A DNA stretch of 64,000 nucleotides from Alphaproteobacteria bacterium. Its GTDB lineage: Bacteria; Pseudomonadota; Alphaproteobacteria; JAOXRX01. The notes under the pieces were generated by a model. The model did not search any database and had not been told where the DNA came from. It saw nothing but the letters and a program-made list of their open reading frames with translations. This document shows, one piece after another, positions 1 through 64,000 of this stretch; within the stretch, counting starts at the first letter, position 1, and each line of letters starts with the position of its first letter. Both the position numbers and the translations under genes were made by a program. The stretch lies in NCBI GenBank assembly GCA_025800285.1, contig JAOXRX010000062.1:2346-66345 (forward strand), in the 5' to 3' direction.

Positions 1-654
1 TTAGGATCTATCATATCTTTTTTAGTTGATTCAGCTTTAGAATTTTGATTTTCGTCCTTAACTTTAATAGGTTCTTTTTCTTTAACTTTAGAATCTTGTT
101 TTTTATTATCTATGTTTTCTATATCTACTCCATAAAGTGTTTTGTAAACTTCTCTTTTAGGGTTTATTAAAAATTTGCCACCTTTAACAATAGCTTTACC
201 AGCAGTAACGGGTGCTAAAGCAATGTCTTTTAAATCTTTACCAACTCCAACAACTGGTTCTTTAACTAAGTCTTTAACCCCATTACCAATTTTAGAACCT
301 CCTTCTTTAAAATTTCCTTTACAACATTCATATAAACCTCCAAAGGTTCCTTTTAAAAAGCTCCCTCCTCCTTTTATAACACCACTAACTGTATCACTTG
401 CAAAACGAGGAGTTATACTGTGAGCTGCATCTTTAGTTTCTTTTAAGGCTGAATCTACATCTCCTTGTGCTAAATCTACAATTCCTCGAACAGCATTATC
501 AGCAGGACCTAATAAACAATCACCTACACCACCAACAGCTTCTCCAGTTAGTGTAGAGAAATTACCTGTGTTTGGTCCTTCGTTTTTTCCTATTCTTTTA
601 AAGAATGCACTAAGGAATCCATCTTTTTCTTCTTTTTTGTTTTCTTCACTCATT
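1..654 (-). CDS. Hypothetical glycine-rich protein, 5'-partial in window. N-terminus MSEENKKEEKDGF; the C-terminal part continues beyond position 1.
   Basis: Open minus-strand frame with ATG at 652-654. GxxG-rich low-complexity content, no recognisable domain. Coding periodicity is consistent with its neighbours. Confidence 0.45.
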
Positions 655-672
655 TTATATCTCCTTTAATTT

Positions 673-1077
673 TTAAACTTCCATGCCCAGTTTTTTTAAC
701 TGCTCTTTGGTTAAGTTTTGTTTGTTAATTTCTCTATTCAACTCTTTATGACTAGCTATGCCAATTGGAATTGCTCGTTTTGGTAATTTATTATTTATTT
801 CTTCTGCTTTAGATCTTTCAGCATCGTTTAGTTCAATCTTTTTTGCTGTTTTCTCTTCTATCTTCTCTTCAATTCTAGTTTTACTTACTTGTTCTGTGTT
901 AGCAGCAATATCAACAGTTTGTTTATTTTCTAAACTTGCGGATACTTTAGCTTCATCTGAAGAAGAAGATGCAACATTAGAGGCAACGGAAGATTTATCA
1001 GAAGACTCTGGAGCTATATCCGAGCTGAACTGTGCCTCTTCTACTTGTTTGCTATGTTTTTTTTGTTCAGTAATCAT
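673..1077 (-). CDS. Hypothetical acidic, Ser/Glu/Lys-rich, probably disordered protein, 134 aa.
   Basis: ORF from the six-frame track, co-directional and 18 nt upstream of the glycine-rich gene. No recognisable domain. Confidence 0.4.
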   Translation of the reverse strand: MITEQKKHSKQVEEAQFSSDIAPESSDKSSVASNVASSSSDEAKVSASLENKQTVDIAANTEQVSKTRIEEKIEEKTAKKIELNDAERSKAEEINNKLPKRAIPIGIASHKELNREINKQNLTKEQLKKLGMEV

Positions 1078-1212
1078 AAATACCTCTTTTTCTTAGTTTT
1101 TATAGTATGTATTATAATTCTTCTTTAAGAAAAAAACAAGAAAAAATTGATTTTTTAATTTAAAAGCATTATACATTATTCATATTTATCAATTGAATAA
1201 GAGGGAAATAAA

Positions 1213-2163
1213 ATGAATGACATTAAAATAATGAAAGAAACTTTGCTAGAAGAAGCTAATGCAATGATTAAATTAGCGGAAACTCTTGGAGAAGAATGCT
1301 CTAAAATTATAGAACTTATATTAAATATAAAAGGTAGATTAATTATAACTGGAATGGGTAAAAGTGGGCATATCGGTAAAAAGATAGCTGCAACACTTGC
1401 TTCTACGGGGACTCCATCATTTTTTGTACATCCTGGAGAAGCTTCTCATGGAGACTTGGGCATGATTACTTCAAACGATGCGGTTATAGCTATATCTAAC
1501 TCAGGAGAATCAAAAGAATTAGGAGATATAATAACTTACACAAGGAGGTTCTCAATACCTTTAATTTCTATATCTAGAAATTCAGAGTCAACATTAGGAA
1601 AAGCAGCAGACTATCACATCAATTTAAATTATGAGAAAGAGGCTTGCCCTTTAGGAATTGCTCCTACAACATCAACAACACTAACTTTAGCTATTGGAGA
1701 TGCTTTAGCTGTAGCTCTATTGAAAAGAAGAGGTTTTTCTGCAGAAGATTTTGGCAATTTCCACCCAGGAGGAAAACTAGGTGCAGCTTTAATTAGAAAT
1801 GAAGAAATTATGCATGATGATTATGATTTACCATTAGCAAAAGAAGATGATGCTATGAATAAAGTTATAGAAATTATGTCTAATAAGAAAATGGGTTGTG
1901 TTGGAATTGTAGATAATAGCAACAAGTTAGTTGGTATTATTACAGATGGAGATATTCGTCGTCATGTAGAAGATATAATGAATAAAACCGCTAAAGATAT
2001 AATGACTGCTAATCCGATTACAACAACAAAATCATGCTTATCTGCAGAGGGGTTAGCGATTATGAATAACAAATCTATTACAGCTCTTTTTGTTGTGGAT
2101 GAAGCTAATAAAGCAATAGGTATCATACATATGCATGACTATCTAAAAAATGGGGTTATGTAA
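1213..2163 (+). CDS. kdsD: Arabinose-5-phosphate isomerase, KdsD/KpsF type (SIS domain plus tandem CBS domains).
   Basis: SIS motif GMGKSGHIGKKIAATLASTGTPSFFVHPGEASHGDLGMI and a C-terminal CBS pair. RBS AGAGGGA lies upstream of the ATG. Confidence 0.85.
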   Translation: MNDIKIMKETLLEEANAMIKLAETLGEECSKIIELILNIKGRLIITGMGKSGHIGKKIAATLASTGTPSFFVHPGEASHGDLGMITSNDAVIAISNSGESKELGDIITYTRRFSIPLISISRNSESTLGKAADYHINLNYEKEACPLGIAPTTSTTLTLAIGDALAVALLKRRGFSAEDFGNFHPGGKLGAALIRNEEIMHDDYDLPLAKEDDAMNKVIEIMSNKKMGCVGIVDNSNKLVGIITDGDIRRHVEDIMNKTAKDIMTANPITTTKSCLSAEGLAIMNNKSITALFVVDEANKAIGIIHMHDYLKNGVM

Positions 2164-2202
2164 AATCAATTCATCTAAATAATAACAAAAGATTTAACAA
2201 AA

Positions 2203-2229
2203 AAAGGCACTTAAAAAAGTGCCTTTTAT
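2203..2229. terminator. Bidirectional rho-independent terminator hairpin between kdsD and the convergent small ORF (aaggcactt / aagtgcctt).
   Basis: Inverted repeat with 9-bp stems flanked by A- and T-runs, read directly from the sequence. Confidence 0.5.
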
Positions 2230-2237
2230 TATCAATT

Positions 2238-2456
2238 TTAACTTAAACTATGATTTTGCAATTTTTTATAGTATGCAATTCTAGAGTTAGACATTGCCGC
2301 ATCTTTAATCTTAATAGCTGGGATTTCTTTTTTAATCTCAATTGGTTTAACTTTTTCTTCAGTCTTTTTTTCTAATCCTTCACAAAGGCATACCGCTAAA
2401 GCTAATGAAATTAATACATCTTTTGCCATATCTGTTGCTTTATAATTCTCTTCCAT
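2238..2456 (-). CDS. Small hypothetical protein, 72 aa, with one hydrophobic segment.
   Basis: ORF with RBS AAAGGTGA 7 nt upstream of the ATG. No homology recognised. Confidence 0.35.
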   Translation of the reverse strand: MEENYKATDMAKDVLISLALAVCLCEGLEKKTEEKVKPIEIKKEIPAIKIKDAAMSNSRIAYYKKLQNHSLS

Positions 2457-2598
2457 ATTTTCACCTTTCTATTATTTTTTTCATTGTTATATATGAAAAA
2501 TATAGTTAATACTATCATAAAAAAAATGTAATTTCAATAACTTTACTAGTTTTTTATTGAAATAAAAATACTTTCAAAGCTTAAGGTTTTAAAATAAC

Positions 2599-2627
2599 TT
2601 GACAAAGGAGCGATTTTATTGTATATA
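2599..2627 (+). promoter_or_regulatory. Sigma70-like promoter, TTGACA-17 nt-TATATA, upstream of the acetyl-CoA synthetase gene.
   Basis: TTGACA at 2599-2604, a 17-nt spacer, and TATATA at 2622-2627. Confidence 0.4.
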
Positions 2628-2674
2628 GAGTGCTTAAAAATTACTACAATTTATCAAAGAAAGAATCAACAAAA

Positions 2675-4870
2675 ATGAGTACTGAAAATTTAGAATATTT
2701 ATTCGCTCCTAAATCAGTTGCGATGATTGGTGCTTCCAATAGAGAACAATCAATTGGAAGAGTTGTTACAGAAAACCTAATTAAAGGTGAATTCCAAGGG
2801 GAATTAATGTTAGTTAACCCTAAAGGTGCTGAAATCTGTGGTATGCAATCATACCAAAGCATAGATGATTTACCTACAGTTCCAGAATTAGCTCTTATAG
2901 CTATTCGTCCAGATTTTATCCCAGCTACATTAGAGTCTTTAGGTCAAAAAGGAACTAAAGTTGCTCTTATCATCACTGCTGGTTTCGGTGAAATGGGAGA
3001 AGAAGGTAAGAAAAAAGAAGCAGAATTAGTAGAAATCGCTAAAAAATATGGCATGAGAATTGCTGGGCCAAACTGTCTTGGTGTTATGACTCCAGAGGTT
3101 GGACTTGCTGCTGGTTTCGTTATTTGTCCTCCTTTAAAAGGTAATATCGCTTTTGCTGCTCAATCAGGAGCTATCTTAAGTTCAGTTGTTGATTTAGCTA
3201 TGGCTAAAAACATTGGTTTCTCACATCTACTATCTTTAGGTAACATGGCTGATGTTGATTTCGATGATGTTCTAGAACAATTTGGTAACGATGATGCAAC
3301 AGATGCTATAATTATGTATATGGAATCTGTTAAAGAAACAAGAGAATTTATGAAAGCTGCTCGTGAAGCTGCTAAGAAAAAACCTGTTATTTTAATCAAA
3401 TCAGGTAAATCTGATGCTGCTGCAGAAGCTGCTGCTTCTCATACAGGTGCTCTTGCTGGTTCAGATGCTGTTTATGATGCTGCATTCAAAAGAGCTGGTT
3501 TAATTAGAGTTGAAAACCTAAGCGAAATGTTCCAAATTGTTGAAATTATCGCTTCAGGTAAAAAAATTAATAATAACAAATTAACTATTGTTACAAATGG
3601 TGGTGGTATTGGTCTTCTAGCAACAGATGCTTTGATTTCTGATGGTGGTGAACTAACTGAACTAAACCCTGAAACAAAAGCTAAACTTGATGAAGTGCTA
3701 CCTGAAACATGGTCTCATGCAAACCCAATTGATATTATTGGTGATGCTCCAGGAAAAAGATATGAAGATTCTGTAAGAGAAGTATTAGAAGATGAGAACG
3801 ATGACTCAGCTGTTTTAGTTCTTAACTGCCCTCTTGCTGTTTGTGATTCTGCAGATGGTGCAAATGGTGTTGTTAATGCTATTAAAGCTACAAACTCTGA
3901 TAGAGTTGTTTTAGCTAACTGGTTAGGTGCTGGTGCTGCAGAAACTTCAAAGAAAATATTTATGGATAACAAAATTCCTTCATTCAACACTCCTGCTGAA
4001 GCTACAAAAGGATTTATGTATCTTGCTAACTATAAAAAAGATCAAGACTTTTTAAACAGCCCTGCTGTTCCAGTTGCTGATGCTGAATACGATTATGATG
4101 CAGTTAAAGCTATTATAGATGGAGCAATTGCTGAAGGAAGAGAATGGTTATCAGAATATGAAGCTAAGAATGTAGCTCATGCATATTCAATCCCTGTAGC
4201 TAGAACTATTAATGTAGCTACTACAGAAGAAGCTATCGAAGCAGGTGAAGATCTAGGTTATCCTTTAGTGTTAAAAATCTTCTCTCATGATATTACTCAT
4301 AAATCTGATGCTGGTGGTGTTGTTCTAAACATTAAAACTCCAGAACAGTTGAAAACAGAATGTGAAGAAATGCTTGTAAGAGTTGGTAAAAATTGTCCAG
4401 ATGCAAAAATCGAAGGATTCTCAGTTCAAAACTTTGTAAATCTTGATCACTATCACGAATTAATCGTTGGTGTTAATGAAGATGCTCAGTTCGGTCCTGT
4501 TGTTCTATTCGGTAGAGGTGGTACAGCTGTTGAAATCATTAAAGATACAACTTTAGAACTTCCTCCAATGGATATGAATATTGCAACTTCTATGATTAAT
4601 AGAACTAAAGTTTCTGAACTTATGAATGGATACAGAGATGTTCCAGCTGCAAGAAAAGACTTAGTTGCTAAAATTATGGTTAATGTTTGTAAACTAATTG
4701 AAGATTTCCCAGAAATCATTGAATTAGATTTAAACCCTATCTTTGCTAACCACGAAGAAGCTATTGCTCTTGATGCTAGAGTATTAGTAAAACCTTTCAA
4801 TGGTGAAGATAGAAGTGCTAGATTTGCAATTAATCCAAAATCTACATCAAAAGATACAGCTGGTATTTAA
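2675..4870 (+). CDS. Acetate--CoA ligase, ADP-forming, fused alpha/beta (CoA-binding, succinyl-CoA-synthetase-like and ATP-grasp domains). Acyl-CoA synthetase, NDP-forming.
   Basis: N-terminal CoA-binding motif SVAMIGASNREQSIGR. Central HTGALAG-type phospho-His loop (ASHTGALAGSDAVYDAAFKRAG). C-terminal ATP-grasp region. The start is placed at ATG 2675 downstream of the predicted promoter; the alternative GTG at 2630 is in frame. Confidence 0.8.
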   Translation: MSTENLEYLFAPKSVAMIGASNREQSIGRVVTENLIKGEFQGELMLVNPKGAEICGMQSYQSIDDLPTVPELALIAIRPDFIPATLESLGQKGTKVALIITAGFGEMGEEGKKKEAELVEIAKKYGMRIAGPNCLGVMTPEVGLAAGFVICPPLKGNIAFAAQSGAILSSVVDLAMAKNIGFSHLLSLGNMADVDFDDVLEQFGNDDATDAIIMYMESVKETREFMKAAREAAKKKPVILIKSGKSDAAAEAAASHTGALAGSDAVYDAAFKRAGLIRVENLSEMFQIVEIIASGKKINNNKLTIVTNGGGIGLLATDALISDGGELTELNPETKAKLDEVLPETWSHANPIDIIGDAPGKRYEDSVREVLEDENDDSAVLVLNCPLAVCDSADGANGVVNAIKATNSDRVVLANWLGAGAAETSKKIFMDNKIPSFNTPAEATKGFMYLANYKKDQDFLNSPAVPVADAEYDYDAVKAIIDGAIAEGREWLSEYEAKNVAHAYSIPVARTINVATTEEAIEAGEDLGYPLVLKIFSHDITHKSDAGGVVLNIKTPEQLKTECEEMLVRVGKNCPDAKIEGFSVQNFVNLDHYHELIVGVNEDAQFGPVVLFGRGGTAVEIIKDTTLELPPMDMNIATSMINRTKVSELMNGYRDVPAARKDLVAKIMVNVCKLIEDFPEIIELDLNPIFANHEEAIALDARVLVKPFNGEDRSARFAINPKSTSKDTAGI

Positions 4871-5000
4871 TAAATACTCAATCTGTTAAAGAAAAATACC
4901 TCTTGCAATTTGCGGAGGTATTTTTTTTAAAGTTGCATTTTTCAGCTTTATATGCTATTCAAAAAATATAGGTTTAATTAATATTAAAGGGAGACTCCAT

Positions 5001-5456
5001 ATGAAAAAGCTTTTATTTATAGCACTTTTATTAATTAGTGCATGTGCTAAAAACATAGATTCTAATGTTTACAATGAAAGAGAAACTCTTCAGACAAGAA
5101 GCATTTTAAAAGGTAAGATTCTTCAAGTATTACCAGTTAAAGTAGAAGGTGATAAAGTTGTTGGAACAGGAAGTGGTGCTATAATCGGTGGACTTGCAGG
5201 ATCAACAGTTGGAGAAAATGATACAATTAAGGTTCTATCTGCATCTTTAGGAGCATTAATAGGCTCTGGCATAGGGAGAACTATCGATGGTTGGATTACA
5301 AACCAAGGCGGATATCAGTATATAATTGAATTAAGAGCTACAGGAGAAGTTATCTCTATAGTTCAAGGTGATGCTAATCCGTTAAAACCAGGTGATGAAG
5401 TTCTTCTTTTAGAGAACAGAAACCAGACTAGAGTTATAAAAAGTGAATTAAAATAA
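5001..5456 (+). CDS. Glycine-zipper outer-membrane lipoprotein (SlyB/Pcp/17-kDa-antigen-like).
   Basis: Signal peptide with lipobox LLISAC. Gly-zipper stretches GSGAIIGGLAGSTVG and LGALIGSGIG. Confidence 0.65.
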   Translation: MKKLLFIALLLISACAKNIDSNVYNERETLQTRSILKGKILQVLPVKVEGDKVVGTGSGAIIGGLAGSTVGENDTIKVLSASLGALIGSGIGRTIDGWITNQGGYQYIIELRATGEVISIVQGDANPLKPGDEVLLLENRNQTRVIKSELK

Positions 5457-5483
5457 TAGATTCATTTATAATATTAGTTATAA

Positions 5484-5517
5484 AAAGCAGTCTATAAATT
5501 TAGATTGCTTTTTTTTT
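5484..5517 (+). terminator. Rho-independent terminator after the lipoprotein gene.
   Basis: Stem aagcagtct / agattgctt followed by a T9 run. Confidence 0.5.
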
Positions 5518-5571
5518 ATAAATATGATAAAAACAAGCATATTAATACAATATATTTAGGAAAGAGAAGTA

Positions 5572-7233
5572 ATGAAAAAAGAATTAGTTGAAAGACTTAT
5601 AAGTGATGATTTACCTTCAATCGCAGAAATTGAAGCTAAATACCCAAAAAGAAATCTGCCAGAAGGAGCCGTTGTTAGTAGAACAGGACCATCTCCTACT
5701 GGATTTATGCATATTGGAACTATATATCAAACAATGATATCTAAAAAGCTTGTAGAGCAGACTAATGGAAAGTTTTTCTTGAGAATTGAAGATACTGATA
5801 CAAAAAGAGAAGTTTCTGGTGCTAGAGAAATAATTGTTGATTATCTTATTAAATATGGATTATTAAACAAAGAAATTGATGAGGGACCATTTTTAAATGA
5901 TTCTGATAAAGATAACTATGGACCTTATACTCAAAGCAAGAGAGCTAATATATATAAAGCATACATAAAATATATGCTTGAAAATGATTTAGCATACCCT
6001 TGTTTTTGTACAACAGAACAGTTAAATGAAGTTCGTGAAGGACAAAAGAAAGAAGACTTAAGAACTGGATATTATGGTAACTTTGCTAGATGTAGAAGAT
6101 TATCTGAAGAAGATATTATAGCTAAACTTGATGCGGGATTAGATTATGTAATTAGATTTAAATCTAATGGTAAACACTCAAATAAAATCCTAATTGAAGA
6201 CTCTGTTAAAGGGAAAAGAAATATAGCAGAAAATGATTTTGATATTCCAATCCTTAAAGGAGATGGACTGCCAAGCTATCATTTTGCTCATTTAATTGAT
6301 GACCATTTAATGGGAACCAATCTTGTAGTTAGAGGTGATGAATGGATATCATCTCTGCCTTTACACTTACAACTATTTGAAACAATGGGATGGGAGGCTC
6401 CTAAGTATGCTCATATATCCCCTATTGAAAAAATGGATGATGGAAAGAGAAGAAAGTTATCAAAAAGAAAAGATCCAGAAGCAAGTGTTGTTTATTATGA
6501 TGAAGTTGGATATCCTGTGCAAGCAGTGTTGGAATATCTATTTAATATAGCTAATTCTGACTTTGAGCAATGGAGAAAACAAAACCCTTTAGCTGATTTA
6601 AAAGACTTTGAATTAAAAGTGAATAAGCTAAATAAAAGTGGAGCTTTATTTGATTTTGATAAGTTAAATCATGTTTCTCAAAATTATATATCTAGATTAA
6701 CTAAAGATGAAGTCTATAATGAATTAGAGAAATGGGCTATTAATAGAGATGCTCACTTGCATAAAAAAATGGTGCAGAATAAAGATTACATCAAAGAAAT
6801 AATTAATATTGAGAGAGAAAATACAAACAAACCAAGAAAAGACATTACTATGTGGTCTCAAGCTTGGGATACTATGTCTTACTTCTTTGATGATGAATTT
6901 TCTCTGACAAAAGAAGAGTTTATGGAAAAAGCTGGCAACCCAGATCCTGCAGTGGCAAAAGCTATTGTTATTGATTTTATTGCTGATTATGATAAAAATA
7001 TGGCTCTAGATAAATCGGAATGGTTTAACTCATTTAAAGAGCTAGCAGAAAAACATGGATATTGCACAAATGGTAAAGAATATAAGAAGAACCCTGATGC
7101 ATATAAAGGTTCAATGGCTAACTTTGCCAAGATATTCAGAGTTCTGTTAACAGGAGAGCCTCAATCACCAGATTTATACTATATGATGCATGTAATGGGC
7201 AAAGAAAGAGTATTTAAAAGAATATCTATATAA
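5572..7233 (+). CDS. gltX: Glutamate--tRNA ligase (class I aaRS), 553 aa with an extended C-terminal region.
   Basis: HIGH-type motif PSPTGFMHIGT and KMSKS-type motif KLSKRK, in GluRS/GlnRS family architecture. Confidence 0.75.
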   Translation: MKKELVERLISDDLPSIAEIEAKYPKRNLPEGAVVSRTGPSPTGFMHIGTIYQTMISKKLVEQTNGKFFLRIEDTDTKREVSGAREIIVDYLIKYGLLNKEIDEGPFLNDSDKDNYGPYTQSKRANIYKAYIKYMLENDLAYPCFCTTEQLNEVREGQKKEDLRTGYYGNFARCRRLSEEDIIAKLDAGLDYVIRFKSNGKHSNKILIEDSVKGKRNIAENDFDIPILKGDGLPSYHFAHLIDDHLMGTNLVVRGDEWISSLPLHLQLFETMGWEAPKYAHISPIEKMDDGKRRKLSKRKDPEASVVYYDEVGYPVQAVLEYLFNIANSDFEQWRKQNPLADLKDFELKVNKLNKSGALFDFDKLNHVSQNYISRLTKDEVYNELEKWAINRDAHLHKKMVQNKDYIKEIINIERENTNKPRKDITMWSQAWDTMSYFFDDEFSLTKEEFMEKAGNPDPAVAKAIVIDFIADYDKNMALDKSEWFNSFKELAEKHGYCTNGKEYKKNPDAYKGSMANFAKIFRVLLTGEPQSPDLYYMMHVMGKERVFKRISI

Positions 7234-7295
7234 ATTCTTTTAACCTAAATCAATTTTTCTGCAATTCTGACGAGCGGAGATGAGAAAGTTGTAGT

Positions 7296-7680
7296 GTCAT
7301 TTTGAGCGACTGCAAGGAGTCGAAAAATCTTTTTATCATGCTATCTTATTCTATCGTCATTCTGAGTGCAACGAAGAATCTTTTCATGCCTGTGTAATAT
7401 TGATTTACATCCTGCATCATAATGAGATTCTTCACTACCACACAAGTGTGTCCGTTTAGAATGACGGACTGAGTATTAAGGTAGTGTTTTTTTAGATAAT
7501 GTCATTCTGAGTGTAACGAAGAATCTTTTCATGCCTGTGTAATATTGATTTACATCCTGCATAACAATGAGATTCTTCACTACCACATAACTGTGTCCGT
7601 TCAGAATGACGACAAATAGAAAGTTTGGCACTTCTTTAGCATAGTGAGATTCTTATTCGCTCTGCTCATCAGAATAATGA
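7296..7680. repeat. Array of MITE-like palindromic elements. Two near-identical ~105-110 bp copies (7364-7468 and 7500-7612) sit between a degenerate left half (7296-7340) and a degenerate right half (7641-7680).
   Basis: The two copies are about 95% identical. Each has terminal inverted repeats gtcattctgagtg...(c/t)tcagaatgac. The flanking half-copies share the pattern tcatt-tgagcg...gaatga. Confidence 0.75.
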
Positions 7681-7712
7681 ATAGGAAATATTGGAAGAAT
7701 AGAATAACAATT

Positions 7713-9035
7713 TTACTGTCTCAAAAAATCTTCCAATAGACTTTTAAACAATACTGGTATTTGTTTCATCTCTTTTAGCTCTCTTACATAGGATATTCTC
7801 ATTTGAGTTCTCCCCGGATTCTTAGATAATTTCTTCACACTATAAAATCCTAACATTGGAGATAAAAATAGAGTCCTATAATTCCCTTTTATTTTAACTT
7901 TACCATTTGCTGCACAAAACTTAATAAAGTCAACACAATTAAATTTTTCATCAACAATATTTCTAACATCTATAACGGAGTATAAAGAAGCTTCTGCTTT
8001 TGATACTATAATATCAGGCAGCTCTTTTTTAAAGCCCTCTTCTACAGCGGTTGCGATTTTATAATAATGCTTTCTTTGCTTCTCATACCATCTGTTTAAT
8101 TCAGATTTTTTAGCTTCAGCAAGAGCTCCAAATATATACTGTCCAATAGAATTTGCACATAAATTAGCAGTATTCTCTGAAACAGACTTTTCTATAAACT
8201 CCTTGTTATCGGTTATAAGAGCCCCTATTCTCAAACCGCAAGCATTCCACATTTTAGAGCTTGTCTCTATAGATATTCGCCTTCCTTCAATTCCAGGAAC
8301 TTCTTTATCTGTAATTCCCCAAATACTAATAACTTCTTTATCTTTAGTGTATATAAGCTCTCTATAAGCTTCATCACTTAGCATCCAAATATTATATTTA
8401 ACACATAACTTTGCTAAATCTATCATTTGTTGCTTAGTAAACTTTTGTCCAGTTGGGTTATCACAAGGTATCACCAATAAAGAGTTAGGCTTATGCTTCT
8501 TTATTGCTTTCTCTATTTCTTTGATACAAGGAATAGCAAAAAGCCCATCTTCATTCAGGTGCCTAGTAATAGAAACAGTTTTTCTGCCTAATCTTCTTGC
8601 TATAGACATATAGTTAGTATAAGCAGCATCCATTACCATAAGAGGTTTATTCTTTTTGCCTGCTTCTCCGCATATACCTAAAATAGCTAATTCCATGGCC
8701 TTTGAACCACCGTCTGTTATTTGAGTATAAAGATTACTAATATCAAACCCTTCATGTTTTAATATATTCAAAAAAGCATTGTTAGCCTCTTCTGTTCCTC
8801 TAGTACAAGTATAACTGTTTACCCCATTCGCAAAGGGTGATGTCTCATTACATAAATTAAACATCCTTTTTTGTAAAATCTTAGGCATAGGCAAAGATAC
8901 ATTACCTACAGATACATCTAATACATTAATTTCATTTCTATCTTCTCTTTTTGAGAATTCTAATCCAGACAATCTAATTGCACTTGGCTGTATAGAGTCA
9001 AAATATTTTGACATTCTTGGCATATTATTTTTCAT
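7713..9035 (-). CDS. PLP-dependent aminotransferase, class I/II fold (aspartate/aromatic or LL-DAP-type aminotransferase-like).
   Basis: 440 aa. N-terminal SAIRLSGLEF motif and an internal SSKMWNACGLRIGA PLP-lysine region typical of class I aminotransferases. Confidence 0.7.
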   Translation of the reverse strand: MKNNMPRMSKYFDSIQPSAIRLSGLEFSKREDRNEINVLDVSVGNVSLPMPKILQKRMFNLCNETSPFANGVNSYTCTRGTEEANNAFLNILKHEGFDISNLYTQITDGGSKAMELAILGICGEAGKKNKPLMVMDAAYTNYMSIARRLGRKTVSITRHLNEDGLFAIPCIKEIEKAIKKHKPNSLLVIPCDNPTGQKFTKQQMIDLAKLCVKYNIWMLSDEAYRELIYTKDKEVISIWGITDKEVPGIEGRRISIETSSKMWNACGLRIGALITDNKEFIEKSVSENTANLCANSIGQYIFGALAEAKKSELNRWYEKQRKHYYKIATAVEEGFKKELPDIIVSKAEASLYSVIDVRNIVDEKFNCVDFIKFCAANGKVKIKGNYRTLFLSPMLGFYSVKKLSKNPGRTQMRISYVRELKEMKQIPVLFKSLLEDFLRQ

Positions 9036-9180
9036 TTTTTTCTCGCTATATATTATATATTTTTCATACTTATAGCATAAAAAAATATTTTTTCAAACTA
9101 ATTTTAATGTAATCAGGCATATACTTTTTATGAATTTTATGATATAATACTCCATAATTAAAAAGGAATGTAAAAATATT

Positions 9181-9786
9181 ATGTCATCAGTATTAACAGT
9201 AGAAGATAAAAAGATAATTAATAGATTATCTGAAATTGAAAACTTTGATAATTACAAACCTGTATCTTCTAAAATTTTAAAACAAAAATTAAGGTATGAG
9301 TTTGAAAAAATACACTACACTTTAGACAGACTGTATAACTATAATAATGAAAAATTAGAGATAAAAAACTTTCCTATTCAAAAAATTAAGAACACTAAAC
9401 AAAATAAATATTATTTTTATATGAATCCTCATAAGAAATGTTTGCAATGGGTCTCTGAAGAATTAAGAAAAGATCATGGAGAACCAGATTTCATACCAGA
9501 AAATTGGAAATCAACAGTATTATTAGCAAATATACTAAAGATTTCTAACAATAGACTCTATACTGAAGTAAAAAGAATATATGAAAACAAAAACTCTTGG
9601 GACCCCCAAAAAGAGGGGTTTGAGTTTCCTATTAAAGAAGGTCAAAAAATTAATAAAAAATATACAAAAGGATATTATTTAAATCCTGATAAAAAAGTAA
9701 TGGAATGGTTTAAAAATATAGTAAACAAATCTCTTAAAAATAAAACTAAAAGAAGGGTTAATAATAGCTTTTACATAACTCCTTAA
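9181..9786 (+). CDS. Hypothetical lysine-rich protein, 201 aa, with two internal repeats of a YY(F/L)NP(H/D)KK-x-(L/M)(Q/E)W(V/F) motif.
   Basis: ORF with RBS AAGGAA. Internal repeats YYFYMNPHKKCLQWVSEELRK and KGYYLNPDKKVMEWFKNIVNK. No known domain. Confidence 0.5.
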   Translation: MSSVLTVEDKKIINRLSEIENFDNYKPVSSKILKQKLRYEFEKIHYTLDRLYNYNNEKLEIKNFPIQKIKNTKQNKYYFYMNPHKKCLQWVSEELRKDHGEPDFIPENWKSTVLLANILKISNNRLYTEVKRIYENKNSWDPQKEGFEFPIKEGQKINKKYTKGYYLNPDKKVMEWFKNIVNKSLKNKTKRRVNNSFYITP

Positions 9787-9857
9787 AAACTTAGCTGTAC
9801 TTTTATTAAATAATGTGATATTATTATATAATATTTTAATAAAAGGAGATAGGTAAA

Positions 9858-10181
9858 GTGAATAATATTATAATAAATCACAACTGGTTATCCTCTGAAG
9901 ATTTGGCTAAAAGATATAATATAAAAGTATTTGATGCCTTAGATGTAATAGATAAGTTAAAGAAACAAAAAGAAAATTTAGAATATATAAAAGTCGGTAG
10001 AAAAAAGAAAACAGATTTTGTTAATAAAACTTTTATTTCTCCAGAAGAAGACTTTTTAAAGAAAGTAAAAAAAGAATTACAAATAATTCATAAGAAGAGA
10101 ATAGCTATATCACAAAAAATAAAAATAACAAAACAAAAAAGTTTAAGCAAAAAAAGAAATAGAGAGAAGGAAAAAATATAA
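9858..10181 (+). CDS. Hypothetical lysine-rich protein, 107 aa, GTG start.
   Basis: RBS AAGGAGA 7 nt upstream of the GTG. The region is extremely A-rich. No known domain. Confidence 0.4.
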   Translation: MNNIIINHNWLSSEDLAKRYNIKVFDALDVIDKLKKQKENLEYIKVGRKKKTDFVNKTFISPEEDFLKKVKKELQIIHKKRIAISQKIKITKQKSLSKKRNREKEKI

Positions 10182-10292
10182 AAATTTAGTTCCTGAAGAT
10201 AGCTTATCTGCAAATGATTTAGAGAAAATTACCAAAATTAGAGCAAACACAATTAGAAAAATTCTAAAAGAATTATATAAATTGAAAGGTTC

Positions 10293-10751
10293 ATGGGGGG
10301 CTCAAAAACTTTTCCCTTCCCTATAGTAAAAGGCTTAAAACTAAGAACTTCTGGTTATGAAGGGTTGTATATATTGGCAGATAAAAAATCAAAGAATTGG
10401 GCTTATAAGCAATTAGGAGCTAACATAAAATCATACATAGATGATTCTTTTTTAAGTTATAAAGATATATCTGAAAAAACAGGTTTAGATACCGAGCTAA
10501 TCAAAAACTTTCTAAGAAATTCATTTGAAAATAAAGAAAACTTAGATAAGTATTTTAAGAACTCTATAGTAAAAGGAAGAAAAAAACATCATTCTTCTAC
10601 ACAAATTTATTTAGACTCTAGCGAAGAGGCCTTAAACTGGTTCAAGCAAGAAATAAAAGTAAAAAGACCTTCAATTGAAGAGGCTAAAAAGACTAAAATA
10701 GTACCTATCTTAAACACAAAAAAAGTTATATCTGAAAGTCTTGTTATATAA
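10293..10751 (+). CDS. Hypothetical lysine-rich protein, 152 aa, sharing the SSEEALNWFKQEIK motif with the 9181-9786 ORF.
   Basis: ORF with RBS GAAAGG. Contains IYLDSSEEALNWFKQEIKVKR, a module similar to those in the neighbouring gene. Confidence 0.45.
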   Translation: MGGSKTFPFPIVKGLKLRTSGYEGLYILADKKSKNWAYKQLGANIKSYIDDSFLSYKDISEKTGLDTELIKNFLRNSFENKENLDKYFKNSIVKGRKKHHSSTQIYLDSSEEALNWFKQEIKVKRPSIEEAKKTKIVPILNTKKVISESLVI

Positions 10752-10753
10752 TT

Positions 10754-11185
10754 TTAGTTAAGAACTAAATCGTTCTGTTTATTTATATTATCTTTACCGC
10801 TATTAGCAATGTTAATAATCTGCTTATTGTATTCTTTCATTAATTTTGGATTATTTCTAATTCTCTTTTTATAATTATTGATTCTTAATAAGCTATTTAC
10901 ACTACCTTTGTTTAAATTACCTTTTAAAAATGACTTTAATAAATCTTTATTTTTACTTTTAATAATTTTTCTTATAAAAAAAACTTCATAATCTTTAATT
11001 ACAGGTTTTTTAGCATCTAATCTTTCTTTATAAGAGCTTAAACACTGTTTGTATTCACTGTTTTCTTCTAACAACAGATTAAACTTTTTTTCTTGTCCTA
11101 CATTTATAATTTTAGGAGAAGCTGCTACAACAATAATAGCACCTAAAACAAGAGTTACATTTGATTTTAATATTTGTTTTAACAT
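10754..11185 (-). CDS. Hypothetical secreted or membrane-anchored lysine-rich protein, 143 aa.
   Basis: N-terminal hydrophobic segment VTLVLGAIIVVAASP (signal peptide or anchor). No known domain. Confidence 0.45.
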   Translation of the reverse strand: MLKQILKSNVTLVLGAIIVVAASPKIINVGQEKKFNLLLEENSEYKQCLSSYKERLDAKKPVIKDYEVFFIRKIIKSKNKDLLKSFLKGNLNKGSVNSLLRINNYKKRIRNNPKLMKEYNKQIINIANSGKDNINKQNDLVLN

Positions 11186-11292
11186 TTTTTCTTCCTTTTT
11201 TTACAGTATTTTATCATAAAAAAGAGTAAAAATCAACATAAGGTGGTAAATTTACCACCTTATGTTATTAAAAATTAAAAAATAAATTAACT

Positions 11293-12744
11293 TTAACCTA
11301 ATTTTTCTTTAAGTAATTTATTTGCAATACCTGGGTTTGCTTTACCTTGAGACTTTTTCATAACCTGTCCAACAAAGAAACCAAATATTCTATCATTACC
11401 ACCTTGATAGTCAGCTACTTGAGTTTGATTTTCAGCAATAACCTCATCTACAATAGCTTCAATAGCTCCAGTGTCTGTAACCTGTTTCAAGCCTTTTTCT
11501 TCAACTATAGTAGAAGGATCTTTGCTTGTTTCAAACATAACTTCAAACACTTGTTTTGCTATCTTACCAGATATAGTGTTGTCCTCAATTAACCCCACTA
11601 ATTCACCTAATTGTTTCGCTGATATAGGGCTATTTTCTAACTCAATTAAGTTTTTGTTTAATATCCCTAATAATTCTGAAACTAACCAATTAGAAACAAG
11701 TTTACCATCTTTCCCTGCAGCAGCTTCTTCATAAAAATCTGCACGGTACTTCTCTTGAGTTAAGATATCTGCATCATAATCTGTAATTCCATATTCTTTT
11801 ACAAATCGTTCTCTTTTAGCATCTGGAAGCTCTGGTAAAGTTTTTCTAACATCCTCAATAAACTCATCAGTAATTACTAAAGGAAGCAAGTCTGGATCTG
11901 GGAAGTATCTATAATCATGAGCATCTTCTTTTGATCTCATAACTCTAGTTTCTCCTTTGTTTATATCCCATAGAAGAGTACATTGATCGATAGTTCCACC
12001 AGCTTCAAGAGTTTTAACTTGATACATAGACTCATAAGCAATTGCATTTTCAATATGCTTAATAGAGTTCATATTTTTAATTTCACGACGAGTTCCTAAT
12101 CCTTCACCCACTCTATTAACAGACACATTAACATCAGCTCTCATAGAACCTTGATCCATATTACCATCACATGTTTCTAGATATCTAACTATGGATCTTA
12201 GTTTTCTAAAGTAAGCACCAGCCTCTTCCGCAGAATGAATATCTGGCTTAGAAACAATTTCCATTAGACAAACACCTGAACGATTTAAATCAATAAATGT
12301 TTTTCTTGGATGCATGTCATGAATTGATTTACCAGCATCTTGCTCGATGTGTAACTGCTCAATTCTAACTTTTTTAATATAGTCTCCCATATTAACCTCG
12401 ACAACACCCTCTCCTACTAGAGCTTGTCCAGCTGGCTGAGTAATCTGATAACCTTGAGGTAAATCAGCATAGAAATAATTTTTTCTAGCGAAAACTGATT
12501 TTTTATTAATAATAGCATTAAGACCAAGCCCTGTTTTAACAGCTTGTCTAACACATTCCATATTTACAACTGGAAGCATCCCCGGCATAGCAGCATCAAC
12601 TAATGAAACATTGCTATTTGGTTCTGCACCGAATGTTGTTGGAGCTCCTGAGAACAGTTTACTATTTGAAATAACTTGAGCATGCACTTCAAGCCCGATA
12701 ACTATTTCCCAATCTCCAGTATTTCCTTTTATAATTTTTCTCAT
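11293..12744 (-). CDS. gatB: Aspartyl/glutamyl-tRNA(Asn/Gln) amidotransferase subunit B.
   Basis: Full-length GatB architecture: N-terminal [13 protein letters not shown], conserved central region, and a C-terminal GatB/YqeY domain. Confidence 0.95.
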
Positions 12745-12770
12745 TTTTTATTCCTTTTACCTCTTTTTTT

Positions 12771-12836
12771 TAATACTCTCCCCCTGTGGGAGGGTCGAAA
12801 CTAGTTTTGCTAGTTTCGGGGAGGGGTGCAATTTTC
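12771..12836. repeat. GC-rich hairpin repeat, copy 1 (ctctccccctgtgggaggg...cgaaactag-ttttg-ctagtttcg...gggagggg). It overlaps the 3' end of the DUF559 gene.
   Basis: Nested inverted repeats. It resembles the copies at 13205-13272 and 13300-13390 and stands out as a GC-rich island in AT-rich DNA. Confidence 0.5.
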
Positions 12837-13211
12837 ATTGCATATTACATCATTTATTCTTTCAATGCAACCCTCAATATTTTCTAATATATCGTTGTTC
12901 CAAAATCTTAAAACTTTAAAATCACGATCTCTCAAATCTTTATCCCTTTGTTTGTCCTTTTCGCTACCACAATGTTGGCTACCATCTAATTCTATAATCA
13001 ACTTTCTTTCTAAACAAATAAAGTCAACAATGTATTTATTGTCTAAGACATACTGTCTACGAAATTTAACTCCCAATTGTTTATTTCTAATAAACTTCCA
13101 CAATATAATTTCTTCTTTTGTTGATGCCTTTCTCATATTTCTTGAAAATGTTTTGATATTTTCTTTTATTTGAGTATGACAAGGATTATCATATATAGAG
13201 CTATTAACCAT
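12810..13211 (-). CDS. DUF559 / Vsr-like (very-short-patch-repair endonuclease fold) endonuclease-domain protein, 133 aa.
   Basis: C-terminal motif FKVLRFWNNDILENIEGCIERI, typical of the DUF559 restriction-endonuclease-like family. GC-rich hairpin repeats overlap both termini. Confidence 0.65.
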   Translation of the reverse strand: MVNSSIYDNPCHTQIKENIKTFSRNMRKASTKEEIILWKFIRNKQLGVKFRRQYVLDNKYIVDFICLERKLIIELDGSQHCGSEKDKQRDKDLRDRDFKVLRFWNNDILENIEGCIERINDVICNENCTPPRN

Positions 13212-13390
13212 ATATACCCTCCCCTTGTGGTAGGGTCAAATCTGCGAGCAGATGTGGGGAGGGTTGCATAATTGAAAAGATAGAACTAAACACTTATATT
13301 GCACCCCTCACCCAATCGAGCTTCGCCCTTCGACAAGCTCAGGGAACTTGCTCTCTTGGACTCTCCCACAAAGGGAGAGTATTTAATGCA
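13205..13390. repeat. Two more copies of the GC-rich hairpin repeat, 13205-13272 (accctcccc...gtggggaggg) and 13300-13390 (..ctctccc-acaaa-gggagag..).
   Basis: Same ccctccc / gggaggg palindromic core as copy 1. Perfect 7-bp stem ctctccc/gggagag at 13358-13376. Confidence 0.5.
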
Positions 13391-13437
13391 TGTAATTTTC
13401 CTTTTGATAATTTTTCTTATCATTTGTTTGCTTTCTT

Positions 13438-14160
13438 TTATTTTTTATAAAAAGGTGCTATAACCTTTTTAGTTTCCCAACTAGAATCTCCTGTTAAAGA
13501 TAAAATCTTATTAGTAAGCTTAACCACTTCTTTTATTTCTTTATTTTTAAATGATGTGTGAAAAACTTTACTAAATTCTTTATACATTTTTTCATCTTGC
13601 TTATTTAAAGCTCTTAATCTATGTTTTTCAACTCTAGTAGTTGACCACATTTTGTTATATCTTAAATAAAAATCAGAAAGAGTCCCATACAACAAACTAA
13701 GAGAAGTATAAAAATCACTTTCATTCTTTGCACCAATAACATCATCTCTAGCATCAGCTATTATATGTTTATAAGTGTATATTTCTTGTTTAGACAATAC
13801 TTTAGGACCTTTTTTAAGAAGTTTCTTAGCTTTGTTCTGTATTCTTTTACTTACTTTGTTTTCTATCATAGGTTTAGCAAAACCTAACATATATAAAGCT
13901 CCACCGGTCCCCAAGTTCCTAGCTCTTTCAAACCATAAATTAAGGCTTTTTTCAGAATTAAAGAATAATTCAACAGGGAAATCTTTATAATAAAAACTTT
14001 TTCTATATGCTTTAGGTAAATCTTTATCTGACATAATTATTTGTATATCTATATCAGAAGCTTTTGTTTCTAATCCACTTGCAAAAGACCCGCATAAAAA
14101 TACAGTTTTAGCTTTTGGATATTTCTTAATTATATCATTAACTATTTCTAAATGTTTCAT
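13438..14160 (-). CDS. Nucleotidyltransferase of the Pol-beta superfamily (KNTase / aminoglycoside-nucleotidyltransferase-like; N-terminal NT domain plus C-terminal helical domain), 240 aa.
   Basis: Motif LCGSFASGLETKASDIDIQII (GS-x9-DxD signature). The start codon lies 1 nt from the gatA stop. RBS AGAGGG. Confidence 0.65.
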   Translation of the reverse strand: MKHLEIVNDIIKKYPKAKTVFLCGSFASGLETKASDIDIQIIMSDKDLPKAYRKSFYYKDFPVELFFNSEKSLNLWFERARNLGTGGALYMLGFAKPMIENKVSKRIQNKAKKLLKKGPKVLSKQEIYTYKHIIADARDDVIGAKNESDFYTSLSLLYGTLSDFYLRYNKMWSTTRVEKHRLRALNKQDEKMYKEFSKVFHTSFKNKEIKEVVKLTNKILSLTGDSSWETKKVIAPFYKK

Positions 14161-14161
14161 A

Positions 14162-15637
14162 TTACCCTCTTATATCTGGAGTTAATTCAAAGCCTGCTAC
14201 TCTTTCAAGAGCATCTGCTACTTTTATAACTGTTTCTTCATCAAAAGCTTTACCTATTAATTGAACACCAATTGGTAATCCATTCTCTGCTTTAGCAACT
14301 GGAACTGAAATACCTGGCAAACCAGCCATTGATGTAGGAATTGTAAATACATCCCCCATATACATTTCAACTGGAGACAACTCATCTTCAATTGCATATG
14401 CTGTTGTTGGAGTAACTGGAGTTAATATAGCATCTACTTTCTCAAATGCTTCTTTAAAGTCTTGAGATATAAGAGTTCTAACTTTTTGAGCTTTTGTATA
14501 GTAAGCATCATAATATCCTGCAGAAAGAACATATGTTCCAACCAATATTCTTCTTCTTACTTCTTCACCAAAGCCTTCTGCTCTAGTTTTTGCATACATA
14601 TCATCCAGAGAAGAAACTTTCTCTTCGGTTCTGTGTCCATATCTAACACCATCATATCTAGCTAAGTTAGCTGAGGCTTCAGCTGGAGCTACGATATAAT
14701 ATGTTGAAACAGCATATTTAGTATGAGGTAAAGAAATATCTATTATTTCCGCACCTTGTTTTTTTAATAACTCTGCTGCTTTATCCCATGCTGATTTAAT
14801 TTCAGTTGACATATTATCACTTCTGTATTCAGCTGGAATACCAATTTTCATTCCAGCTATATCTTGCCCTATCATAGCAGATAAGTTTGGAACTGGCAAG
14901 TTAACTGATGTAGAGTCCTTTGGATCAAACCCCATCATGTTCTCTAGCATTAAAGCTGTGTCAGCAACTGTTCTACACATTGCACCTGATTGATCAAGAG
15001 AACTAGCAAAAGCTACAACTCCCCACCTTGAACATCTACCATATGTTGGTTTCATTCCCACAATACCTGTAAATGATGCAGGTTGTCTAATTGAGCCACC
15101 TGTATCAGTTCCTGTAGCTCCAATTGCTGCGAAAGAAGCAACTGCTGCCGCAGAACCACCTGATGATCCTCCTGGGACAATATGAGCATCTGTTCTTGTT
15201 TTATCTTTCCATGGGTTCATAACTGGTCCAAAATAAGAAGTCTTATTTGATCCTCCCATAGCATATTCATCATTAGAAACTTTTCCTAATAAAACCACAC
15301 CGGCATCAGCAAGATTTTGAGATACTGTTGATTCATATTCAGGAACAAAATTCTCTAGCATTCTTGATGCTGCTGTTGTTTTAATACCTTTTGTGCAGAA
15401 TAAATCTTTCATTGCTATTGGCAAACCATCCATTGGCAAAGCTTTACCTTCAGCTCTTCTTTTATCTGATTCTTCTGCTTGTTTTAAAGCTACATCTCTA
15501 GTTTCTGTTATGTAAGAATTTAACTCTTTTGTAGCATCCATAGCATCAAAATAAGCTTTAACTAGTTCAACAGCTGTAAAATCTTTGTTTTCTAGCCCTT
15601 TTAGAGCATCAATCATTGTTAGTTCATTTAATTTCAT
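14162..15637 (-). CDS. gatA: Glutamyl-tRNA(Gln) amidotransferase subunit A.
   Basis: Amidase signature region [12 protein letters not shown] and full-length GatA. Confidence 0.95.
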
Positions 15638-15643
15638 ATCTTT

Positions 15644-15931
15644 TTACTCCACTACTTTAGGAACAGTGAAGAATCCCTCTTCCGCCTCTGTTGCATTTGA
15701 TAACACTTTTTCAGGATAATTCCCATCGTTAATAACATCTTCTCTCTGTCTTAAAACCATATCATAAGTTGATGTCATTGGTTCAACTCCATCTGTATTA
15801 ACTTCAGCTAATTGTTCTGCTAGTTCTAAAATAGTTGATAAGTCATCTTTATACTCATCTAACTGTTCTTCTTTTATCTCTATTCTAGCAAGCTTAGCAA
15901 TCTTCTTTATATCTTTTGTTTCTAATGCCAT
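15644..15931 (-). CDS. gatC: Glutamyl-tRNA(Gln) amidotransferase subunit C.
   Basis: 95 aa with a GatC-like sequence, lying immediately upstream of gatA. Confidence 0.9.
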   Translation of the reverse strand: MALETKDIKKIAKLARIEIKEEQLDEYKDDLSTILELAEQLAEVNTDGVEPMTSTYDMVLRQREDVINDGNYPEKVLSNATEAEEGFFTVPKVVE

Positions 15932-16101
15932 TCTTAAACCTTTCTAATTTATAAAATAGATTTTATTTTATTAACATTTTTATACTCTAAAATCAAGTTT
16001 TATTAACAATATTTTTTCTCTCAGATCATACAATAAGATATAATACACCTGTTATAAAGAATAAAACTTCTAAAAAAGTAAAAAAAGCCAAAAGATTTTG
16101 C

Positions 16102-16899
16102 TTAAACTAAATTCATAGAGTTTTTTATACTATGTTCTAGAGTATCGTAATGACTCATCCCATAAACAACTAGAACAACATCCTCCGAGATAAAAATATC
16201 CTCAATTTCATCTAAAACTTTTTTGTCTCGGATTTTTGTTAAATCTCCTGATATTGTTGAAATTTCATCTCTGTCAAATGGAGCGGTCATATTTGATTTA
16301 TAATTATCATAACTTAAATCTTTTTTATATTTAGACTTAAACCAATTTTTGAATTTATCAAAAGATATTTCATCTTTATCTAAATTTAAAATTTTAATCC
16401 TATATAAATAAAATTTATCATCTTTATAAGCTTTTGCTCTTTTTATAAAATTATCTTTATATTTTTCTATCTTAAAATTATTCAAATACCTTAAGTAATA
16501 ATAAAAAGCTATATCTATTTTTTCATAACCCAACTTTATTAACTCTGATATTTGTTCATCAAAACAAGGCTCACCAAAAACTATCCCTCTCCCTCCACAT
16601 TTATTTATAGCATAAGAAAACTCTGAACATTTTTGTTTTTTATCTAATATTTTTTTAATAAAAGGTTTAAAACTTTTATCTCTTTCTATTATAACCTTAT
16701 CAATCTTAAACTCTTTAAAAGCTTTATCAATTAAAGAAAAAGTTTTAGCATTTTCCCCATGTTTTGCTGCGACAAATATTAGAGTTTTAGTATTCTTATT
16801 AAAAACATTAATTGAAGGCTCTCTTCTTGGAGAACTTATTTGAGAGAATCTTTTAATTAAATCTTTGTCAAACTTTATCTTCATAAAGAAACTATACAT
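16102..16899 (-). CDS. Hypothetical protein, 265 aa. No confident domain assignment.
   Basis: ORF of ordinary size and codon usage. No family recognised. Confidence 0.45.
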   Translation of the reverse strand: MYSFFMKIKFDKDLIKRFSQISSPRREPSINVFNKNTKTLIFVAAKHGENAKTFSLIDKAFKEFKIDKVIIERDKSFKPFIKKILDKKQKCSEFSYAINKCGGRGIVFGEPCFDEQISELIKLGYEKIDIAFYYYLRYLNNFKIEKYKDNFIKRAKAYKDDKFYLYRIKILNLDKDEISFDKFKNWFKSKYKKDLSYDNYKSNMTAPFDRDEISTISGDLTKIRDKKVLDEIEDIFISEDVVLVVYGMSHYDTLEHSIKNSMNLV

Positions 16900-16964
16900 T
16901 TAAAAACACTATAAAACAAGTTTTTTATTGCCTTTTTCTATACTATGGTATATTTTTAATTCCT

Positions 16965-18044
16965 ATGACACATAACTCAAAAATAATAATAGATAAGAAT
17001 GCTATAAGATATAATACATCTGTTATAAAAAAGAAAACTTCTAAAAAAGCTAAAATATCAGCTGTTATTAAAGCAAATGCTTATGGTGTTGGAGGTCAAA
17101 AAATTGCTCCACTACTTTACCAAGAAGGAATTAGAGACTTTTTTGTAGCTCATTTTAAAGAGGCTAAAAATATAAAAAGATCTCTAAAGTTTAAAAAGGC
17201 AAACATATATATACTATATGACTTTGCAGAAGATAATTATAAAAACATAATTAGAAAAGCTTTTATTCCTGTATTAAATACTCCTGAGGATATTATCCTA
17301 TGGCATAAAGTAGCTAAAAACAAACCTTGTGTTATACATTTAGATACAGGATTGTCTAGGTTAGGAATTGATGAAGAAAAAATTAAATCTTTAAGAAATC
17401 AAAATATATTTGAAGAGCTAAACATAGCTTATGTTATGTCTCATTTCTCTTCAGCCAATATTGAGGATTCATCTGCTTGTGAAAGAGAATACAAAGAATT
17501 TAGACGATTAGTAAAATACTTTCCTAAAGGAACTAAATTATCTATCGCTAACTCTGGAGGTATATTTAGAAATAAAAAATATCATTTAGATATGGTTAGA
17601 GCTGGAAGAACTTTTTATGGTTTATCTCCATTATATAATGAAAACAATGAACTAAAATCAGCTATAAGCTTAAAAGCAAATGTTTTACAAATAAAAGAAG
17701 TGAAAAAAGGTCAAAAAATTGGTTATCTAGGGACATATAAAGCTAAAAAGAATGGTAAAATAGCTATTGTCAATATAGGATATGCTGATTCTCTTCTAAG
17801 AGGACACTCTAATAATGGGTTTTTATATTTCAAAGGGCAGAAACTTCCTATAATAGGGTTAATATCTATGGATGTTGCAACCGTAGATATTAGTAACTTA
17901 AAAAATGAAGAAATAAAGCAAGGAGATTTTTTAGAAGTATTAGGAGAAAATCAATCTGTTGATGAGTTAGGATCTTGTGCTAACACAAATGGTTGTGAAA
18001 TCTTAACAAAGCTATCTACAAGATATGATTGGATTTTTAAATAA
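16965..18044 (+). CDS. alr: Alanine racemase.
   Basis: PLP-lysine motif AVIKANAYGVG and a C-terminal beta-domain of the right length (359 aa). Confidence 0.85.
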   Translation: MTHNSKIIIDKNAIRYNTSVIKKKTSKKAKISAVIKANAYGVGGQKIAPLLYQEGIRDFFVAHFKEAKNIKRSLKFKKANIYILYDFAEDNYKNIIRKAFIPVLNTPEDIILWHKVAKNKPCVIHLDTGLSRLGIDEEKIKSLRNQNIFEELNIAYVMSHFSSANIEDSSACEREYKEFRRLVKYFPKGTKLSIANSGGIFRNKKYHLDMVRAGRTFYGLSPLYNENNELKSAISLKANVLQIKEVKKGQKIGYLGTYKAKKNGKIAIVNIGYADSLLRGHSNNGFLYFKGQKLPIIGLISMDVATVDISNLKNEEIKQGDFLEVLGENQSVDELGSCANTNGCEILTKLSTRYDWIFK

Positions 18045-18216
18045 AAACCCCTTGATTTTTTAAAAAACTTATGATATATTCTTTTCAAGAAATTCAAAAA
18101 TAGGAACGAATAAAAAATTATGACAAAAAATTACTTACTTCTTAACAACCTTCTACTGCTTCTTAGGAAAGCAGAGTTTTGTGTTGAATAAGTAATTAAA
18201 AATTTCAATTTAAAAA

Positions 18217-18248
18217 CTCTGCTGATTAAAAAGCAGAGTTTTTTTTAT
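18217..18248 (+). terminator. Rho-independent terminator after alr (stem ctctgct/agcagag plus T8). A weaker related hairpin lies at 18148-18178.
   Basis: Inverted repeat followed by a T-run. Confidence 0.55.
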
Positions 18249-18274
18249 AACTAATTAATAAGGAGAAAAAATAA

Positions 18275-18442
18275 TGACAAAAGAAATTAATAAAAATAAA
18301 GCTATTGGAGCAGCTGGAGTTGATGAAAAAATTAAGAGACATCCTCTTTACAGACCTGTTTTAAATTGGAGCAGGCAAGATAACAAACAACATAAATCTT
18401 CTACACCAAGTAAACAAGCGGGGTTATATCAACCAAATTAAA
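18275..18442 (+). CDS. Small hypothetical protein, 55 aa (MTKEINKNKAIGAAGVDEKIKRHPLYRPV...).
   Basis: Strong RBS AAGGAGAAAAAATAATG. Below the cutoff of the ORF track. Confidence 0.3.
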
Positions 18443-18475
18443 AAAGCACTTAACTAAAATTTAAAGGAAAAGAAC

Positions 18476-18676
18476 ATGTCAGAAAAAACAAAAGATGAAA
18501 TTGTAATTTTTTCTTCAGATACAGTGCAAACGGGCAAACCATTTATTGACCTTGATGATCCAAAAGTTCTCAAAGAGTTCCAAGAAGCAGGTAAAAGAAT
18601 GAATAAAATAGCAGGCTACCCTTCATTGCACCCTAAATACAAAGGGAAAAAACCAGATACACCTCAAAACACATAA
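18476..18676 (+). CDS. Small hypothetical protein, 66 aa, followed by terminator hairpin 18679-18703.
   Basis: RBS AAAGGAAAAGAACATG. Terminator aagacct/aggtctt plus T7 immediately downstream. Confidence 0.4.
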   Translation: MSEKTKDEIVIFSSDTVQTGKPFIDLDDPKVLKEFQEAGKRMNKIAGYPSLHPKYKGKKPDTPQNT

Positions 18677-18758
18677 AAAAAGACCTTTTCAGGTCTTTTT
18701 TTGTTGATTTTTACTTTAATTTTAATTATACAATATAGCTAAATTCAAGGAGATAAGC

Positions 18759-19406
18759 ATGAATAGTAAAATGGTTATAGCAATCGACGGTCCTGCGGGT
18801 GCGGGAAAAGGCACAGTAAGCAAAGCATTAGCAAAAGATTTAAACTTAGCATATATGGATACAGGAGCTCTTTATAGAGCCGTTGCATACTCAATGCTGG
18901 AGAACAATGCGAATATTGAAAATGCAGAAGAAGCAGGAAAATATGCTAGCATGCTAGGAAATGAGATATCTTTTGATGTTTTAAACTCTCCAAATTTGAG
19001 AACAGCTGAAGTTGGAATCGCTGTTTCTAAAATCGCAGCGATAACTGAAGTTAGAAAAGCTCTTTTTGAATGCCAGATTAATTTTGCTAAAAACCCTCCT
19101 TTAGATAAAAATGGAAGCATATTAGACGGAAGAGATATAGGTACTGTTATATGCCCTACTGCAGATTTTAAATTATTTGTAACAGCATCAGCTGAAGTTA
19201 GAGCAGAAAGAAGACATAAAGAATTGCTTGAAAAAGGTGAAAATATTGCATTTGAAACAGTATTAAATGATATTAGAGAAAGAGATGAGAGAGATTCAAA
19301 TAGAAAAGATGCTCCTTTAAAGCCAGCTGAAGATGCAATAATTATTGACACAAGTAACTTATCAATACTTGAAGCAATCAATAAATGTAAAGAGAATATA
19401 AAATAA
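18759..19406 (+). CDS. cmk: Cytidylate kinase.
   Basis: P-loop AIDGPAGAGKGTVSK and CMP-kinase length (215 aa). Confidence 0.9.
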   Translation: MNSKMVIAIDGPAGAGKGTVSKALAKDLNLAYMDTGALYRAVAYSMLENNANIENAEEAGKYASMLGNEISFDVLNSPNLRTAEVGIAVSKIAAITEVRKALFECQINFAKNPPLDKNGSILDGRDIGTVICPTADFKLFVTASAEVRAERRHKELLEKGENIAFETVLNDIRERDERDSNRKDAPLKPAEDAIIIDTSNLSILEAINKCKENIK

Positions 19407-19431
19407 GCTCGTAAAATAACAAGGTATAAAA

Positions 19432-20121
19432 ATGAAACTTTCAAAAAAAAATTTATTAAAAGCTAGTGTTTCTGGTGCTATTGCCATATCTTTTATATAT
19501 GGTGGCAAAGCCGTTTATGAAAAATACTTCAAAATAGAAAGAATTAATTTAACTACTGAAATTTTAAGAGCATACAATGCAGACAAGATAAAACATTGCG
19601 AAGAATTTAGAAGCGATGTATATATGTGTTATAAAAAAGCCCCAACTATAGGATATGGAACTAAACTCCCTTTAACAAAAGAAGAGATGAAAATAATTAA
19701 TATAAATACTAAAAATCCTAAAAAAATTAAAAAAGCTCAAGCTGAAATGCTATTATTTAAAAGATTAAACGATAGCAAGAGATATTTGTCCAAATATTCA
19801 TTTTATAAAAATGCTCCAGATAGTGTGAAAATGGCATTAACAGATATGTGCTACAATATGGGAATTGGCAGTCTATTAACTTTTAAAAACATGATAAGAT
19901 GCATAAAGAGTAAAGATTTTGATCAAGCCTCAAAAGAATGTATGAATAGCAACTATGGAAGAGAATTAACCACTAGAGCTTTATCAAACTCTTTATTAAT
20001 TAAAAGAGCATGTTCTTTTAATGAATTACTAAATCAAGCTCCAAAAATTGAGAGACCAGATATTAAAGGCATAAACAAAATAGACTTTCCTTTAGATGTT
20101 TGTATAAATAACCTATATTAA
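19432..20121 (+). CDS. GH24-family lysozyme-like muramidase with an N-terminal signal anchor.
   Basis: Motif CEEFRSDVYMCYKKAPTIGYGTKL (phage-lysozyme E...D...TIGYG pattern). N-terminal hydrophobic segment ASVSGAIAISFIYGG. Confidence 0.55.
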   Translation: MKLSKKNLLKASVSGAIAISFIYGGKAVYEKYFKIERINLTTEILRAYNADKIKHCEEFRSDVYMCYKKAPTIGYGTKLPLTKEEMKIININTKNPKKIKKAQAEMLLFKRLNDSKRYLSKYSFYKNAPDSVKMALTDMCYNMGIGSLLTFKNMIRCIKSKDFDQASKECMNSNYGRELTTRALSNSLLIKRACSFNELLNQAPKIERPDIKGINKIDFPLDVCINNLY

Positions 20122-20131
20122 ACTAAAAAAC

Positions 20132-20160
20132 TTGCTTTTTATAAAAAAAACTGTTATAAA
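20132..20160 (+). promoter_or_regulatory. Candidate sigma70 promoter for rpsA: TTGCTT-17 nt-TATAAA.
   Basis: Spacing is consistent with a promoter. It lies about 110 nt upstream of the rpsA ATG and would give a leader containing a GC-rich structured segment. This is a weak call because such matches are common in AT-rich DNA. Confidence 0.25.
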
Positions 20161-20274
20161 ATAAGCTCTTCTTTTTAGAAGAACTGGTTAGTTTAGGATT
20201 ATGCCCGTAGTCGGGGTCTTAACGGCCTATTACCGCTCCGAAAACAGGAGCAAAAAAAGGAAATCATAAAAATT

Positions 20275-21969
20275 ATGACAAAAAAAGAAACAGAAGAATT
20301 CATACTAAACGAAAGCTTCGAAGATTTATTAAACGAAACTATCGGTAAAGATACAAAATTTGAAGGATCAGTTGTTAAAGGAACTATCATTGAACTAGAT
20401 AGCGACTTCGCTACAATTGATGTTGGACTGAAATCAGAAGGTAAAGTGCCTCTGAAAGAATTCAATGCTTCAGCTAAAGACCTAACTGTTGGAGATCAAG
20501 TAGATGTTTACATCGAAAGAGTTGAAAGCAAAAATGGTTCTGCTGTTCTTAGCCGTGAAAAAGCTGTTAGAGAAGAAGCTTGGGTTGAACTAGAAAAACT
20601 TTACAACAATGGTGAACATGTTGTTGGAACAATCTTCAATAAAATCCGTGGTGGTTTTGCTGTTGATGTTATGGGAACAGTTGCATTCTTGCCAGGTTCT
20701 CAAATTGATGTAAGACCTATCAAAGATGCTACTCCACTAATGAACAACCCTCAACCATTCGCAATCGTGAAAATGGACAAACAAAGAGGAAATATTGTTG
20801 TTTCTAGAAGAGCTATCTTAGAAGAAAACCAAGAAGAAACAAGAGCTGAACTACTTTCAAAAATGGAAGAAGGTCAAGTTGTTAAAGGTATCGTTAAAAA
20901 CATCACAGATTATGGTGCATTTATCGATCTTGGTGGTATTGATGGACTACTTCATGTAACTGATATCTCATGGAGCAGAATCAATCACCCTTCAGAAGCT
21001 TTACAAATCGGTCAAACTATTGATGTAAAAATCACTAAGTTTAATAAAGAAACTAACAGAATATCTTTGGGAATGAAACAATTAGAAGAAAACCCATGGA
21101 TTGATGTTTCAAAAAGATATAAAGTTGGACAAGTTGTAAAAGGTAAAGTTACAAACATTACTGATTACGGTGCATTCATAGAACTTGAAAAAGGTCTTGA
21201 AGGTCTAACTCATGTTTCTGAAATTTCTTGGACAAAGAAAAATATCAACCCTGCTAAAGTAGTATCTACTTCTCAAGAAGTTGATGCTATGATCCTAGAA
21301 GTTGATGAAGAAAAACAAAGAATTTCTTTAGGACTAAAACAATGTACTCCAAACCCATGGGAAAGCTTCCATAATGAGCACCCTGATGGAGAAGTAATTG
21401 AAGGTCCAGTTAAAAACATCACAGAATTCGGTCTATTCATCGGTTTAAACGAAGAAATTGATGGAATGGTTCATTTATCAGACATATCTTGGGATATCTC
21501 AGGTGAAGAAGCTGTTAAAGAATACAAAAAAGGTGATATCGTTAAAGCTAGAATCTTAGATGTTAATATAGAAAAAGAAAGAATCTCTTTAGGTATTAAA
21601 CAACTTACTGAAGATACTTTCGAATCTTCTCTAAAAGGCATTAAAAAAGGTTCTGCTGTAAAAGGTAAAATCTCTAAAGTATTAGAAGAAGGTGTTGAAG
21701 TTGAAATCAATGAAGAACTTCACGGTTTTGTTAAAGTTACAGATTTAGCTAAAGCTAAAGCTGACCAAGATGTAACAAAATACAACGAAGGTGACGAGAT
21801 TGAAGCTAAAGTTATTTCTATAGACAGAAGCTCAAGACAAGTTACTCTATCAGTTAGAGCTCTTGAAATAGCTGCTGAAAAAGAAGCTATTGCTGAGTAC
21901 ACAAAAAATGAAGAATTTACTTCATCATTTGGTGATATCTTAGACAATGCTCTAAATTCAAAAAAATAA
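20275..21969 (+). CDS. rpsA: 30S ribosomal protein S1.
   Basis: Six S1 RNA-binding repeats, 564 aa. RBS AAGGAAA. Confidence 0.95.
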   Translation: MTKKETEEFILNESFEDLLNETIGKDTKFEGSVVKGTIIELDSDFATIDVGLKSEGKVPLKEFNASAKDLTVGDQVDVYIERVESKNGSAVLSREKAVREEAWVELEKLYNNGEHVVGTIFNKIRGGFAVDVMGTVAFLPGSQIDVRPIKDATPLMNNPQPFAIVKMDKQRGNIVVSRRAILEENQEETRAELLSKMEEGQVVKGIVKNITDYGAFIDLGGIDGLLHVTDISWSRINHPSEALQIGQTIDVKITKFNKETNRISLGMKQLEENPWIDVSKRYKVGQVVKGKVTNITDYGAFIELEKGLEGLTHVSEISWTKKNINPAKVVSTSQEVDAMILEVDEEKQRISLGLKQCTPNPWESFHNEHPDGEVIEGPVKNITEFGLFIGLNEEIDGMVHLSDISWDISGEEAVKEYKKGDIVKARILDVNIEKERISLGIKQLTEDTFESSLKGIKKGSAVKGKISKVLEEGVEVEINEELHGFVKVTDLAKAKADQDVTKYNEGDEIEAKVISIDRSSRQVTLSVRALEIAAEKEAIAEYTKNEEFTSSFGDILDNALNSKK

Positions 21970-21999
21970 TAATTTAATAATTAATTAAATTAATTTTAA

Positions 22000-22030
22000 G
22001 GTGAGAATTATAAAGTTCTCACCTTTTTTT
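22000..22030 (+). terminator. Rho-independent terminator after rpsA (ggtgagaa/ttctcacc plus T-run).
   Basis: Perfect 8-bp stem followed by T7. Confidence 0.6.
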
Positions 22031-22085
22031 CTCTCAAAACATATAAAACACAAATTATTAACTTTCTTATCTTTTTTATTGCTTT

Positions 22086-23189
22086 TTGTGTTATTTTATG
22101 CTACAAGAAGTTAAAGATACGGCAATTATAATAAATAAAACAATGATTTGCATTGTTACCAAGGATTTTTATGGGGGAAAAATGATAAAATCTGAGAATA
22201 TGTTACCAAGCAATATTGAAGATGAGTTTTTATACTTAATAAATGAATTAAATGAGTGTTTTTATGACTCCATAGATAAAGAAATCTTAGACACCTATGT
22301 GGGGGACAACCTGATTTATCAAGACCCTAATTTTTTTATAAAAATGATACATCCTCAATACATGCCTCATTTATTAAGAACAGAAGGTATGCAATCAGCC
22401 TTATATGATGAAAGAAGAGAAATCAATGATTCAGATGATGAATACAAAGAACCAGAACTTTTAATATCAATTATTAATAAATTAAACATTGAAGGCTATG
22501 GCGATGAGCTATTAGATAACTTAAGTGCTTTAGCTGGTGAATTTAACAGAGAAAGTGCGAGAGATATAATAAAACATTCTGAAAGTACTATTAGTTATCG
22601 ATTACCTGAAAACAAAGGTATTATGAGAAGACTAAAAGACGATTTAAAAAACGGCAGATTCTCTTGTTTATTTGCGATAATGAACAATGTAAATAAAAAC
22701 AAAAGCTTATCATATAGACAATCTATGGATTTAATTGAAGATATATTACCTGGAGAGTTTGTTACTAAAAGTTTTAAATATATGATTAACATGATACCAG
22801 AGATGGTTATAGGATATGCTATGACTCTCCCTCAAGTTCAAAAAAGTTTCATTAATGAAAGTAAAGAAGATAAGTACCATATTTTTGAGGATTTAATGTA
22901 TTTGATACAAAACTTTGAAAGTCAAGAGCAGAAAGAAATATTAAATAATTTACCAAAGTCATATTTAAAAAAATCTGAAGTATCTTCTATCATAGATTAT
23001 AGATTTTTACATAAAACAATCACTTATGACATAAGAGATTGTGAATTAAATACAATGAAGTCTAATGATAATTATAGACAAACTGATAACTCTAGAAAGA
23101 GTATAAATATAAATAATTATGATATAAGACTAAAGACAAGAGGTTCTCAAAATGCTGAAAAAGCTAATTTTTCATTTACAAGCATTTAA
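22086..23189 (+). CDS. Hypothetical protein, about 335-367 aa, Asn/Asp/Lys-rich, with no recognisable domain.
   Basis: Long ORF with alternative starts at 22086 and 22185. Orphan-like. Confidence 0.45.
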   Translation: MCYFMLQEVKDTAIIINKTMICIVTKDFYGGKMIKSENMLPSNIEDEFLYLINELNECFYDSIDKEILDTYVGDNLIYQDPNFFIKMIHPQYMPHLLRTEGMQSALYDERREINDSDDEYKEPELLISIINKLNIEGYGDELLDNLSALAGEFNRESARDIIKHSESTISYRLPENKGIMRRLKDDLKNGRFSCLFAIMNNVNKNKSLSYRQSMDLIEDILPGEFVTKSFKYMINMIPEMVIGYAMTLPQVQKSFINESKEDKYHIFEDLMYLIQNFESQEQKEILNNLPKSYLKKSEVSSIIDYRFLHKTITYDIRDCELNTMKSNDNYRQTDNSRKSININNYDIRLKTRGSQNAEKANFSFTSI

Positions 23190-23190
23190 A

Positions 23191-24603
23191 TTAAAAAGCT
23201 ATAACCTTATATCCTTTATCTGACAAATTTAAAGAATCTATTATTTTACCATTCTTATTAATAATAGCGGAAATACCGTAATTCCCTACTCTAACGACTG
23301 GTAAGCCCGTTGCTATTGCTTGAGATTTAGCTATACCAAAGTGTTGATAAGGACCTGATGATATACCGTAAAAGGTATCATTTGATACATTGAATAAAAA
23401 CTCTGGTTTTGAAGACTTATTTATAACTTTATTTGGAAAAATCATTTCGTAACAAACTAAAGGAGAAAATGATGGTATCCCTTCAACTTTAACAGTTTTT
23501 ACCCCACTGCCTTTTGAGAACATAAAATTAAACCCTACGATTTTCTCTATATCAATATATTTATCAAATGGCATATACTCTCCAAATGGAACCAAGTGAG
23601 ATTTATCATAATCTGCTATTATTTCACCATCTGAGTTTATAACAACTATAGAATTATAATATTTACCTTCTTCTTCTCTGATACTACCTGTCATTAAAAC
23701 TACACCCTCTGGTATTATATCAGACAAAAGAGATAGATATTCTGGATAATTGTTTATCGCAAAAGGTATAGCTGTTTCTCCCCATACAATAGCATCAATA
23801 GAATCTTCTTTAGTTATCGCCTCTTTAGTCATTAAATAATATTCATCAAAAGTTTTCATAGAATCTAAATTAGATATTTCTAATGATAAAGATGGCTGAA
23901 TAAATAATATATTTTTATTAAATGGTTTATATACTAACTCATCATTTTCTATTTTTTTATCACCAATAATAAATAAAAATACAATTGTAATAACAGATAT
24001 CGCATTAATTAATACCGCTAATTTAAACTTACTCTTATTAAAGAATAAATAAGGTGTTGAGAATATTAATATGCTTAAAAAAGAAAATCCATACACTCCT
24101 AAAAAGTTAATATTCTGAAAAATAGAAAGGTAATTCTCCCAAGTATAAGCAGTTAGATTCCAAGGAAAACCTGATAAAAGAATCCCTCTTAAAAACTCAA
24201 ATATAAAATAAGTAACTGCAAAAGATAACATCAAAATAAAATCGTTAGATGTTTTATTGGATATAAATTTTGTTATATATCCAACCGCCCCTATATAAAT
24301 CGATAGTAAAGCAGGAATCCCCAATAAAGCTAATGGCAACAAGTATGGAAAATCATTAGCAATAGCATTAGATATCCAGTATAAGCCAAAAGTAAAATAC
24401 CCCATTCCAAACAAAAACCCACTTAAGAAAGCTGTTTTATTGTTTATAGAAGTCTTAAATAAGTATAAAAGAGTTGGAAAAGAGAAAAATAATATAGGGA
24501 AAGCACAATACGGAGGCATTGCTAAAGCAGATAAAGCACCTAAAACTAAAGACAAAAGATATCTATTTTTCGTTAAGAATAGCTTTTTATTAATTTTAAA
24601 CAT
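23191..24603 (-). CDS. lnt: Apolipoprotein N-acyltransferase.
   Basis: N-terminal polytopic membrane domain plus a C-terminal CN-hydrolase domain with catalytic-Cys region LVCYEMIFP. Confidence 0.9.
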   Translation of the reverse strand: MFKINKKLFLTKNRYLLSLVLGALSALAMPPYCAFPILFFSFPTLLYLFKTSINNKTAFLSGFLFGMGYFTFGLYWISNAIANDFPYLLPLALLGIPALLSIYIGAVGYITKFISNKTSNDFILMLSFAVTYFIFEFLRGILLSGFPWNLTAYTWENYLSIFQNINFLGVYGFSFLSILIFSTPYLFFNKSKFKLAVLINAISVITIVFLFIIGDKKIENDELVYKPFNKNILFIQPSLSLEISNLDSMKTFDEYYLMTKEAITKEDSIDAIVWGETAIPFAINNYPEYLSLLSDIIPEGVVLMTGSIREEEGKYYNSIVVINSDGEIIADYDKSHLVPFGEYMPFDKYIDIEKIVGFNFMFSKGSGVKTVKVEGIPSFSPLVCYEMIFPNKVINKSSKPEFLFNVSNDTFYGISSGPYQHFGIAKSQAIATGLPVVRVGNYGISAIINKNGKIIDSLNLSDKGYKVIAF

Positions 24604-24607
24604 TTGT

Positions 24608-25369
24608 TTACTCTTCTTCTGTGATAATTTCTTTAATCTTAACCGTTTTAATAGTTCTAGGATTAGCCTCTAATATTTCAAAAACAACTCCGCTATTCAA
24701 AGATATTAACTCTCCCTTTACAGGGATTCTTCCAATTTCATCAACAATCACTCCACCAACCGTATCAATATCATCATCATCTGTTAAGATTATACCTATT
24801 TCTTTTTGCAGATCCTCAAGTTCTATTCTCGCATCCAAAGTAATAGTACCATTTTTGTGTCTATTAATACCCTGCATTACATCTTGGTTGGAAACTCCTT
24901 TAATTTCACCAACAATTTCTTCCATGATATCAGCAGCTGAAATCAACCCATCAATACCACCAAATTCATCAACAACCAAAGCTGTTTTAATATTCTCTGT
25001 TCTCATTTTTAATAGCAAGTCTAGTACAGGCATAGCTGGAGATATAAATACACAGTCTATCATTACATCAGTAATTTTTAGTTTTTTAGTATGAATCATG
25101 TGAATTAGAAGCTCATTTAATCTAACCATACCCAATATCTCATCAAGAGAGTCTTTATATACAGGGTAAATAAAATGAGGATTTCTTTTAACTTTCTCTA
25201 AAACTTTCCTATGAGATTCATTTTTATCTATACCTACAATATCAGCTCTAGGTATCATTATATCAATAGCTTTCAAATTTTTTAAATCTAAAACATTATC
25301 TATAATTAAGAGCTCATTCTGGTTAACACTACTGTCAACTTCTTCTTTAATAGTATTCTTTGTAATCAT
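24608..25369 (-). CDS. corC: CBS-pair / CorC-HlyC domain protein (CorC-like Mg/Co efflux accessory protein).
   Basis: Two CBS domains plus a C-terminal CorC_HlyC transporter-associated domain. Conserved ybeY-corC-lnt neighbourhood. Confidence 0.8.
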   Translation of the reverse strand: MITKNTIKEEVDSSVNQNELLIIDNVLDLKNLKAIDIMIPRADIVGIDKNESHRKVLEKVKRNPHFIYPVYKDSLDEILGMVRLNELLIHMIHTKKLKITDVMIDCVFISPAMPVLDLLLKMRTENIKTALVVDEFGGIDGLISAADIMEEIVGEIKGVSNQDVMQGINRHKNGTITLDARIELEDLQKEIGIILTDDDDIDTVGGVIVDEIGRIPVKGELISLNSGVVFEILEANPRTIKTVKIKEIITEEE

Positions 25370-25381
25370 AACTTTAACAAT

Positions 25382-25843
25382 CTACAACAATTTATACGGA
25401 TTTTCAATATTTATTTTTGATAAAAGCTCTATTTCTAAACTTTCCATATCTTCTGCTTCATCATCGTATATATGGTCGTAACCTATTAGATGTAAAATAC
25501 CATGTATTAATATATGCATACAATGATTATAAAAAGTTTTCCCTTGTTCATTTGCTTCAACATCTATAACATCAAATGCCAAAAATAATTCACCTAGAAT
25601 ATAATTATCTGAACCATCATCATTAAATGCAAAAGTTAAAATATTAGTGCTTTTATCTTTACCTCTATAGTCTCTATTTAACTCATGAACCTTATGATTG
25701 TTTGTGAAAACTATACTTATCTCTTTATCAGAGTTAAACTCATGAGACTTTTCAACTAGATCAACAGCTATCTTAGCCATATTATCTATGTCAAAATCTT
25801 TCCATTTATTTTCTTCAAATATATTTGTTTCTATTTTTATCAT
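25382..25843 (-). CDS. ybeY: Endoribonuclease YbeY (rRNA maturation factor).
   Basis: Zinc motif HGILHLIGYDH, 153 aa. Confidence 0.9.
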   Translation of the reverse strand: MIKIETNIFEENKWKDFDIDNMAKIAVDLVEKSHEFNSDKEISIVFTNNHKVHELNRDYRGKDKSTNILTFAFNDDGSDNYILGELFLAFDVIDVEANEQGKTFYNHCMHILIHGILHLIGYDHIYDDEAEDMESLEIELLSKINIENPYKLL

Positions 25844-25911
25844 AACTGTTAATAGTTATAAATTAAAAAGATTATTTGTGCAAGTTTTTACTTTACATTT
25901 GCCTTTAAAGA

Positions 25912-27063
25912 ATGTATCCTTTGGCTCATATGGATATTATTACAAAAACAGACGAGCTAAAAAAGTTTTGCAAAGAATGCAGAAAATCATCATACTTAGC
26001 TATAGACACAGAGTTTATCAGAAGAAGCACATACAGAGCTATATTATGCCTAATACAGGTTAATAATGGCAAAAGATGTGTTGCTATTGATCCAATGTCT
26101 CTAAAAGATTTAAAACCTTTTTATAGATTAATTAATAATACTCCAAAAATAGTTAAAATATTTCATGCTGCAAAACAAGATTTAGAAATATTCTTTAATG
26201 ACTCTGGTAAAGTGCCTAGCAATATATTTGATACTCAAATAGCTGCTACAGTTTGCGGTTTCCCAGACTGTGTTGGATATGCTAGTTTAGCAGAAAAAAT
26301 ATGTAATAAGAATTTAGAAAAACAATATCAGTCTTCTGATTGGACTAAAAGACCTTTAAATAAAAAACAGGTTAGGTATGCTATACAAGATGTTGAATAT
26401 CTGCCAGAAATATATTTTTATCTAAAAAGAAAAATAGAAAAAAACAATAGAAAATCTTGGATAGAAGATGATTTATTAGCTTTATCTAATAAAAAGAACT
26501 TTAAGCCAAACCCTTCTGAATGTTGGAAAAAATTAAAAACAAGAGCTAAAACTCCTAGCTATCTAGCAATATTAAAAGAGCTAGCAAGTACAAGAGAAAA
26601 AATAGCAATAAAAAATAATATCCCTAAAACATTTGTTATAACTGATGAGGGTATTATTAAAATATCTCTTATGGAGTCTCCAACTGTTGATGAGATCAAA
26701 AACTCTTGCAGGATAAAAGAAGAATATGCAACAAAACTATTAAATGCATTAAAAAGAGGTAAAAAGACCAAGGAAAAAAATTATCCTACAATTCAAAGAA
26801 GAAAAAAAACTATAAAGCCTTTAGAACACATGTTAAAGCTGGTTTTAACTTTAGTTTCTGATGATTTAGAAGTTGCAGGCAAGGTTATTGCTACTGGAGA
26901 TAATTTAGCAGATTTAGCCTCAAAAAATCCTTCTCCTGAAAACCCTTGTATGCATGGCTGGAGATACAATGTATTTGGCAAGTATTTAGAGGGCATAAAA
27001 TCTGGAAACATCAGAATTGGTTTAGATAAAAAAGGAAAAATGAGGATATTTGATGAAAGTTAA
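25912..27063 (+). CDS. rnd: Ribonuclease D (3'-5' exonuclease plus HRDC domain).
   Basis: DEDDy exonuclease motifs (AIDTEF.., HAAKQDLEI, Y..QDVEYL), 383 aa. Confidence 0.85.
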   Translation: MYPLAHMDIITKTDELKKFCKECRKSSYLAIDTEFIRRSTYRAILCLIQVNNGKRCVAIDPMSLKDLKPFYRLINNTPKIVKIFHAAKQDLEIFFNDSGKVPSNIFDTQIAATVCGFPDCVGYASLAEKICNKNLEKQYQSSDWTKRPLNKKQVRYAIQDVEYLPEIYFYLKRKIEKNNRKSWIEDDLLALSNKKNFKPNPSECWKKLKTRAKTPSYLAILKELASTREKIAIKNNIPKTFVITDEGIIKISLMESPTVDEIKNSCRIKEEYATKLLNALKRGKKTKEKNYPTIQRRKKTIKPLEHMLKLVLTLVSDDLEVAGKVIATGDNLADLASKNPSPENPCMHGWRYNVFGKYLEGIKSGNIRIGLDKKGKMRIFDES

Positions 27064-27637
27064 GGTTATAAATCAAGAAGAATTATTAAACACAGGCTTT
27101 TTAAAAGTCGATAAATATACTCTTGAGCAACCTTTAGCCGATGGCAATACAATACAATATCAAAGACAATGCATGTTCAGAGGCAATGCTGTTGCCATTG
27201 TTCCATACGACAAAAAAAGAGAATGTGTAGTAATGATAAATCAAATAAGAATTGCTAATGTTGTTGATGGAGGACACTCCCCTTCCCTAGAATTTCCCGC
27301 AGGCATGATTGATGAGGGAGAAGACCCTTTGCAAAGTGCCACAAGAGAACTATATGAAGAAACTGGGTTAGAGGCTTTAAATATTGAACAAACTTACTCT
27401 AATTCAATATATACTACTGCTGGAGCATCAAATGAAAAGATGTACTATTTTTTAGCGGAAGTTGATTCATCTAAAGTTTTAGCAACAACTGGAGAAATTG
27501 GACAACATGAATACATTGAAACTTGTGTAATTCCTGTTCAAGAATTGTTTAAAATGGCATTTGAAGATAACTCTTTATTAAATGCCTCAACAATTATAAA
27601 TACATTTATACTAAAATCTAAAATTAATAATGATTAG
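27050..27637 (+). CDS. NUDIX hydrolase (ADP-ribose pyrophosphatase-like).
   Basis: Nudix box GMIDEGEDPLQSATRELYEETGL. Confidence 0.8.
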   Translation: MMKVKVINQEELLNTGFLKVDKYTLEQPLADGNTIQYQRQCMFRGNAVAIVPYDKKRECVVMINQIRIANVVDGGHSPSLEFPAGMIDEGEDPLQSATRELYEETGLEALNIEQTYSNSIYTTAGASNEKMYYFLAEVDSSKVLATTGEIGQHEYIETCVIPVQELFKMAFEDNSLLNASTIINTFILKSKINND

Positions 27638-28034
27638 GAGTTTCTTCTACTCCCCAAGGATCATCAACATCTACTAAAGATATTTCTATATCTGAAACAG
27701 ATATTCTTAGTTTTTTATTATCTGAAAAAATAATGATAATGTATCCATTCTCAAAACATATATCTAACAATGAAAGCTTTTGCTTTCTATCTGTTATATC
27801 AATATTTTTTGTTTGCATAGCATTAGCATTAAGAATTGAAAACACTGAATTAGATCTTTGCTTTTTGTCATTAACTTCCCAACAGTACCTATTTAAAGCA
27901 AACATAACTTTATTTTCCTGCTTTATATAAGCAAAATCCCCTATTGGTAATATCGCATCTTGTATTAGAGATGCAATAACTTTTAAATCTTCTTTTGTTT
28001 TAGCTTTCAATTTAATCATATTTTTTTGTATCAC
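27624..28034 (-). CDS. Hypothetical conserved protein, 136 aa. Its 3' end overlaps the NUDIX gene convergently by 14 nt.
   Basis: ORF only, no confident family. Confidence 0.45.
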   Translation of the reverse strand: MIQKNMIKLKAKTKEDLKVIASLIQDAILPIGDFAYIKQENKVMFALNRYCWEVNDKKQRSNSVFSILNANAMQTKNIDITDRKQKLSLLDICFENGYIIIIFSDNKKLRISVSDIEISLVDVDDPWGVEETPNHY

Positions 28035-28096
28035 ATATTAAATTTATAAGCAATATATATTTAAATTTATTTTTAAAAGAAATCAAGAATAAAATT

Positions 28097-28816
28097 CTAT
28101 TTTAATAAAACTTTAGCCAAGCCTAAAACATAAACTTTACACCCTTTTTTATGCTGTTTATGCATAGCTTTTATACAATTATTAATCGTAGCTCCAGTAG
28201 TAATAACATCATCTATAAGTAAGATATTTTTATTATTTAAATCATATTTTGCATTAGCTTCAAAAGCACCTTTTAAGTTATTTTTCCTTATAGACCTGCT
28301 AAAATGGCCTTGAGGCTTTGTATGTTTAACTCTAATTAAAGCATCTGCTATAAACTTTTTATTAGCTTTTTTAGCTATAGTTTTTGCTAACAATGCTGAT
28401 TGATTATATTTTCTTACAAAAAGCCTTTTTCTATGCAAAGGCACTGGAATTATAACATCAATTTCCTTTAAAATGTCTCTACCAGCTCTTATCATAAAAT
28501 CAGATAGCACCTTCACAGTATCAGTTCTATCTCCATACTTTAAAGAAAGTATTATTTGTTTTGCTTTATCATTATAGACAAATACATTTCTCATCTTTTC
28601 AAAACATTGAACTTCTGATAAGCACTCCGCACACAAACTATCATCTTGAACAGCAAAATCAAATGGTGTACCACATTTATTACACATTGGTTCGTCGATA
28701 AAGTCTAGTTCTTTCCAACAATCTATGCAAACACCACTATTTAAATCAAATAATCTAGTTTGACAAGATATACAAGTTGCAGGCAATATTACATTAAGAA
28801 GCTTTTTAAGTAACAT
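28097..28816 (-). CDS. comF: ComF family protein (double zinc ribbon plus phosphoribosyltransferase domain).
   Basis: N-terminal Cys pairs CISCQ...CIDCW...CNKCG. PRTase motif ILLIDDVITTGATI. Confidence 0.75.
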   Translation of the reverse strand: MLLKKLLNVILPATCISCQTRLFDLNSGVCIDCWKELDFIDEPMCNKCGTPFDFAVQDDSLCAECLSEVQCFEKMRNVFVYNDKAKQIILSLKYGDRTDTVKVLSDFMIRAGRDILKEIDVIIPVPLHRKRLFVRKYNQSALLAKTIAKKANKKFIADALIRVKHTKPQGHFSRSIRKNNLKGAFEANAKYDLNNKNILLIDDVITTGATINNCIKAMHKQHKKGCKVYVLGLAKVLLK

Positions 28817-29267
28817 TTAAGCTCCCTGTAGGAGGATTATCATTTTTTTTAGCTTGAATTCCTTTTTTTATTTTTTCATTGTGAGCAGCCAATCTTCCTT
28901 CCCAACTTGAAATAGCCTTTTTTCTTTTCATTCTTTTTGCTCTTTCAACAACTTTTTGTTTTCTATACTGTTTATAAACAAATTCCGAAGGGCTACCCTC
29001 CCGATTCTGCATATTATTTATAACATTCTGCCAAATATCTTCAGCTTTAATATTAATGCTTATTCCATTAATTTTGAAATTAACTTCTTTAGTATCTGTT
29101 AAAGGCATGACAGATATAATTCTTTTTAGAACATTTTTTACTTCATTCTCATTACACACATACTTCTTTTTTTTCTTAAAATTTGATATAAATTTCAAAA
29201 AGTTAATTGGCATAATCTTACTCCTTATATATAGTAAGATAATGCCATAAAAATATTTCCTTCTCAA
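28806..29267 (-). CDS. Hypothetical basic protein, about 135-153 aa, overlapping the comF start.
   Basis: ORF only. The start is uncertain: M at 29267 or an internal MPINFL. Confidence 0.35.
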   Translation of the reverse strand: MRRKYFYGIILLYIRSKIMPINFLKFISNFKKKKKYVCNENEVKNVLKRIISVMPLTDTKEVNFKINGISINIKAEDIWQNVINNMQNREGSPSEFVYKQYRKQKVVERAKRMKRKKAISSWEGRLAAHNEKIKKGIQAKKNDNPPTGSLNVT

Positions 29268-29286
29268 GAAAAAAAATATTTAAATA

Positions 29287-31905
29287 TTAATTTTTTGCTA
29301 ATTCAACTAATTTATACAACTGATCTAGAGCTTCTCTTGGAGATAAATCATCAACTTTTATCTCATTTAGAGCATCTACTACTGGATGATTATCCATAAT
29401 TTCAGGAGCTGATGAAAATAATGGTAAATCATCTTCTAATCTTTCAATAGCTCCAGATCTTTCATCCTTTTCAAGCACCTTAAGAACATCTTTTGCTCTT
29501 TGAATTACAGATTTAGGAACTCCAGCTAATTGAGCAACATGAATACCAAATGAGCCTTTTGCTTCTCCTGCAACGACAGAATGTAAGAATATGACATTTT
29601 CTTCCCACTCTTTTACATCCATTGTATGACATGAAAGTTTATTTAGTTGACCTTTTAAATATGTCAATTCATGATAATGAGTAGCAAATAATGTTCTACA
29701 ATTTGAAACTTCGTGTAAGTATTCAACACATGCCCAAGCTATAGCTAATCCATCAAAAGTAGCTGTCCCTCGACCTATTTCATCTAAGATTACAAAAGAT
29801 CTATTCGTTGCTCTGTTTAAAATAGCTGCAGTCTCTACCATTTCAACCATGAATGTTGATTTACCTTTTGATAAATCATCTGAGGCTCCAACTCTAGAAA
29901 AGACTTTGTCAACTATACCAATAGTTGCACTCTCTGCTGGCAAATACAAACCAGCTTGAGCCATAATAACAAGTATTGCATTTTGTCTTAAGAAAGTAGA
30001 TTTACCCGCCATATTAGGACCAGTTAACAACCATAAATTACTGTCCTCTTCCAAGTTACAATCATTAGATATAAAATCTTGATTTTGAGATTTTAAAGAC
30101 TCTTCAACAACAGGATGCCTTGCAGATTTAACATCAAACACATAGTCATCTGTTATAATTGGACGACAATATGAGTTTTCTTTAGCAAAAATTGCAAAAG
30201 ATGATGATAAATCAACTTTAGCAAAAGAATTAGATGCTTTTAAGATATGATCTTTATCTTTTAGAACTCTAGCAACTAACTCATCATAAATTTTAAGCTC
30301 AATTGCTAAAGATTTCTCTTTTGCATCAATAATCTTAGTTTGCAAATCAGAAAGCTCTACAGTGGTAAACCTAACTGCATTAGCCATTGTTTGCCTATGA
30401 ATAAATAATTCATCTTCCATAAGAGCATCAGCATTTTTTGCTGTAACCTCTATAAAATAACCAAGCACATTATTATGCTTTATTTTTAACTTATCAATTT
30501 TAGTTCTTAGAGAATATTGTCTTTGCAAATCATTTATCATAGCTCTGCTTTCATCTCTAAGCCTCACAAGCTCATCAAATCCTGCATCATATCCTTTAGC
30601 AATAAAACCACCATCTCTTGATAACATAGGTAGTTCTGGCTTTAGAGCTCTAGTTAACATATCAATCAATATAGTATGTTGTCCAAAATTTCTTGTTATG
30701 TCAATTAAGCATATTGATTGATCTAGCCCATTATGCATATAATTTTTAACAATAGCTACTTTTTCTAATCCTATTTTTAATGCTTGTAAGTCTCTAGGAC
30801 CTCCTCTACCTACAGCTAATCTACCTATAGCTCTTTCTAAATCTGGCAAGCCTTTTAGAATATCTGTAACTTCATAAGCATATTTCATATTATTCAAGAA
30901 GAAATCTATAACATCAAGCCTATCTCTAATTTCAACTTTATCTATAGATGGATTAGATAATCTTTCTACTAAAAGCCTTGTCCCTACTGCTGTTTTTGTC
31001 TTTTTCAAAGCAGATAACAAAGAGCCTTTATAATTACCAGATAGTGTTTGAGTAATTTCTAAATTTCTTCTTGTTGATGAGTCCATTTCTAAATAACCAC
31101 TAGCAAAAACTTTGCTCGGCTTTGATATATGCTTTGCAGTACCTTTTTGTGTTAGGTTAATATAATCAATTAATACTCCACAAGCTGTGATCTCAGCATT
31201 TGAAAAAGTTCCCAGAGCATCCACATCTGATATGCTATAGTATTCTAATAAATTCTTTTTGGCATTTAAGAACTCGAACCTTGCATCACTTTGTACTGTT
31301 ATGTTATCTTTCCAAAAATTAAATGTTTCATATAACTCATCATCTTCATAAATTCTATTAGGCAATAAAATTTCGCTTGGATTAATCCTCGCTAAGTTTG
31401 CATCAATATCTCTTTCATATATATCACAAACAAAAAAATCCCCTGTTGATATATCCATCCATGCACAAGCATATTCAGAGTTATTTAAACAAACAATACT
31501 TGCTAAATAGTTATTACTATCAGAGTTTAATAGATTATCCTCTGTAATAGTCCCTGGAGTAACAATTCTGACAACATCTCTTTTAACAATAGCTGAAGAG
31601 CCTCTTTTTTTAGCCTCTGCCACTGATTCAACCTGCTCACATATTGCAACTTTATAACCATGCTTTGTTAATTTAGCTAAATAACTTTCATAAGCATGGA
31701 ACGGTACTCCACACATTGGTATATCTTGTCCATCTGTTTTGCCTCTTTTTGTTAAAGTAATATCTAGCACTTTAGATGCTATTATTGCATCGTCCATAAA
31801 TAATTCGTAAAAATCACCCATTCTATAAAAAAGCAGACAATCTTCATGTCTCTCTTTTACTTCTAAATACTGAGCCATCATTGGAGTTAGTTTTTTAGTA
31901 GCCAT
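29287..31905 (-). CDS. mutS: DNA mismatch repair protein MutS.
   Basis: 872 aa. Walker [10 protein letters not shown]. MutS domains I-V are recognisable. Confidence 0.95.
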
Positions 31906-31908
31906 ATT

Positions 31909-32346
31909 TTAATTTAACTCTTCCTCTTTTGTATCCTCAACCTCAAAATCAAATGTAGTAGCTATATACTTAATAGTATCTAGCATTTTCTTTCTAAGAT
32001 TAGGATCTAAAATTTTTCTATATGCTTTCACTAGATCTAAAGCTTCTCTATTCATAACTTCATTTTCATCACAATCATAACTGTCATTATCATCACACAG
32101 CCTTCTTTTATTGTAATTTCTTGGTAAATCTTTGAAAAAGAAAGAAACTGTAGTATCTAACATAACAGACATTTCATAAAGTCTGCTTGCTCCTATTCTG
32201 TTTTTACCTGTTTCATACTTCTGAACTTGTTGAAAAGTTATTCCTAAATAGCTAGCTAATTCCGACTGAGAAATACCTAGACTAACTCTTCTTTTTCTAA
32301 TATTTTGCCCAACATGTATATCAATTGGATGAGCTTCTGTAGTCAT
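31909..32346 (-). CDS. XRE-family helix-turn-helix transcriptional regulator.
   Basis: HTH region GISQSELASYLGITFQQVQKYETGKNRIGASRL. Lies 3 nt upstream of mutS. Confidence 0.75.
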   Translation of the reverse strand: MTTEAHPIDIHVGQNIRKRRVSLGISQSELASYLGITFQQVQKYETGKNRIGASRLYEMSVMLDTTVSFFFKDLPRNYNKRRLCDDNDSYDCDENEVMNREALDLVKAYRKILDPNLRKKMLDTIKYIATTFDFEVEDTKEEELN

Positions 32347-32464
32347 ATTTTTACTCCTTAAAATACAATTATAAGTTTAGTTACTCAATATTATACAACT
32401 ATGAGTTAAATTGCAAGAATATTTTTCTCTTGTTTTTTCAAATAATAAGTGTTAATTCTGTTTT

Positions 32465-34459
32465 ATGGTATCATTAAACAAAATAAAAACTTTAAGAGGT
32501 GAGACTTCTCCTTTAGGAGCAAGCATAAAAAGGAATGGTGTTAACTTTTCTATAGCTTCAAAAACAGCTCAAGAAGTGTATTTATGCTTATTCTCGGAAG
32601 AGAAAGAAACTCATAAGATTAAGCTCCATAAAACAGGTCATGTATTTCATATATTTGTAGAAGGCATTAAAGCTGGTCAGTTATATGGATACAGAGCAAA
32701 AGGTCAATATTTACCTGAAAAAGGATTAAGATTTAACTTTAATAAATTACTTATAGACCCATATGCAAAAGAGCTATATGGAGAGATAGTTCATACTCCT
32801 GATAATAAGGATAACAATGATACAGATAATAAAAACAATATACCTAAATCTGTAGTTATTGATACAAATTTTGATTGGGAAGAAGTTTTAAAACCTCAAA
32901 CACCATTAAAAGATACAATAATATATGAATCTCATATTAAAGGCATGACAATGCTACATCCAGATGTTCCTAAAGAACACAAAGGAAAGTTTTTAGGAAT
33001 GTGTCATGACTCTATTATAAAACACCTTAAGGATCTTGGAATAACAGCTATAGAGGTTATGCCTATACAAAAATTTATATCAGAAGAATTTCTCATAGAC
33101 AAAAAACTATCTAATTATTGGGGATACAGTCCTCTTAACTACTTCTCCATACATAATGATTACGGAACACTAAATGAGTTTAAGTATATGGTAAAGAAAT
33201 ATCATGAAAATGGCTTAGAAGTAATAATGGATGTAGTTTACAATCATACATGTGAAGGAAATGATGAAGGAGCCACCTACTCTTTTAAAGGTATAGATAA
33301 CCCCTCTTATTATATACTAGCTAAAGATGCTATTGCATGTAATTATGAAAACCATACCGGTTGTGGAAATAGCTTCAATATTGATAGTGAAATAGGCTTA
33401 AAAATAGTTATTGATAGTATTTTATACTTTTCAGAAGAATGCAAAATAGATGGTTTTAGATTTGATTTAGCTACTACTTTATTAAGAGATTTAGGAACCC
33501 TTGATAAATCTAGACTCTTAACAGAAATTGCGAGCAATAAAAAACTAGCTAATTTAAAGCTTATAGCGGAGCCTTGGGACATAGGACCTAACGGGTATCA
33601 ACTAGGTAGATTTAAGAGTAAATTCTGCGAATGGAACGACTCATTCAGAAACGGTGCTAGAGCATTCTGGAAAGGTGATGAATGCGAGGTAAAAAACTTT
33701 GCTAAAAACATTTCAGGTAGCGAAAATATCTTTAAAAATCATGAGCATGGAGCATTGTCTTCAATTAACTTTATAACTTCACATGATGGTTTTACTCTTG
33801 AGGATTTAGTATCGTACAACGATAAACATAATGATGCAAACCTTGAAGAAAATCGCGATGGAAATAACTATAACCTATCATGCAATTATGGAATAGAAGG
33901 CAAGACTTCTAATAAAGAAATAAATAAGTTAAGGCTTAGACAAAAGAAGAATTTAATAACTACAAACATACTATCAAAAGGTGTCCCTATGATACTCTCT
34001 GGAGATGAAGTTGGGAACTCTCAATCAGGAAATAACAATGCTTATTGTCAAGATAATGCAATTGGATGGATAAATTGGGATGAAGTTAAAAAACAAGATT
34101 GCGAATTTTATAATTTTATTAAAAATATAATAAAATTCAGAAAAATAAATGGAAAATTAATAAACAACGACTTTCTAACACCAAATAATGCTAAGTGGTA
34201 TTCATCGACTGGAGATGAAATGACTGATGAATGTTGGGATACACCTTATGTAAAACATCTAAATCTAATAACAGATAATAAGTTTATATTTTTATTCAAT
34301 TCTCATACAGAAGATATTGAATTTAAACTACCTTATACAGTATCAGGCAAGATTATACTAGATACCTATTCAAAAGATAGTTTCAATAAAAAAATATTAA
34401 ACATATCATCTTCTGTATTAGTAAGAAATAGAAGTATCGTAGTAATAAAAATTAAATAG
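32465..34459 (+). CDS. glgX: Glycogen debranching enzyme (GH13, GlgX/isoamylase-type).
   Basis: N-terminal CBM48-like region plus a GH13 catalytic core (GFRFDLA, EPWD motifs). Confidence 0.85.
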   Translation: MVSLNKIKTLRGETSPLGASIKRNGVNFSIASKTAQEVYLCLFSEEKETHKIKLHKTGHVFHIFVEGIKAGQLYGYRAKGQYLPEKGLRFNFNKLLIDPYAKELYGEIVHTPDNKDNNDTDNKNNIPKSVVIDTNFDWEEVLKPQTPLKDTIIYESHIKGMTMLHPDVPKEHKGKFLGMCHDSIIKHLKDLGITAIEVMPIQKFISEEFLIDKKLSNYWGYSPLNYFSIHNDYGTLNEFKYMVKKYHENGLEVIMDVVYNHTCEGNDEGATYSFKGIDNPSYYILAKDAIACNYENHTGCGNSFNIDSEIGLKIVIDSILYFSEECKIDGFRFDLATTLLRDLGTLDKSRLLTEIASNKKLANLKLIAEPWDIGPNGYQLGRFKSKFCEWNDSFRNGARAFWKGDECEVKNFAKNISGSENIFKNHEHGALSSINFITSHDGFTLEDLVSYNDKHNDANLEENRDGNNYNLSCNYGIEGKTSNKEINKLRLRQKKNLITTNILSKGVPMILSGDEVGNSQSGNNNAYCQDNAIGWINWDEVKKQDCEFYNFIKNIIKFRKINGKLINNDFLTPNNAKWYSSTGDEMTDECWDTPYVKHLNLITDNKFIFLFNSHTEDIEFKLPYTVSGKIILDTYSKDSFNKKILNISSSVLVRNRSIVVIKIK

Positions 34460-34470
34460 GAGAATATATA

Positions 34471-36468
34471 ATGAGTAATGAAAAAGATATGAAAACAGCT
34501 TTTGATTTTTTTAATATAGATTCTGATTACTATGATGCAATGGGGGGGCATCATACTTTGAGTCATGATTATAAAGTTAAATTTTTAAATATTTTTGGTT
34601 TAAAAGAAAATAATATTCAGGAAGAGTTAGAGAAACTACAAAACAAGGTTTGGCTTACCCCTCTTGAGCCAATATATGTAATAAGAGAAAACAAATCAGA
34701 GTTTAGAATCTACTTTTATGAAAAAGTAAATTTCGACTATAATCAAGCACAGCTTTATATCAACAAGACTCCCTACCCTGTAAGCTGGCCAGGCAAAAGC
34801 TCTGAATATAGGCTAATTGGCAAAGATATATACCATAAGCACTATTTTGATATTCCTCATTTAGATATAGGATACCACTCTATAGAACTAGTTATAAATA
34901 ATAAAAAACATAAATCAACATTGGTGATAGCTCCAGAGTTTAGCTATTTACCAGAAGATATAGAAAATGGTAAAAATATAGGAATAGCTTGTCATTTATA
35001 TTCTTTACACTCTAAGAATTCTCAAGGTATTGGAGATTTTTCAGACTTAAGCAAAATCTTAAAGAAAACAAAAATCGCTGGAGGAAACATATTATTAACT
35101 CAACCAAGTCATTATACATCCATTTTAACAGATGACAATCAAAGTCCCTACTATCCTTTAAGCAGATTATTTTTAAACCCTTTATATATTGATTTAAAGC
35201 AATTAGGGATAAAAATAAAAAACAACCTTAATTTAGGAAGCTATGTAGATTATAATCAGGTTATAGAATATAAAATTCCACTTTTAAAAAAATACTTTAA
35301 AAAATTCACTTCAGATAAATCTTTTATTCAGTTCAAAAAGAGTAATAAAATGCTAGAAAGTTTTGCTTGTTTTTGTACATTATATGAAAAACATGACAAA
35401 ATATCTTGGAGAGACTGGCCTAAAGAGTATCAAAAGCCCAATACTAAAGCTATAAAAGAGTTTATATCAAAAAACAAATCAGAAATAGATTTTCATAAGT
35501 TTTTACAATATATAGCTTCTCAGCAGTTAGAAGATAATTATAAATTAACTCAAGAGTTAAACATGAGTATTGGTTTGTGTAATGATTTAGCTCTAGGAGC
35601 TGGACATCATAGCTTTGAAGCCTGGTATTACTCTAAGAGTTTTGTTTTTAATGCAGAAGTCGGAGCTCCGCCAGATGAAATGAATATACAAGGACAAAGT
35701 TGGGGCTTCCCTCCTTATAACCCCATTGAACTAAGAAAATCTGCTTATAAAGTATATATAGATTTACTTAAAAAGAACATGAAACATTTTGGAGCAATAA
35801 GAATAGATCATGCAATGCATATTCTGAGATTATATTGGAACATTAGTAAAAAGCATAATGATATGATAGGCTCTTATGTGTATTATAATATTGATGAGAT
35901 TCTAGGTATAATAGCTTTAGAAAGCCACCTGAACAAATGTATTGTAATAGCAGAAGACTTAGGAACTGTAGCAGAAGGTTTTAGAGAAAGGTTAAAAGAA
36001 GAAAAGATATTAACAACTAAAGAGTTATATTTTGAATTGGATGAAAATAGAGATTTCAAAAATCCAGAAGAAGAATATGAAAAATTATCAATATCTACAA
36101 TACATACTCACGATACAGCAACTGTTGAAGGCTATATAAGAAATCATGATTTAGATATTCAGTATAATTTAGGAATTTTAAACAAATCACAATATAAGTC
36201 AGAGAAACTAGCAAGACAAACAGCAATTAAACACTTGTTAGAAAAGCATAATACAAATGACAAAAAAGAATTAAAATCTATCTTTAATAATATGATAATA
36301 AATTCAAAATCATGCATTAGCTTACTATACATTGATGATTTTACAGATGAACTAGAACAGTTAAATTTACCGGGAACAACTCATGAACATAGGAATTGGA
36401 GTCATAAGTTAAGCAAGTCTTTAGAAGAAATTGAGATAAAATTTGAAAAAAAGCTTGATAAATTTTAA
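34471..36468 (+). CDS. malQ: 4-alpha-glucanotransferase (amylomaltase, GH77) with an N-terminal extension.
   Basis: GH77 motifs in the C-terminal 500 aa (RIDHAMHILRLYW, EDLGTV). Confidence 0.8.
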   Translation: MSNEKDMKTAFDFFNIDSDYYDAMGGHHTLSHDYKVKFLNIFGLKENNIQEELEKLQNKVWLTPLEPIYVIRENKSEFRIYFYEKVNFDYNQAQLYINKTPYPVSWPGKSSEYRLIGKDIYHKHYFDIPHLDIGYHSIELVINNKKHKSTLVIAPEFSYLPEDIENGKNIGIACHLYSLHSKNSQGIGDFSDLSKILKKTKIAGGNILLTQPSHYTSILTDDNQSPYYPLSRLFLNPLYIDLKQLGIKIKNNLNLGSYVDYNQVIEYKIPLLKKYFKKFTSDKSFIQFKKSNKMLESFACFCTLYEKHDKISWRDWPKEYQKPNTKAIKEFISKNKSEIDFHKFLQYIASQQLEDNYKLTQELNMSIGLCNDLALGAGHHSFEAWYYSKSFVFNAEVGAPPDEMNIQGQSWGFPPYNPIELRKSAYKVYIDLLKKNMKHFGAIRIDHAMHILRLYWNISKKHNDMIGSYVYYNIDEILGIIALESHLNKCIVIAEDLGTVAEGFRERLKEEKILTTKELYFELDENRDFKNPEEEYEKLSISTIHTHDTATVEGYIRNHDLDIQYNLGILNKSQYKSEKLARQTAIKHLLEKHNTNDKKELKSIFNNMIINSKSCISLLYIDDFTDELEQLNLPGTTHEHRNWSHKLSKSLEEIEIKFEKKLDKF

Positions 36469-36499
36469 AATATAAGGTATAAAATAGTTCTTGAAAAAA

Positions 36500-36573
36500 G
36501 GCGCGGTGGCGGAGAGGCTACGCAGAGGTCTGCAAAACCTTGTACACCGGTTCGAGTCCGGTCCGCGCCTCCA
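36500..36573 (+). tRNA. tRNA-Cys (GCA).
   Basis: 74-nt cloverleaf: GGCGCGG acceptor stem, anticodon loop cuGCAaa, T-arm GGTTCGAGTCC, and an encoded CCA. Confidence 0.9.
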
Positions 36574-36827
36574 TAAAAAAGCAACCCTTTTGGGTTGTTT
36601 TTTTGTGGTCTGGTCGGTCGTGACGAGAACCGCAGGTTCGACAATTGTTCTTCATTTCGCAGGACAGAGTCCGCACGAAATGTTAGAAATTGCAACTTTT
36701 AGAAATGCGAAGCATTGAATAAAAGAAGTCCTAGGTCCGCACCTCCATAAAAAAGCAACCCTTTTGGGTTGTTTTTTTTGTGGTCTGGTCGGTCGTGACG
36801 AGAACCGCAGGTTCGACAATTGTTCTT
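36560..36827 (+). repeat. 93/94-bp direct repeat (36560-36652 and 36734-36827). It comprises the last 14 nt of tRNA-Cys, a terminator hairpin (gcaaccc-tttt-gggttg) and about 55 nt downstream. The copies lie about 80 bp apart.
   Basis: The copies differ at only 2 positions (gcgcc versus gcacc, and one extra T). Confidence 0.8.
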
Positions 36828-36899
36828 GATTTTAAAAATATATTAGTCTATAAATTATATTAATAATTAAAAACTTAATTAATGTATAGGTAAAACACA

Positions 36900-38159
36900 A
36901 TGCTTCCACAAGAAATTATAATAAAGAAAAGAAAAAAACAAAAACTCTCAAAAGAAGATATACAAGAATTTATAGATGATATAATATCAAATACAGCTGA
37001 CGATGCTCAGATAGCGGCATTTACCATGGAAGTATTATTAAACAAGCTTTCAAAAGAAGAAAGAGTTAATTTAACCATGGCAATGGCTAACTCTGGTAAA
37101 GTTTTAAGCTATAAAGATTTAAATTTGAAAAAACCAATTATAGACAAGCACTCTACAGGTGGAGTTGGAGATAAAGTATCACTAATGTTAGCTCCTATAG
37201 TTGCATGTTTAGGAATATGCAACCCTATGATTGCTGGCAGAGGCTTAGGTCATACCGGAGGAACTATAGATAAACTAGAATCAATTCCAGGATATAACTG
37301 CTACCCTAATGAGAAACAATTTAAAAAAGTAATAAAGAATGTCGGTTGTGGAATCATGGGAGCAACAAAAGATATAGCTCCTGCAGATAAAAAAATGTAT
37401 GCAATAAGAGATATCTCTGGAACAGTTGAGTCTATGGACTTAATAACCGCATCTATATTATCTAAAAAACTTGCTGCCGGATTAGAAGGCTTAGTTATGG
37501 ATGTCAAATTTGGCAATGGAGCTTTTATGGAAAATAAAAGAAAAGCAAAAAAGCTTGCTAAATATATAGAGTCTGTAGGAAAAGGAGCAAATCTAAAAAT
37601 AAAAGCTATACTAACAGATATGAATTCAGTATTAGGGAGAAATGTCGGAAACTCTCTTGAAGTAATTGAGGCAATTGATTTCTTAGAAGGGAATTATGAT
37701 AAAAAGTTATATAAAGTAACTGAGAAACTAGCTGTAGAAATGTTGCTATTAGGTAACATTTATAAAAATAGAAAGCATGCTAAAGAAGCAATTTATAAAG
37801 TAATTCACAATGGCGAAGCATTAAATAAGTTCCAAGAAATGGTTTCTGCCATGGGAGGACCCAAAAACCTATCTAAAAAAGATTTAAAAATAGCTAAATA
37901 TAAAAAAGATATATACCCTCAAAAAACAGGTAGAGTTAAAAAAATAGATACTCATGCAATAGGAATTGCTTTAATAGAGTTAGGTGGCGGAAGAACAGAT
38001 CCAGAACAAGATATAGACTCTTCTGTTGGGTTTGAAAACTTTTGCCAAATTGGAGAAAAAATAGGTAAAAACATAAAACCAATAGCTACTATTTATGCAA
38101 ATAAAAAAGAGGATATCAACAAAATTTCAAAGACATTAATACTAAGTGTAAAAAATTAA
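36900..38159 (+). CDS. deoA: Thymidine / pyrimidine-nucleoside phosphorylase.
   Basis: Motifs DKHSTGGVGDKVS and TGRGLGHTGGT, 419 aa. Confidence 0.85.
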   Translation: MLPQEIIIKKRKKQKLSKEDIQEFIDDIISNTADDAQIAAFTMEVLLNKLSKEERVNLTMAMANSGKVLSYKDLNLKKPIIDKHSTGGVGDKVSLMLAPIVACLGICNPMIAGRGLGHTGGTIDKLESIPGYNCYPNEKQFKKVIKNVGCGIMGATKDIAPADKKMYAIRDISGTVESMDLITASILSKKLAAGLEGLVMDVKFGNGAFMENKRKAKKLAKYIESVGKGANLKIKAILTDMNSVLGRNVGNSLEVIEAIDFLEGNYDKKLYKVTEKLAVEMLLLGNIYKNRKHAKEAIYKVIHNGEALNKFQEMVSAMGGPKNLSKKDLKIAKYKKDIYPQKTGRVKKIDTHAIGIALIELGGGRTDPEQDIDSSVGFENFCQIGEKIGKNIKPIATIYANKKEDINKISKTLILSVKN

Positions 38160-38220
38160 AACTTTTATTGCTTTCCTCTTGTTTTTATGATATATTATTT
38201 CTTTAAATAAAGGATGTAAT

Positions 38221-38799
38221 ATGTCAAAAAACAAAATGATTCAAAATGTAAGAAGAAGGTTAAACCGAATTCATATATTATCTGATGATAGAGAAAAAAT
38301 GAGTGGAATACACGATTTGAAAAAATCTATAGATGAGCAAATAGAAAATCAAAGCAAAGCTTTTCAAGCACACTTAGCAAAAACTTTAATCAACAATGGT
38401 GTAAAAATGAATTACTTTGCTGATACTTTTTTGAAAAATTCATATCCTAGACTAATACCGGATTTAATAGATACTCTTAATCAATGTGATGACTTTAAGG
38501 TAAATGAAATAGCAGATTTAGCTATTGAGCTTACAGAATCTGATGTTCTAATAGAAACTTTTATGGAACTAATGAATTGTGAAGATTTTAAAATAAATGA
38601 TTATGCGGAAAAAGCTATGAAAAAATGCTCATCACCTGTTGAACTATATTTTTTAGTTTCTATTATGGAAAGAGATAGTGAATTTGATAAAAACAAGTTT
38701 CACGATATAGCTGAAGAAATTACTTCAGATGGAAGGAGAAAGAAATTAAAGAGATCTAAGCAAACTGATACTAAGAAAATAATAACCTGTAGTTATTAA
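38221..38799 (+). CDS. Hypothetical protein, 192 aa. Terminator hairpin (agagata/tatctct plus T8) at 38810-38838.
   Basis: ORF with a downstream terminator. No family recognised. Confidence 0.45.
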   Translation: MSKNKMIQNVRRRLNRIHILSDDREKMSGIHDLKKSIDEQIENQSKAFQAHLAKTLINNGVKMNYFADTFLKNSYPRLIPDLIDTLNQCDDFKVNEIADLAIELTESDVLIETFMELMNCEDFKINDYAEKAMKKCSSPVELYFLVSIMERDSEFDKNKFHDIAEEITSDGRRKKLKRSKQTDTKKIITCSY

Positions 38800-38938
38800 T
38801 TATAAAAAAGAGATATAAATTTATCTCTTTTTTTTATTTATTGAATTAATTGAAAAAAACACAATTTTTATGTTGATAAAAATTTAACTTTTATGTATAA
38901 GATAACTATATACATAAAATTAATAAGGAATAAATAAA

Positions 38939-39427
38939 ATGGAAGAAATTGAAGATTTAATGGGATACGGCAAAATGGTTGAAAAATCTTTAAAAGCTGT
39001 TGTTAGAGAAAGTTTGAAAAAGGTTGAAAAAGATGGGCTTATGGGCTCTCATCATTTTTTTATAACTTTTAAAACCAATGCTAAAGATGTTTCAATATCA
39101 GAAACTTTAAAAAACAAGTACCCAGATGAGATGACAATAGTTCTACAACATCAATTTTATGATTTACAAGTTGATGCATCTCAGTTCTCTGTAACTCTAG
39201 GTTTTAACGGAGTAAATGAAACTTTAGTTGTTCCTTTTAATTCTATTGTAGTTTTTGCCGACCCTTCTGTAGAGTTCGTACTACAATTTCAACATCTAAG
39301 TGAAGGTGAAGCTGAAGAAATAATGGGAGAAGCTGAAATAAACAAAGCCTCTCTTTTAGAAGAAGATAACTTCAAGCCTGCAGAGATAGTATCTCTAGAT
39401 TTTAAAAAGAAAAAAGTAAATAAATAA
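38939..39427 (+). CDS. sspB: SspB-like ClpXP adaptor (alphaproteobacterial SspB-alpha type).
   Basis: Conserved block SHHFFITFKT...YPDEMTIVLQHQFYDLQV...FADPSVEFVLQF. Confidence 0.6.
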   Translation: MEEIEDLMGYGKMVEKSLKAVVRESLKKVEKDGLMGSHHFFITFKTNAKDVSISETLKNKYPDEMTIVLQHQFYDLQVDASQFSVTLGFNGVNETLVVPFNSIVVFADPSVEFVLQFQHLSEGEAEEIMGEAEINKASLLEEDNFKPAEIVSLDFKKKKVNK

Positions 39428-39441
39428 AGGAGCGAATTCTA

Positions 39442-40878
39442 ATGAATTCTAGTAAAAATAGAAGTAAAACAACAAAAAGACAAACAAAAATTATAGCAAC
39501 TCTAGGACCATCATCATCTACTTATGAAGAGATTGAAAATATTTTCTTAGCTGGTGCAGATGTTTTCAGATTAAATTTTTCTCATGCAACATATCCAGAA
39601 CACCAACAAAGATATGACTACATAAGACAAATAGAAGAAAAACATAATACTCCAATATGTGTTTTTGCAGATATGCAAGGACCAAAAATAAGAGTTGGAA
39701 CTTTCAAAAATCAGTGTGAGTTATTACAAGTTGGGCAAGAATTTACATTTGATCTAAAAGATGAAGAAGGTGATAACACAAGAGTTAAGCTTCCTCATCC
39801 AGAAATTATTAAAGCTGTAGAAGTTGATACTTGCCTATTAGTTGACGACGGCAATATAAGACTTAAAGTTAAATCAAAAAGTGATACACACTTATTGACA
39901 GAAGTAATTGTAGGCGGAAAAATTTCAGATAAAAAAGGTGTTAATATTCCAGAAACAATAATTCCAGTTAATGCTCTAACAGAAAAAGATAAAAAAGATT
40001 TAGAATATGCTCTTAATATGGGAGTGGATTGGGTAGCTCTTTCTTTTGTTCAAACAAAACAAGATGTAGAATATGCAAAAGAAATCATTAAAGGCAGAGC
40101 TCCAATTATATCAAAAATTGAAAAACCATCTGCATTAACTCATTTAGACGAGATCATAGAAGTATCAGATGGTATTATGCTTGCTCGTGGAGATTTAGGT
40201 GTTGAAATTCCAGCAGAAAATGTTCCTGTAGTTCAAAAGAAAGTGATTACAAAAGCTAGAAAAGCTGGCAAACCTGTTATTGTAGCAACTCAAATGTTAG
40301 AATCAATGACTGAAAGACCAGTACCTACTCGTGCTGAAGCAACTGATGTAGCAACCGCCGTTTATGACGGAGCTGATGCTGTTATGCTATCTGCGGAAAC
40401 AGCTTCTGGTAACTTCCCTACTGATGCAGTACAAATGATGCAAAAAATAGCTAAAAGAGTTGAAACAGATTCTTTATATATGCAAGAACAAAAAGAGCAT
40501 TGTTTAACTCCAGATCACTCTAGAGCAGATGCTATTGCTTTCGCAGCATATCAAACAACTGTAGGATTAAACAGCTCTGTTGTAGCAACATTCACAGTTT
40601 CTGGTTTCACAACACTAAGAATAGCAAGAGAAAGACCTCCTGTGCCTATTATATCAGTAACAACAGATGCTAAAGTTGCTAGAAAACTTATGTTGGTTTA
40701 CGGTGTTCAATCATTTATATTCGATAAAGTTGATAGCTTTAAGAAAATGGAAGAAGAAGCTCTAAAAATTGTTAAGAGATATAAGTATGCAGAAGAAGGA
40801 GAGAATGTTGTTATCACCGCTAGTTACCCTGTAGAAGACACTGGTGAAACAAATATGATGCATATCGTAAATATTTAA
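39442..40878 (+). CDS. pyk: Pyruvate kinase.
   Basis: Motifs KIIATLGPSS and MLARGDLGVEIP, 478 aa. Confidence 0.9.
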   Translation: MNSSKNRSKTTKRQTKIIATLGPSSSTYEEIENIFLAGADVFRLNFSHATYPEHQQRYDYIRQIEEKHNTPICVFADMQGPKIRVGTFKNQCELLQVGQEFTFDLKDEEGDNTRVKLPHPEIIKAVEVDTCLLVDDGNIRLKVKSKSDTHLLTEVIVGGKISDKKGVNIPETIIPVNALTEKDKKDLEYALNMGVDWVALSFVQTKQDVEYAKEIIKGRAPIISKIEKPSALTHLDEIIEVSDGIMLARGDLGVEIPAENVPVVQKKVITKARKAGKPVIVATQMLESMTERPVPTRAEATDVATAVYDGADAVMLSAETASGNFPTDAVQMMQKIAKRVETDSLYMQEQKEHCLTPDHSRADAIAFAAYQTTVGLNSSVVATFTVSGFTTLRIARERPPVPIISVTTDAKVARKLMLVYGVQSFIFDKVDSFKKMEEEALKIVKRYKYAEEGENVVITASYPVEDTGETNMMHIVNI

Positions 40879-40976
40879 TTGTAAAAGAATATTTTTATAC
40901 AAACTAATTAAAACAACATGAGTTTTGTTTTTTAACTGTATGTCAGTTAAAAAATAATAAACAGAAAGGTAAAAAA

Positions 40977-41249
40977 ATGGATAATGTTACTGCAAACTCT
41001 GATGCTTCAAAAGCAAGACTTAGATCTTACATTGAAAGAGTTGAAAGGTTAGAAGAAAATAAAAAAGAAATTGCTGAAGATATTAAAGAAGTATTCAAAG
41101 AAGCTAAATCAGAAGGCTTTGATACAAAAATAATGAAGCAAGTTATAAAATTAAGAAAAATGGATGCTGAAGATAGAATTATGCAAGAAGAATTACTTGA
41201 TATATACAAGCATGCATTAGGAATGATTTTCACAGATCCAACAGAATAA
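40977..41249 (+). CDS. gapR: GapR-like nucleoid-associated protein (DUF2312 / UPF0335).
   Basis: 90 aa coiled-coil protein with block [47 protein letters not shown]. Confidence 0.7.
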
Positions 41250-41281
41250 AATTATATTTAATTTTTATTTCAAAAGATTCA

Positions 41282-41327
41282 AACCCCATTGTAGTACCGA
41301 TATGTACAAGAATGGGGTTAAATTTTT
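41282..41327. terminator. Bidirectional terminator between gapR (+) and rarA (-): 9-bp stem aaccccatt/aatggggtt flanked by A- and T-runs.
   Basis: Inverted repeat read directly from the sequence. Confidence 0.5.
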
Positions 41328-41337
41328 GCCTAACAAT

Positions 41338-42663
41338 TTATTTAAAATTTTTGATTTTTTTCCAGAACTCTAATCTTTTCTCAATTTCTCTTTCAAACCC
41401 TCTAGAGTTAGGAATATATAATTCTGTACCTTTAATTTCCTCTGGAAAGAATTCTTGTCCTGAAAAGGCATGAGGGTAATCATGATCGTATTTATAACCA
41501 TCGTTATACCCCATATCTTTCATCATTTTTGTAGGAGCATTTAATATATGCATCGGAGGATTTAAATTAGATGTTTGTTTTGCTAGAGACAAAGCTGAAT
41601 TATAAGCAGAATAAGAAGCATTAGATTTAGGAGCTGTAGCTAAATAACTAACAGCCTGTGCTAAACATATTTCCCCCTGAGGGCTTCCTATTTTTGAGTA
41701 AGCCTCCGCTGCAGCTGAGGCTATCAATATACCTTGCGGATCAGCATTCCCAATATCTTCACTAGCAATGATTATTAGTCTTCTGGCAACATATCTCATA
41801 TCTTCTCCAGCAGCAACCATTCTAGCAAAATAATACATAGCAGCATCCACATCAGATCCTCTTATTGATTTTTGAAAAGCAGATATAAGATTATAATGTT
41901 GCTCTCCTGCTTTATCATGATTAGTGTGCTTTTTGTTTAATATATTTTGAATATCTTTTTCTGTTAATTCTTTATCTGTATCAATAGAAAATAATATTTC
42001 TAACATATTTAACAAGAACCTACCGTCGTTATGAGCCATAGAAACAACCATATCTCTAGCTTCTTCTGTAAGATTTATCTTTTTATCTTCAAGTCTTTCT
42101 GCTCTAGAAATTATTTCTAACAAACTATCTTTATCTAAAGATTTAATAGGAAATACTCTACATCTAGATAAAAGAGCAGAATTAACTTCAAAAGATGGAT
42201 TCTCTGTGGTAGCACCAACCAAAACTATAGTACCGCTTTCGACTGCATGTAAAAAGGCATCTTGTTGAGATTTATTAAACCTGTGTATTTCATCAATAAA
42301 TAAAAGAGTACCTTTCCCTTGTTCTCTTCTTATTTCAGCCTGATTAAGAGCTGCCCTAACCTCTTTAACTCCAGATAAAACTGCAGACATAGTCTCAAAA
42401 TGCAATCCTACTTTACTTGCCAGCAATCTAGCTATAGTGGTTTTACCACAACCAGCAGGTCCCCAAAGTATTAAAGATATAAGCTTATTATTATCTAACA
42501 TAACTCTAAGAGCCTTATTATCTCCTAGTATATGATTTTGCCCTAAAACTTCATCTAATGTTTCAGGTCTTAATCTCTCTGCTAACGGTGAAAACTTATC
42601 TTTATTCATAATAAATAACTTATACAACTTTTTTCTTTTTTTTTCAATATTTTTAATTGACAA
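41338..42663 (-). CDS. rarA: Replication-associated recombination protein A (AAA+ ATPase, MgsA/WRNIP).
   Basis: Walker A GPAGCGKTT plus a C-terminal MgsA helical domain. Confidence 0.85.
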   Translation of the reverse strand: MSIKNIEKKRKKLYKLFIMNKDKFSPLAERLRPETLDEVLGQNHILGDNKALRVMLDNNKLISLILWGPAGCGKTTIARLLASKVGLHFETMSAVLSGVKEVRAALNQAEIRREQGKGTLLFIDEIHRFNKSQQDAFLHAVESGTIVLVGATTENPSFEVNSALLSRCRVFPIKSLDKDSLLEIISRAERLEDKKINLTEEARDMVVSMAHNDGRFLLNMLEILFSIDTDKELTEKDIQNILNKKHTNHDKAGEQHYNLISAFQKSIRGSDVDAAMYYFARMVAAGEDMRYVARRLIIIASEDIGNADPQGILIASAAAEAYSKIGSPQGEICLAQAVSYLATAPKSNASYSAYNSALSLAKQTSNLNPPMHILNAPTKMMKDMGYNDGYKYDHDYPHAFSGQEFFPEEIKGTELYIPNSRGFEREIEKRLEFWKKIKNFK

Positions 42664-42731
42664 AAGTGTATTTCTATATTATTTTTTGTGCATAGTTTTA
42701 TATAGATAAATAAATAAAAGGAAATAAATAT

Positions 42732-43820
42732 ATGTCAGAAATGAAAAGAATTGGTATCCTCACTAGTGGAGGAGACTGTCCTGGTTTAAATGCAGCTATC
42801 AGAGCTGTATTTTTAGCTGCTAACAAAAAAGGTTGGGAAGTGTACGGTATAGAAGACTCAACAACTGGATTTGTTGAAGGAAGAATCTATCAACTAACAG
42901 AAGATCACTTCGCTGATGGTGTGTTAATGAGATTAGGAGGAACATTCTTAGGATCTACAAACAAAGGTGTTTTAGAAAACACTCTTGCTTTCCATATGCC
43001 TGACGGAACTATCAAAGATAGATCTGGTGAACTAAAAGATATGGTGCAAAAATTTAAATTAGACTATGTTATTGGTGTTGGTGGAGACGGAAGTTTCGCA
43101 ATTATATCTAACTTAGCTAAATTATGTGGATTTAAATTCATTGGTATTCCAAAAACAATCGATAACGATGTAAGCAATACAGAATATTGCATTGGTTTTG
43201 ATTCAGCTGTTTCTCTAGCTACTAAGGCTGTTGATGACTTACTTCCTACAGCAAAATCTCATAAAAGAGTTCAAGTGCTAGAAGTTATGGGTAGAGGAGC
43301 TGGTAATATTGCTCTGAACACTGGTATAGCAGCTGGTGCAGATGTAATTCTTATACCTGAAATACCTTATCATATTGATAATGTAATTAATAAAATTAAA
43401 TCTGTTCACGATTCTGGAAGAAATTATGCTCTTGTAGTTGTTTCTGAAGCTATTAAAGATTTATCTGGTGCTGAAGTTGCTAAAATGCAAGATGGTATTC
43501 CAAGATTTGGCGGAGTTGCAAAACACATCAGAAATGAAATAGAAGAAAGAACAGGACTAGAAACAAGAGAAACTGTTCTTGGTGCAATGCAAAGAGGTTG
43601 TGCTCCAGGTGCTAAAGATAGATTAATTGCTTGTGCATTTGGTGCTAAAGCTGTTGATATGATTGCCAAAGGTGAAAACAACAAAATGGTTGCATGGCAA
43701 GCTGGTGAAGCTGTATCTATTGATTTAAACGATGGAATTGAAGAATATGGTGCAGTAAAAACTGATGGTCTAGGAGTTAGAACTGCTAGAGCTCTTGACA
43801 TCTGCTTAGGTGATGAGTAA
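42732..43820 (+). CDS. pfk: 6-phosphofructokinase.
   Basis: N-terminal motif IGILTSGGDCPGLNAAIR, plus GGDGS and MGR motifs. Confidence 0.85.
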   Translation: MSEMKRIGILTSGGDCPGLNAAIRAVFLAANKKGWEVYGIEDSTTGFVEGRIYQLTEDHFADGVLMRLGGTFLGSTNKGVLENTLAFHMPDGTIKDRSGELKDMVQKFKLDYVIGVGGDGSFAIISNLAKLCGFKFIGIPKTIDNDVSNTEYCIGFDSAVSLATKAVDDLLPTAKSHKRVQVLEVMGRGAGNIALNTGIAAGADVILIPEIPYHIDNVINKIKSVHDSGRNYALVVVSEAIKDLSGAEVAKMQDGIPRFGGVAKHIRNEIEERTGLETRETVLGAMQRGCAPGAKDRLIACAFGAKAVDMIAKGENNKMVAWQAGEAVSIDLNDGIEEYGAVKTDGLGVRTARALDICLGDE

Positions 43821-43887
43821 AATAAAAGAAAATTTAAAGCTCTATAATTAAATATAGAGCTTTTTTTATATAAAAGGACAAATTATT

Positions 43888-44685
43888 ATGCCTAAAAAGA
43901 AAAAAGTTAATGTGATAACTATTAAATGGGGAACAGCATATAAAGCTGAAGAAGTTAATAGATTATATAACATGGTAAAAAAGAACACTACATTTGATGT
44001 AAACTTTTATTGTTTTACAGAAAAGAAAAAAGGGCTAGATAAAAACATCATTGTTAAGCCGTTACCTAAAATGAATATGAAATTAGCAGATTGTAAGTAT
44101 GCCTATAGAAAAGAAGCTGGGCTTTGTGATGATAATCTAGGAGATTTAAATGGACAAAGAGTTCTATTCTTTGATTTAGATATGGTTATAACAGATAATA
44201 TTGACGATTTTTTCACTTTACCTAAAAAAGATGAATTCTACATAATAAATGATTGGCATACAAATGGAACCCATGTTGGACAAGCATCTTGTTACTCTTG
44301 GAAAGTGGGGACATTAGGATATATCAAATCATATTTTGAAAAGAATCATAAAGAATGTATAGATAAGTTCTATACAGCTTCTCAAGAATACCTATCTAGT
44401 AAAGTTATTGAAAAATACGGTAATCTTAATTTTTGGCCAGAAAAATGGTGTAAAAGCTTTCGTTTCCATTGCTTACCAATAGGTATATTAAGAAGATTTA
44501 TTTCTCCTAAGTTACCTGAAGGAGCTAAAATATTAGCATTTCACGGCTCACCTAAAGTTGATGATGCTATCGCTGGAATATGGGGTGGTCATAAAGATGC
44601 CCTAGGGAAGAAAAAGAACATATGGTGGAAAAAGCTGTTATATAAGAACCTAAGACCTGCTACTTGGGTAAAAGAATATTTTTAA
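43888..44685 (+). CDS. Hypothetical protein, possibly a glycosyltransferase-like enzyme associated with the downstream LPS-core cluster. Terminator hairpin at 44688-44715.
   Basis: 265 aa with no secure family. It lies beside GT9 and GT4 genes. The terminator is agctcct/aggagct plus T-run. Confidence 0.35.
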   Translation: MPKKKKVNVITIKWGTAYKAEEVNRLYNMVKKNTTFDVNFYCFTEKKKGLDKNIIVKPLPKMNMKLADCKYAYRKEAGLCDDNLGDLNGQRVLFFDLDMVITDNIDDFFTLPKKDEFYIINDWHTNGTHVGQASCYSWKVGTLGYIKSYFEKNHKECIDKFYTASQEYLSSKVIEKYGNLNFWPEKWCKSFRFHCLPIGILRRFISPKLPEGAKILAFHGSPKVDDAIAGIWGGHKDALGKKKNIWWKKLLYKNLRPATWVKEYF

Positions 44686-44734
44686 ATAAAAAGCTCCTAA
44701 AAAGGAGCTTTTTTAATAATCATATTTATTAATA

Positions 44735-45673
44735 CTATTTAATAAACTTGATTTTATTTAATTTTTTATAAACATCTTCAGGAGTTAAATCTTTTAAATG
44801 CTCGACTTTCATAAAATCTACTTTATCTCCCGGAGGCAAAGATGCTTCGTTTGATTCTGTAGAAGCATATAAAACTAATGTAGGGCAATTAGCAACACCT
44901 GACATAATAGCTGGACCTGTATCATTAGATACACATAAAGAAGCCTTTTTACAAATCTCTCCAAGCTCGAATATATTTGTTTTAGAAGTTAAATCTATAG
45001 CCATTGAACAGTGATTCATTATCTCTGAGTTCTCTTTTTTCTCTGCTTTTGTTCCTATTAGAACAGGAGTATAGCCATGTTTAGCATACAACATATTTGC
45101 CAGTCTAGCATAAGATAAAGAAGACCATCTTTTTAAAGGTCTATGTGCAGAACAACCAGCAACTATTAAAACATATTTTTCTGGTAAATTAAATTTATTA
45201 ATATCTTCATTTAACCAATCTAGATTAGGTTTCTCTTTATTAGGCAAAAGTTTTCTTTTAGGATATACATTAAATATTCTAAATTTCATTTTAGTAAACC
45301 TGCACCAGTCTGGCTTTTTTAGAGGAAATAGTAACCAATAATAAAACTTCATCCTATCATTACATTGCATATCAGCAACAAGATCTATACTTTTGAATCT
45401 GTATCTCAGTCTTTTATAAAACTCAAATATCTTCTTTAAGTTTTTCTTATTAATGTCTTTTTTCTTCACTCTATCATCTATTATAATTCTATCAAAATAG
45501 CCTGTTTTCTTAGCCATTTCCTTAAAAGGTTTAGTAGTTAATAAAGTAATTCTAGCATTAGGATACCTCTCTCTTATATACTTCATATCACCTAAAGCAA
45601 ATAAAAAATCTCCGAAAGCAGAAAGCTTAATTATTAAAATATTTTTGTATTCTTTCATAAAGTAATTATTCAT
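44735..45673 (-). CDS. ADP-heptose:LPS heptosyltransferase (GT9 family).
   Basis: C-terminal GT9 motif LCVSNDTGPAIMS and a donor-binding region. Confidence 0.7.
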   Translation of the reverse strand: MNNYFMKEYKNILIIKLSAFGDFLFALGDMKYIRERYPNARITLLTTKPFKEMAKKTGYFDRIIIDDRVKKKDINKKNLKKIFEFYKRLRYRFKSIDLVADMQCNDRMKFYYWLLFPLKKPDWCRFTKMKFRIFNVYPKRKLLPNKEKPNLDWLNEDINKFNLPEKYVLIVAGCSAHRPLKRWSSLSYARLANMLYAKHGYTPVLIGTKAEKKENSEIMNHCSMAIDLTSKTNIFELGEICKKASLCVSNDTGPAIMSGVANCPTLVLYASTESNEASLPPGDKVDFMKVEHLKDLTPEDVYKKLNKIKFIK

Positions 45674-46841
45674 CCTCTAATAATGAGTTATAAACAGAAA
45701 ATAAAGATTTTATCATAACATCTGATGAAAAATTCTCTTTAACATGTTTTTTAGCCTTATTTGCAAACATAGTTTTTTGTCTTGCAGTCATTTTCAAATA
45801 TTTTTCTATATTATCAGCCAAAGCCTTAGAATCTTCTTTATCTATTAAAGCTCCGACTTTACCATCAACAACAGTTTCTAAAAAGCCTCCCAATTTGGTT
45901 GCTATAACAGGTCTCCCCATAGCAAAAGCTTCAATTGGAACTCTACCGAAACCTTCCTCTACAACTGAAAGGCAAGCTACAACATCAGATATTGTATAAG
46001 CTGTAGGCATATCATTTGTTCCACTTATCATATAGAAATTATCTTTTAAATCATTTTTTGCAATCTCATCTAAAAGCATTTGTGAGTATTCAACTCTCCC
46101 TTGATCAGATCCTAAAAAAACATAAGATACATCATTTATTCCTCTATCTTTAAGAATCTTAGCGGCTTCAATAAGAGTTTTTTGCCCTTTAATTTTAGAT
46201 AATCTACCTGGGCAAAGCACAACAGGATTACCTTCTGGAATATGCCAATCATTGATAATCTTCGACATAGTTTCATTAGTAACTTTTTCTGGATTGAATT
46301 TTTCTAATTCAACTCCTCTAATTACAACATCAATCTTAGAGTTATCTAAAGCATAATTTTCATTTATATATTTCTTGATAAATTTTGATATAGAAACTAC
46401 TCTATCTCCTTTTGCCATAACAGAGTTATATTTTCTCTTTATGCGATTTGAAAATTTATATTTAGCATGAAAAGTTGTTACAAATTTAGCTGTAGATTTT
46501 TTACAAGCAAAGTAACAAGACCAAGCAGGAGCTCTACTTCTAGCATGAACTATATCAACATCATACTCTTTTATAAGTTTTTTTAGAGCAAAAACATTTG
46601 AAATCATTTTAAAAACATTTTTTGTATGAACAGGAAGTTTAATATGATGAGCCTTAGCTATCATAATCTCATCTGCTATCTTGCCACCATTTGACACAAC
46701 AATAGATTTACCTCCAGCTTTTGTTATAGCTTTAGATACATCTGCAGTACCTCTTTCTACTCCACCCTGTTCTAAATTAGGCAGAACCTGCATTATAACA
46801 GCAGGTTGACCATTTGCTTTTTCCAATAAATATTTTGACAT
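45666..46841 (-). CDS. Glycosyltransferase family 4 (GT-B, group 1).
   Basis: EX7E-type motif EGFGRVPIEAFAMGRPVIAT. Confidence 0.75.
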   Translation of the reverse strand: MSKYLLEKANGQPAVIMQVLPNLEQGGVERGTADVSKAITKAGGKSIVVSNGGKIADEIMIAKAHHIKLPVHTKNVFKMISNVFALKKLIKEYDVDIVHARSRAPAWSCYFACKKSTAKFVTTFHAKYKFSNRIKRKYNSVMAKGDRVVSISKFIKKYINENYALDNSKIDVVIRGVELEKFNPEKVTNETMSKIINDWHIPEGNPVVLCPGRLSKIKGQKTLIEAAKILKDRGINDVSYVFLGSDQGRVEYSQMLLDEIAKNDLKDNFYMISGTNDMPTAYTISDVVACLSVVEEGFGRVPIEAFAMGRPVIATKLGGFLETVVDGKVGALIDKEDSKALADNIEKYLKMTARQKTMFANKAKKHVKENFSSDVMIKSLFSVYNSLLEDE

Positions 46842-46852
46842 TATATTTCTTT

Positions 46853-47932
46853 CTATTTTTCTTCTAGCATAGCTGTTAATTTTTCTGCTTCATCAGCAGC
46901 TATTAACGAGTTAACAATCTCTAACACTACTTCTTCATCACCCATCATAAATTTATCTAATTTATATAGGGTTAAATTGATTCTATGGTCTGAGACTCTA
47001 CCTTGAGGGAAATTATAAGTTCTAATTCTTTCAGATCTATCTCCAGAACCAACCTGAGACTTTCTATTTGCAGATCTTTCAGCATCAGCAATAGCTCTTT
47101 GATGGTCATATAATCTAGCTCTTAGAATCTTCATACCTTTAGCTCTATTTTTGTGTTGAGACTTTTCATCTTGTTGAGAAACTACAATGCCTGTAGGTAT
47201 ATGAGTAATTCTAACAGCACTATCTGTTGTATTAACACACTGACCTCCTGGACCAGAGGCTCTATAAGTATCGATTCTTAAATCTTTATCTTCTATATGA
47301 ATATCAACATCTTCTGCTTCTGGCAAAACAGCTACTGTAGCAGCAGAAGTATGCACTCTCCCGCCACTTTCTGTTTTAGGGACTCTTTGAACACGATGCA
47401 CTCCTGATTCATACTTAAGCTTAGCAAACACATCTGTTCCAGAAATATTGGCTGTTGCTTCTTTGAAGCCCCCTATTCCTGTTTCAGAAATTTCCATAAC
47501 TTCAAACTTCCAACCTTGAGTTCTAGCAAAATTTTGATACATATGGAATAATTCGGCAGCAAATAAAGCAGCCTCATCCCCACCTGTTCCTGCTCTAACC
47601 TCAAGAATAGCATTTTTTTCATCCGCTTCATCTTTTGGGATAAGAGCAATCTGAATATCTTTTTCCATTTCAGGTATTCTTTTTTGCAAATCAATTAACT
47701 CTGAATGAGCCATATCTTTCATTTCTGGATCTTCCAGCATAGACTTCAAGTCTTCAATTTCACTTAAAGATGATTGATATGCTTGTATTTTTTCAACTAC
47801 AGAGCTAAGGCTTGAATGCTCTTTAGAAAGAGCGACTAATTCTTTACCATCCAGATTACTAGAGTCAGCCAACTTTGCATTGAGCTCTTCGTATCTGTGT
47901 AAGATTGGATCTAATTTTTCTTGTAACTTCAT
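46853..47932 (-). CDS. prfA: Peptide chain release factor 1.
   Basis: GGQ motif [10 protein letters not shown] and an RF1-type tripeptide-region variant (PKT). Confidence 0.9.
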
Positions 47933-47984
47933 AATAGAGATTTATATCAAAAATTAATAATAAAATCAAGGGAAAATATACTTA

Positions 47985-48980
47985 TTAATCTTCTTTATTA
48001 ACTTTTCTATATCTTTCTTTTCTTAGGTTTCTATTAGAAAGAGAAATGTAACCTGTAGCTTCTCCATTTTCACCTAAAGATTTTAGCTGCTTCCCTTTGT
48101 AAATCAAAGAAACTCCACCAGCATTACCTGCATTTAATATCAAATCTTTTTTATTTGGAACAATAATTTTATCATTTTTATAAAAAGTACCAACAAATAC
48201 ACTTTTTCTTTCATCATTGTCGTAAACATCAATCCATGATGTATCATCTAAAGATATAGTTAGCAGAGAATCTTTAATAAACCTTTGACCATAAACAGAA
48301 GGCTCTTGCATTACTATTTCTTCTATACTTATTTGATGAGGATTAAGCATTGTCTTTTCGACCTCAACAACTTCTTCAACCTCCTCGGGCATTTTTTCAA
48401 CTTCTAAAGAATCTTCCTCAATAAAATCTACTTTGTTATCAATAACAACAGGCATATCATTGGATTCAATAACCTCTTCCTCTGATACAATTGATGAAGT
48501 ATTATACTCCACAACATCTGCGGTTTTATTAAACACTGAAAATAAAATTACTATAAGAGTTATAATTACAGCTAAAACAATTAATCCTAGATTACTAAAA
48601 TCACCATTTTCTTGATGTATAAGTTTTTCATAAACAGGCTTTTTCTTCTTAATTGGCTCTATTTCTTGCCCCATTCTATTAAAGACATGAGCTTTTTTAT
48701 TAGAGAATTGCTCTTTTATTAGCTGCTTAACAACATCATCACCATCTAACCCTAAATAATTTGCATAATTTTTAACAAATCCTGTCATATATGCATCACC
48801 AGGAAATTTAGAGTAATCATCATGCTCAATACCTTCAAGATATTTAACACTTATCTTAAGATCTTCTGAGATTGTTTTTAATTTGATTTTTTGTCTTTTT
48901 CTGGCATCCTGAATAACACAGCCGACAGTAAGGCCTAGTTCTAAAGTTTCTGTAATTTGTCTTTCATGATTATCAGTCAT
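47985..48980 (-). CDS. rodZ: RodZ-like cytoskeleton protein (N-terminal XRE HTH, TM segment, C-terminal DUF4115-like).
   Basis: HTH LKLKTISEDLKISVKYLEGIEHDDYSKFPGDAYMTGFVKNYANYLGL and a TM segment LGLIVLAVIITLIVILFSV. The start is set at MTDNHERQ because the longer ORF runs through tRNA-Leu. Confidence 0.6.
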   Translation of the reverse strand: MTDNHERQITETLELGLTVGCVIQDARKRQKIKLKTISEDLKISVKYLEGIEHDDYSKFPGDAYMTGFVKNYANYLGLDGDDVVKQLIKEQFSNKKAHVFNRMGQEIEPIKKKKPVYEKLIHQENGDFSNLGLIVLAVIITLIVILFSVFNKTADVVEYNTSSIVSEEEVIESNDMPVVIDNKVDFIEEDSLEVEKMPEEVEEVVEVEKTMLNPHQISIEEIVMQEPSVYGQRFIKDSLLTISLDDTSWIDVYDNDERKSVFVGTFYKNDKIIVPNKKDLILNAGNAGGVSLIYKGKQLKSLGENGEATGYISLSNRNLRKERYRKVNKED

Positions 48981-49008
48981 AAGTATCCACCCTTTTAATA
49001 AAAAGAAA

Positions 49009-49094
49009 TGGTGGCCTCGGCCGGACTTGAACCGGCACGTCCAAAGGACACACGATTTTAAGTCGTGGGCGTCTACCAATTCCGCCACGAGGCC
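49009..49094 (-). tRNA. tRNA-Leu (TAA) with a long variable arm.
   Basis: On the reverse complement: GGCCTCG acceptor stem, anticodon loop cuUAAaa, long variable arm, T-arm GGTTCAAGTCC, and CCA. Confidence 0.85.
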
Positions 49095-49223
49095 ATTAAT
49101 GCCATTTGAGAAAGACTATAACTCAATTTTAAAAAAAAAGCTAGTATTTTTTTAAAAAAAATGCTATTTTTTTTGCAAATAATAAAAAAGTACAAAAAAC
49201 AACCATTTAACGAAAAGGAAATT

Positions 49224-50456
49224 ATGAAAAAAGGCAATTTAAAGGTAGTATCTTTCGGGTGTAGATTAAACACTCTTGAAGGAGAGATAATAAAACAGCA
49301 CATAAAAGATATAGATTTTGATCTCTTGGTAATAAATTCATGCGGAGTTACTAACGAAGCAGAACGACAATTAAGACAATTTATAAGAAAAGAAAAAAGA
49401 CTAAATCCATCTTTTAAAGTAGTTTTAACAGGATGTGCTTCTGAAATAAACAGAGATTCTTACGAAAAAATGCCTGAAGTTGACTATATAATACCAGCAA
49501 TAGCTAAATTAGATGAAAATATTTGGTCAAACTTAGATTCATTAGAATCTTATGTTGAAGACATGGATTATATGCTACCACCTATTATAGATAATTTTAC
49601 AGATAAACAAAGAGCTTATGTTCAAATACAAAACGGCTGTGATCAAGCTTGTACATATTGTGCTACAAGATTAGCAAGAGGAAAAGCTATATCATTTCCT
49701 CCTAGTTATATAGTAAAACAAATTGATGCTCTAAAAAAATACAATGAGATTGTATTAACTGGAGTCAATATATCTTCATATAATTATGAAGGAGCTAAGC
49801 TTAAAGACTTAATAGAGCATGTATTGGATAAATGTGATGTTCCTCGCTTAAGACTATCCTCTTTAGATATAGCAGATATAGATGATGACTTTATCCAACT
49901 AATAGAAAAAGAAAATAGAATCATGTCTCATTTCCATTTCTCATTACAATCTGGGGACAATACTATACTAAATAAAATGGCAAGAAGACACACAAAAGAA
50001 GAAGTATTAGAAAAAATTGAAAAAATAAGAGCAATCAGACCTGATGCTACATTTGGAGCAGATATTATAACTGGTTTCCCTACAGAAACAGAAGAAATGT
50101 TTGAAAACTCTGTAGATGTGGTAAGAAAGGGTAACATAGCTTTTTTACATGTATTCCCTTACTCTGAAAAACAAAACACTGTTGCTGCTAAAATGAAACA
50201 AATAGAAAAAAAAGTTCGTAAAGAAAGAGCAAAAAGATTAAGAAGAGTAGCTCACTCACTGATGTTTGATTATTTAAAAACAAGAGTTGGGAAAACTACA
50301 GATGCACTTATTGAAGGTGGATTTATAGCAAGAGCCGATGACTACTCTAGAATCGTATTTGATGGGGATGCAGAAGTTGGTAGCATACAAAAAATAAGAA
50401 TATTAGAAGTAAACATAAACAATGTGTTAAGAGGAGAACTATGTTCAGAAAGCTAA
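49224..50456 (+). CDS. mtaB: Radical-SAM methylthiotransferase, MtaB/MiaB-like (tRNA threonylcarbamoyladenosine or i6A methylthiolation).
   Basis: N-terminal MTTase domain, radical SAM motif CDQACTYCA, and a TRAM-like C-terminus. The start is placed at MKKGNLKVVSFGCRLN. Confidence 0.75.
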   Translation: MKKGNLKVVSFGCRLNTLEGEIIKQHIKDIDFDLLVINSCGVTNEAERQLRQFIRKEKRLNPSFKVVLTGCASEINRDSYEKMPEVDYIIPAIAKLDENIWSNLDSLESYVEDMDYMLPPIIDNFTDKQRAYVQIQNGCDQACTYCATRLARGKAISFPPSYIVKQIDALKKYNEIVLTGVNISSYNYEGAKLKDLIEHVLDKCDVPRLRLSSLDIADIDDDFIQLIEKENRIMSHFHFSLQSGDNTILNKMARRHTKEEVLEKIEKIRAIRPDATFGADIITGFPTETEEMFENSVDVVRKGNIAFLHVFPYSEKQNTVAAKMKQIEKKVRKERAKRLRRVAHSLMFDYLKTRVGKTTDALIEGGFIARADDYSRIVFDGDAEVGSIQKIRILEVNINNVLRGELCSES

Positions 50457-51355
50457 AACTAAAAGCAGGACTAGAAAAATCTACAATCAAATTATCTCAA
50501 AATCTAAAAACAGCCTTTTTATCAAAAAAAGTTGATGAAGAAATGCTGGAAGAATTAGAAGATAGCTTAATAATGTCAGATGTAAGCTTTTCTGTTACAG
50601 AAAAACTTGTGGGAAACTTAGCAAAAATAAAATTTGGCAAAGAAGCAAACGAACAAGAAATAAAAAAGTTCTTAGCAAATGAAATCAAAACTATTCTAGA
50701 ACCTATAGCTAAAGATTTAGAAATAGATGAAAGCAAATCTCCTTTTGTTATACTAATGATTGGGATTAATGGCTCTGGGAAGACTACATCTATAGGAAAA
50801 ATAGCTAATAAACTAAAAGATGAAGGTAAAAAAGTAATGCTAGTAGCCGGAGATACCTTTAGAGCTGCAGCTGTAGAACAACTTGAAGAATGGGGTAAAA
50901 GATCTGATATTCCTGTTATGAAAAAAGAGATTGGCTCTGATGCTGCATCTCTAGTATATGAAGCTTATGAAACAGCAAAAAAAGAATCCACTGATGTATT
51001 AATTATTGATACAGCTGGAAGACTACATAACAATTCCAATTTAATGTCTGAATTAGAAAAAATACAAAGAGTTCTAAGCAAACACAATGAAGAGCTACCC
51101 CATAAAACTTTACTATCAATAGATGCGACCACGGGGCAAAATGCTATTGTGCAAATTGAAGAGTTTAATAAATGTATAAATATAGACGGCATACTGTTAA
51201 ATAAACTAGACGGGACAGCTAAAGGTGGAGTAACAATTACTATCGCTGATAAATTTAAAAACATACCTATAAATTATTTAGGTATTGGTGAGCAAATAGA
51301 TGATTTACAGAGTTTTAATCCTGATGATTTCGCTGAAGATTTATTAGGCTTATAA
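50441..51355 (+). CDS. ftsY: Signal recognition particle receptor FtsY.
   Basis: NG-domain motifs GINGSGKTTSIGK, DTAGR and NKLDGTAKGG. Confidence 0.9.
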   Translation: MFRKLKLKAGLEKSTIKLSQNLKTAFLSKKVDEEMLEELEDSLIMSDVSFSVTEKLVGNLAKIKFGKEANEQEIKKFLANEIKTILEPIAKDLEIDESKSPFVILMIGINGSGKTTSIGKIANKLKDEGKKVMLVAGDTFRAAAVEQLEEWGKRSDIPVMKKEIGSDAASLVYEAYETAKKESTDVLIIDTAGRLHNNSNLMSELEKIQRVLSKHNEELPHKTLLSIDATTGQNAIVQIEEFNKCINIDGILLNKLDGTAKGGVTITIADKFKNIPINYLGIGEQIDDLQSFNPDDFAEDLLGL

Positions 51356-51386
51356 AAAGCAAATACAAACTATTTAATATAAAAAC

Positions 51387-51413
51387 AAATCCCATATTTA
51401 ATTATGGGATTTA
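51387..51413. terminator. Bidirectional terminator hairpin between ftsY (+) and rpmJ (-): aaatcccata/tatgggattt.
   Basis: 10-bp inverted repeat. Confidence 0.5.
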
Positions 51414-51445
51414 TATTTATAAATAAATATTCAATAAAAAAAAGA

Positions 51446-51586
51446 TTATTTTCTTTTCTTAGTTCCTTGTTTAGCTTTATTTCTAGGATTTTTAGGATCA
51501 ATAACGATTAATTGACCTTTTCTTCTAATTAGCTTACAAGTTTTACTTCTTTTCTTTAGAGTTTTTAAAGAGTTTACAACTTTCAT
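51446..51586 (-). CDS. rpmJ: 50S ribosomal protein L36 (alphaproteobacterial bL36 type).
   Basis: 46-aa product [46 protein letters not shown], matching the bL36 pattern. Absent from the ORF track because it is below the cutoff. Confidence 0.8.
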
Positions 51587-51684
51587 TTTTCTAACTTTCT
51601 TTTGGTTTTATTTCAAATAGAGTTAATTTATATACTTTTTTTAAGAATAAGTCAAGAGAAAAGACTAAGTATATAAATAAAAAA

Positions 51685-52058
51685 GTAATGGACGGGCTGT
51701 AAGCCGGGTTCTGTCAAAGATAACTATTCATCTAGATTATACATTACTGCATAATTCTTGCAACCTACCTATCGGTTATAAGGTGTGGGAATACACCTAA
51801 AGAACGAATCTTTTCCCGTTAATTTGGTCTTGCTCCTGATAGGGTTTACCTTGCCTGTAACTATCACTAGCACAGCGGTGAGCTCTTACCTCACCTTTTC
51901 ACCATTACCAACAAAAGCTGGCAGTCTATTCTCTGTGGCACTTTCCCGTAGATTACTCCAGCTGGCCGTTAACCAGTATCATATTCCCATGGAGCCCGGA
52001 CTTTCCTCAAGCACTAGGTTTCCCAATTGTACCCGCAGTTATCACCCATCCATTTAAC
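51685..52058 (-). ncRNA. rnpB: RNase P RNA (bacterial type A).
   Basis: The reverse complement carries the universally conserved blocks GGAAAGTCCGGGCTCCAT, GGTGAAAAGGTGAGGTAAGAGCTCACC, AGGAGCAAGACCAAAT and CTAGATGAATAG...GACAGAACCCGGCTTACAG. Its P1 pairs with the 5' end. The ORF at 51785-52057 is antisense to this RNA. Confidence 0.85.
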
Positions 52059-52151
52059 ATAACTTATAACATATATTAAATTATTAGGCAATAAAAAACC
52101 GCCCTACTTTACAATAGGACGGTTTAATTTACTTAAAAAATAATGCTTAAA

Positions 52152-52655
52152 TTATTTTTTAGCTTCTTCTTTTTCAGTTTTTGCTTTTGGTAATTCAACT
52201 ATTGTTATTTTACCACCAGCTTTTTCAACAGCTTTAACAGCTGCTTCAGAAGCTTTTTGAACTTCTAGTGTTAATTTAGCTTTTAGCTCACCTTTTGCAA
52301 GGATTTTAACACCGCCGTTTTCTAATTTATTGATGATACCAGCTTCTTTAAGAGCTTTAGCATCTAATTTAGCACCGTCTTTTATTTTCTTTCTGTCAAC
52401 AAAGTCTTGTAAAACAGTTAGGTTAACAACAGCATATCTAGTTCTATTGATTGGTGAGAAGCCTCTTTTAGCAAGTCTTCTGAACATATTTGTTTGACCA
52501 CCTTCAAAACCATTTATAGACACACCAGATCTTGATTTTTGACCTTTTTGACCTTTACCAACTGTGTGTCCACCTTTACCAGAACCAATACCTCTACCAA
52601 TTCTAGTTCTGTTTTTTCTAGCACCTTGATTATCTCTTAATTCATTAAGTCTCAT
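52152..52655 (-). CDS. rplO: 50S ribosomal protein L15.
   Basis: The sequence is Gly/Lys-rich and L15-like. It lies downstream of rpmD. Confidence 0.9.
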   Translation of the reverse strand: MRLNELRDNQGARKNRTRIGRGIGSGKGGHTVGKGQKGQKSRSGVSINGFEGGQTNMFRRLAKRGFSPINRTRYAVVNLTVLQDFVDRKKIKDGAKLDAKALKEAGIINKLENGGVKILAKGELKAKLTLEVQKASEAAVKAVEKAGGKITIVELPKAKTEKEEAKK

Positions 52656-52656
52656 G

Positions 52657-52845
52657 TTACTTCTCCTCTACGATAGTTACAAGGTGTTGAACTTTATTGA
52701 TCATACCTCTAACAGATGGAGTATCTTCCAAAGTACTTACACGATGCATTTTGTTAAGTTTTAAACCAATCAAAGTAGCTCTTTGATCTTTAGTTCTACC
52801 AATTGGACTTTTAACTTGTTTAACTGTAATTGTTTTCTTAGCCAT
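52657..52845 (-). CDS. rpmD: 50S ribosomal protein L30.
   Basis: 62 aa, L30-like, in the spc operon position. Confidence 0.85.
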
Positions 52846-52847
52846 TT

Positions 52848-53393
52848 TTATGCCTCACTTTCAGAAGCTTCTTCAGCTTCAACTGCATTATTTTTACCAA
52901 GAACTTCACTTACTTTGATACCTCTTCTAGCAGCAACACTTCTTGGGCTTGACATTCTTTTGAAACCTTCAAAAACAGCTTTAACCATGTTATATGGGTT
53001 TGAGCTACCGTTAGATTTCGCAACAACATCTTGTAGACCTAAAGCTTCGAAAACAGCACGAACAGGACCACCAGCGATGATACCAGTACCTGAAGGAGCA
53101 GATCTCATAAATACTTTACCAGCACCAAAGATACCCATTGTATCATGATGTAAAGTTCTACCTTCTCTTAGAGGAACTCTAACCATTGCTTTTTTAGCAT
53201 TTTCTGTAGCTTTTTGGATTGCTGGAGCAACTTCTCTTGCTTTACCAGAACCGTATCCAACTCTACCTTTACCGTCACCAACAACAACTAAAGCAGCGAA
53301 AGACATATTTCTACCACCTTTAACAGTTTTAGCAACACGGTTAATGCTTACTAATTTTTCAATTACTTCTGTATTTTTTTCATTTCTAGCCAT
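52848..53393 (-). CDS. rpsE: 30S ribosomal protein S5.
   Basis: S5 dsRBD and C-terminal domain motifs ([23 protein letters not shown]). Confidence 0.95.
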
Positions 53394-53404
53394 CTTTATG
53401 CTCC

Positions 53405-53761
53405 TTAAAATTTTAAGCCAGCTTCACGAGCAGCGTCTGCAAGAGCTTTAACTCTTCCATGGAATAATAGTCCGCTACGATCGAAAACTACTTCTGAGAT
53501 TTTAGCTTTAACAGCTCTTTCAGCAACTAATTTACCAACAGCTTCTGCTGCCATTTTGTTACCACCATTTTTCAAATTTAACTCTTTTTCTAGAGATGAA
53601 GCTGAAACTAAAGTTTTACCAGCAACATCATCAATGATTTGAGCATAAATGTGCTTAGATGAACGATTAACAGATAGTCTTACTTTACCTTTAGAAACTT
53701 TCTTAAGGTTAGCTCTAGATCTATCTTTTCTTCTTTGTCTTCTATCTTGTATTTTAATCAT
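53405..53761 (-). CDS. rplR: 50S ribosomal protein L18.
   Basis: 118 aa, L18-like ([18 protein letters not shown]). Confidence 0.9.
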
Positions 53762-53932
53762 ATTAAAATCTTTCTTAAATTTAAATTAAACAATAAAAAA
53801 ACCATCCTATTTATTAATAGAATAGCGATTTAATGTCGTGATTTATGAGGAACAAATCTTCCTCGGGATTTTCAAACATTATTTTTATAACATTACTTTT
53901 AAAAAAATGCAAGCTTTTTATTTATACGAAAG

Positions 53933-54799
53933 CTAAAATATTAACAGTGCAATACCCGACAATATTATAGCCGCAGAAAGAGCTCTAATCTTATTGAATT
54001 TGTTTTTAATAAACATATACTCCAACATAAATATAACAACCAACTCTATACTACCAATACCCGCAACCTTACCTATTGGTAAAAACTTATATGAATACAT
54101 TTGAAGAACAACAGCTATAGTTAGCAAGAATCCCGTAAAAACCAATGGAATTGCATGTTTTTTAGATAGATTTAATATTTTTCTTACATTTTTATGCCTA
54201 ACTTTATAAAAAAACATAAAGAATAAAAACATTATAAAATAAATACTCCAAATAAATGATATAACTGACCCTTCTAATATAGCTTTCTTTGATACAACTC
54301 CAATTAAACTACTTAGTATCATAATTAACACAACAAGCAACCAACCAGATCTTCTAAAATGAAATCTTGATATTCTCTTAACTCTGCTTAATTCTAACAA
54401 TACAGTTCCCGAAACAACAACAAACATACCTAATACATTTAATAAAGAAAAAGTCTCTTTAAGAAAAAGAACTCCCATCAATGCCATCAATAATGGAGTA
54501 GATGCATTTAAAACTGTAATGTAAGATATATCAAACTTTTTTAAAGCCCTGTAATAAAGCAAAGTTTTAGATATATTCAATATAGATAATAAAAAAACAT
54601 AGAACAAGAATAGCCCATTAGATAAATAATGAACTTGATTAAAAAACAAAAGAGGTATTGTCAAAAATAACAAAGGAACCAAGTTTCTATACAATCCCAT
54701 CAAAACATAATCTATTTTTAACTTAGATATAATTCTTTTATCATTTACCTTTTGGAAAGCATAAACGAAACCCATTAAAACTGCTAATAAATAAGACAT
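53933..54799 (-). CDS. EamA/DMT-family permease with ten predicted TM helices.
   Basis: Two EamA-like halves with hydrophobic periodicity. Inserted inside the spc ribosomal operon. Confidence 0.7.
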   Translation of the reverse strand: MSYLLAVLMGFVYAFQKVNDKRIISKLKIDYVLMGLYRNLVPLLFLTIPLLFFNQVHYLSNGLFLFYVFLLSILNISKTLLYYRALKKFDISYITVLNASTPLLMALMGVLFLKETFSLLNVLGMFVVVSGTVLLELSRVKRISRFHFRRSGWLLVVLIMILSSLIGVVSKKAILEGSVISFIWSIYFIMFLFFMFFYKVRHKNVRKILNLSKKHAIPLVFTGFLLTIAVVLQMYSYKFLPIGKVAGIGSIELVVIFMLEYMFIKNKFNKIRALSAAIILSGIALLIF

Positions 54800-54825
54800 C
54801 TAAACTCTTTTCTTTAAATCTAAAA

Positions 54826-55896
54826 TTACAATGATATATAATGCTTCTCTTCTAATATAGAATTACACATTTCCCTATCTATTTCCCCTGATATATTTTG
54901 TTGAAAAATAAATTTAAAATCTTTGTAACTAACATTTTGCCCCAACATCCACATACACTTTGAGCACACACACTCTGGGCTCATATCAAAAGCTTCAATT
55001 ATATTTAAATTCATATTCTTTTGCTCTAATATTTTATACTCTGTATAAGACGTAGTTCCTTCTTTACAAGCACTAGCAACAATAACAGGAATTTCTCTTC
55101 TTCTCAAATTTTCTAAAGTATTAACAAAATTATTTGGCAATATTCCAGTTCCTAAAACCATAAATATAACCGCTTTTAATCTATCATCAGATAATTCTTT
55201 TAAAAATTCAATATCCATATCTGGAGTTAAAGATAAACATAAAACACTGTCATCAAACCCCTTTTTAAAATCTGGAGCTATATCATGCCTTACATACCTA
55301 TCATCGTTTCTTTTTGAAGATAATGATGAGAATATATTATTTGTTACAGCAAAGTCATCTTTATTAAAACTAGAAAAAGAATCCAAACTGATTCTAGAAG
55401 TTCTAGTTGCCCTAGTCCCTAATATTATTTTACTCCCGAACACAACAAAAACTCCCGATAGATTTGTTATAGCAACACAAAGTGAATTAATTAAATTAAT
55501 TTTAGCATCTGTTTTAATCTCATATATTGAATTTCTTGCTCCAGTTAATATAATAGGCTTACCTAAGTTCTGAATAACAAATGAAAGAGCTGAAGATAAA
55601 TACCCCATAGTATCTGCCCCTGTTGTAATGACAAAACCATCATATTCATTATATTTTTCTTCAATAATATTAATTATTTTATTCCACTTATCAAGTGTTA
55701 CATTATGAGAAAAACCTTGAGAAACGACTTCTACATCCATAGAAGCTATATGATCAATACCTGGAACATGATTCATTATATCTTTTGCTACATCATTATC
55801 TTCAATCCTACTATCTAAGACAGGACTATCATCAACAGATGGCTTCATTGTTATCACACCACCACAAACCAGAACTAAAACTTTTTTATTAAACAA
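54826..55896 (-). CDS. L-asparaginase/glutaminase family protein (type I-like) with a substituted nucleophile motif.
   Basis: N-terminal VLVLVCGGVITM where AnsA has AYTGGTIGM, and TTGADTMGY where AnsA has HGTDTM. The fold is recognisable but the first catalytic Thr appears replaced by Val. Confidence 0.65.
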   Translation of the reverse strand: MFNKKVLVLVCGGVITMKPSVDDSPVLDSRIEDNDVAKDIMNHVPGIDHIASMDVEVVSQGFSHNVTLDKWNKIINIIEEKYNEYDGFVITTGADTMGYLSSALSFVIQNLGKPIILTGARNSIYEIKTDAKINLINSLCVAITNLSGVFVVFGSKIILGTRATRTSRISLDSFSSFNKDDFAVTNNIFSSLSSKRNDDRYVRHDIAPDFKKGFDDSVLCLSLTPDMDIEFLKELSDDRLKAVIFMVLGTGILPNNFVNTLENLRRREIPVIVASACKEGTTSYTEYKILEQKNMNLNIIEAFDMSPECVCSKCMWMLGQNVSYKDFKFIFQQNISGEIDREMCNSILEEKHYISL

Positions 55897-55992
55897 TTTA
55901 ATCCTCCTGTTTTTTTAAATTATACTTATACAAAATAAATAATTTTGCAAGAAAAAATTATTTTTTATAAAATAAAATGATTAAATAAATAT

Positions 55993-56364
55993 TTAAGATT
56001 TAGAAAAATATATAACTCTGCTACTATCTTTTTTTCTTTTGATGAAAATGCCTTTTTTTCTAAGAGATGACTCTCTGAACTTATCATCTGCATTTTTTAT
56101 GAATTTATCAAATTTTGCTTTATTAGTTGAGGTGTTAGCATTACCAGAAACACCCATTTCTCTAAAGTAAAATTTAACACCACTAGCTATAATAGATTTA
56201 AAATATTTAAAGTCTTTATGAGACATCGATCTACTATGATTATCAAAATGCTCTTCAACAGAGAATCTATCTTCTGACATTTTTATAGTGCTATTTCTCA
56301 GTTTAAAAGTTACATTTTGAATCTGATTATCATAAATTTGAACATGTATAGTTTTATTTTGCAT
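55993..56364 (-). CDS. Hypothetical protein, 123 aa.
   Basis: ORF only. It is the first gene of the cassette inserted between rplF and rplR. Confidence 0.4.
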   Translation of the reverse strand: MQNKTIHVQIYDNQIQNVTFKLRNSTIKMSEDRFSVEEHFDNHSRSMSHKDFKYFKSIIASGVKFYFREMGVSGNANTSTNKAKFDKFIKNADDKFRESSLRKKGIFIKRKKDSSRVIYFSKS

Positions 56365-56534
56365 TTTTACCTCTTATATAACTAATATTAAAAAGCTATA
56401 ATATCATAAAAAAGAGCTTTTTTCAACAAAAGATATGTCATTTAGCATAAAAAATGCAGAAATTAATTTTAGCATCAAACATATGATTTATGATATAAAA
56501 AAACATCCATTAACAGGGATACTCCCTTAAATAT

Positions 56535-56725
56535 AAAAAATATATTTATCTGAATTTTAGATTTGATTTCAACGACCGCGGTGTAAAATAAATTAACCAT
56601 AAAAAAATCCCAACATAATGTCGGGATTTAGTTCTTTGGAAAGAAATATATTTATATAAATTTCAGATTTTGTTTCAATGGCCGTGGTGTAGAATACACT
56701 ACATGAGTTAGCCATTGAAACAAAA
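56535..56725. repeat. Palindromic repeat module. A full element lies at 56640-56725, with a 15-bp perfect stem ttttgtttcaatggc/gccattgaaacaaaa. A truncated half copy lies at 56535-56600. A minus-strand terminator hairpin (aaatccc/gggattt plus T7) sits between them at 56605-56639.
   Basis: About 80% identity over roughly 50 nt between the copies. The hairpin followed by a T-run reads as a terminator for the minus-strand rplF transcript. Confidence 0.6.
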
Positions 56726-56743
56726 AAATAAAATCTATAAAAA

Positions 56744-57274
56744 CTATTTCTTTTTACCTTCTTTTCTGATAATAACTTCATCAGAGTATTTAACACCTTT
56801 ACCTTTATAAGGCTCTGGTTTTCTCCATGCTCTGATATCAGCTGCTACTTGACCAACTTTTTGTTTGTCAGCACCAGATATTACTAATACAGTTGGTTTT
56901 TCAGCTTTAGCTTCAACACCTTCTGGTAACTCATAGTTAACATCATGTGAGAAACCTAAGTTTAGTTTTACAACTCTACCTTGAACTTGAGCTTTATAAC
57001 CAACACCATTGATTTCTAATGTTTTTGAAAAACCTTTTGAAACACCTTCAACAAGATTATTAATTAAAGCTCTTGTTGTTGCCCACATTGGAGTAGGCTT
57101 TGCTTCATTTGCTGGTTTTACAACGATTTCATTTTCGTTTTTCTCAACAACAGCATCAGCATGTATAGGCATTGATAATTGACCTAATTTCCCTTTAACA
57201 GAGATTTCGTTATCAGCAATAGTAACTTCTACACCTTCTGGAATAGCTACAGGACGATTTCCAATTCTTGACAT
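56744..57274 (-). CDS. rplF: 50S ribosomal protein L6.
   Basis: 176 aa, L6-like. Confidence 0.95.
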   Translation of the reverse strand: MSRIGNRPVAIPEGVEVTIADNEISVKGKLGQLSMPIHADAVVEKNENEIVVKPANEAKPTPMWATTRALINNLVEGVSKGFSKTLEINGVGYKAQVQGRVVKLNLGFSHDVNYELPEGVEAKAEKPTVLVISGADKQKVGQVAADIRAWRKPEPYKGKGVKYSDEVIIRKEGKKK

Positions 57275-57288
57275 AATCTTCTACCCTC

Positions 57289-57687
57289 CTAAAATACTTT
57301 TGCTAGAACTTCGCCACCTAAGTGAGCTGCTCTTGCATTGTGGTCACTCATAACACCTTTTGGTGTTGATACGATACAGATACCAAGTCCGTTATAGTAT
57401 TTTGGTAAATCTTTAATTTTTGAGTAAACTCTTCTTGAAGGTTTTGAAACTCTGTGAAGTTCTTTAATAGCACCTTCATCATCAAAGTATTTTAATACTA
57501 CTGAGATTTCATCGAAACCTTTATCATTTTTAGCTACTGAATAATCAGAGATATAACCTTCTTCTTTTAACACTGCTAAAACAGACAGTCTTAGTTTTGA
57601 AGATGGACTTGTAATTGTTTTTAACTTAGCTTGCTGGCCGTTTCTAATACGAGCTAGCATATCGCCTAATGGATCTATAATTGCCAT
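57289..57687 (-). CDS. rpsH: 30S ribosomal protein S8.
   Basis: 132 aa, S8-like. Confidence 0.95.
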   Translation of the reverse strand: MAIIDPLGDMLARIRNGQQAKLKTITSPSSKLRLSVLAVLKEEGYISDYSVAKNDKGFDEISVVLKYFDDEGAIKELHRVSKPSRRVYSKIKDLPKYYNGLGICIVSTPKGVMSDHNARAAHLGGEVLAKVF

Positions 57688-57705
57688 AATTTTGTGCTCC
57701 TTTCC

Positions 57706-58008
57706 TTACCAGCTTGATTTCTTAACACCTGGAAGTAAACCAAGTGAAGCTAATTTTCTTAAACATATACGACACATGCCGAATTTTCTGTAAACAGAAT
57801 GAGGTCTACCGCATATACGACATCTTCTTTGATATCTAATTGGATTTCCATCTTTTGGAAGATTATTTAATTCTTGACAAGCTGCGAATACTTCAGCTGG
57901 ATCACCAGATCTTTTAATTTTAGATTTGATTCTTGATCTTTTAGCTTGTTGCTTAAGAATTTTAACACCTCTTTTTTTATTTTTATCAGCCATACTTACT
58001 TTTGACAT
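57706..58008 (-). CDS. rpsN: 30S ribosomal protein S14 (long, 100-aa form).
   Basis: C-terminal [22 protein letters not shown]. Confidence 0.9.
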
Positions 58009-58017
58009 AGCTACCTC

Positions 58018-58560
58018 CTAATTTTTAAATGGAAGCTTGAACTTTGATAACAAAGCTTTTGCTTCTTCATTTGTTTTTGCAGTTGTACAAATCACAACGT
58101 TTAAACCACGGATTTGATCAACTTTATCAAAATCGATTTCTGGGAAAATTATTTGCTCTTTGATACCCATAGAGTAATTACCTCTACCATCAAAAGCTTT
58201 TCCTGAAATACCACGGAAGTCTCTAACTCTTGGTAAAGAGATAGTAACTAGTCTATCTAAGAAATCATACATTCTGTCTTTTCTTAGAGTAACTTTAGCA
58301 CCGATTGGCATACCTTCTCTAAGTTTGAACTGAGCTATAGATTTTTTAGCTTTAGTAACAACAGCTTTTTGACCAGCAATTAAAGTTAGCTCATCAGCAG
58401 CATTTTGCACTTTTTTCTTATCATTAATTCCTTCACCAACACCCATGTTTAACACGATTTTAGTGATTTTTGGAATTTCCATAACATTTTTATAACCAAA
58501 TTCTTCTTGAAGTTCTTTAGCTATTTTATCGTTATATAATTCTTTTAATCTTGATGTCAT
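58018..58560 (-). CDS. rplE: 50S ribosomal protein L5.
   Basis: 180 aa, L5-like. Confidence 0.95.
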
Positions 58561-58572
58561 TTGCTATTCTCC

Positions 58573-58887
58573 TTAATCAATAACTTCGCCAGATTTTTTT
58601 GCAAATCTCACTTTTTTACCATCTTTAAGAACTTTAAATCCAACTCTTGTTGGTTTTTTAGTTTTTGGATCGATAATAGCAACATTTGAAACATCAATAG
58701 CCATTTCTTTTTCAACGATTCCACCAGCAGACATTGGAGATGGTTTTACATGTTTTTTCACCATGTTTACACCAGCAACAATAACTTTGTTATCTTTTGG
58801 TAGAGACTTAACAACTTCGCCTGTTTTTCCTTTATCTTTACCAGATAAAACAATAACATTATCACCTTTTTTAATTTTAGAAGCCAT
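58573..58887 (-). CDS. rplX: 50S ribosomal protein L24.
   Basis: KOW motif [21 protein letters not shown]. Confidence 0.95.
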
Positions 58888-58888
58888 A

Positions 58889-59263
58889 TTATAGCACCTC
58901 CGAAGCTAGTGAAACGATTTTCATCATACCAGGAACTTCTCTCATTTCTCTTGGGATAGGTCCAAAGATACGAGTACCAATCATTTCTTTTGAGTTTTTA
59001 TTAAGAATAACAGCTGCATTATTATCAAACTTGATAGTTGAGCCATCTTTTCTTTTAATTTCTTTTGTAGTTCTAACTACAACAGCCATAACTACATCAC
59101 CTTTACTTACTTTACCGTTTGGAGCAGCTTCTTTAACAGATGCCATAATGATATCGCCCACACGAGCATATCTTCTATGAGATCCACCTAAAACTTTAAT
59201 GCACTGCACTCGTTTTGCGCCTGAGTTATCAGCAACGGTCAAGTTGGTTTGCATTTGAATCAT
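58889..59263 (-). CDS. rplN: 50S ribosomal protein L14.
   Basis: [28 protein letters not shown]. Confidence 0.95.
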
Positions 59264-59767
59264 ATTTTTATTTCCTAATCATTATTAAATGCACGAATAA
59301 ATGCAGACAGAAAAAAGAAATATTTTGTCAAGCAGTCAAATACCTATATGTATGTGACACTTGCCAAAACTTTTTTTGTATACATTTCTCGCACATTTTC
59401 TAACGATTAACCATGCAAAAATTGCAAACAAAATTCTTTTCAGCGAACACATTTTTAAACTAGTCTCTAATAACAATTAACCTTTCTTAGTTAGTTTTAA
59501 AAATATTTATAGATTATCTTAGAGTAATTCTAAAAAAATCTAACTTGTTGCCATTTTAAGGTTGACAAAACCTTTATTTTTTTCAAAAAAAGAATCTTAA
59601 GAAAAACCAGCTACAACTTAAATTGCACGATGTTAATCTTATTATTCTTTTATTATCAATGACTTAAGTAAGATGAAAACCTCACAAAAACCATCTATTT
59701 GATTAAAGAAAATATACTATATTTTAGATTAAAAGTCAAGAGAAATACAAAATTATATTTAGAGCGC

Positions 59768-60445
59768 CTAAGGATATATATTAGAAGAAATAGAGCTTTT
59801 TGAAGTTACAAGTAAATGATCTTTTGAATACTTTGATATATATTTTAATGCTAATTTTACTACATCAGAATCACTATCTTTTAACTTTTGCTTTACAGCT
59901 AAAAAAACTCTTTCATCATTTATCTCTGATGATAAAGATTTTAATGCAGACTCTCTAACAAAAAAATCATCATCATTTAAACTATTCAAAAGAGCTTCTT
60001 TAATATTTTTTCTATGAGATACAGGAGATAAAGCTTGTACTATATTTCTTCTTACATCTGCATAAGAGAATTCATCCCCTAATTCTTGCAGTAAACATTT
60101 TTGGACATTTTCATTATTTACATTATAAGAAAGAGATTTTATTGCAGCTCTCCTTATAAGAAAATCATCATGCCCTGCATTATACTTAATTTTATCAAAG
60201 ATTTCTTTTTCACAACTCACTGGCGATAAAGCTATTAAAGCACACTCAAGCATATGAGAAGAAGATGTTTCATCAACAATCTTAATAAGAGCATCTCTAA
60301 TCTCTCTATTATCTTTAACAAATAAAGATAATTCAGCAAATAACTCGTTTCTTTTTTCAGGAAAAAATATAGGATTTATGCTTTTTAACCTCTGCAGAAG
60401 GTGCTTGTGTTTATTTTTATCATTTTTCAATACTCTCTCCTCCAT
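59768..60445 (-). CDS. HEAT-repeat (PBS-lyase-type) protein, about 225 aa.
   Basis: Repeated helical pairs of the pattern ...R..AI.AL... The start is set at MEERV, which has RBS AAGGAGA; the longer ORF extends to 60496. Confidence 0.55.
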   Translation of the reverse strand: MEERVLKNDKNKHKHLLQRLKSINPIFFPEKRNELFAELSLFVKDNREIRDALIKIVDETSSSHMLECALIALSPVSCEKEIFDKIKYNAGHDDFLIRRAAIKSLSYNVNNENVQKCLLQELGDEFSYADVRRNIVQALSPVSHRKNIKEALLNSLNDDDFFVRESALKSLSSEINDERVFLAVKQKLKDSDSDVVKLALKYISKYSKDHLLVTSKSSISSNIYP

Positions 60446-60516
60446 AAAAATCTCCTTAATAAACATTATAATAACATAAAAGAATAAAATTTTCAAATGT
60501 CTAATATTAAAGCATT

Positions 60517-61467
60517 CTAAGCCTTATTAAGCAAAGCAGAGTGAAGCATTAAGTTAACCAAGTTTCTTTTATTTATTCCAAAAGATTTAGACTGACATGG
60601 TAAATCACTAGTATTTGTCATCCCAGGCAATGTATTAACTTCTAATACATAAAACCTACCCTCTTCTGTAAGTATAAAATCAACTCTTGAAAATCCCGAG
60701 CAGCTTAACTCTTTAAAAGCTTTTACAGCTATACTCTTTATTTCATTACTTATAAAGCTATCTATATTTGCTGGAGATGTATGTATTAAAGCTCCTTCTG
60801 TATATTTATTATTATAATCATAATTACCATTTTTAACTTCAACCTCTAATATATCAGTTGCAAAAATATGATTATTTAACTGCAAAACACCTACAGTTAA
60901 CTCTCTACCAATTAATAACTCTTCTATTATAGGCTTAGAATTGCAATTCTCCACCTCTTTTAATATAGTTTGCAATTCTTGTTTATTATTAGCTACACCA
61001 GAAGCAAGGCTTGAGCCCTGATCTATAGGCTTACAAAAAACAGGATAATTTATCTGACTAGAGTCAGAATATGACTTAGGAACTAAAACACCTGCTTTAT
61101 TTAAATGTTTTTTAGTCTTCTCTTTATTCATACATAAAGAACTAGCTAATACTCCTGAGCCTGTGTAAGGAATTCCAATATTTTCTAGAATTGATTGAAT
61201 ATAACCATCTTCACCATATGTTCCGTGTAATGCAAGAAAAGCTATATCTATTTCAAAGCATTTGAGTTCACTTTTATAATCACCTTTTAAATCAACTATA
61301 AAAGAATTATAATACCCTAAACCTTTAAGAGCCTCATAACAATTCTCACCACTTTTAAGAGAAACTTTTCTTTCTCTTGATTTTCCACCACATATTACCG
61401 CTATTTTTGCATTTTTACTTATATCATTTAAATTATTTATAACATTTAAAAGTAATTCTTTTTCCAT
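60517..61467 (-). CDS. ddl: D-alanine--D-alanine ligase.
   Basis: ATP-grasp Ddl motifs (HGTYGEDG, NTLPGMT), 316 aa. RBS AAGGAGA. Confidence 0.85.
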   Translation of the reverse strand: MEKELLLNVINNLNDISKNAKIAVICGGKSRERKVSLKSGENCYEALKGLGYYNSFIVDLKGDYKSELKCFEIDIAFLALHGTYGEDGYIQSILENIGIPYTGSGVLASSLCMNKEKTKKHLNKAGVLVPKSYSDSSQINYPVFCKPIDQGSSLASGVANNKQELQTILKEVENCNSKPIIEELLIGRELTVGVLQLNNHIFATDILEVEVKNGNYDYNNKYTEGALIHTSPANIDSFISNEIKSIAVKAFKELSCSGFSRVDFILTEEGRFYVLEVNTLPGMTNTSDLPCQSKSFGINKRNLVNLMLHSALLNKA

Positions 61468-61605
61468 ATAAAATCTCCTTAATAAATATTAATAACATTA
61501 TATTAATAACTTTTTTAAATTCAATAATAAAAAAATAAATAAATTATTTATTGTCGCGGAGATGTATTAACTTCATAATAAAAAATTATATAGACTAAAT
61601 ATAAA

Positions 61606-61640
61606 AAAAGCCCCGCTATCGCTGAGGCTTTTATTATTTG
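61606..61640 (-). terminator. Possible terminator downstream of rpsQ. On the minus strand it reads hairpin aagcc..ggctt followed by T7.
   Basis: Short stem with flanking A- and T-runs. Confidence 0.3.
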
Positions 61641-61776
61641 TAATATCTAAAAAAAGTTTCTAACTTAATTTATTAAGTAATTTTTAAATTGATTTAGACT
61701 GTGAAGCGAGCCCTTGCCTATACATTAAAGTATTGCTATGAGGGTAAGCTTCACAAAAATAAATCAAGAATAAAAA

Positions 61777-62004
61777 CTATTTAATAACTTTAAACTTTTT
61801 CTTTTTAGAAATTGGAGCACATTCTTCAATTCTAACAACATCTCCCACTTTACATGAATTATCTTCATCGTGAGCAGAATATTTTTTAGATTTCTTAACG
61901 AACTTCTTGTATAAAGGATGCATAACTTGTCTAGTTACTAGAACTGTTACTGTTTTATCAGCTTTGTCTGATACAACTTCTCCTTGTAGTATTCTTTTAG
62001 GCAT
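61777..62004 (-). CDS. rpsQ: 30S ribosomal protein S17.
   Basis: 75 aa, S17-like ([18 protein letters not shown]). Confidence 0.95.
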
Positions 62005-62198
62005 TATTTTTCACCTTTCTTTTCTGATAATACTGTTTTGATTTTTGCTACAGTTTTTTTAACTTCGCTCATTCTAGCAGTATTTTCAAGTTGGCCACTA
62101 GCTTTTTGGAATCTAAGATTGAAAAGTTCTTTTTTCAAAGAAACGATTTCCGCTTTTAATTCATCGATGCTTTTAGCTCTAATATCTGTAATTTTCAT
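62004..62198 (-). CDS. rpmC: 50S ribosomal protein L29.
   Basis: 64 aa, L29-like. Confidence 0.9.
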
Positions 62199-62213
62199 TT
62201 TTAAATTCCCTTT

Positions 62214-62624
62214 CTAGTGGTTTCTAGTTATGAATTTAGTGTTAACAGGAAGTTTAGCAGAAGCTAAAGCAAAAGCTTCTCTTGCGATTTCTTCTTCAAC
62301 ACCGTCTAATTCAAACATAACTCTTCCAGGTTTAACTCTAGCTACCCAATGATCTACAGAACCCTTACCTTTACCTTGTCTAACCTCTAAAGGTTTTTTA
62401 GTCACAGGAACATCTGGGAAGATTCTAATCCATAATCTACCTTTTCTTTTCATGTGTCTAGTAATAGCTCTTCTAGCAGCCTCGATTTGTCTTGAAGTAA
62501 TTCTCTCAGGAGAAAGTGCTTTAAGACCATAAGCCCCAAAGTTCAGAGTAGTTCCACCTTTAGCGTTACCATGAATTCTACCTTTATGAGCTTTTTTAAA
62601 TTTAGTTCTTTTTGGTTGTAACAT
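62214..62624 (-). CDS. rplP: 50S ribosomal protein L16.
   Basis: [16 protein letters not shown]. Confidence 0.95.
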
Positions 62625-62633
62625 TTACTTCTC

Positions 62634-63314
62634 CTATCTTACTTTGCTATTTTTCATAGCACGATTGTCTCTAGCTTGAGGGTTATGTTCCATAACTTCA
62701 CCTTTGAAAACCCAAACTTTAACACCGATGATACCGTATGTTGTTAAAGCTTCTGAGAAACCATAGTCAATATCAGCTCTTAGAGTAGCTAGAGGAACTC
62801 TACCTTCTCTGTACCATTCTGTTCTAGCAATCTCAGCACCGCCAAGTCTACCTGCACAGTTAATTCTGATACCACCAACACCTAACCTCATCGCTGACTG
62901 TTGAGCTCTTTTCATAGCTCTTCTGAAAGAAACTCTTCTTTCAAGTTGGTTAGCAATTGTTTCAGATATAAGTTGAGCATCTGTTTCTGGTTTTCTGATT
63001 TCGATAATGTTTAGAGCTACAGGAGTTCCAAATTTCTTAACGATTTTCTTTTTAAGAGTTTCGATATCTGCACCTTTTTTACCGATAATAATACCAGGTC
63101 TTGAAGTGTGGATATTTACTTTAACTTTATCAGCTGCTCTTTCGATTACAACTCTAGAAACACCAGCTTGCTTAAGTTCTTTTTTGATAAATTTTCTTAG
63201 CTCTAAGTCTTGGTGAATTTTATCTGCATAGTCTTCTTTACCTGCATACCAAAGACTTTCCCAAGTTCTGTTGATACCAAGTCTAAGACCGATTGGATTT
63301 ACTTTTTGTCCCAT
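62634..63314 (-). CDS. rpsC: 30S ribosomal protein S3.
   Basis: [18 protein letters not shown]. Confidence 0.95.
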
Positions 63315-63691
63315 TATTTTTTCTCCTCAACTTCTTTCACAACAATAGTAAGATTACTGAATGGTTTCAAAATTCTAGCACCACGACCTTTAGCTCTTGC
63401 TCTAAATCTTTTCATAACGATAGATTTACCAACGAAAGCTTCGCTCACGATTAATTTATCAACATTTAAGTTGTGATTGTTTTCCGCATTAGCAATAGCT
63501 GAGTTTAAAACAGCTTTTACTTCATTTGCAACTCTTCTTTTACAGAAGTCAAGAGCTCTTAAAGCTTCAGCGACATTTTTACCTCTAATTAAAGCTGCTA
63601 CTAAGTTCATTTTTCTTGGGCTAGTTCTAATGTGTTTAGCAAAAGCTCTAGCTTCATTTTTCTCTACTCTTGGAGCATTTGTTTTCGCCAT
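63314..63691 (-). CDS. rplV: 50S ribosomal protein L22.
   Basis: 125 aa, L22-like. Confidence 0.9.
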
Positions 63692-63693
63692 AA

Positions 63694-63972
63694 CTAACCT
63701 CTTTTCGCTTTCTTGTCTGCACCGTGACCATAGTATGTTCTAGTCGGAGCAAATTCACCAAACTTATGTCCAATCATATCTTCAGTCACTAGAACAGGAA
63801 TAAATTTCTGCCCGTTATGAACACCGAATGTTAGACCAACGAATTGTGGTAAGATTGTAGATCTTCTAGACCATGTTTTAATAACATCACTTCTTCCAGA
63901 TTCTCTAACTTTCTCAGCCTTTTTAAGTAAGTAGCCATCAAAGAAAGGCCCTTTCCATATAGATCTTGTCAT
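63694..63972 (-). CDS. rpsS: 30S ribosomal protein S19.
   Basis: [18 protein letters not shown]. Confidence 0.95.
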
Positions 63973-64000
63973 AATAAAATACCTTTCTATTTAGTTCTTC

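Follow-up and report, generated by a model that had tools for sequence, protein, structure and literature searches.

A cluster of CGTC-tagged REP-type modules between gltX and an aminotransferase gene in an alphaproteobacterial genome

The 479-nt spacer between the convergent gltX and aminotransferase genes of this alphaproteobacterial genome carries a cluster of REP-type palindromic modules that probably belongs to the CGTC-tagged REP class. This class is very widespread in bacteria, and the cluster, which would add a member to it, is a fairly ordinary find of modest interest. Its present form is probably owing to two REPIN-like dimers that were copied in as units beside older modules of the same class, and it accounts for the unusual length and structure of the spacer. 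Throughout, the window designates the whole 64-kb stretch of DNA that was analysed.

Layout and structure of the module cluster

On the left, the spacer is bounded by gltX (glutamate--tRNA ligase; ORF at 5572–7233, forward strand; Pfam tRNA-synt_1c and Anticodon_2), whose stop codon lies 61 nt upstream of the first module (M1). NCBI lists a protein identical to this one under 'MAG: Alphaproteobacteria bacterium'. On the right lies a class I/II aminotransferase ORF (7713–9035, reverse strand; Pfam Aminotran_1_2), 436 aa long as called in the Logan contig, with its stop codon 32 nt past the last module (M6). Compared with the ORF list, every module in the window is intergenic; in-frame copies inside genes, which the initial annotation proposed to look for, are absent from it.

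A module consists, in order, of a [C/T]GTC tag, a 5-nt stem arm, GA(G/A), an inner mini-hairpin, (C/T)GA, the complementary 5-nt stem arm and a CTC or CTT tail of 3 nt. The tag is unpaired, and the 5-bp stem starts with A-T and T-A pairs in every module of the window. Further inside come a tandem G.A / A.G mismatch and one Watson-Crick closing pair, then the inner mini-hairpin; here short-form modules have a GNA triloop, long-form modules a hairpin of 14–20 nt. Read as a single stem, five Watson-Crick pairs, the tandem G.A and one or two further pairs amount to nine stacked positions, two of them non-canonical.

The older single module M1 (7295–7331, forward strand), recovered by a strict structural scan, reads T-GTC-ATTTT-GAG-[CGACT GCAAGG AGT]-CGA-AAAAT-CTT, and DNA folding gives it an inner hairpin of 5 bp. 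It is followed by dimer A (7355–7466, forward strand), a REPIN-like head-to-head heterodimer delimited by repeats, folding and the structural scan, in which M2 (7355–7382, forward strand; CGTC-ATTCT-GAG-TGCAA-CGA-AGAAT-CTT) and M3 (7424–7466, reverse strand; CGTC-ATTCT-AAA-[20-nt inner hairpin]-TGA-AGAAT-CTC) enclose a 41-nt spacer (7383–7423) with a small hairpin of its own. After a linker of 33 nt (7467–7499) comes dimer B (7500–7611, forward strand), delimited in the same three ways and composed of M4 (7500–7527, forward strand; with TGTC as tag and GTA as triloop), a 41-nt spacer (7528–7568) and M5 (7569–7611, reverse strand; CGTC-ATTCT-GAA-[20-nt inner hairpin]-TGA-AGAAT-CTC). The outermost module on the right, M6 (7646–7680, reverse strand), is a degenerate relic read from the sequence as ttcATT-ATTCT-GAT-GAGCAGAG-CGA-ata-AGAAT-CTC.

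The tag is CGTC in M2, M3 and M5 and TGTC in M1 and M4. Long inner hairpins (14–20 nt) are found in M1, M3 and M5, while the loop of M2 and M4 is a GNA triloop, or 5 nt when the closing pair is counted (TGCAA and TGTAA). The strict structural pattern matched five times in 64 kb, always within 7296–7610, where 30 Markov-chain simulations of the window gave an expectation of 0.87 matches per 64 kb, and no further module or unit-like sequence was found elsewhere in the window.

Modules and spacer taken together, the two dimers are 94.6% identical; they point the same way, with 33 nt between them. As 111-nt direct repeats (7356–7466 and 7501–7611), they agree at 105 of 111 positions (95%) with a spacing of 145 nt, and TRF finds 2.0 copies of a 145-nt period; by-eye reading places the six differences between them all in loop, spacer or G.A positions. 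The ends of each unit are inverted (GTCATTCTGAG on the left, TT(T/C)AGAATGAC on the right), with GTCATTCTGA(G/A) as terminal inverted repeat at both ends, and a second, more internal inverted block is formed by GAAGAATCT and AGATTCTTC. The whole 112 nt of each unit can form one hairpin: RNA folding gave z = −4.5 and −6.4 (0 of 200 shuffles as good) and DNA folding z = −2.9 and −4.4, the opposite strands folding about equally well. For single modules, nearest-neighbour energies in this AT-rich genome revealed no extra stability over shuffles.

These results bear out much of the initial annotation, which had described two head-to-tail units of about 110 bp and 95% identity, young, palindromic and non-autonomous, and had predicted a long hairpin on folding. 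Its terminal inverted repeats hold in so far as the ends are inverted, whereas the literal right end that it quoted, cactcagaatgac, is absent. The view of each unit as one element of about 110 nt with terminal repeats has to be replaced: each joins two different REP-type modules head to head, with tags outward and a conserved 41-nt spacer.

The outer pieces (7296–7340 and 7641–7680), first taken for the two halves of an older element, are whole single modules that have in common with the inner units only about 7–10 nt of extra spacer edge. The left one is real, as 7295–7331 forms the complete module M1, whose local alignment to the two inner copies beats 997 and 991 of 1000 shuffles. The right one is weaker, a degenerate module of marginal alignment, which 1 of 1000 shuffles equals for copy 1 and 42 of 1000 for copy 2; M6 carries ATT in place of GTC and a 3-nt insertion, failed the strict scan, and has CATAGTGAGATTCTT in common with the inner copies. 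It is plausible that an old copy was split by younger insertions, and a REP cluster grown by adjacent insertions fits equally well. Recent activity of the element is plausible too; this reading rests on the 5% divergence between the units, a likeness that gene conversion between neighbours could also explain.

Distribution and affinities of the module

The end motif GTCATTYTGAG-N(2-20)-CGAARAATCT was detected in at least 120 species genomes from more than 20 phyla; the viral contigs that carry it also number at least 120. About half of the matches elsewhere (74 of 147) are accompanied by an inverted partner module, at a median spacer of 31.5 nt. In 108 modules taken from other genomes, GTC is preceded by T 85 times and by C 14 times, and the tails counted across genomes are CTC (56), CTA (13), CTT (12), CTG (11) and CCA (3); the consensus core of the family is GCGNAGC, or GCGAAAGC in longer forms. 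Modules are depleted from long ORFs, which hold 38% of them although they make up 86% of the sequence, and in-frame module translations are present in some viral-contig ORFs.

The stems of the module clearly covary. Among 52 modules gathered without conditioning on the outer stem, 40 have this stem paired at five of five positions (chance rate of 0.7% each), with at least six different stem sequences. Changes on both sides were observed at six of the seven pairs, the 48 such cells comparing with 13.7 in shuffles (0 of 500 reach this number), and paired cells represent 90% versus 17–50% in slid registers. The third internal-loop position co-varies as well (G-C 85, A-T 19, other 4), and the unpaired GTC, GA/GA, GNA and CTC are invariant across phyla.

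Such invariance implies a conserved binding partner, and could indicate that the modules, instead of being selfish DNA, act primarily as an RNA or DNA signal, i.e. hairpins that end or stabilise transcripts in both directions, or sites for a host protein, spread by selection. The position of the cluster is consistent with this possibility: no ordinary intrinsic terminator was found in the spacer between the two convergent genes, and one relative has a classic terminator immediately 3′ of gltX. Moreover, REPs in general are located 3′ of genes, and a role at the RNA level is assumed for them (PMC3733652). However, no T run follows the hairpins, and the equal folding of both strands is matched by wobble and mismatch positions that lack strand preference in a by-eye reading of partner arms. 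In addition, Rfam returned no match in the region at gathering score and only chance-level eukaryotic families at E up to 10, and six modules in one spacer exceed what a signal needs. We therefore consider selection for a signal a quite unlikely origin of the cluster, a signal role being compatible with the copying of REPIN-like units as a secondary use.

The CGTC-tagged REP superfamily was described by Di Nocera, De Gregorio and Rocco (2013, BMC Genomics 14:522; PMC3733652). According to this paper, its members carry a CGTC or TGTC tag (CCTC being allowed), a stem of 8–9 bp with A-T starts, its first two positions being complementary A/T, a loop of 4–5 nt (longer in some members) and a 3-nt tail of consensus CCA. 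They occur mostly as head-to-head dimers with conserved spacers of 20–100 bp, often as heterodimers with differing loop lengths, and are commonest in Alphaproteobacteria; RPE-4, RPE-6 and the Neisseria dRS3 are placed in CGTC-4 and CGTC-1, and the paper associates no transposase with the class.

The window modules resemble these REPs in their tag, A-T/T-A stem start and unpaired tail of 3 nt, as well as in their tag-outward dimers, conserved spacer, clustering (occasional in the class), position downstream of genes and between convergent genes, and lack of an associated transposase. Their interior is different, with a 5-bp stem, a tandem G.A mismatch, an inner hairpin that varies in length and a CTC or CTT tail, whereas the four published CGTC families, as far as their encoded peptides allow a reconstruction, have fully complementary stems of 8–9 bp, loops of 4–5 nt and a CCA tail. 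The phyla also differ in number, five being given in that paper versus more than 20 for the module described here. Both types meet in one dimer fetched from elsewhere (L083), which joins the module to a canonical CGTC-1-type partner, GTCATTCCCGCGAAAGCGGGAATCCA.

Rickettsia palindromic elements (RPEs) are known for in-frame insertion within genes. The window copies, unlike them, are intergenic, and they come from an alphaproteobacterial MAG that need not be a Rickettsia. The resemblance to these elements noticed initially was still apt, given the alphaproteobacterial host and the inclusion of RPE-4 and RPE-6 in the same CGTC-tagged superfamily (PMC3733652). Like RPE-4, RPE-6 and dRS3, the window modules have ends of the type GTCATTC...GAATGAC and follow a GAAA/GNA mini-hairpin logic. 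The interiors implied by the peptides available for RPE-6/CGTC-1 and RPE-4/CGTC-4 differ, however, and only the ends GTCATTC...GAATC are common; RPE-6, for instance, encodes SFLRKQES, which implies GTCATTCCTGCGAAAGCAGGAATC, with an interior unlike that of the window modules.

The family core (GCGNAGC or its longer form) matches the extraordinarily stable mini-hairpin DNA GCGNAGC / GCGNNAGC of Hirao and co-workers (reviewed in PMC13037366). Their studies deal with the biophysics of oligonucleotides and with priming sites in phages or plasmids, and not with repeats in genomes. The short modules of the window retain the GNA triloop (GTGCAAC and GTGTAAC), the closing pair being T-A in the AT-rich source genome versus C-G in the GCGNAGC mini-hairpin. 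Inspection of the GA-rich core spoke against both a hammerhead and a kink-turn, and these readings were rejected, with no CUGANGA fit and G.A pairs that lack a bulge.

Tentatively, the module might be regarded as a fifth, undescribed CGTC branch, i.e. a structured DNA motif of about 27 nt shared by more than 20 phyla, including small-genome candidate-phyla bacteria, and by viral contigs. The combination of invariant unpaired bases and co-varying stems would then point to one conserved partner that recognises and copies the module, a reading that we hold to be possible rather than probable. Such a partner might be a single-strand DNA transposase of a new kind, or else a protein of replication or repair that is universal. 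To our knowledge, no large REP class other than the CGTC-type REPs lacks a known mobilising enzyme. With its conservation across phyla, its clean covariation and a core like the hyper-stable GCGNAGC DNA mini-hairpin, the module is a precise sequence-structure probe, and what copies CGTC repeats is directly testable by comparing gene families with module counts across genomes.

Origin of the two units

REPINs, reportedly described by Bertels and Rainey in 2011, are said to be REP doublets that form hairpins and go with RAYT transposases. They are made of GTAG-type REPs and have a cognate single-copy RAYT gene flanked by REPs. The two units resemble them in several respects, namely two inverted REPs and a spacer that appear to be copied as a unit, a long hairpin, an intergenic location and the lack of target-site duplication; they differ in their tag, which is CGTC/TGTC and not of the GTAG type. 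No RAYT-like Y1/HUH ORF was found in the 64-kb window, nor in 120 loci (856 kb) around modules elsewhere, with an HMM for which 17 published RAYT/TIRYT sequences were used (PMC3733652 supplement).

As part of the explanation favoured above, we infer that the two units behave as REPIN-like replicating units. A structure-specific enzyme acting in trans would have copied them in the form of single-stranded DNA hairpins; a Y1/HUH-type enzyme may serve as a model for it, after REP/RAYT and IS200/IS605. The mobilising step is an analogy, because neither a Y1/HUH ORF nor a recurrent transposase-looking family was found in the regions searched, and we know of no enzyme for the CGTC-tagged class. The units may have landed beside or inside the older module pair M1 and M6, and would be tolerated at the 3′ ends of both genes, where their hairpins may stabilise or end the two transcripts.

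Adjacent copies that share an orientation, with 33 nt between them and a TRF period of 145 nt, could also have arisen in place, by duplication or slippage or as old neighbours evened out by gene conversion, and would then be private to this spacer and never have been mobile. This possibility agrees with the lack of any other copy in 64 kb and of the composite unit in the public collections searched (JGI metagenomes, proteins, plasmids and phages). Indeed, the 112-nt unit had no match in plasmid or phage records, a 51-aa ORF across copy 2 retrieved nothing from 5.8 billion proteins, and a 22-mer from the spacer had 0 matches in JGI metagenome contigs. An 18-mer had 65 matches in these contigs, many with an arm of the wider-family module, and in none of the 65 did the match to the composite unit extend beyond about 50 nt; a literature search with raw sequence strings returned primer and vector noise only. 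Relatives point in the same direction, as no module was found in about 35 kb from relatives with GltX 66–81% identical. No orthologous empty site could be defined among those with 80–81% identical GltX, because their gene order downstream of gltX is not kept.

The linkers, however, speak against an origin in place. The linker (7467–7499) resembles neither the sequence before dimer A nor that after dimer B, since 410 and 281 of 1000 shuffles, respectively, align equally well, and 7467–7500 compared with 7322–7355 or 7612–7645 does no better than shuffles. A duplicated 145-nt unit should have brought its linker along, so that no duplication register fits: tandem duplication of this unit is rejected and copying is preferred. 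Furthermore, the module family is dispersed over hundreds of genomes, and a contig of the source genome starts with an element terminus at another locus. A purely local origin thus appears unlikely, though gene conversion between neighbours could account for the 95% identity.

The label of MITE given initially implies yet another origin, in which the units would have arisen by deletion from an insertion sequence, would have kept its terminal inverted repeats and would depend on a DDE transposase for their movement. Inverted ends of about 11 nt, a size of about 110 nt, an intergenic location and two near-identical copies are all in keeping with such an element. Nevertheless, the target-site duplication score is 0 at the three pairings tested in the window (M1–M3, dimer A and dimer B), and 68 dimers elsewhere display no such duplication beyond chance (none in 57, 2 nt in six, 3 nt in four and 8 nt in one, versus random expectations of 51 for none, 12 for 2 nt and 3.4 for 3 nt). 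The ‘terminal repeat’ moreover folds on itself, with conserved unpaired bases and covarying stems, its two arms are different module variants, and the module also occurs alone (M1 and about half of the matches elsewhere). Finally, no related insertion sequence was seen: an all-against-all BLAST of 3,553 neighbouring ORFs, from 240 loci (1.96 Mb), yielded by eye no recurrent transposase-looking family within 1.5 kb of modules, the recurrent families there resembling, by eye too, structural genes of phages and coming from related viral contigs. A classical MITE is accordingly highly improbable, and the copying of REPIN-like dimers of the CGTC class accounts better for these observations.

Copy number and contig ends

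REPs of the CGTC class are expected in many dispersed copies per genome; the five or six modules of the window all lie in the one spacer. The terminus AGAATGACG has three matches in the window, at element termini only, versus 0.23 expected, and both Logan contigs of the source genome begin with these 9 nt. One of these contigs starts about 2.25 kb before the window, 27 nt past nuoF; its start with this terminus, about 9.5 kb away from the cluster, hints at a second locus, the signal being a contig end of 9–10 nt. Contigs of the same assembly also break at an unrelated perfect palindrome, and hairpins alone may therefore cause such breaks, which were downgraded as proof of multi-copy status. 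For annotators and assemblers, the module cluster calls for caution; two short-read contigs of the source genome end there.

Modular anatomy of the repeat cluster

The gltX gene (5572–7233, + strand) converges on a class I/II aminotransferase gene (7713–9035, − strand), and the 479-nt spacer between them holds a cluster of repeats in a window whose G+C content is 30%. A repeat search of the window returned two direct repeats of 111 nt each (7356–7466 and 7501–7611), 95% identical and 145 nt apart from start to start, and Tandem Repeats Finder reported a 145-nt period with 2.0 copies in the same place. The two near-identical, equally oriented copies of about 110 nt described in the initial annotation are thus recovered. 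The long hairpin expected of each unit (A, 7355–7466; B, 7500–7611) is found as well, with z-scores of −4.5 and −6.4 for RNA and −2.9 and −4.4 for DNA, respectively, no shuffle being as stable. Nothing resembling these units was detected in the rest of the 64-kb window by BLAST, pattern searches or a structural scan.

What had looked like one 110-nt element bounded by terminal inverted repeats consists of two short self-folding modules placed face to face. Each module consists, in order, of an unpaired (C/T)GTC tag, a 5-nt stem, GA(G/A), an inner mini-hairpin, (C/T)GA, the complementary stem and a 3-nt tail; in the window, the stem is ATTCT/AGAAT and the tail CTC or CTT. The structural scan of the window retained five sites, all located within 7296–7610, Markov simulations giving an expectation of 0.87 for the whole window. 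Tag and tail included, these are M1 (7295–7331, +), an older single module with an inner hairpin segment of 14 nt; the short forms M2 (7355–7382, +) and M4 (7500–7527, +); and the long forms M3 (7424–7466, −) and M5 (7569–7611, −), whose inner hairpin is 20 nt long. M6 (7646–7680, −) is decayed and does not pass the scan, with an ATT tag, GAT replacing GAG and a 3-nt insertion. The young units A and B are head-to-head heterodimers with tags outward, each joining a short-form and a long-form module across a 41-nt spacer that carries a small hairpin of its own. When the sequences were compared by eye, none of the six differences between A and B lay in a Watson–Crick stem; they fell in the triloop, the spacer, the inner-hairpin loop and at a single G belonging to a G.A pair.

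Elsewhere in the window (9181–10751), three neighbouring lysine-rich ORFs of 201, 107 and 152 amino acids, the first of which has no Pfam match, appear to have in common a motif recognized by eye, approximately (Y/F)(Y/L)xP..K...WFK, and may form a small paralogous family.

Conservation, spread and affiliation of the module

To keep the covariation analysis free of selection bias, modules were gathered with tag, internal loop and triloop as the sole criteria, those fitting the search pattern being left out. A perfect 5-bp stem was present in 40 of 52 such modules, against a chance of 0.7% each. In an alignment of 38 of these with M2 and M4, six of seven pairs were changed on both sides, and 48 double-change cells were observed versus 13.7 in shuffles, none of 500 reaching that number. 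Paired cells amounted to 90%, and to 17–50% when the partner was slid by one to three columns. G2, T3 and C4 do not vary, nor do the two GA dinucleotides or the triloop G and A. The module is a genuine structure under selection, in which unpaired bases are conserved.

One genome per species was scanned with the end motif GTCATTYTGAG-N(2-20)-CGAARAATCT, which fits M1 and M2/M4. At least 120 species genomes, assigned from record titles to more than 20 phyla, carry this end motif of the approximately 27-nt module, candidate-phyla-radiation bacteria being among them; so do at least 120 viral contigs of IMG/VR. The titles among the matches listed comprise Nitrospirota, Chloroflexota (several classes), Acidobacteriota, Bacteroidota, Bacillota, Spirochaetota, Campylobacterota, Planctomycetota, Verrucomicrobiota, Actinomycetota, Omnitrophota, Nitrospinota, Fibrobacterota, Melainabacteria, several candidate-phyla-radiation groups and several classes of Pseudomonadota. 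An inverted partner module lies downstream in 74 of the 147 matches listed (median spacer, 31.5 nt), and partner stems differ (ATCCT/AGGAT, ATTCC/GGAAT, ACCCT/AGGGT, ATGCT/AGCAT, ACTCT/AGAGT). Modules are mostly intergenic: among the matches listed, long ORFs contain 38% of 284 modules while covering 86% of the sequence.

Long ORFs of two viral contigs (L229, 4643–5251, −; L227, 7921–9507, −) include module translations in frame, for instance VILSEAKNL and RFSGASRND, and resemble in this the known in-gene insertions of Rickettsia palindromic elements. In four genome contigs (L105, L117, L019 and L042), the dimers are directly followed by another conserved motif, TTTTTCCGCAGCCTGT...; its carriers include several contigs labelled Acidobacteriota/Terriglobia and one labelled Saccharimonadales, and the composite repeat may be larger in these genomes.

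Prokaryotic REPs have been split into GTAG-tagged and CGTC-tagged superfamilies (Di Nocera, De Gregorio, Rocco 2013, PMC3733652). According to that study, CGTC REPs may carry a TGTC tag, have a 3-nt unpaired tail and stems that almost always start with complementary A/T residues, and are in majority ‘HH’ dimers, tags outside, with conserved spacers of 20–100 bp, heterodimers being common. The same study describes them from five phyla, with a predominance of Alphaproteobacteria, includes among them Rickettsia RPE-4 and RPE-6 and Neisseria dRS3, and presents them as lacking a dedicated transposase (PMC3733652). The window units agree with this description in tag, A/T stem start, tail length, HH heterodimers, spacer and alphaproteobacterial host, the GltX of this genome bearing the NCBI label ‘MAG: Alphaproteobacteria bacterium’. 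However, four published CGTC families, rebuilt in part from peptides of the supplement, have fully complementary 8–9-bp stems and a CCA tail, whereas in the present module a tandem G.A mismatch interrupts the stem, the inner hairpin varies in length and the tail is CTC. The module is therefore placed in the CGTC superfamily, probably as a variant distinct from the four named families, judging by this peptide reconstruction. Later papers that cite this study contain nothing further on CGTC repeats. The description that fits the feature best is a CGTC-class REP module cluster with two young REPIN-like dimers, and its elements are, as proposed initially, young, palindromic, non-autonomous and similar to Rickettsia palindromic elements.

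In one genome contig (L083, minus strand), a hybrid dimer joins a G.A-type module to a canonical CGTC-1/dRS3-like partner, GTCATTCCCGCGAAAGCGGGAATCCA, linking the two module forms within one element.

History of the cluster and further copies

The outer modules had been read as halves of an older copy split by younger ones. In alignment to the inner copies, M1 is bettered or equalled by only 3 and 9 of 1000 dinucleotide shuffles, and the M6 region, less clearly, by 1 and 42. They also share with the inner units a spacer edge of about 7–10 nt beyond the modules (left, TTTT(T/C)AT..CATGC; right, CATA(A/G)TGAGATTCTT). M1, however, is a complete single module and not half of the 110-nt element. 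If the young units and linker were removed, M1 and M6 would be separated by about 86 nt, within the usual range of dimer spacers, so that an old dimer (M1 and M6) possibly was invaded by two young ones. Growth by successive side-by-side insertions fits equally well, and nesting is not established.

Tandem duplication of a 145-nt block should also have copied the 33–34-nt linker. Yet the linker (7467–7500) is unrelated to the sequences 5′ of A (7322–7355) and 3′ of B (7612–7645), alignments as good being obtained in 281 and 410 of 1000 shuffles. As the A/B identity begins and ends at the tags, and no direct repeat was found flanking either unit, this duplication was rejected and the sequence indicates that A and B are separate copies of one discrete element, although the two neighbours may have been made alike again by gene conversion.

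Two other contigs (L101, about 200–1700, Dehalococcoidia; L111, about 3540–4130, Pedobacter nototheniae) contain five to seven dimers in tandem, with conserved linkers. Judging by these linkers, true tandem amplification took place there, in contrast to the window with its unrelated linkers. The short module of the window, GTCATTCTGAGTGCAACGAAGAATCT, is exactly present in the Pedobacter contig.

The specific 112-nt unit was not found in JGI metagenome contigs, plasmid records or phage records, the ORF across copy 2 had no match in the protein database, and about 35 kb from relatives contained no module. The Logan short-read assembly of the same organism (SRR15960039) matches the window with 100% identity; in it, one contig stops at 7294, one base short of M1, and the next begins at 7603 with AGAATGACGA. 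At its opposite end (L313, 1–36), 27 nt beyond the nuoF stop and about 2.25 kb ahead of the window, the first contig also begins with AGAATGACGA. In the window, the AGAATGACGA 9-mer has three matches, at element termini only (0.23 expected). Thus, a second element terminus probably lies about 9.5 kb away, past nuoF, as this ten-base match suggests; in the typical nuo operon order, the second element would presumably sit between nuoF and nuoG. A Logan contig also stops exactly at an unrelated perfect 22-nt palindrome, AAGGTGGTAAATTTACCACCTT (11240–11263), between convergent ORFs, so that the assembly breaks at hairpins generally.

Mobility and possible role in RNA

The unit is discrete and copied together with its spacer. 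It leaves no target-site duplication: the pairings in the window score 0, and 68 dimers elsewhere equal the random expectation; as the unit is, moreover, two modules, the MITE label initially applied is not established. The active form may be single-stranded DNA. TGAG/CGAA of the modules has the pyrimidine-GA-purine context in which tandem sheared G.A pairs are stable in DNA too. The consensus core of the family is GCGNAGC, or GCGAAAGC in longer forms, both being the ‘mini-hairpin DNA’ sequence reported to be of extraordinary stability (PMC13037366). On the model of the REP/RAYT and IS200/IS605 systems, a trans-acting enzyme that recognizes the structure would cleave at the tag or next to it, and the hairpin would be moved without target duplication.

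With an HMM of 17 published RAYT/TIRYT sequences, no match was obtained either in the window or in the 856 kb surrounding modules of 120 genomes. When the 3,553 ORFs within 1.5 kb of modules (240 loci) were clustered, the recurrent families looked like phage structural proteins, a reading made by eye, their source being related viral contigs. This exact module, with its invariant unpaired bases, occurs in more than 20 phyla and in viral contigs, yet has no known mobilizing enzyme.

A secondary function at the RNA level is plausible. No intrinsic terminator was found in the gltX–aminotransferase spacer, and no Rfam family matches the cluster. A relative (L310; GltX 80% identical) has a classic bidirectional intrinsic terminator, AAAAAAAGCCTCATTTATTTGAGGCTTTTTTATT, directly after gltX (5758–5795); the convergent gene beyond it differs, and gene order 3′ of gltX is not conserved. 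In the window, the gltX stop codon is overlapped by an AT-rich, near-perfect and loopless palindrome (7214–7243), with 15-nt arms that are 87% complementary.

What the first reader, a model, noticed from the sequence alone, without database searches (positions are those of the whole stretch)
9040..11290. Extremely A-rich island of four lysine-rich orphan genes sharing a repeated YxNP(D/H)KK-x(3)-W(F/V) module
Between the aminotransferase and gatB lie four ORFs: three on the plus strand with good RBSs and one secreted-type on the minus strand. They are far more A- and K-rich than the flanking housekeeping genes and have no recognisable domains. The first protein carries two copies of a module of the form YY(F/L)NP(H/D)KK..(L/M)(Q/E)W(V/F)..(E/N)(L/I)..K, and a third copy occurs in the third protein. 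This points to a paralogous, modular family, possibly secreted or host-interacting, or a novel nucleic-acid-binding repeat. The composition suggests either horizontal acquisition or rapid evolution.
Basis: seen in the sequence. Interest (0 to 1): 0.6.

Follow-up and report, generated by a model that had tools for sequence, protein, structure and literature searches.

The report
Tandem winged-helix repeat proteins, one broken
The "four orphan genes" are three genes: two neighbouring genes for lysine-rich proteins built from repeats of a previously uncatalogued ~80-residue winged-helix (DNA-binding-type) module, one of them broken into two ORFs in this strain, plus an unrelated small membrane or secreted protein. 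It is a new but unsurprising family.

Summary
The A- and K-rich island is real, and the repeated YxNPxKK...W motif is real and statistically supported. The motif is the most conserved part (second wing strand plus following helix) of a ~75-85 aa module. The window holds five copies of this module, not three.

ORF1 (201 aa) has two modules. "ORF2" and "ORF3" are fragments of one gene. A 98-99% identical strain (three assemblies) and a 73%-identical relative both carry a single intact 457/459-aa, five-module gene there. The window allele has +1 A in an A-run, +2 G in a G-run and a 483-bp deletion between 23-nt direct repeats.

AlphaFold2 models are confident (pLDDT 90.6 and 87.4). Each module is predicted as a winged helix-turn-helix. 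Structure matches are weak but are mostly DNA-binding wHTH proteins (MerR/BldC/Xis/Par/RacA, MarR/ArsR). No Pfam, NCBIfam, PHROG or PADLOC family matches. Only about six true relatives exist among 1.84 billion representative proteins.

GC3 is native, synteny is conserved and dN/dS is 0.14-0.33, so horizontal transfer and rapid evolution are not supported. Secretion is suggested only for ORF4.

Most likely function (inferred, not shown): covalent arrays of wHTH modules binding extended DNA as architectural or regulatory proteins. This is a new family and architecture of a very well known fold, of modest interest.

The parts
9181..9786 (+). Gene 1: 201-aa lysine-rich protein (pI 9.7) with two tandem wHTH-type modules
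   Evidence: ORF. Two module matches. AF2 model has pLDDT 87.4 and pTM 0.73. Orthologue P0004 is 55% identical with dN/dS 0.22. The near-identical strain differs at 5 aa, pN/pS 0.22.
9232..9480 (+). Module 1a (ORF1 residues 18-100); contains YYFYMNPHKKCLQWVSEELRK
   Evidence: (leave-one-out E = 5e-7)
9478..9738 (+). Module 1b (ORF1 residues 100-186); contains GYYLNPDKKVMEWFKNIVNK
   Evidence: (leave-one-out E = 5e-11). The single-module AF2 model has pLDDT 90.6: strand, helix 13-20, helix 24-36, hairpin 52-57/64-68, helix 72-86.
9858..10751 (+). Gene 2, degraded allele. The remnant of a five-module, 457-aa gene, here split into 'ORF2' and 'ORF3' and lacking 483 bp.
   Evidence: An intact 457-aa ORF sits at this position in L087, L088 and L089, which are 98-99.4% identical in DNA. 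An intact 459-aa orthologue, P0002, is in L002.
9858..10181 (+). 'ORF2' (107 aa, GTG start). The N-terminal fragment, containing module 1 of gene 2 (9858-10094) and a basic linker. It ends at a premature stop caused by the A-run frameshift.
   Evidence: (leave-one-out E = 1.6e-3)
10149..10155 (+). A7 homopolymer. It has one extra A relative to the intact allele (A6), giving frameshift 1.
10153..10299 (+). Unannotated coding remnant in another frame, with no start codon. It encodes the HTH half of module 2 of gene 2 (KEIERRKKYKNLVPEDSLSANDLEKITKIRANTIRKILKELYKLKGSWG).
   Evidence: z = 4.6 alone, z = 13 when joined to the ORF3 N-terminus. It is 62% identical to P0002 with dN/dS 0.14. It is identical in protein sequence to the intact allele.
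10295..10300 (+). G6 homopolymer. It has two extra G relative to the intact allele (G4), giving frameshift 2, which returns to the original frame.
10293..10751 (+). 'ORF3' (152 aa), starting from an internal ATG. It holds the wing half of module 2, a module 3/5 hybrid (10425-10673) and the C-terminal tail of gene 2.
10608..10630 (+). Deletion junction. This is the single remaining copy of a 23-nt exact direct repeat (TATTTAGACTCTAGCGAAGAGGC) that occurs twice, 483 bp apart, in the intact allele. Modules 4 and 5 are lost in frame.
   Evidence: The repeat is shorter than k = 31, the k-mer size I recall (from memory, not checked here) for the independent Logan assembly that reproduces the junction.
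10754..11185 (-). ORF4: 143-aa lysine-rich protein with an N-terminal hydrophobic segment (residues 10-24), likely a signal peptide or membrane anchor. It is unrelated to the module family.
   Evidence: no similarity; Kyte-Doolittle hydropathy 2.35. Its only homologue is the 99%-identical copy in the sister strain.
11234..11267 (-). Perfect 16-nt-arm hairpin plus T-run. It is the likely gatB terminator, so ORF4 would have its own promoter.
   Evidence: I21

Best explanation
The island holds three genes.

Genes 1 and 2 are adjacent paralogues, probably co-transcribed. Both are built solely from tandem copies of a ~75-85 aa module that is a divergent winged helix-turn-helix: a short strand, two helices, a basic beta-hairpin wing (K-G-x-K ... 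Y-Y-L) and a flanking helix. Gene 1 has two modules. Gene 2 has five in its intact form.

In the strain of this window, gene 2 is inactivated or truncated by two homopolymer frameshifts and a repeat-mediated 483-bp deletion. This produces the apparent ORF2 and ORF3.

Inferred mechanism: each module places its second long helix in a DNA major groove and its lysine-rich wing on the adjacent backbone or minor groove. A covalent array of 2-6 modules would then cover several successive turns of DNA. That would make these proteins architectural (nucleoid-associated) proteins or regulators reading direct repeats in an AT-rich genome. It would be a single-chain version of the head-to-tail multimers formed by small wHTH proteins such as BldC or Xis.

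ORF4 is a separate small exported or membrane-anchored protein of unknown role.

Shown: the repeat architecture, the gene structure, the lesions, purifying selection and the rarity of the family. Predicted: the fold. Inferred: DNA binding and its mode.
For: Repeats:
-.

One gene, not two:
- Intact 457-aa ORFs occur in three assemblies of a 98-99.4% identical strain.
- An intact 459-aa orthologue occurs in the same gene order in a lineage 73% identical in DNA.
- The inter-ORF stretch has no start codon, yet is 62% identical to the orthologue with dN/dS 0.14.

Lesions are real:
- An independent Logan assembly of the same run is identical over 3,662 bp.
- The junction repeat is only 23 nt.

Fold:
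- AF2 pLDDT is 90.6 for one module and 87.4 (pTM 0.73) for ORF1.
- Foldseek hits are all wHTH regulators.
- The module profile matches the PDB wHTH protein ST1889 (2d1h) across HTH plus wing, E = 0.007.
- The distant member P0010 passes the Pfam HTH_24 threshold, E = 1.4e-9.
- A repaired gene 2 fragment hits the MarR-type phrog_1687, E = 2.4e-4.

Basic charge:
- pI is 9.7-10.1 and K+R is 20-23%.

Precedents:
- BldC binds direct repeats as head-to-tail multimers (PMC5859096).
- TraN is a single chain with two wHTH domains inserted in adjacent major grooves (PMC6158623).

Functional genes:
- dN/dS is 0.14-0.33 and pN/pS between strains is 0.22.
Against: - No experiment or direct computation shows DNA binding.
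- wHTH domains can also bind RNA or proteins.
- The predicted recognition helix varies between modules, and no candidate target repeats were found near the locus.
- Gene 2 is disrupted in one strain, so it is dispensable at least there.
- I could not inspect the model coordinates, so the relative geometry of successive modules is unknown.
Confidence: 0.6

Rival explanations
1. The module proteins are secreted effectors (nucleomodulins) of an intracellular or host-associated alphaproteobacterium. They would be delivered to a eukaryotic host, where the wHTH arrays bind host chromatin.
For: - The source run SRR15960039 is a coral-associated metagenome.
- The genome is AT-rich (about 30% GC).
- The proteins are very basic, lineage-restricted and repeat-built, as many effectors are.
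- The family varies in repeat number between relatives (2, 3, 5 and 6 modules).
Against: - The module proteins have no N-terminal signal or hydrophobic segment.
- No secretion-system genes are adjacent.
- The closest GatB relatives are free-living or predatory-type alphaproteobacteria at only 60-67% identity. This gives no evidence of an obligate intracellular lifestyle.
- Distant family members occur in Patescibacteria-type genomes next to helicases, which points to a role on the bacterium's own DNA.
- Purifying selection (dN/dS about 0.2) is not the diversifying pattern typical of effectors.
Confidence: 0.08
2. The island is a remnant of a mobile element (prophage, ICE or plasmid insertion), and the module proteins are Xis/RDF-like or partition-type accessory DNA-binding proteins of that element.
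For: - Overall GC is lower than in the flanks.
- One gene is decaying.
- Nearby genes (DUF559 endonuclease, nucleotidyltransferase) look like selfish insertions between gatB and gatA.
Against: - GC3 is the same as in the host genes.
- There is no integrase, tRNA or flanking direct repeat.
- tblastn finds no match in 50,697 phage or 72,556 plasmid records, nor in IMG/VR.
- There are no PHROG hits.
- The locus keeps the same position next to the aminotransferase in a lineage 73% identical in DNA.
Confidence: 0.07
3. The modules bind RNA or act as protein-protein scaffolds rather than binding dsDNA, as other tandem winged-helix arrays do (for example the SelB C-terminal domains, cited from my own knowledge).
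For: - The winged-helix fold is functionally versatile.
- The predicted recognition helix is poorly conserved across modules.
- Distant members sit beside SF2 helicases (DEAD/ResIII, SNF2), some families of which act on RNA.
Against: - Sequence and fold neighbours with wHTH topology are dsDNA binders.
- The conserved basic wing (K-G-x-K) is typical of DNA backbone or minor-groove contact.
- The SNF2 helicase plus methyltransferase neighbour is a DNA-acting type.
Confidence: 0.15
4. ORF2 and ORF3 are artefacts of sequencing or assembly (homopolymer miscalls and repeat collapse), and the real genome carries the intact five-module gene.
For: - Both frameshifts lie in homopolymers (A7, G6), and the deletion lies between direct repeats.
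- The three indels sum to +3.
- The out-of-frame stretch is identical in protein sequence to the intact allele.
Against: - Two assemblies of the run (the NCBI MAG and Logan) agree base for base over 3,662 bp.
- The exact repeat at the junction is 23 nt. This is shorter than the k = 31 that I recall the Logan pipeline using (from memory, not checked here). If so, junction-spanning k-mers must be present in the reads.
- Logan assemblies of two other runs resolved the full-length allele across the same repeats.
Confidence: 0.1

Closest known systems
BldC and related small MerR-like or excisionase-type wHTH proteins (Xis, RdfS, pSK1 Par DNA-binding domain, RacA DNA-binding domain)
   Same: - The domain is a small HTH plus beta-hairpin wing, with no effector domain.
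[quoted passage not shown] RdfS-type wHTH proteins oligomerise on DNA (PMC11963761, abstract). A covalent tandem array would mimic this arrangement.
   Different: - Sequence similarity is not significant, and there are no MerR_1 or HTH_17 Pfam hits.
- Here the units are fused in one polypeptide (2-6 per chain). Each carries a ~15-residue insertion between the second helix and the wing, and an extra flanking helix.
- DNA binding is untested.
TraN of Enterococcus plasmid pIP501 (PDB 4p0y)
   Different: - TraN has exactly two domains, packed as a pseudo-dimer around a beta-barrel-like interface.
- The family here has up to six modules in series and no detectable sequence relationship to TraN.
- It has no plasmid or T4SS context.
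MarR / TrmB / Lrs14 / ArsR-type wHTH regulators (for example ST1889, PDB 2d1h; AbfR2, 6cmv; ZitR; SmtB)
   Same: - They give the best profile-to-sequence match. 2d1h has E = 0.007 and aligns the HTH and the wing 'GKKIGRPKYYYS' with the module's 'KG.K....YYL.P'.
- All the top Foldseek hits are of this type.
- There are sporadic Pfam HTH_24 and TrmB hits to individual modules of distant members.
   Different: - Those proteins are single-domain and work as homodimers on palindromes, usually with dimerisation or ligand-binding helices.
- None of the window's modules reaches any Pfam threshold.
- TM-scores are only about 0.45-0.5.
Tandem-repeat DNA readers such as TAL effectors (own knowledge)
   Same: The protein is built almost entirely of tandem DNA-binding-type repeats whose number varies between relatives.
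   Different: - Modules are 75-85 aa wHTH domains with 15-30% mutual identity. They are not near-identical 33-35 aa helical repeats.
- There is no repeat-variable-residue pattern.
- The repeats are detectable only at protein level, so they are ancient.

Membership tests
Winged helix-turn-helix fold (superfamily level) | Topology: helix-turn-helix followed by a two-stranded beta-hairpin wing, with a short strand before the HTH | tested here: met
   AF2 single module has pLDDT 90.6: strand 11-12, H13-20, H24-36, E52-57, E64-68, H72-86. Both modules of ORF1 show the same pattern. This is a prediction, not an experiment.
Winged helix-turn-helix fold (superfamily level) | Significant structural similarity to solved wHTH domains | tested here: inconclusive
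   [not shown]
Pfam/NCBIfam HTH families (HTH_24, MarR, TrmB, MerR_1, HTH_17) | Sequence score above the curated family threshold | tested here: not met
   The window's proteins and modules have no hit. Only the distant relative P0010 passes HTH_24, 37.8 bits against a cut-off of 21.9.
MerR / excisionase (BldC, Xis) family | Two-helix HTH directly followed by the wing, in a compact ~50-70 aa domain; sequence signature of MerR_1 or HTH_17 | tested here: not met
   [not shown]
Horizontally acquired genomic island | Atypical synonymous-site composition, mobility genes or att-like flanks, patchy presence at the locus | tested here: not met
   GC3 is 0.15-0.22 against 0.18 +/- 0.03 for the window. 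There is no integrase, tRNA or flanking repeat. Synteny is conserved in a relative 73% identical in DNA. No phage, plasmid or IMG/VR matches.
Sec-secreted proteins | N-terminal signal peptide (basic n-region, hydrophobic h-region) | tested here: not met
   For ORF1 and the 457-aa protein, maximum 15-residue hydropathy is 0.65-0.72 and none is N-terminal. ORF4 alone has MLKQILK + VTLVLGAIIVVAASP (hydropathy 2.35). No dedicated signal-peptide predictor was available.
Type IV / type I secretion substrates | C-terminal translocation signal and a cognate secretion system in the genome | not testable with these tools
   Only 64 kb of the genome is visible, and no predictor is available.
Known anti-phage defence systems (PADLOC) | Match to a PADLOC protein model | tested here: not met
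   ORF1, the intact 457-aa protein and ORF4 have no hit. The neighbours of distant members hit only generic helicase models.
TALE-like tandem repeat DNA readers | Near-identical ~33-35 aa repeats with hypervariable residue pairs | tested here: not met
   Modules are 75-85 aa with 15-30% pairwise identity.

The most novel reading that the evidence does not exclude
The family could be a natural poly-winged-helix DNA reader. Each structurally conserved module would carry a different recognition helix, and the array would read a long composite DNA site module by module, as zinc-finger or TALE arrays do but built from wHTH units. Alternatively, it could be exported to act on host (coral or protist) chromatin. 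Repeat-number changes caused by recombination between modules, as seen in this window's 483-bp deletion, together with homopolymer slippage, would then tune or switch target range between strains.
Probability: 0.07. Interest if true: 0.7.

Novelty: new variant of a known kind. Interest (0 to 1): 0.3.

Why it matters
If the inference holds, this is an uncatalogued protein family in which 2-6 winged-helix domains are fused head to tail with nothing else attached. That architecture would be a covalent counterpart of the cooperative wHTH filaments of BldC or Xis. It could serve as a nucleoid-organising or direct-repeat-reading protein in small, AT-rich, uncultured bacteria (a coral-associated alphaproteobacterium, and Patescibacteria-type genomes).

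In practice, the result corrects the annotation. Two "hypothetical proteins" of the deposited MAG are fragments of one gene. It also gives a clean natural example of gene decay by homopolymer slippage plus repeat-mediated deletion between nearly identical strains.

It does not touch a long-standing open question. The fold is among the commonest in bacteria.

Tried and rejected
- Pfam, NCBIfam, PHROG and PADLOC scans of all island proteins gave nothing significant.
- The search for homologous proteins found only ORF1 itself. With the 32-module alignment it found nothing, which looks like a word-prefilter failure because even the input proteins were not retrieved. With ORF4 it found only the sister-strain copy.
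It found nothing with ORF1+P0004.
- Scans of metagenome contigs and viral contigs with the 457/459-aa alignment, and of metagenome contigs with the 23-mer, found nothing.
- tblastn of P0002 against phage and plasmid records found no match.
- The afdb50 fold library was unavailable.
- P0005 (1,624 aa, 29 stretches) was rejected as a spurious hit that sums scores over a perfectly repeated unrelated sequence.
- A search for DNA repeats or candidate operator arrays in and around the island found only weak A-rich matches.
- The helicase neighbours of distant members P0008 and P0010 were examined as a possible functional link. They give only generic SF2/SNF2 domain hits, and the window has no equivalent neighbour.
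- Lineage placement from GatB was only approximate. The best matches are 60-67% identical, with Micavibrio-like MAGs on top.
Full report
**1. What is at the coordinates**

The window is AT-rich: 35.6% A, 33.9% T and 30.5% G+C. Between a class I/II aminotransferase (7713-9035, minus strand) and gatB (11293-12744, minus strand) lie four ORFs:
- ORF1, 9181-9786 (+), 201 aa.
- ORF2, 9858-10181 (+), 107 aa, GTG start.
- ORF3, 10293-10751 (+), 152 aa.
- ORF4, 10754-11185 (-), 143 aa.

The island is 43.6% A. Its proteins are 16-23% lysine, against 10.7 +/- 3.2% for the other 57 long ORFs of the window, and have pI 9.7-10.1. Pfam, NCBIfam and PHROG scans give nothing significant. The raw observation is therefore correct.

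**2. The motif is real, but it is part of a larger module present five times**

Aligning the proteins shows that YxNP(D/H)KK...W(F/V) is the C-terminal part of a ~75-85 aa unit. The unit reads roughly: (I/V)P-x-x-W-x-S-x-x-(D/E)-L ... helix ... F-P-I-x-K-G-x-K ... Y-(Y/L)-L-x-P-x-K-K-x-L-x-W.

Statistical support:
- Smith-Waterman scores against 500 composition-preserving shuffles give z = 5.6 for the two halves of ORF1. They give z = 13.1 for ORF1's second half against the repaired N-terminus of ORF3.
- In leave-one-out HMM tests, each of the five modules ranks first against about 1,000 six-frame background segments of the window. E-values are 5e-7, 5e-11, 1.6e-3, 1.7e-13 and 7e-6, while the best background E is about 0.1-0.4.
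- There is no further copy elsewhere in the 64 kb.
- ORF4 is unrelated (z = 0.3 and 1.1).

**3. ORF2 and ORF3 are fragments of one gene**

The 111 nt between ORF2 and ORF3 are coding in another frame. The stretch 10153-10299 encodes KEIERRKKYKNLVPEDSLSANDLEKITKIRANTIRKILKELYKLKGSWG. This is the HTH half of a module whose wing half is the N-terminus of ORF3. The stretch has no start codon.

A profile of the window's modules was searched against 1.84 billion representative proteins and returned only nine hits. Among them are P0004 (197 aa, 55% identical to ORF1) and P0002 (459 aa, five modules). The two lie side by side next to an aminotransferase on one contig from SRR30515161. The window aligns to that contig at 73% DNA identity. 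P0002 aligns colinearly with ORF2, then the frame-1 stretch, then ORF3.

ORF4 has a 99%-identical twin in a second MAG (locus tag N4A43_01665). In three assemblies of that strain (JGI 3300045489/NCBI, Logan SRR21418663 and SRR21418661) the gene order is gatB, ORF4, one intact 457-aa gene, the 201-aa gene, aminotransferase. DNA identity to the window is 98.0-99.4%. The intact 457-aa protein has five modules.

Relative to that strain, the window allele carries three lesions:
- One extra A in an A-run (A7 at 10149-10155).
- Two extra G in a G-run (G6 at 10295-10300).
- A 483-bp in-frame deletion. Its junction is a 23-nt exact direct repeat (10608-10630), which in the intact allele encodes the YLDSSEEA of both module 3 and module 5.

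The first frameshift creates the stop that ends ORF2. ORF3 starts at an internal ATG.

Are the lesions real? An independent Logan assembly of the source run SRR15960039 is identical to the window over 3,662 bp. The junction repeat is 23 nt. From memory, not checked here, the Logan pipeline assembles at k = 31. If so, the junction cannot come from graph collapse. I therefore regard the lesions as real alleles (about 0.9), but read mapping is needed to settle it.

**4. Selection and origin**

Against the distant orthologues, Nei-Gojobori dN/dS values are as follows (dS is near saturation, so they are rough):

| Segment | dN/dS |
|---|---|
| ORF1 | 0.22 |
| ORF2 part | 0.33 |
| Frame-1 stretch | 0.14 |
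| ORF3 part | 0.21 |

Between the two near-identical strains, pN/pS is 0.22 for ORF1, 0.10 for the aminotransferase and 0.08 for gatB. These are real genes under purifying selection, not fast-evolving ones.

GC3 of the island genes (0.15-0.22) matches the window (0.18 +/- 0.03). The GC deficit lies in codon positions 1 and 2 (0.24-0.31 against 0.375), so it comes from Lys/Asn/Ile-rich proteins. In addition:
- Synteny is conserved in the distant relative.
- There is no integrase, tRNA or flanking repeat.
- There are no matches in phage, plasmid or IMG/VR collections.

Horizontal acquisition is therefore not supported.

**5. What the module is**

AlphaFold2 on one module, with the 32-module alignment as input, gives mean pLDDT 90.6. 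The predicted elements are a short strand, helix 13-20, helix 24-36, a loop with a short helix, a beta-hairpin at 52-57/64-68, and helix 72-86. The full ORF1 model gives pLDDT 87.4 and pTM 0.73. It shows the same unit twice, each flanked by a helix: H7-17, module 1, H85-99, module 2, H171-193. This is winged helix-turn-helix topology.

Structure searches agree in kind but are weak:
- Foldseek gives a best E of 0.1 and TM of 0.45-0.5, with all hits MarR, ArsR, Lrs14 or TFE-type wHTH proteins.

Sequence evidence points the same way:
- The module profile matches the wHTH protein ST1889 (2d1h) at E = 0.007 across HTH plus wing.
- The distant member P0010 passes the Pfam HTH_24 threshold.
- The repaired gene 2 fragment touches a MarR-type PHROG at E = 2.4e-4.

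None of the window's own modules reaches any curated family threshold. My conclusion is a divergent, uncatalogued family within the wHTH fold. It is not a member of the MerR, Xis or MarR families.

**6. Distribution**

True relatives found:

| Protein | Size and modules | Source |
|---|---|---|
| P0002 | 459 aa, 5 modules | SRR30515161 (orthologue of gene 2) |
| P0004 | 197 aa, 2 modules | SRR30515161 (orthologue of gene 1) |
| P0007 | 290 aa, 3 modules | SRR30515161, a separate contig |
| P0009 | 704 aa, 5 modules plus about 330 aa of unknown C-terminus | JGI metagenome |
| P0008 | 477 aa, 6 modules | 682-kb contig |
| P0010 | 441 aa, 6 modules | Patescibacteria MAG |

P0005 is a spurious repeat artefact.

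P0008 is followed by a fused SNF2 helicase-methyltransferase. P0010 is preceded by a split DEAD/ResIII helicase. That is two cases only, with no counterpart in the window, so it is no more than a hint that the family acts on nucleic acid.

The host of the window is a deep-branching alphaproteobacterium. GatB is at most 67% identical to any GTDB species representative, with Micavibrio-like MAGs on top. It comes from a coral-associated metagenome.

**7. How it most likely works (inference)**

Each module would use its second long helix and its basic wing to contact one major groove and the neighbouring backbone or minor groove. Fusing 2-6 modules would let one chain cover several successive turns of DNA. 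Two precedents support this picture:
- BldC binds direct repeats as head-to-tail multimers of variable length (PMC5859096).
- TraN carries two wHTH domains in one chain and places them in adjacent major grooves (PMC6158623).

High positive charge, the absence of any other domain and an AT-rich genome fit an architectural (nucleoid-associated) protein or a regulator that reads direct repeats.

The adjacent two-module and five-module genes are separated by 71 nt with no predicted terminator between them. The one terminator-like hit inside ORF1 is on the opposite strand. They are probably co-transcribed. The five-module gene is dispensable in at least one strain.

ORF4 is separate. It has its own upstream region after the gatB terminator hairpin at 11234-11267 and an N-terminal hydrophobic segment. 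Its only homologue is the sister-strain copy. It is probably a small exported or membrane-anchored protein. Its role is unknown.

**8. Rivals**

The rival readings are a secreted nucleomodulin, a mobile-element remnant, an RNA or protein binder, and an assembly artefact. Each is set out in its own section with evidence and refutation tests. None is excluded outright, and none is favoured by the data.

**9. Verdict**

The composition and the repeat are real. The gene count and the extent of the repeat were wrong.
The modular family and the nucleic-acid-binding repeat stand. Horizontal transfer, rapid evolution and secretion of the module proteins do not.
- Novelty: a new family and an unusual poly-wHTH architecture within a very common fold.
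- Interest is modest at 0.3. It would rise only if modular DNA reading or host targeting were demonstrated.

Noticed in passing
window 7356-7466 and 7501-7611: Two tandem copies (95% identical, 145-nt spacing) of a 111-nt element lie in the gltX-aminotransferase spacer. The element has terminal inverted repeats (GTCATTCTGA...TTAGAATGAC) and folds into a long hairpin (-33 kcal/mol). It looks like a MITE or REP-like palindromic element. There are no other copies in the window. The sister-strain contig L087 ends in the same element.
   Followed up: partly
window 12810-13211 (-) and 13438-14160 (-): A DUF559 (Vsr-like endonuclease-fold) gene and a Pol-beta-type nucleotidyltransferase gene are wedged between gatB and gatA (Amidase, 14162-15637). 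The arrangement is conserved with 100% protein identity in the sister strain. They may be selfish or toxin-antitoxin-type insertions inside the gatAB cluster.
   Followed up: partly
L087 (sister strain), positions corresponding to window 10608-10630 and 483 bp downstream: In the intact 457-aa allele, modules 3 and 5 share a near-identical 57-nt stretch (23 nt exact) encoding YLDSSEEALNW, although the modules are otherwise only about 20-30% identical. This suggests a recent local gene-conversion patch, which then served as the substrate for the deletion seen in the window.
   Followed up: partly
L003 8001-12621 and L005 6403-9326: Distant six-module family members (P0008, P0010) sit directly next to SF2 helicase genes. 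One is an SNF2 helicase fused to a methyltransferase. The other is a split DEAD/ResIII plus Helicase_C pair. With only two cases, this may be a functional link or a coincidence.
   Followed up: partly
window 19432-20121 (+): A 229-aa ORF with a Phage_lysozyme domain (E = 1.4e-12) sits among housekeeping genes, next to cytidylate kinase.
   Followed up: no
window 5001-5456 (+): A 151-aa ORF has a weak, sub-threshold match to the glycine-zipper 2TM domain (Rick_17kDa_Anti, E = 9e-5, 22.8 bits against a cut-off of 24.2). This domain is typical of small outer-membrane lipoproteins of Rickettsia-like bacteria.
   Followed up: no
window 51684-52053 (-), 36500-36570 (+), 49012-49094 (-): RNase P RNA (class A, 275.7 bits) and two tRNA genes. 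None lies near the island, so there is no tRNA-linked integration site.
   Followed up: yes

Follow-up and report, generated by a model that had tools for sequence, protein, structure and literature searches.

In an AT-rich alphaproteobacterium, a nucleotidyltransferase gene and later a DUF559 nuclease gene bounded by BoxC/PIT/TM_ECO-type repeats were inserted between gatA and gatB

In the AT-rich alphaproteobacterium considered here, the gat operon lies on the minus strand of a 64-kb stretch of DNA, which at its full length is referred to below as the window. The order of the features on this strand is gatC, gatA, a gene for a 240-aa nucleotidyltransferase (NTase), a module composed of three repeats and a DUF559 gene, and gatB (Table 1). 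The initial annotation had described a gat operon split by an NTase gene and a DUF559 gene, and the open reading frames together with the Pfam matches bear out this arrangement. The gatB gene is intact and 83–87% identical to that of relatives without the insert.

Table 1. Coordinates of the features of the gat locus in the 64-kb window
Feature	Position	Strand	Basis or remark
gatC	15644-15931	(-)	first operon gene; PF02686 GatC, E 1.5e-19
gatA	14162-15637	(-)	PF01425 Amidase, E 7e-142
NTase, 240 aa, KNTase fold	13438-14160	(-)	Pfam NTP_transf_2 and Polbeta
Duplication, left-hand copy	about 13450-13387	(-)	local alignment of the two module flanks
Relic of the ancestral gatB start	13387-13423	(-)	alignment with the gatB starts of L127, L128, L129 and the present gatB
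Repeat C, outer left end of the module	about 13298-13386	(-)	core search and DNA fold
Repeat B, degenerate copy	about 13211-13270	(+)	core search and DNA fold
DUF559 gene, 133 aa, Vsr-like PD-(D/E)XK	12810-13211	(-)	PF04480, E 2.5e-33
Repeat A, outer right end of the module	about 12769-12832	(+)	core search, fold and partial RF01762 match
Duplication, right-hand copy	12708-12773	(-)	local alignment of the two module flanks
gatB, intact	11293-12744	(-)	GatB_N E 1e-110; GatB_Yqey E 3.5e-55

A relic of the ancestral gatB start, comprising the start codon and about the first 12 codons (ATGATAAGAAAAATTATCAAAAGGAAAATTACATGCA), is found 14 nt past the NTase stop codon and just outside the repeat-bounded DUF559 module. 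Its alignment score is 44 compared with 20.8 ± 3.5 for shuffled sequences, and none of 2000 shuffles reaches 44. The relic now opens a spurious 45-aa ORF that extends into repeat C. The module, that is, the DUF559 gene with its repeats, is about 613 bp long, and its insertion point is about 36 nt inside gatB. The right-hand copy of a duplication of about 60 nt supplies the ribosome-binding site, the ATG and the first codons of the present gatB. Since the relic lies beyond the NTase stop codon and outside the module, the NTase was already beside gatB before the DUF559 module came. The duplication rebuilt the ribosome-binding site and start of gatB, and so the operon still works. As read from the sequence, the gatA–gatB junction received two successive, unrelated insertions in this order.

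Comparison of the gatCAB locus with that of relatives, which the initial annotation had called for, reveals the insert to be lineage-specific. In the relative L127 (GatB 87% identity), gatA and gatB are 8 nt apart with no insert. In L129 (GatB 83%), a partial ORF, probably gatA, ends 5 nt before gatB. In L128 (GatB 84%), the gap between gatA and gatB is occupied by a NUDIX gene instead. The insert had been initially viewed as a mobile cassette that invaded an essential operon. Its restriction to one lineage and the self-contained character of the DUF559 gene with its repeats agree with this view; that it is a single cassette is not supported, since the gatB relic implies two events.

The ATG of the NTase gene is located 1 nt past the gatA TAA, as had been annotated, with AGAGGG just upstream of it, and the gene is probably translated by coupling to gatA. 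Pfam NTP_transf_2 and Polbeta match the N-terminus of the protein only (E 1e-6 to 5e-7). The catalytic motif, given earlier as GS-x9-DxD, has the actual spacing G24-S25-x10-D36-x-D38, and these four residues are conserved. The AlphaFold model (pLDDT 94.9) includes a helical C-terminal domain; its top Foldseek matches are structures of ANT(4')-Ia (1kny and 6p01; TM 0.62–0.65 across the full length, E 3e-8). The NTase therefore shares the two-domain fold and the GS...DxD catalytic motif with ANT(4')-Ia, ANT(4')-IIb and LinB. Unlike ANT(4')-Ia and its relatives, to which it is 12–14% identical, it fails the curated ANT models: NCBIfam ANT(4')-II gives 17.1 bits against a cut-off of 350 and covers the N-terminal 43 residues only. 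Furthermore, the gene is embedded in a housekeeping operon and not in the resistance context of ANT genes. Of the suggestion that the enzyme modifies antibiotics, the KNTase/ANT-like fold can be retained, but no curated resistance family fits.

A word-indexed search recovered the NTase query alone, whereas an exhaustive HMMER search revealed a family of 479 representative homologues. The closest of them (46% identity) lies outside any gat operon and has no DUF559 gene nearby. The neighbourhoods of two homologues were examined and gave no functional hint. A type VII toxin-antitoxin system of the MNT-HEPN kind was rejected: the NTase has 240 aa compared with the expected length of about 100–140 aa, no HEPN gene is adjacent, and the score against MntA is 22.9 bits with a cut-off of 60. 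PADLOC returned no meaningful defence-system match.

The protein encoded in the module matches PF04480 with 114.7 bits (gathering score 20.6) over profile positions 2–107 of 109, which confirms the 133-aa DUF559/Vsr-fold gene of the initial annotation. DUF559 and MTES_1575 are its only Pfam matches, and no transposase domain is among them. In the numbering of the window protein, the invariant columns in 70 DUF559 sequences include E74, Q79, H80, D86 and R89, and variation is almost absent at D63 and D76. The window protein keeps all family-invariant, putatively catalytic residues, and judging by them the nuclease looks active. The family profile finds PDB 3HRL (1e-37), the homing-endonuclease domain 3R3P (E 6e-3) and, marginally, Vsr itself (E 0.037). 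The structure 3R3P, which we take to be I-Bth0305I, was deposited as 'Mobile intron protein' and provides a precedent for the Vsr-like fold in a homing endonuclease. YcjD of Escherichia coli (PDB 3HRL) belongs to the same Pfam family as the window protein, and ycjD likewise lies beside a BoxC copy. Against the YcjD equivalog the window protein scores 69 bits (cut-off 218), which places it in a different subfamily. To our knowledge, no function is known for any protein of the very large DUF559 family. No relative of the window protein was found in a phage collection.

A search for the 24-nt core with at most 3 mismatches finds exactly three copies in the 64 kb, at 12773-12832 (+), 13214-13270 (+) and 13298-13382 (reverse orientation), compared with 0 expected from shuffles. 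All three (A, B and C) are at the DUF559 gene, and a looser structural detector found no further motif, solo copies included, in the remaining 63 kb of the window. The GC islands noted in the AT-rich DNA are real, the repeats having 53–54% GC compared with 30% for the window. Repeat C, the longest, runs forward on the gene strand; in it a linker of about 45 nt joins hairpin 1 (ACTCTCCC/GGGAGAGT) to the tail GGGTGAGGGG, and its DNA fold has −16.1 kcal/mol (z −3.5). Repeat B (fold z −2.9) forms a tail-to-tail inverted pair with repeat C, ends 2 nt before the DUF559 ATG and supplies the GGAGG Shine-Dalgarno sequence 8 nt ahead of this ATG. Repeat A is inverted relative to C, folds into two hairpins (z −4.2) and holds the last 7 codons and the stop codon of the DUF559 gene. 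The repeats had been said to overlap both termini of the gene; this is the case for the 3' end with copy A, but copy B leaves 2 nt free ahead of the 5' end.

The exact palindrome ccctcccc...ggggaggg proposed for the repeats is present in copy B but not in copies A and C. The repeats are not a simple palindromic family: the family pattern is a hairpin of a pyrimidine arm and a purine arm, followed by a second hairpin of free sequence and by a G-rich tail whose sequence is the mirror image of the purine arm. The two arms form a Watson–Crick hairpin in copies A and C, with one mismatch in copy B. The mirror pairs in the window are GGGAGGG with GGGGAGGGG and GGGAGAG with the tail of repeat C. In their sequence pattern the window repeats belong to the BoxC / PIT / TM_ECO family of intrastrand triplexes (Bergler 1992; Hoyne and Maher 2000; Holder et al. 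2015, PMC4666352), as a variant with a hairpin in place of the second loop. The initial annotation had missed this known family. The TM_ECO consensus is CCCTCNCCC-N3-6-GGGNGAGGG-N3-GGGNGAGGG with 9-nt stems and a 3-nt second loop (PMC4666352), and the short-linker copies beside many DUF559 genes fit it. As in BoxC/TM_ECO, a loop connects the pyrimidine arm of the repeats to its complementary purine arm, and a G-rich third segment follows, which mirrors the purine arm by the rule G with G and A with A or T, antiparallel. The repeats are likewise GC-rich, intergenic, often arranged as inverted pairs and spread over many phyla. The window copies differ from the consensus in having arms of 7–8 nt rather than 9 nt and a hairpin or long linker of 19–47 nt instead of loop 2.

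When perfect hairpins with an anchored short linker are counted, the tail mirrors the purine arm rather than repeats it in 79 versus 5 cases, nearly all with a 3-nt linker; with a free gap the two arrangements are not discriminated (63 versus 53). A hairpin 2 of at least 6 pairs occurs in 27 of 42 instances as against 9% after swapping arms between instances (register search). By these comparisons the structure of the repeat is under selection, and as single-stranded DNA the repeat can be predicted to fold into a purine-motif triplex. Such folding of TM_ECO has been shown by CD and NMR, for E. coli sequences only (PMC4666352). Going by sequence alone, the purine arm and the tail could also make up a G-quadruplex; NMR ruled this out for the E. 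coli element (PMC4666352). The published count is 3610 BoxC/PIT/TM_ECO copies in 262 proteobacterial genomes, with many more in cyanobacteria. The authors of the triplex study reported no link of BoxC to mobile elements or gene classes, and the word 'endonuclease' is absent from their text (PMC4666352).

At the gathering threshold, Rfam gives nothing at the locus; whalefall-1 (RF01762) surfaced only in the E-value mode. In this mode copy A matches the full model, positions 1–56, with 23.2 bits and E 0.0014, the gathering score being 37. No match was reported for copies B and C, and no genome locus reaches 37 bits. Several copies in L106 score 20–33.5 bits. The element was described as a non-coding RNA from whale-fall metagenomes only (Weinberg et al. 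2010, PMC2864571). The repeats share with it the GUAUC prefix, hairpin 1, hairpin 2 and the conserved G-rich 3' tail, with much sequence in common, although the window and L106 copies score under the threshold for assignment to whalefall-1. The present data suggest that whalefall-1 is a branch within a family of DNA repeats associated with a nuclease gene.

The association of the repeats with DUF559 genes was tested at 80 metagenomic loci selected by protein alone. The forward motif is upstream of the gene at 59 of the 80 loci, and the reverse motif is downstream at 50 of 75. Among 72 unrelated metagenomic loci, 63 carry the motif on either side and 38 have the arrangement with the forward motif upstream and the reverse motif downstream; the background away from the gene is 18 motifs in 194 kb. 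Homologues of the window protein with 58–61% identity are encoded between lpxI and lpxB, with the same two-hairpin repeat as an inverted pair, while a homologue with 64% identity has another context and is flanked by the short repeat form. Further cultured examples are found in Deinococcus proteolyticus pDEIPR03, Azospirillum lipoferum 4B p3 and S. meliloti pSymB. A minority of DUF559 loci, e.g. that of Deinococcus, have the opposite repeat orientation. The combination of DUF559 gene and repeats recurs in unrelated contexts and phyla and forms a self-contained unit. No paper was found in the literature that links DUF559 to BoxC/PIT/TM_ECO repeats, and the link is apparently new.

In E. coli K-12, the only ycjD gene lies about 170 nt from BoxC copy 9 (TM_ECO no. 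9), and 23 TM_ECO copies are present in 4.6 Mb. Among 5426 E. coli genomes, 3378 have ycjD and 4605 have the type-A motif, these being separate totals. In some E. coli lineages, e.g. O157:H7, the sapF-ycjD part of the query next to fabI is missing, and other O157:H7 strains have 3 motif copies. In genomes of several phyla, 35 motif loci have no DUF559 gene within 8 kb, which indicates that most copies are solo.

At the locus L107, the module lies in the start of another gene, presumably carB from its first codons, and is accompanied by a 47-nt duplication. Long duplications of the flanks (47 to about 60 nt) occur at 3 of 39 loci only and hence are not a regular signature of the insertion mechanism. 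A classical insertion sequence or transposon was rejected, there being no transposase domain and no short regular target-site duplication. No near-identical DUF559 copies in different flanks were found among the sampled loci, which gives recent movement no support there. Like homing endonuclease genes, the DUF559 gene is a small nuclease gene placed between or into conserved genes that are left undestroyed, and its family has the distant sequence similarity to I-Bth0305I given above. Unlike homing endonuclease genes, it is flanked by structured repeats. The sites vary (the gatB start, lpxI|lpxB, the putative carB start and fabI|sapF), and hence there is no single homing site.

The explanation that accounts best for the locus, and which we hold to be somewhat more probable than its negation, is an NTase insertion followed by that of a selfish DUF559/BoxC-type module with a proposed nuclease-driven spread. 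The KNTase-fold gene would have slotted between gatA and gatB; the later module with its inverted BoxC/PIT-type repeats would have landed inside gatB, with the duplication restoring the ribosome-binding site and start. We infer that the repeats are the target of the nuclease and that the unit moves in the following way. The nuclease would recognise the folded repeat on single-stranded DNA, e.g. at a replication fork, and nick alongside it. Repair or copying would then spread the unit of gene and repeats, and also gene-less solo or paired repeats. The system would most likely resemble REP/RAYT, with a Vsr-like nuclease as its enzyme. As in REP/REPIN-RAYT, a usually single-copy gene is bracketed by inverted structured repeats (C forward and A reverse in the window). 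The REP/REPIN repeat also occurs as many gene-less singlets and inverted doublets in the genome, and a similar population may accompany the DUF559 gene, with 23 copies to one ycjD in E. coli K-12 and none in the other 63 kb of the window. The likeness is one of working and not of family. Unlike RAYT, the enzyme is a Vsr-like PD-(D/E)XK nuclease and not an HUH/Y1 (IS200/IS605-like) transposase, and unlike REP the repeat has a triplex-forming third strand rather than a simple hairpin with a GTAG tag. More tentatively, and at a confidence that falls short of even, DUF559 nucleases (YcjD and its relatives) may be proposed as the missing REP/RAYT-like enzymatic partners of BoxC/PIT/TM_ECO in a widespread selfish system whose nuclease would recognise a folded DNA triple helix, with the whalefall-1 'RNA' being a DNA element.

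Several other readings of the locus were weighed. It is extremely improbable that the gat operon of this lineage has carried the insert since long ago as a conserved housekeeping feature. The arrangement, with identical proteins, is shared by contigs of four other samples, but they come from the same species; relatives at 83–87% GatB identity lack both genes, and these empty sites contradict the reading. The NTase and DUF559 genes are adjacent and on the same strand, and MntA-type antitoxin and PDC-S09 profiles give weak matches at the N-terminus, as might be expected of one two-gene toxin-antitoxin or anti-phage system or of a single mobile cassette. Such a pair is nevertheless very unlikely: the gatB relic splits the genes into two events, the closest NTase homologues have no DUF559 neighbour, no such NTase stands beside any DUF559 locus inspected gene by gene, the PADLOC and NCBIfam scores are far under their thresholds and the HEPN partner is absent. 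We give as little credence to the repeats being genes for trans-acting small RNAs of the whalefall-1 type that are adjacent to DUF559 incidentally. This would fit the full-length RF01762 match of copy A and the 20–33 bits of the L106 copies; however, no match attains the gathering score, a single transcription unit contains copies in both orientations, motifs accompany DUF559 far more often than the background would give, and the DNA triplex rule accounts for the conserved 'unpaired' tail.

The repeats could also be cis-acting expression elements, i.e. structured 5' and 3' UTRs of a potentially toxic nuclease gene, which would hide the Shine-Dalgarno sequence or stabilise the mRNA and would accompany the gene whenever ordinary recombination or horizontal transfer moves it. 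Solo BoxC copies would then have spread otherwise, e.g. by replication slippage at polymerase-blocking structures, and DUF559 might be a host repair nuclease handling such structures. The G-rich arm or tail lies 5–40 nt before the ATG and provides GGAGG, the downstream copy covers the stop codon in many loci, the curators of Rfam judged whalefall-1 to be an RNA, and no terminator-like site is present on the operon strand within the insert. Moreover, at loci L005 and L006 the unit lies at the same site, with the gene diverging faster than the flanks. This reading is considered unlikely, though clearly less so than those of the preceding paragraph. That the tail mirrors the purine arm agrees with a triplex of the purine-motif type, a structure adopted by DNA and not by RNA (literature quoted in PMC4666352), and PIT elements had neither promoter nor terminator activity in earlier work (summarised in PMC4666352). 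The downstream copy is a reverse complement, so that the mRNA would contain its C-rich strand. Finally, the tens to hundreds of gene-less copies per genome require a spreading mechanism.

Under the preferred reading of two insertions, the later being a selfish module, the locus illustrates how a selfish element can insert among the first codons of an essential gene and persist thanks to a duplication that restores the gene start. The gatA–gatB junction itself has taken in passenger genes repeatedly in this lineage. The BoxC/PIT/TM_ECO element is a proven DNA triplex and marks unstable regions of genomes. Three decades of work on it have yielded no function, mobiliser or associated gene, and its origin has been unexplained since 1992. 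The link to DUF559 offers a concrete hypothesis with a candidate enzyme, E. coli K-12 having both ycjD and the 23 repeats. If true, it would represent a second system of the REP/RAYT type, in which the enzyme has another fold and recognition relies on a non-B DNA structure. It would give DUF559 a role and reclassify the Rfam whalefall-1 'RNA' as a DNA element, and it would account for the origin, the spread and the genome instability of the BoxC/PIT/TM_ECO family.

The gat genes are read from the minus strand in the order gatC, gatA, nucleotidyltransferase (NTase), DUF559 gene and gatB. Open reading frame coordinates and Pfam matches bear out this order as initially annotated, and the sequence confirms that a single base separates the gatA TAA from the NTase ATG. 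The Pfam match of the NTase is restricted to its first ~50 residues. Its GS...DxD motif is present, with a spacing of x10 rather than the annotated x9. No terminator-like site was found on the operon strand within the insert, so transcriptional read-through across the insert into gatB is plausible. Elsewhere in the window, positions 9181-10751 contain three lysine/asparagine-rich ORFs of 201, 107 and 152 aa that have a repeated segment in common (YYLNPDKKVMEWFK / IYLDSSEEALNWFKQE type). In L002, a contig of the same species, the ORF calls at the equivalent place differ (457 aa and 201 aa), neither having a Pfam match on record.

Features of the gat operon and its insert
Feature	Position	Strand	Family assignment
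gatC	15931-15644	minus	Pfam GatC
gatA	15637-14162	minus	Pfam amidase
NTase, 240 aa	14160-13438	minus	Pol-beta nucleotidyltransferase superfamily (Pfam)
DUF559 gene, 133 aa	13211-12810	minus	Pfam DUF559, E 2.5e-33
gatB	12744-11293	minus	both GatB domains (Pfam)
Repeat A	12773-12832		
Repeat B	13214-13270		
Repeat C	13298-13382		

Next to the outermost repeat, on its upstream side and 14 nt past the NTase stop, lies ATGATAAGAAAAATTATCAAAAGGAAAATTACATGCA (13423-13387). It aligns to the gatB starts of three relatives and to the present gatB start with a score of 44, against 20.8 +/- 3.5 for shuffled sequences (0/2000 attain 44), and on this alignment it is a relic of the old gatB start. The relic implies that the NTase already adjoined gatB before the module of DUF559 gene and bracketing repeats arrived. 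The ~613-bp module (13386 to 12774), whose termini are inverted (T/A)AATACTCTCCC, would then have entered later, ~36 nt into gatB, and a ~60-nt duplication (about 13450-13387 and 12773-12708) would provide the present gatB ribosome-binding site and start. The single NTase-DUF559 cassette originally proposed thus resolves into two insertions.

In relatives, the site is empty or otherwise filled. The gatA-gatB gap is 8 nt where GatB is 87% identical; at 83% identity, an upstream partial ORF, probably gatA, stops 5 nt before gatB; and at 84% identity a 166-aa NUDIX hydrolase gene (L128:5486-5986) lies exactly between the two genes. The gatA-gatB junction seems to take differing passenger genes repeatedly in this lineage. 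The window arrangement with identical proteins was also present in contigs of the same species from four other samples.

A comparable event is seen at locus L107, where the module (flanks at about 1390-1480 and 1890-1960) lies in a gene start and the gene has been rebuilt, as gatB was in the window, by a duplication of 47 nt that spans the ATG. The target gene is presumably carB, recognised from its first codons MPKRTD... Long flank duplications were found in 3/39 loci only. At L076, several motif copies lie near the module and the flanks are near-identical across the whole 90 nt tested on either side (score 135, z 38.7), a pattern pointing to a larger duplication (tandem or segmental) around it.

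A word-indexed search for NTase homologues returned nothing beyond the protein itself, and an exhaustive HMMER search returned 479 full-length cluster representatives of about 240-250 aa at ~30% identity. The nearest homologue (46% identical) neighbours rmuC, ygjP-like and transporter genes and not a gat operon; another adjoins glutamate-synthase-like genes. The AlphaFold model (61 sequences, pLDDT 94.9) best matched ANT(4')-Ia with TM 0.62-0.65 at 12-14% identity, other best matches being the uncharacterised NTase 3c18, the Hailong HalB NTase, ANT(4')-IIb and LinB. As modelled, the protein works like a two-domain KNTase-type enzyme. All curated family models failed (ANT(4')-II 17 bits vs 350, MntA 23 vs 60) and PADLOC made no assignment. 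The ANT-like character first attributed to the NTase therefore holds for the fold and fails, on score, for membership in ANT families; a role as a resistance enzyme is speculation.

The repeats have 53-54% GC vs 30% for the window. Their 24-nt core, with up to 3 mismatches, occurs only in the three copies in 64 kb, none being expected by chance, and a structure-based detector found no further copies elsewhere in the window. The three GC-rich copies of the initial annotation are confirmed, not as plain palindromes, and the DUF559 ORF is overlapped by a repeat at its 3' end only. Alignment of the three copies with those flanking the closest DUF559 homologues gave a plan of an ATAC prefix, hairpin 1 (pyrimidine and purine arms flanking a CTTG-type loop), a single T, hairpin 2 (free sequence) and a G-rich tail. 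An exact-pattern scan with one genome per species found the core in 35 loci, all with this plan, in hosts including Rickettsiales, Rhizomicrobium, Rhodospirillaceae, Parvibaculum, Gastranaerophilales and Bdellovibrionales. Hairpin 2 has at least 6 consecutive pairs in 27/42 distinct instances and in 9% when the 3' arm is swapped between instances; judged from this comparison, compensatory change maintains it. The tail covaries with hairpin 1 by mirroring the purine arm, A being answered by A or T, and not by Watson-Crick pairing with the pyrimidine arm. Where the hairpin was perfect, the purine arm asymmetric and the linker short, the mirror rule outperformed a direct repeat in 79 cases, lost to it in 5 and tied in 38, and the fit nearly always spanned a 3-nt linker; a cruder test did not separate the two rules. 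The mirror rule implies that the repeat is, by its predicted design, an intramolecular purine-motif triplex.

The element is known as BoxC, PIT element or TM_ECO and was discovered next to envM/fabI in 1992 (PMC4666352). Its consensus is CCCTCNCCC-N3-6-GGGNGAGGG-N3-GGGNGAGGG; triplex folding of TM_ECO was shown via CD and NMR, and 23 copies are known in MG1655 and 3610 in 262 proteobacterial genomes (PMC4666352). A link to genome instability is described, while function and links to mobile elements or gene classes are not reported (PMC4666352). The window copies possess the defining triplex design and depart from the published consensus as a variant with a hairpin as loop 2. This variant plan is common to Rfam whalefall-1, which copy A matches over its full length at 23.2 bits vs a threshold of 37 (E 0.0014); copies at another DUF559 locus reach up to 33.5 bits. 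The only above-threshold Rfam matches in the window are an ordinary class A RNase P RNA (51684-52053) and two tRNA genes (36500-36570, 49012-49094). In a 'Candidatus Oxydemutatoraceae' MAG (L046:1437-1955; also L036, L037 and L041), the motif lies inside a ~165-bp unit in four tandem repeats, and this unit recurs elsewhere on the 2-Mb contig. In Gastranaerophilales MAGs (L018, L021, L032, L033, L038), the motif belongs to a larger repeated element, with flanks of tens of nt conserved on both of its sides at several loci in a single genome.

The lpxI-lpxB junction hosts the nearest DUF559 homologues (58-61% identity), which are preceded by a forward and followed by an inverted copy of the repeat; a 64% homologue in a different context is flanked by the short repeat form. 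The pairing was examined in 80 metagenomic loci selected on DUF559 peptide patterns alone (38-57% identity), the motif being scored independently of the window sequence. A forward motif lay within about 220 nt upstream in 59/80, an inverted one downstream in 50/75, and the motif was on at least one side in 63/72; the background was 18 motifs per 194 kb of sequence >300 nt from the gene. Repeat orientation varies between loci. Cultured examples are Azospirillum lipoferum 4B p3 and S. meliloti pSymB, as well as Deinococcus proteolyticus pDEIPR03 with the opposite orientation. DUF559 was absent within 8 kb of the motif in all 35 genome loci, so most repeat copies are gene-less; they outnumber DUF559-linked ones as REP sequences outnumber RAYT genes.

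Two collinear contigs, L005 and L006, share the lpxI-lpxB site, with 650-nt flanks 96.8-98.9% and the DUF559 gene 90.9% identical; in this pair the nuclease gene evolves more quickly than the housekeeping genes beside it. In L005, infC and an ABC-F gene are separated by a 104-aa GIY-YIG nuclease gene (L005:1016-1330) that the ~97-99% identical L006 lacks, another small-nuclease presence/absence polymorphism in the same genome group.

In E. coli K-12, the DUF559 gene ycjD lies between sapF and fabI. TM_ECO no. 9 follows its stop codon at a distance of about 170 nt, and the stop itself is covered by a degenerate CCCTCTCCC hairpin; the chance of such gene-BoxC proximity, estimated with 18 BoxC sites per 4.6 Mb, is a few per thousand. 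Between the ycjD stop and BoxC no. 9 (L133:5230-5430, the K-12 locus), the final ~45 nt of the gene recur in decayed form (GAGACGGTGCTGGAGAATATTC...CTGAACCG), a possible trace of an earlier duplication or rearrangement at the repeat. The gene is present in 3378/5426 complete E. coli genomes. In those without it, including O157:H7 and BEN2908, the fabI side alone matches at the fabI-sapF interval; some E. coli lineages, O157:H7 among them, lack the sapF-ycjD side of the query beside fabI, and 3 motif copies are present in other O157:H7 strains. One publication, on the EefABC efflux pump, mentions ycjD repeatedly and may describe its replacement.

The DUF559 gene and inverted structured repeats form one unit in many unrelated contexts and phyla. 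Close relatives lack the unit at the orthologous site; in the window it lies within the first part of the coding region of an essential gene, whose start a duplication has rebuilt. The window protein belongs to the DUF559 family and keeps every family-invariant residue; the family has a weak profile match to 3R3P, a precedent for the Vsr-like fold as homing endonuclease. DUF559 nucleases may, tentatively, be the enzymatic partners of BoxC/PIT/TM_ECO triplex repeats in a REP/RAYT-like selfish system. In the most likely mechanism, the nuclease would recognise the repeat once it has folded in single-stranded DNA, and nick near it; nicking would drive copying of the gene-plus-repeat unit and of solo repeats. 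RAYT with REP/REPINs is the analogue of such copying; the enzyme family differs, so DUF559 is not a RAYT. Against this reading stand the variable repeat orientation, the scarcity of long duplications (3/39 loci), the absence of near-identical DUF559 copies in differing contexts among the loci compared, and the E. coli lineages, such as O157:H7, that lack the sapF-ycjD side beside fabI.

The main rival, itself doubtful, makes the repeats expression elements of the nuclease gene, solo copies having spread otherwise. The upstream copy often ends a few to some tens of nt before the ATG and the downstream one often includes the stop codon. Trans-acting small RNAs of the whalefall-1 type, a motif described as a non-coding RNA from whale-fall metagenomes only (PMC2864571), are an unlikely role for the repeats: the window copies fall outside that family by score. 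A joint NTase-DUF559 system, suggested by the adjacency of the genes, is unlikely beside the two separate insertions. It is also unlikely that the insert, constant within the species, is an ancient housekeeping feature, and the gatCAB comparison upholds the view that it is not an old conserved one.

The literature library searched held no report tying DUF559/ycjD to BoxC, PIT or triplex repeats, and such a report is possible outside it. The consistent pairing and its reading as a REP/RAYT-like system appear to be new; the components (DUF559, BoxC/PIT/TM_ECO, whalefall-1 and the KNTase fold) were known. The finding at this locus is real and extends beyond one odd operon. The association is general and testable, could explain a long-orphaned repeat family and could reveal what a very large domain family does.
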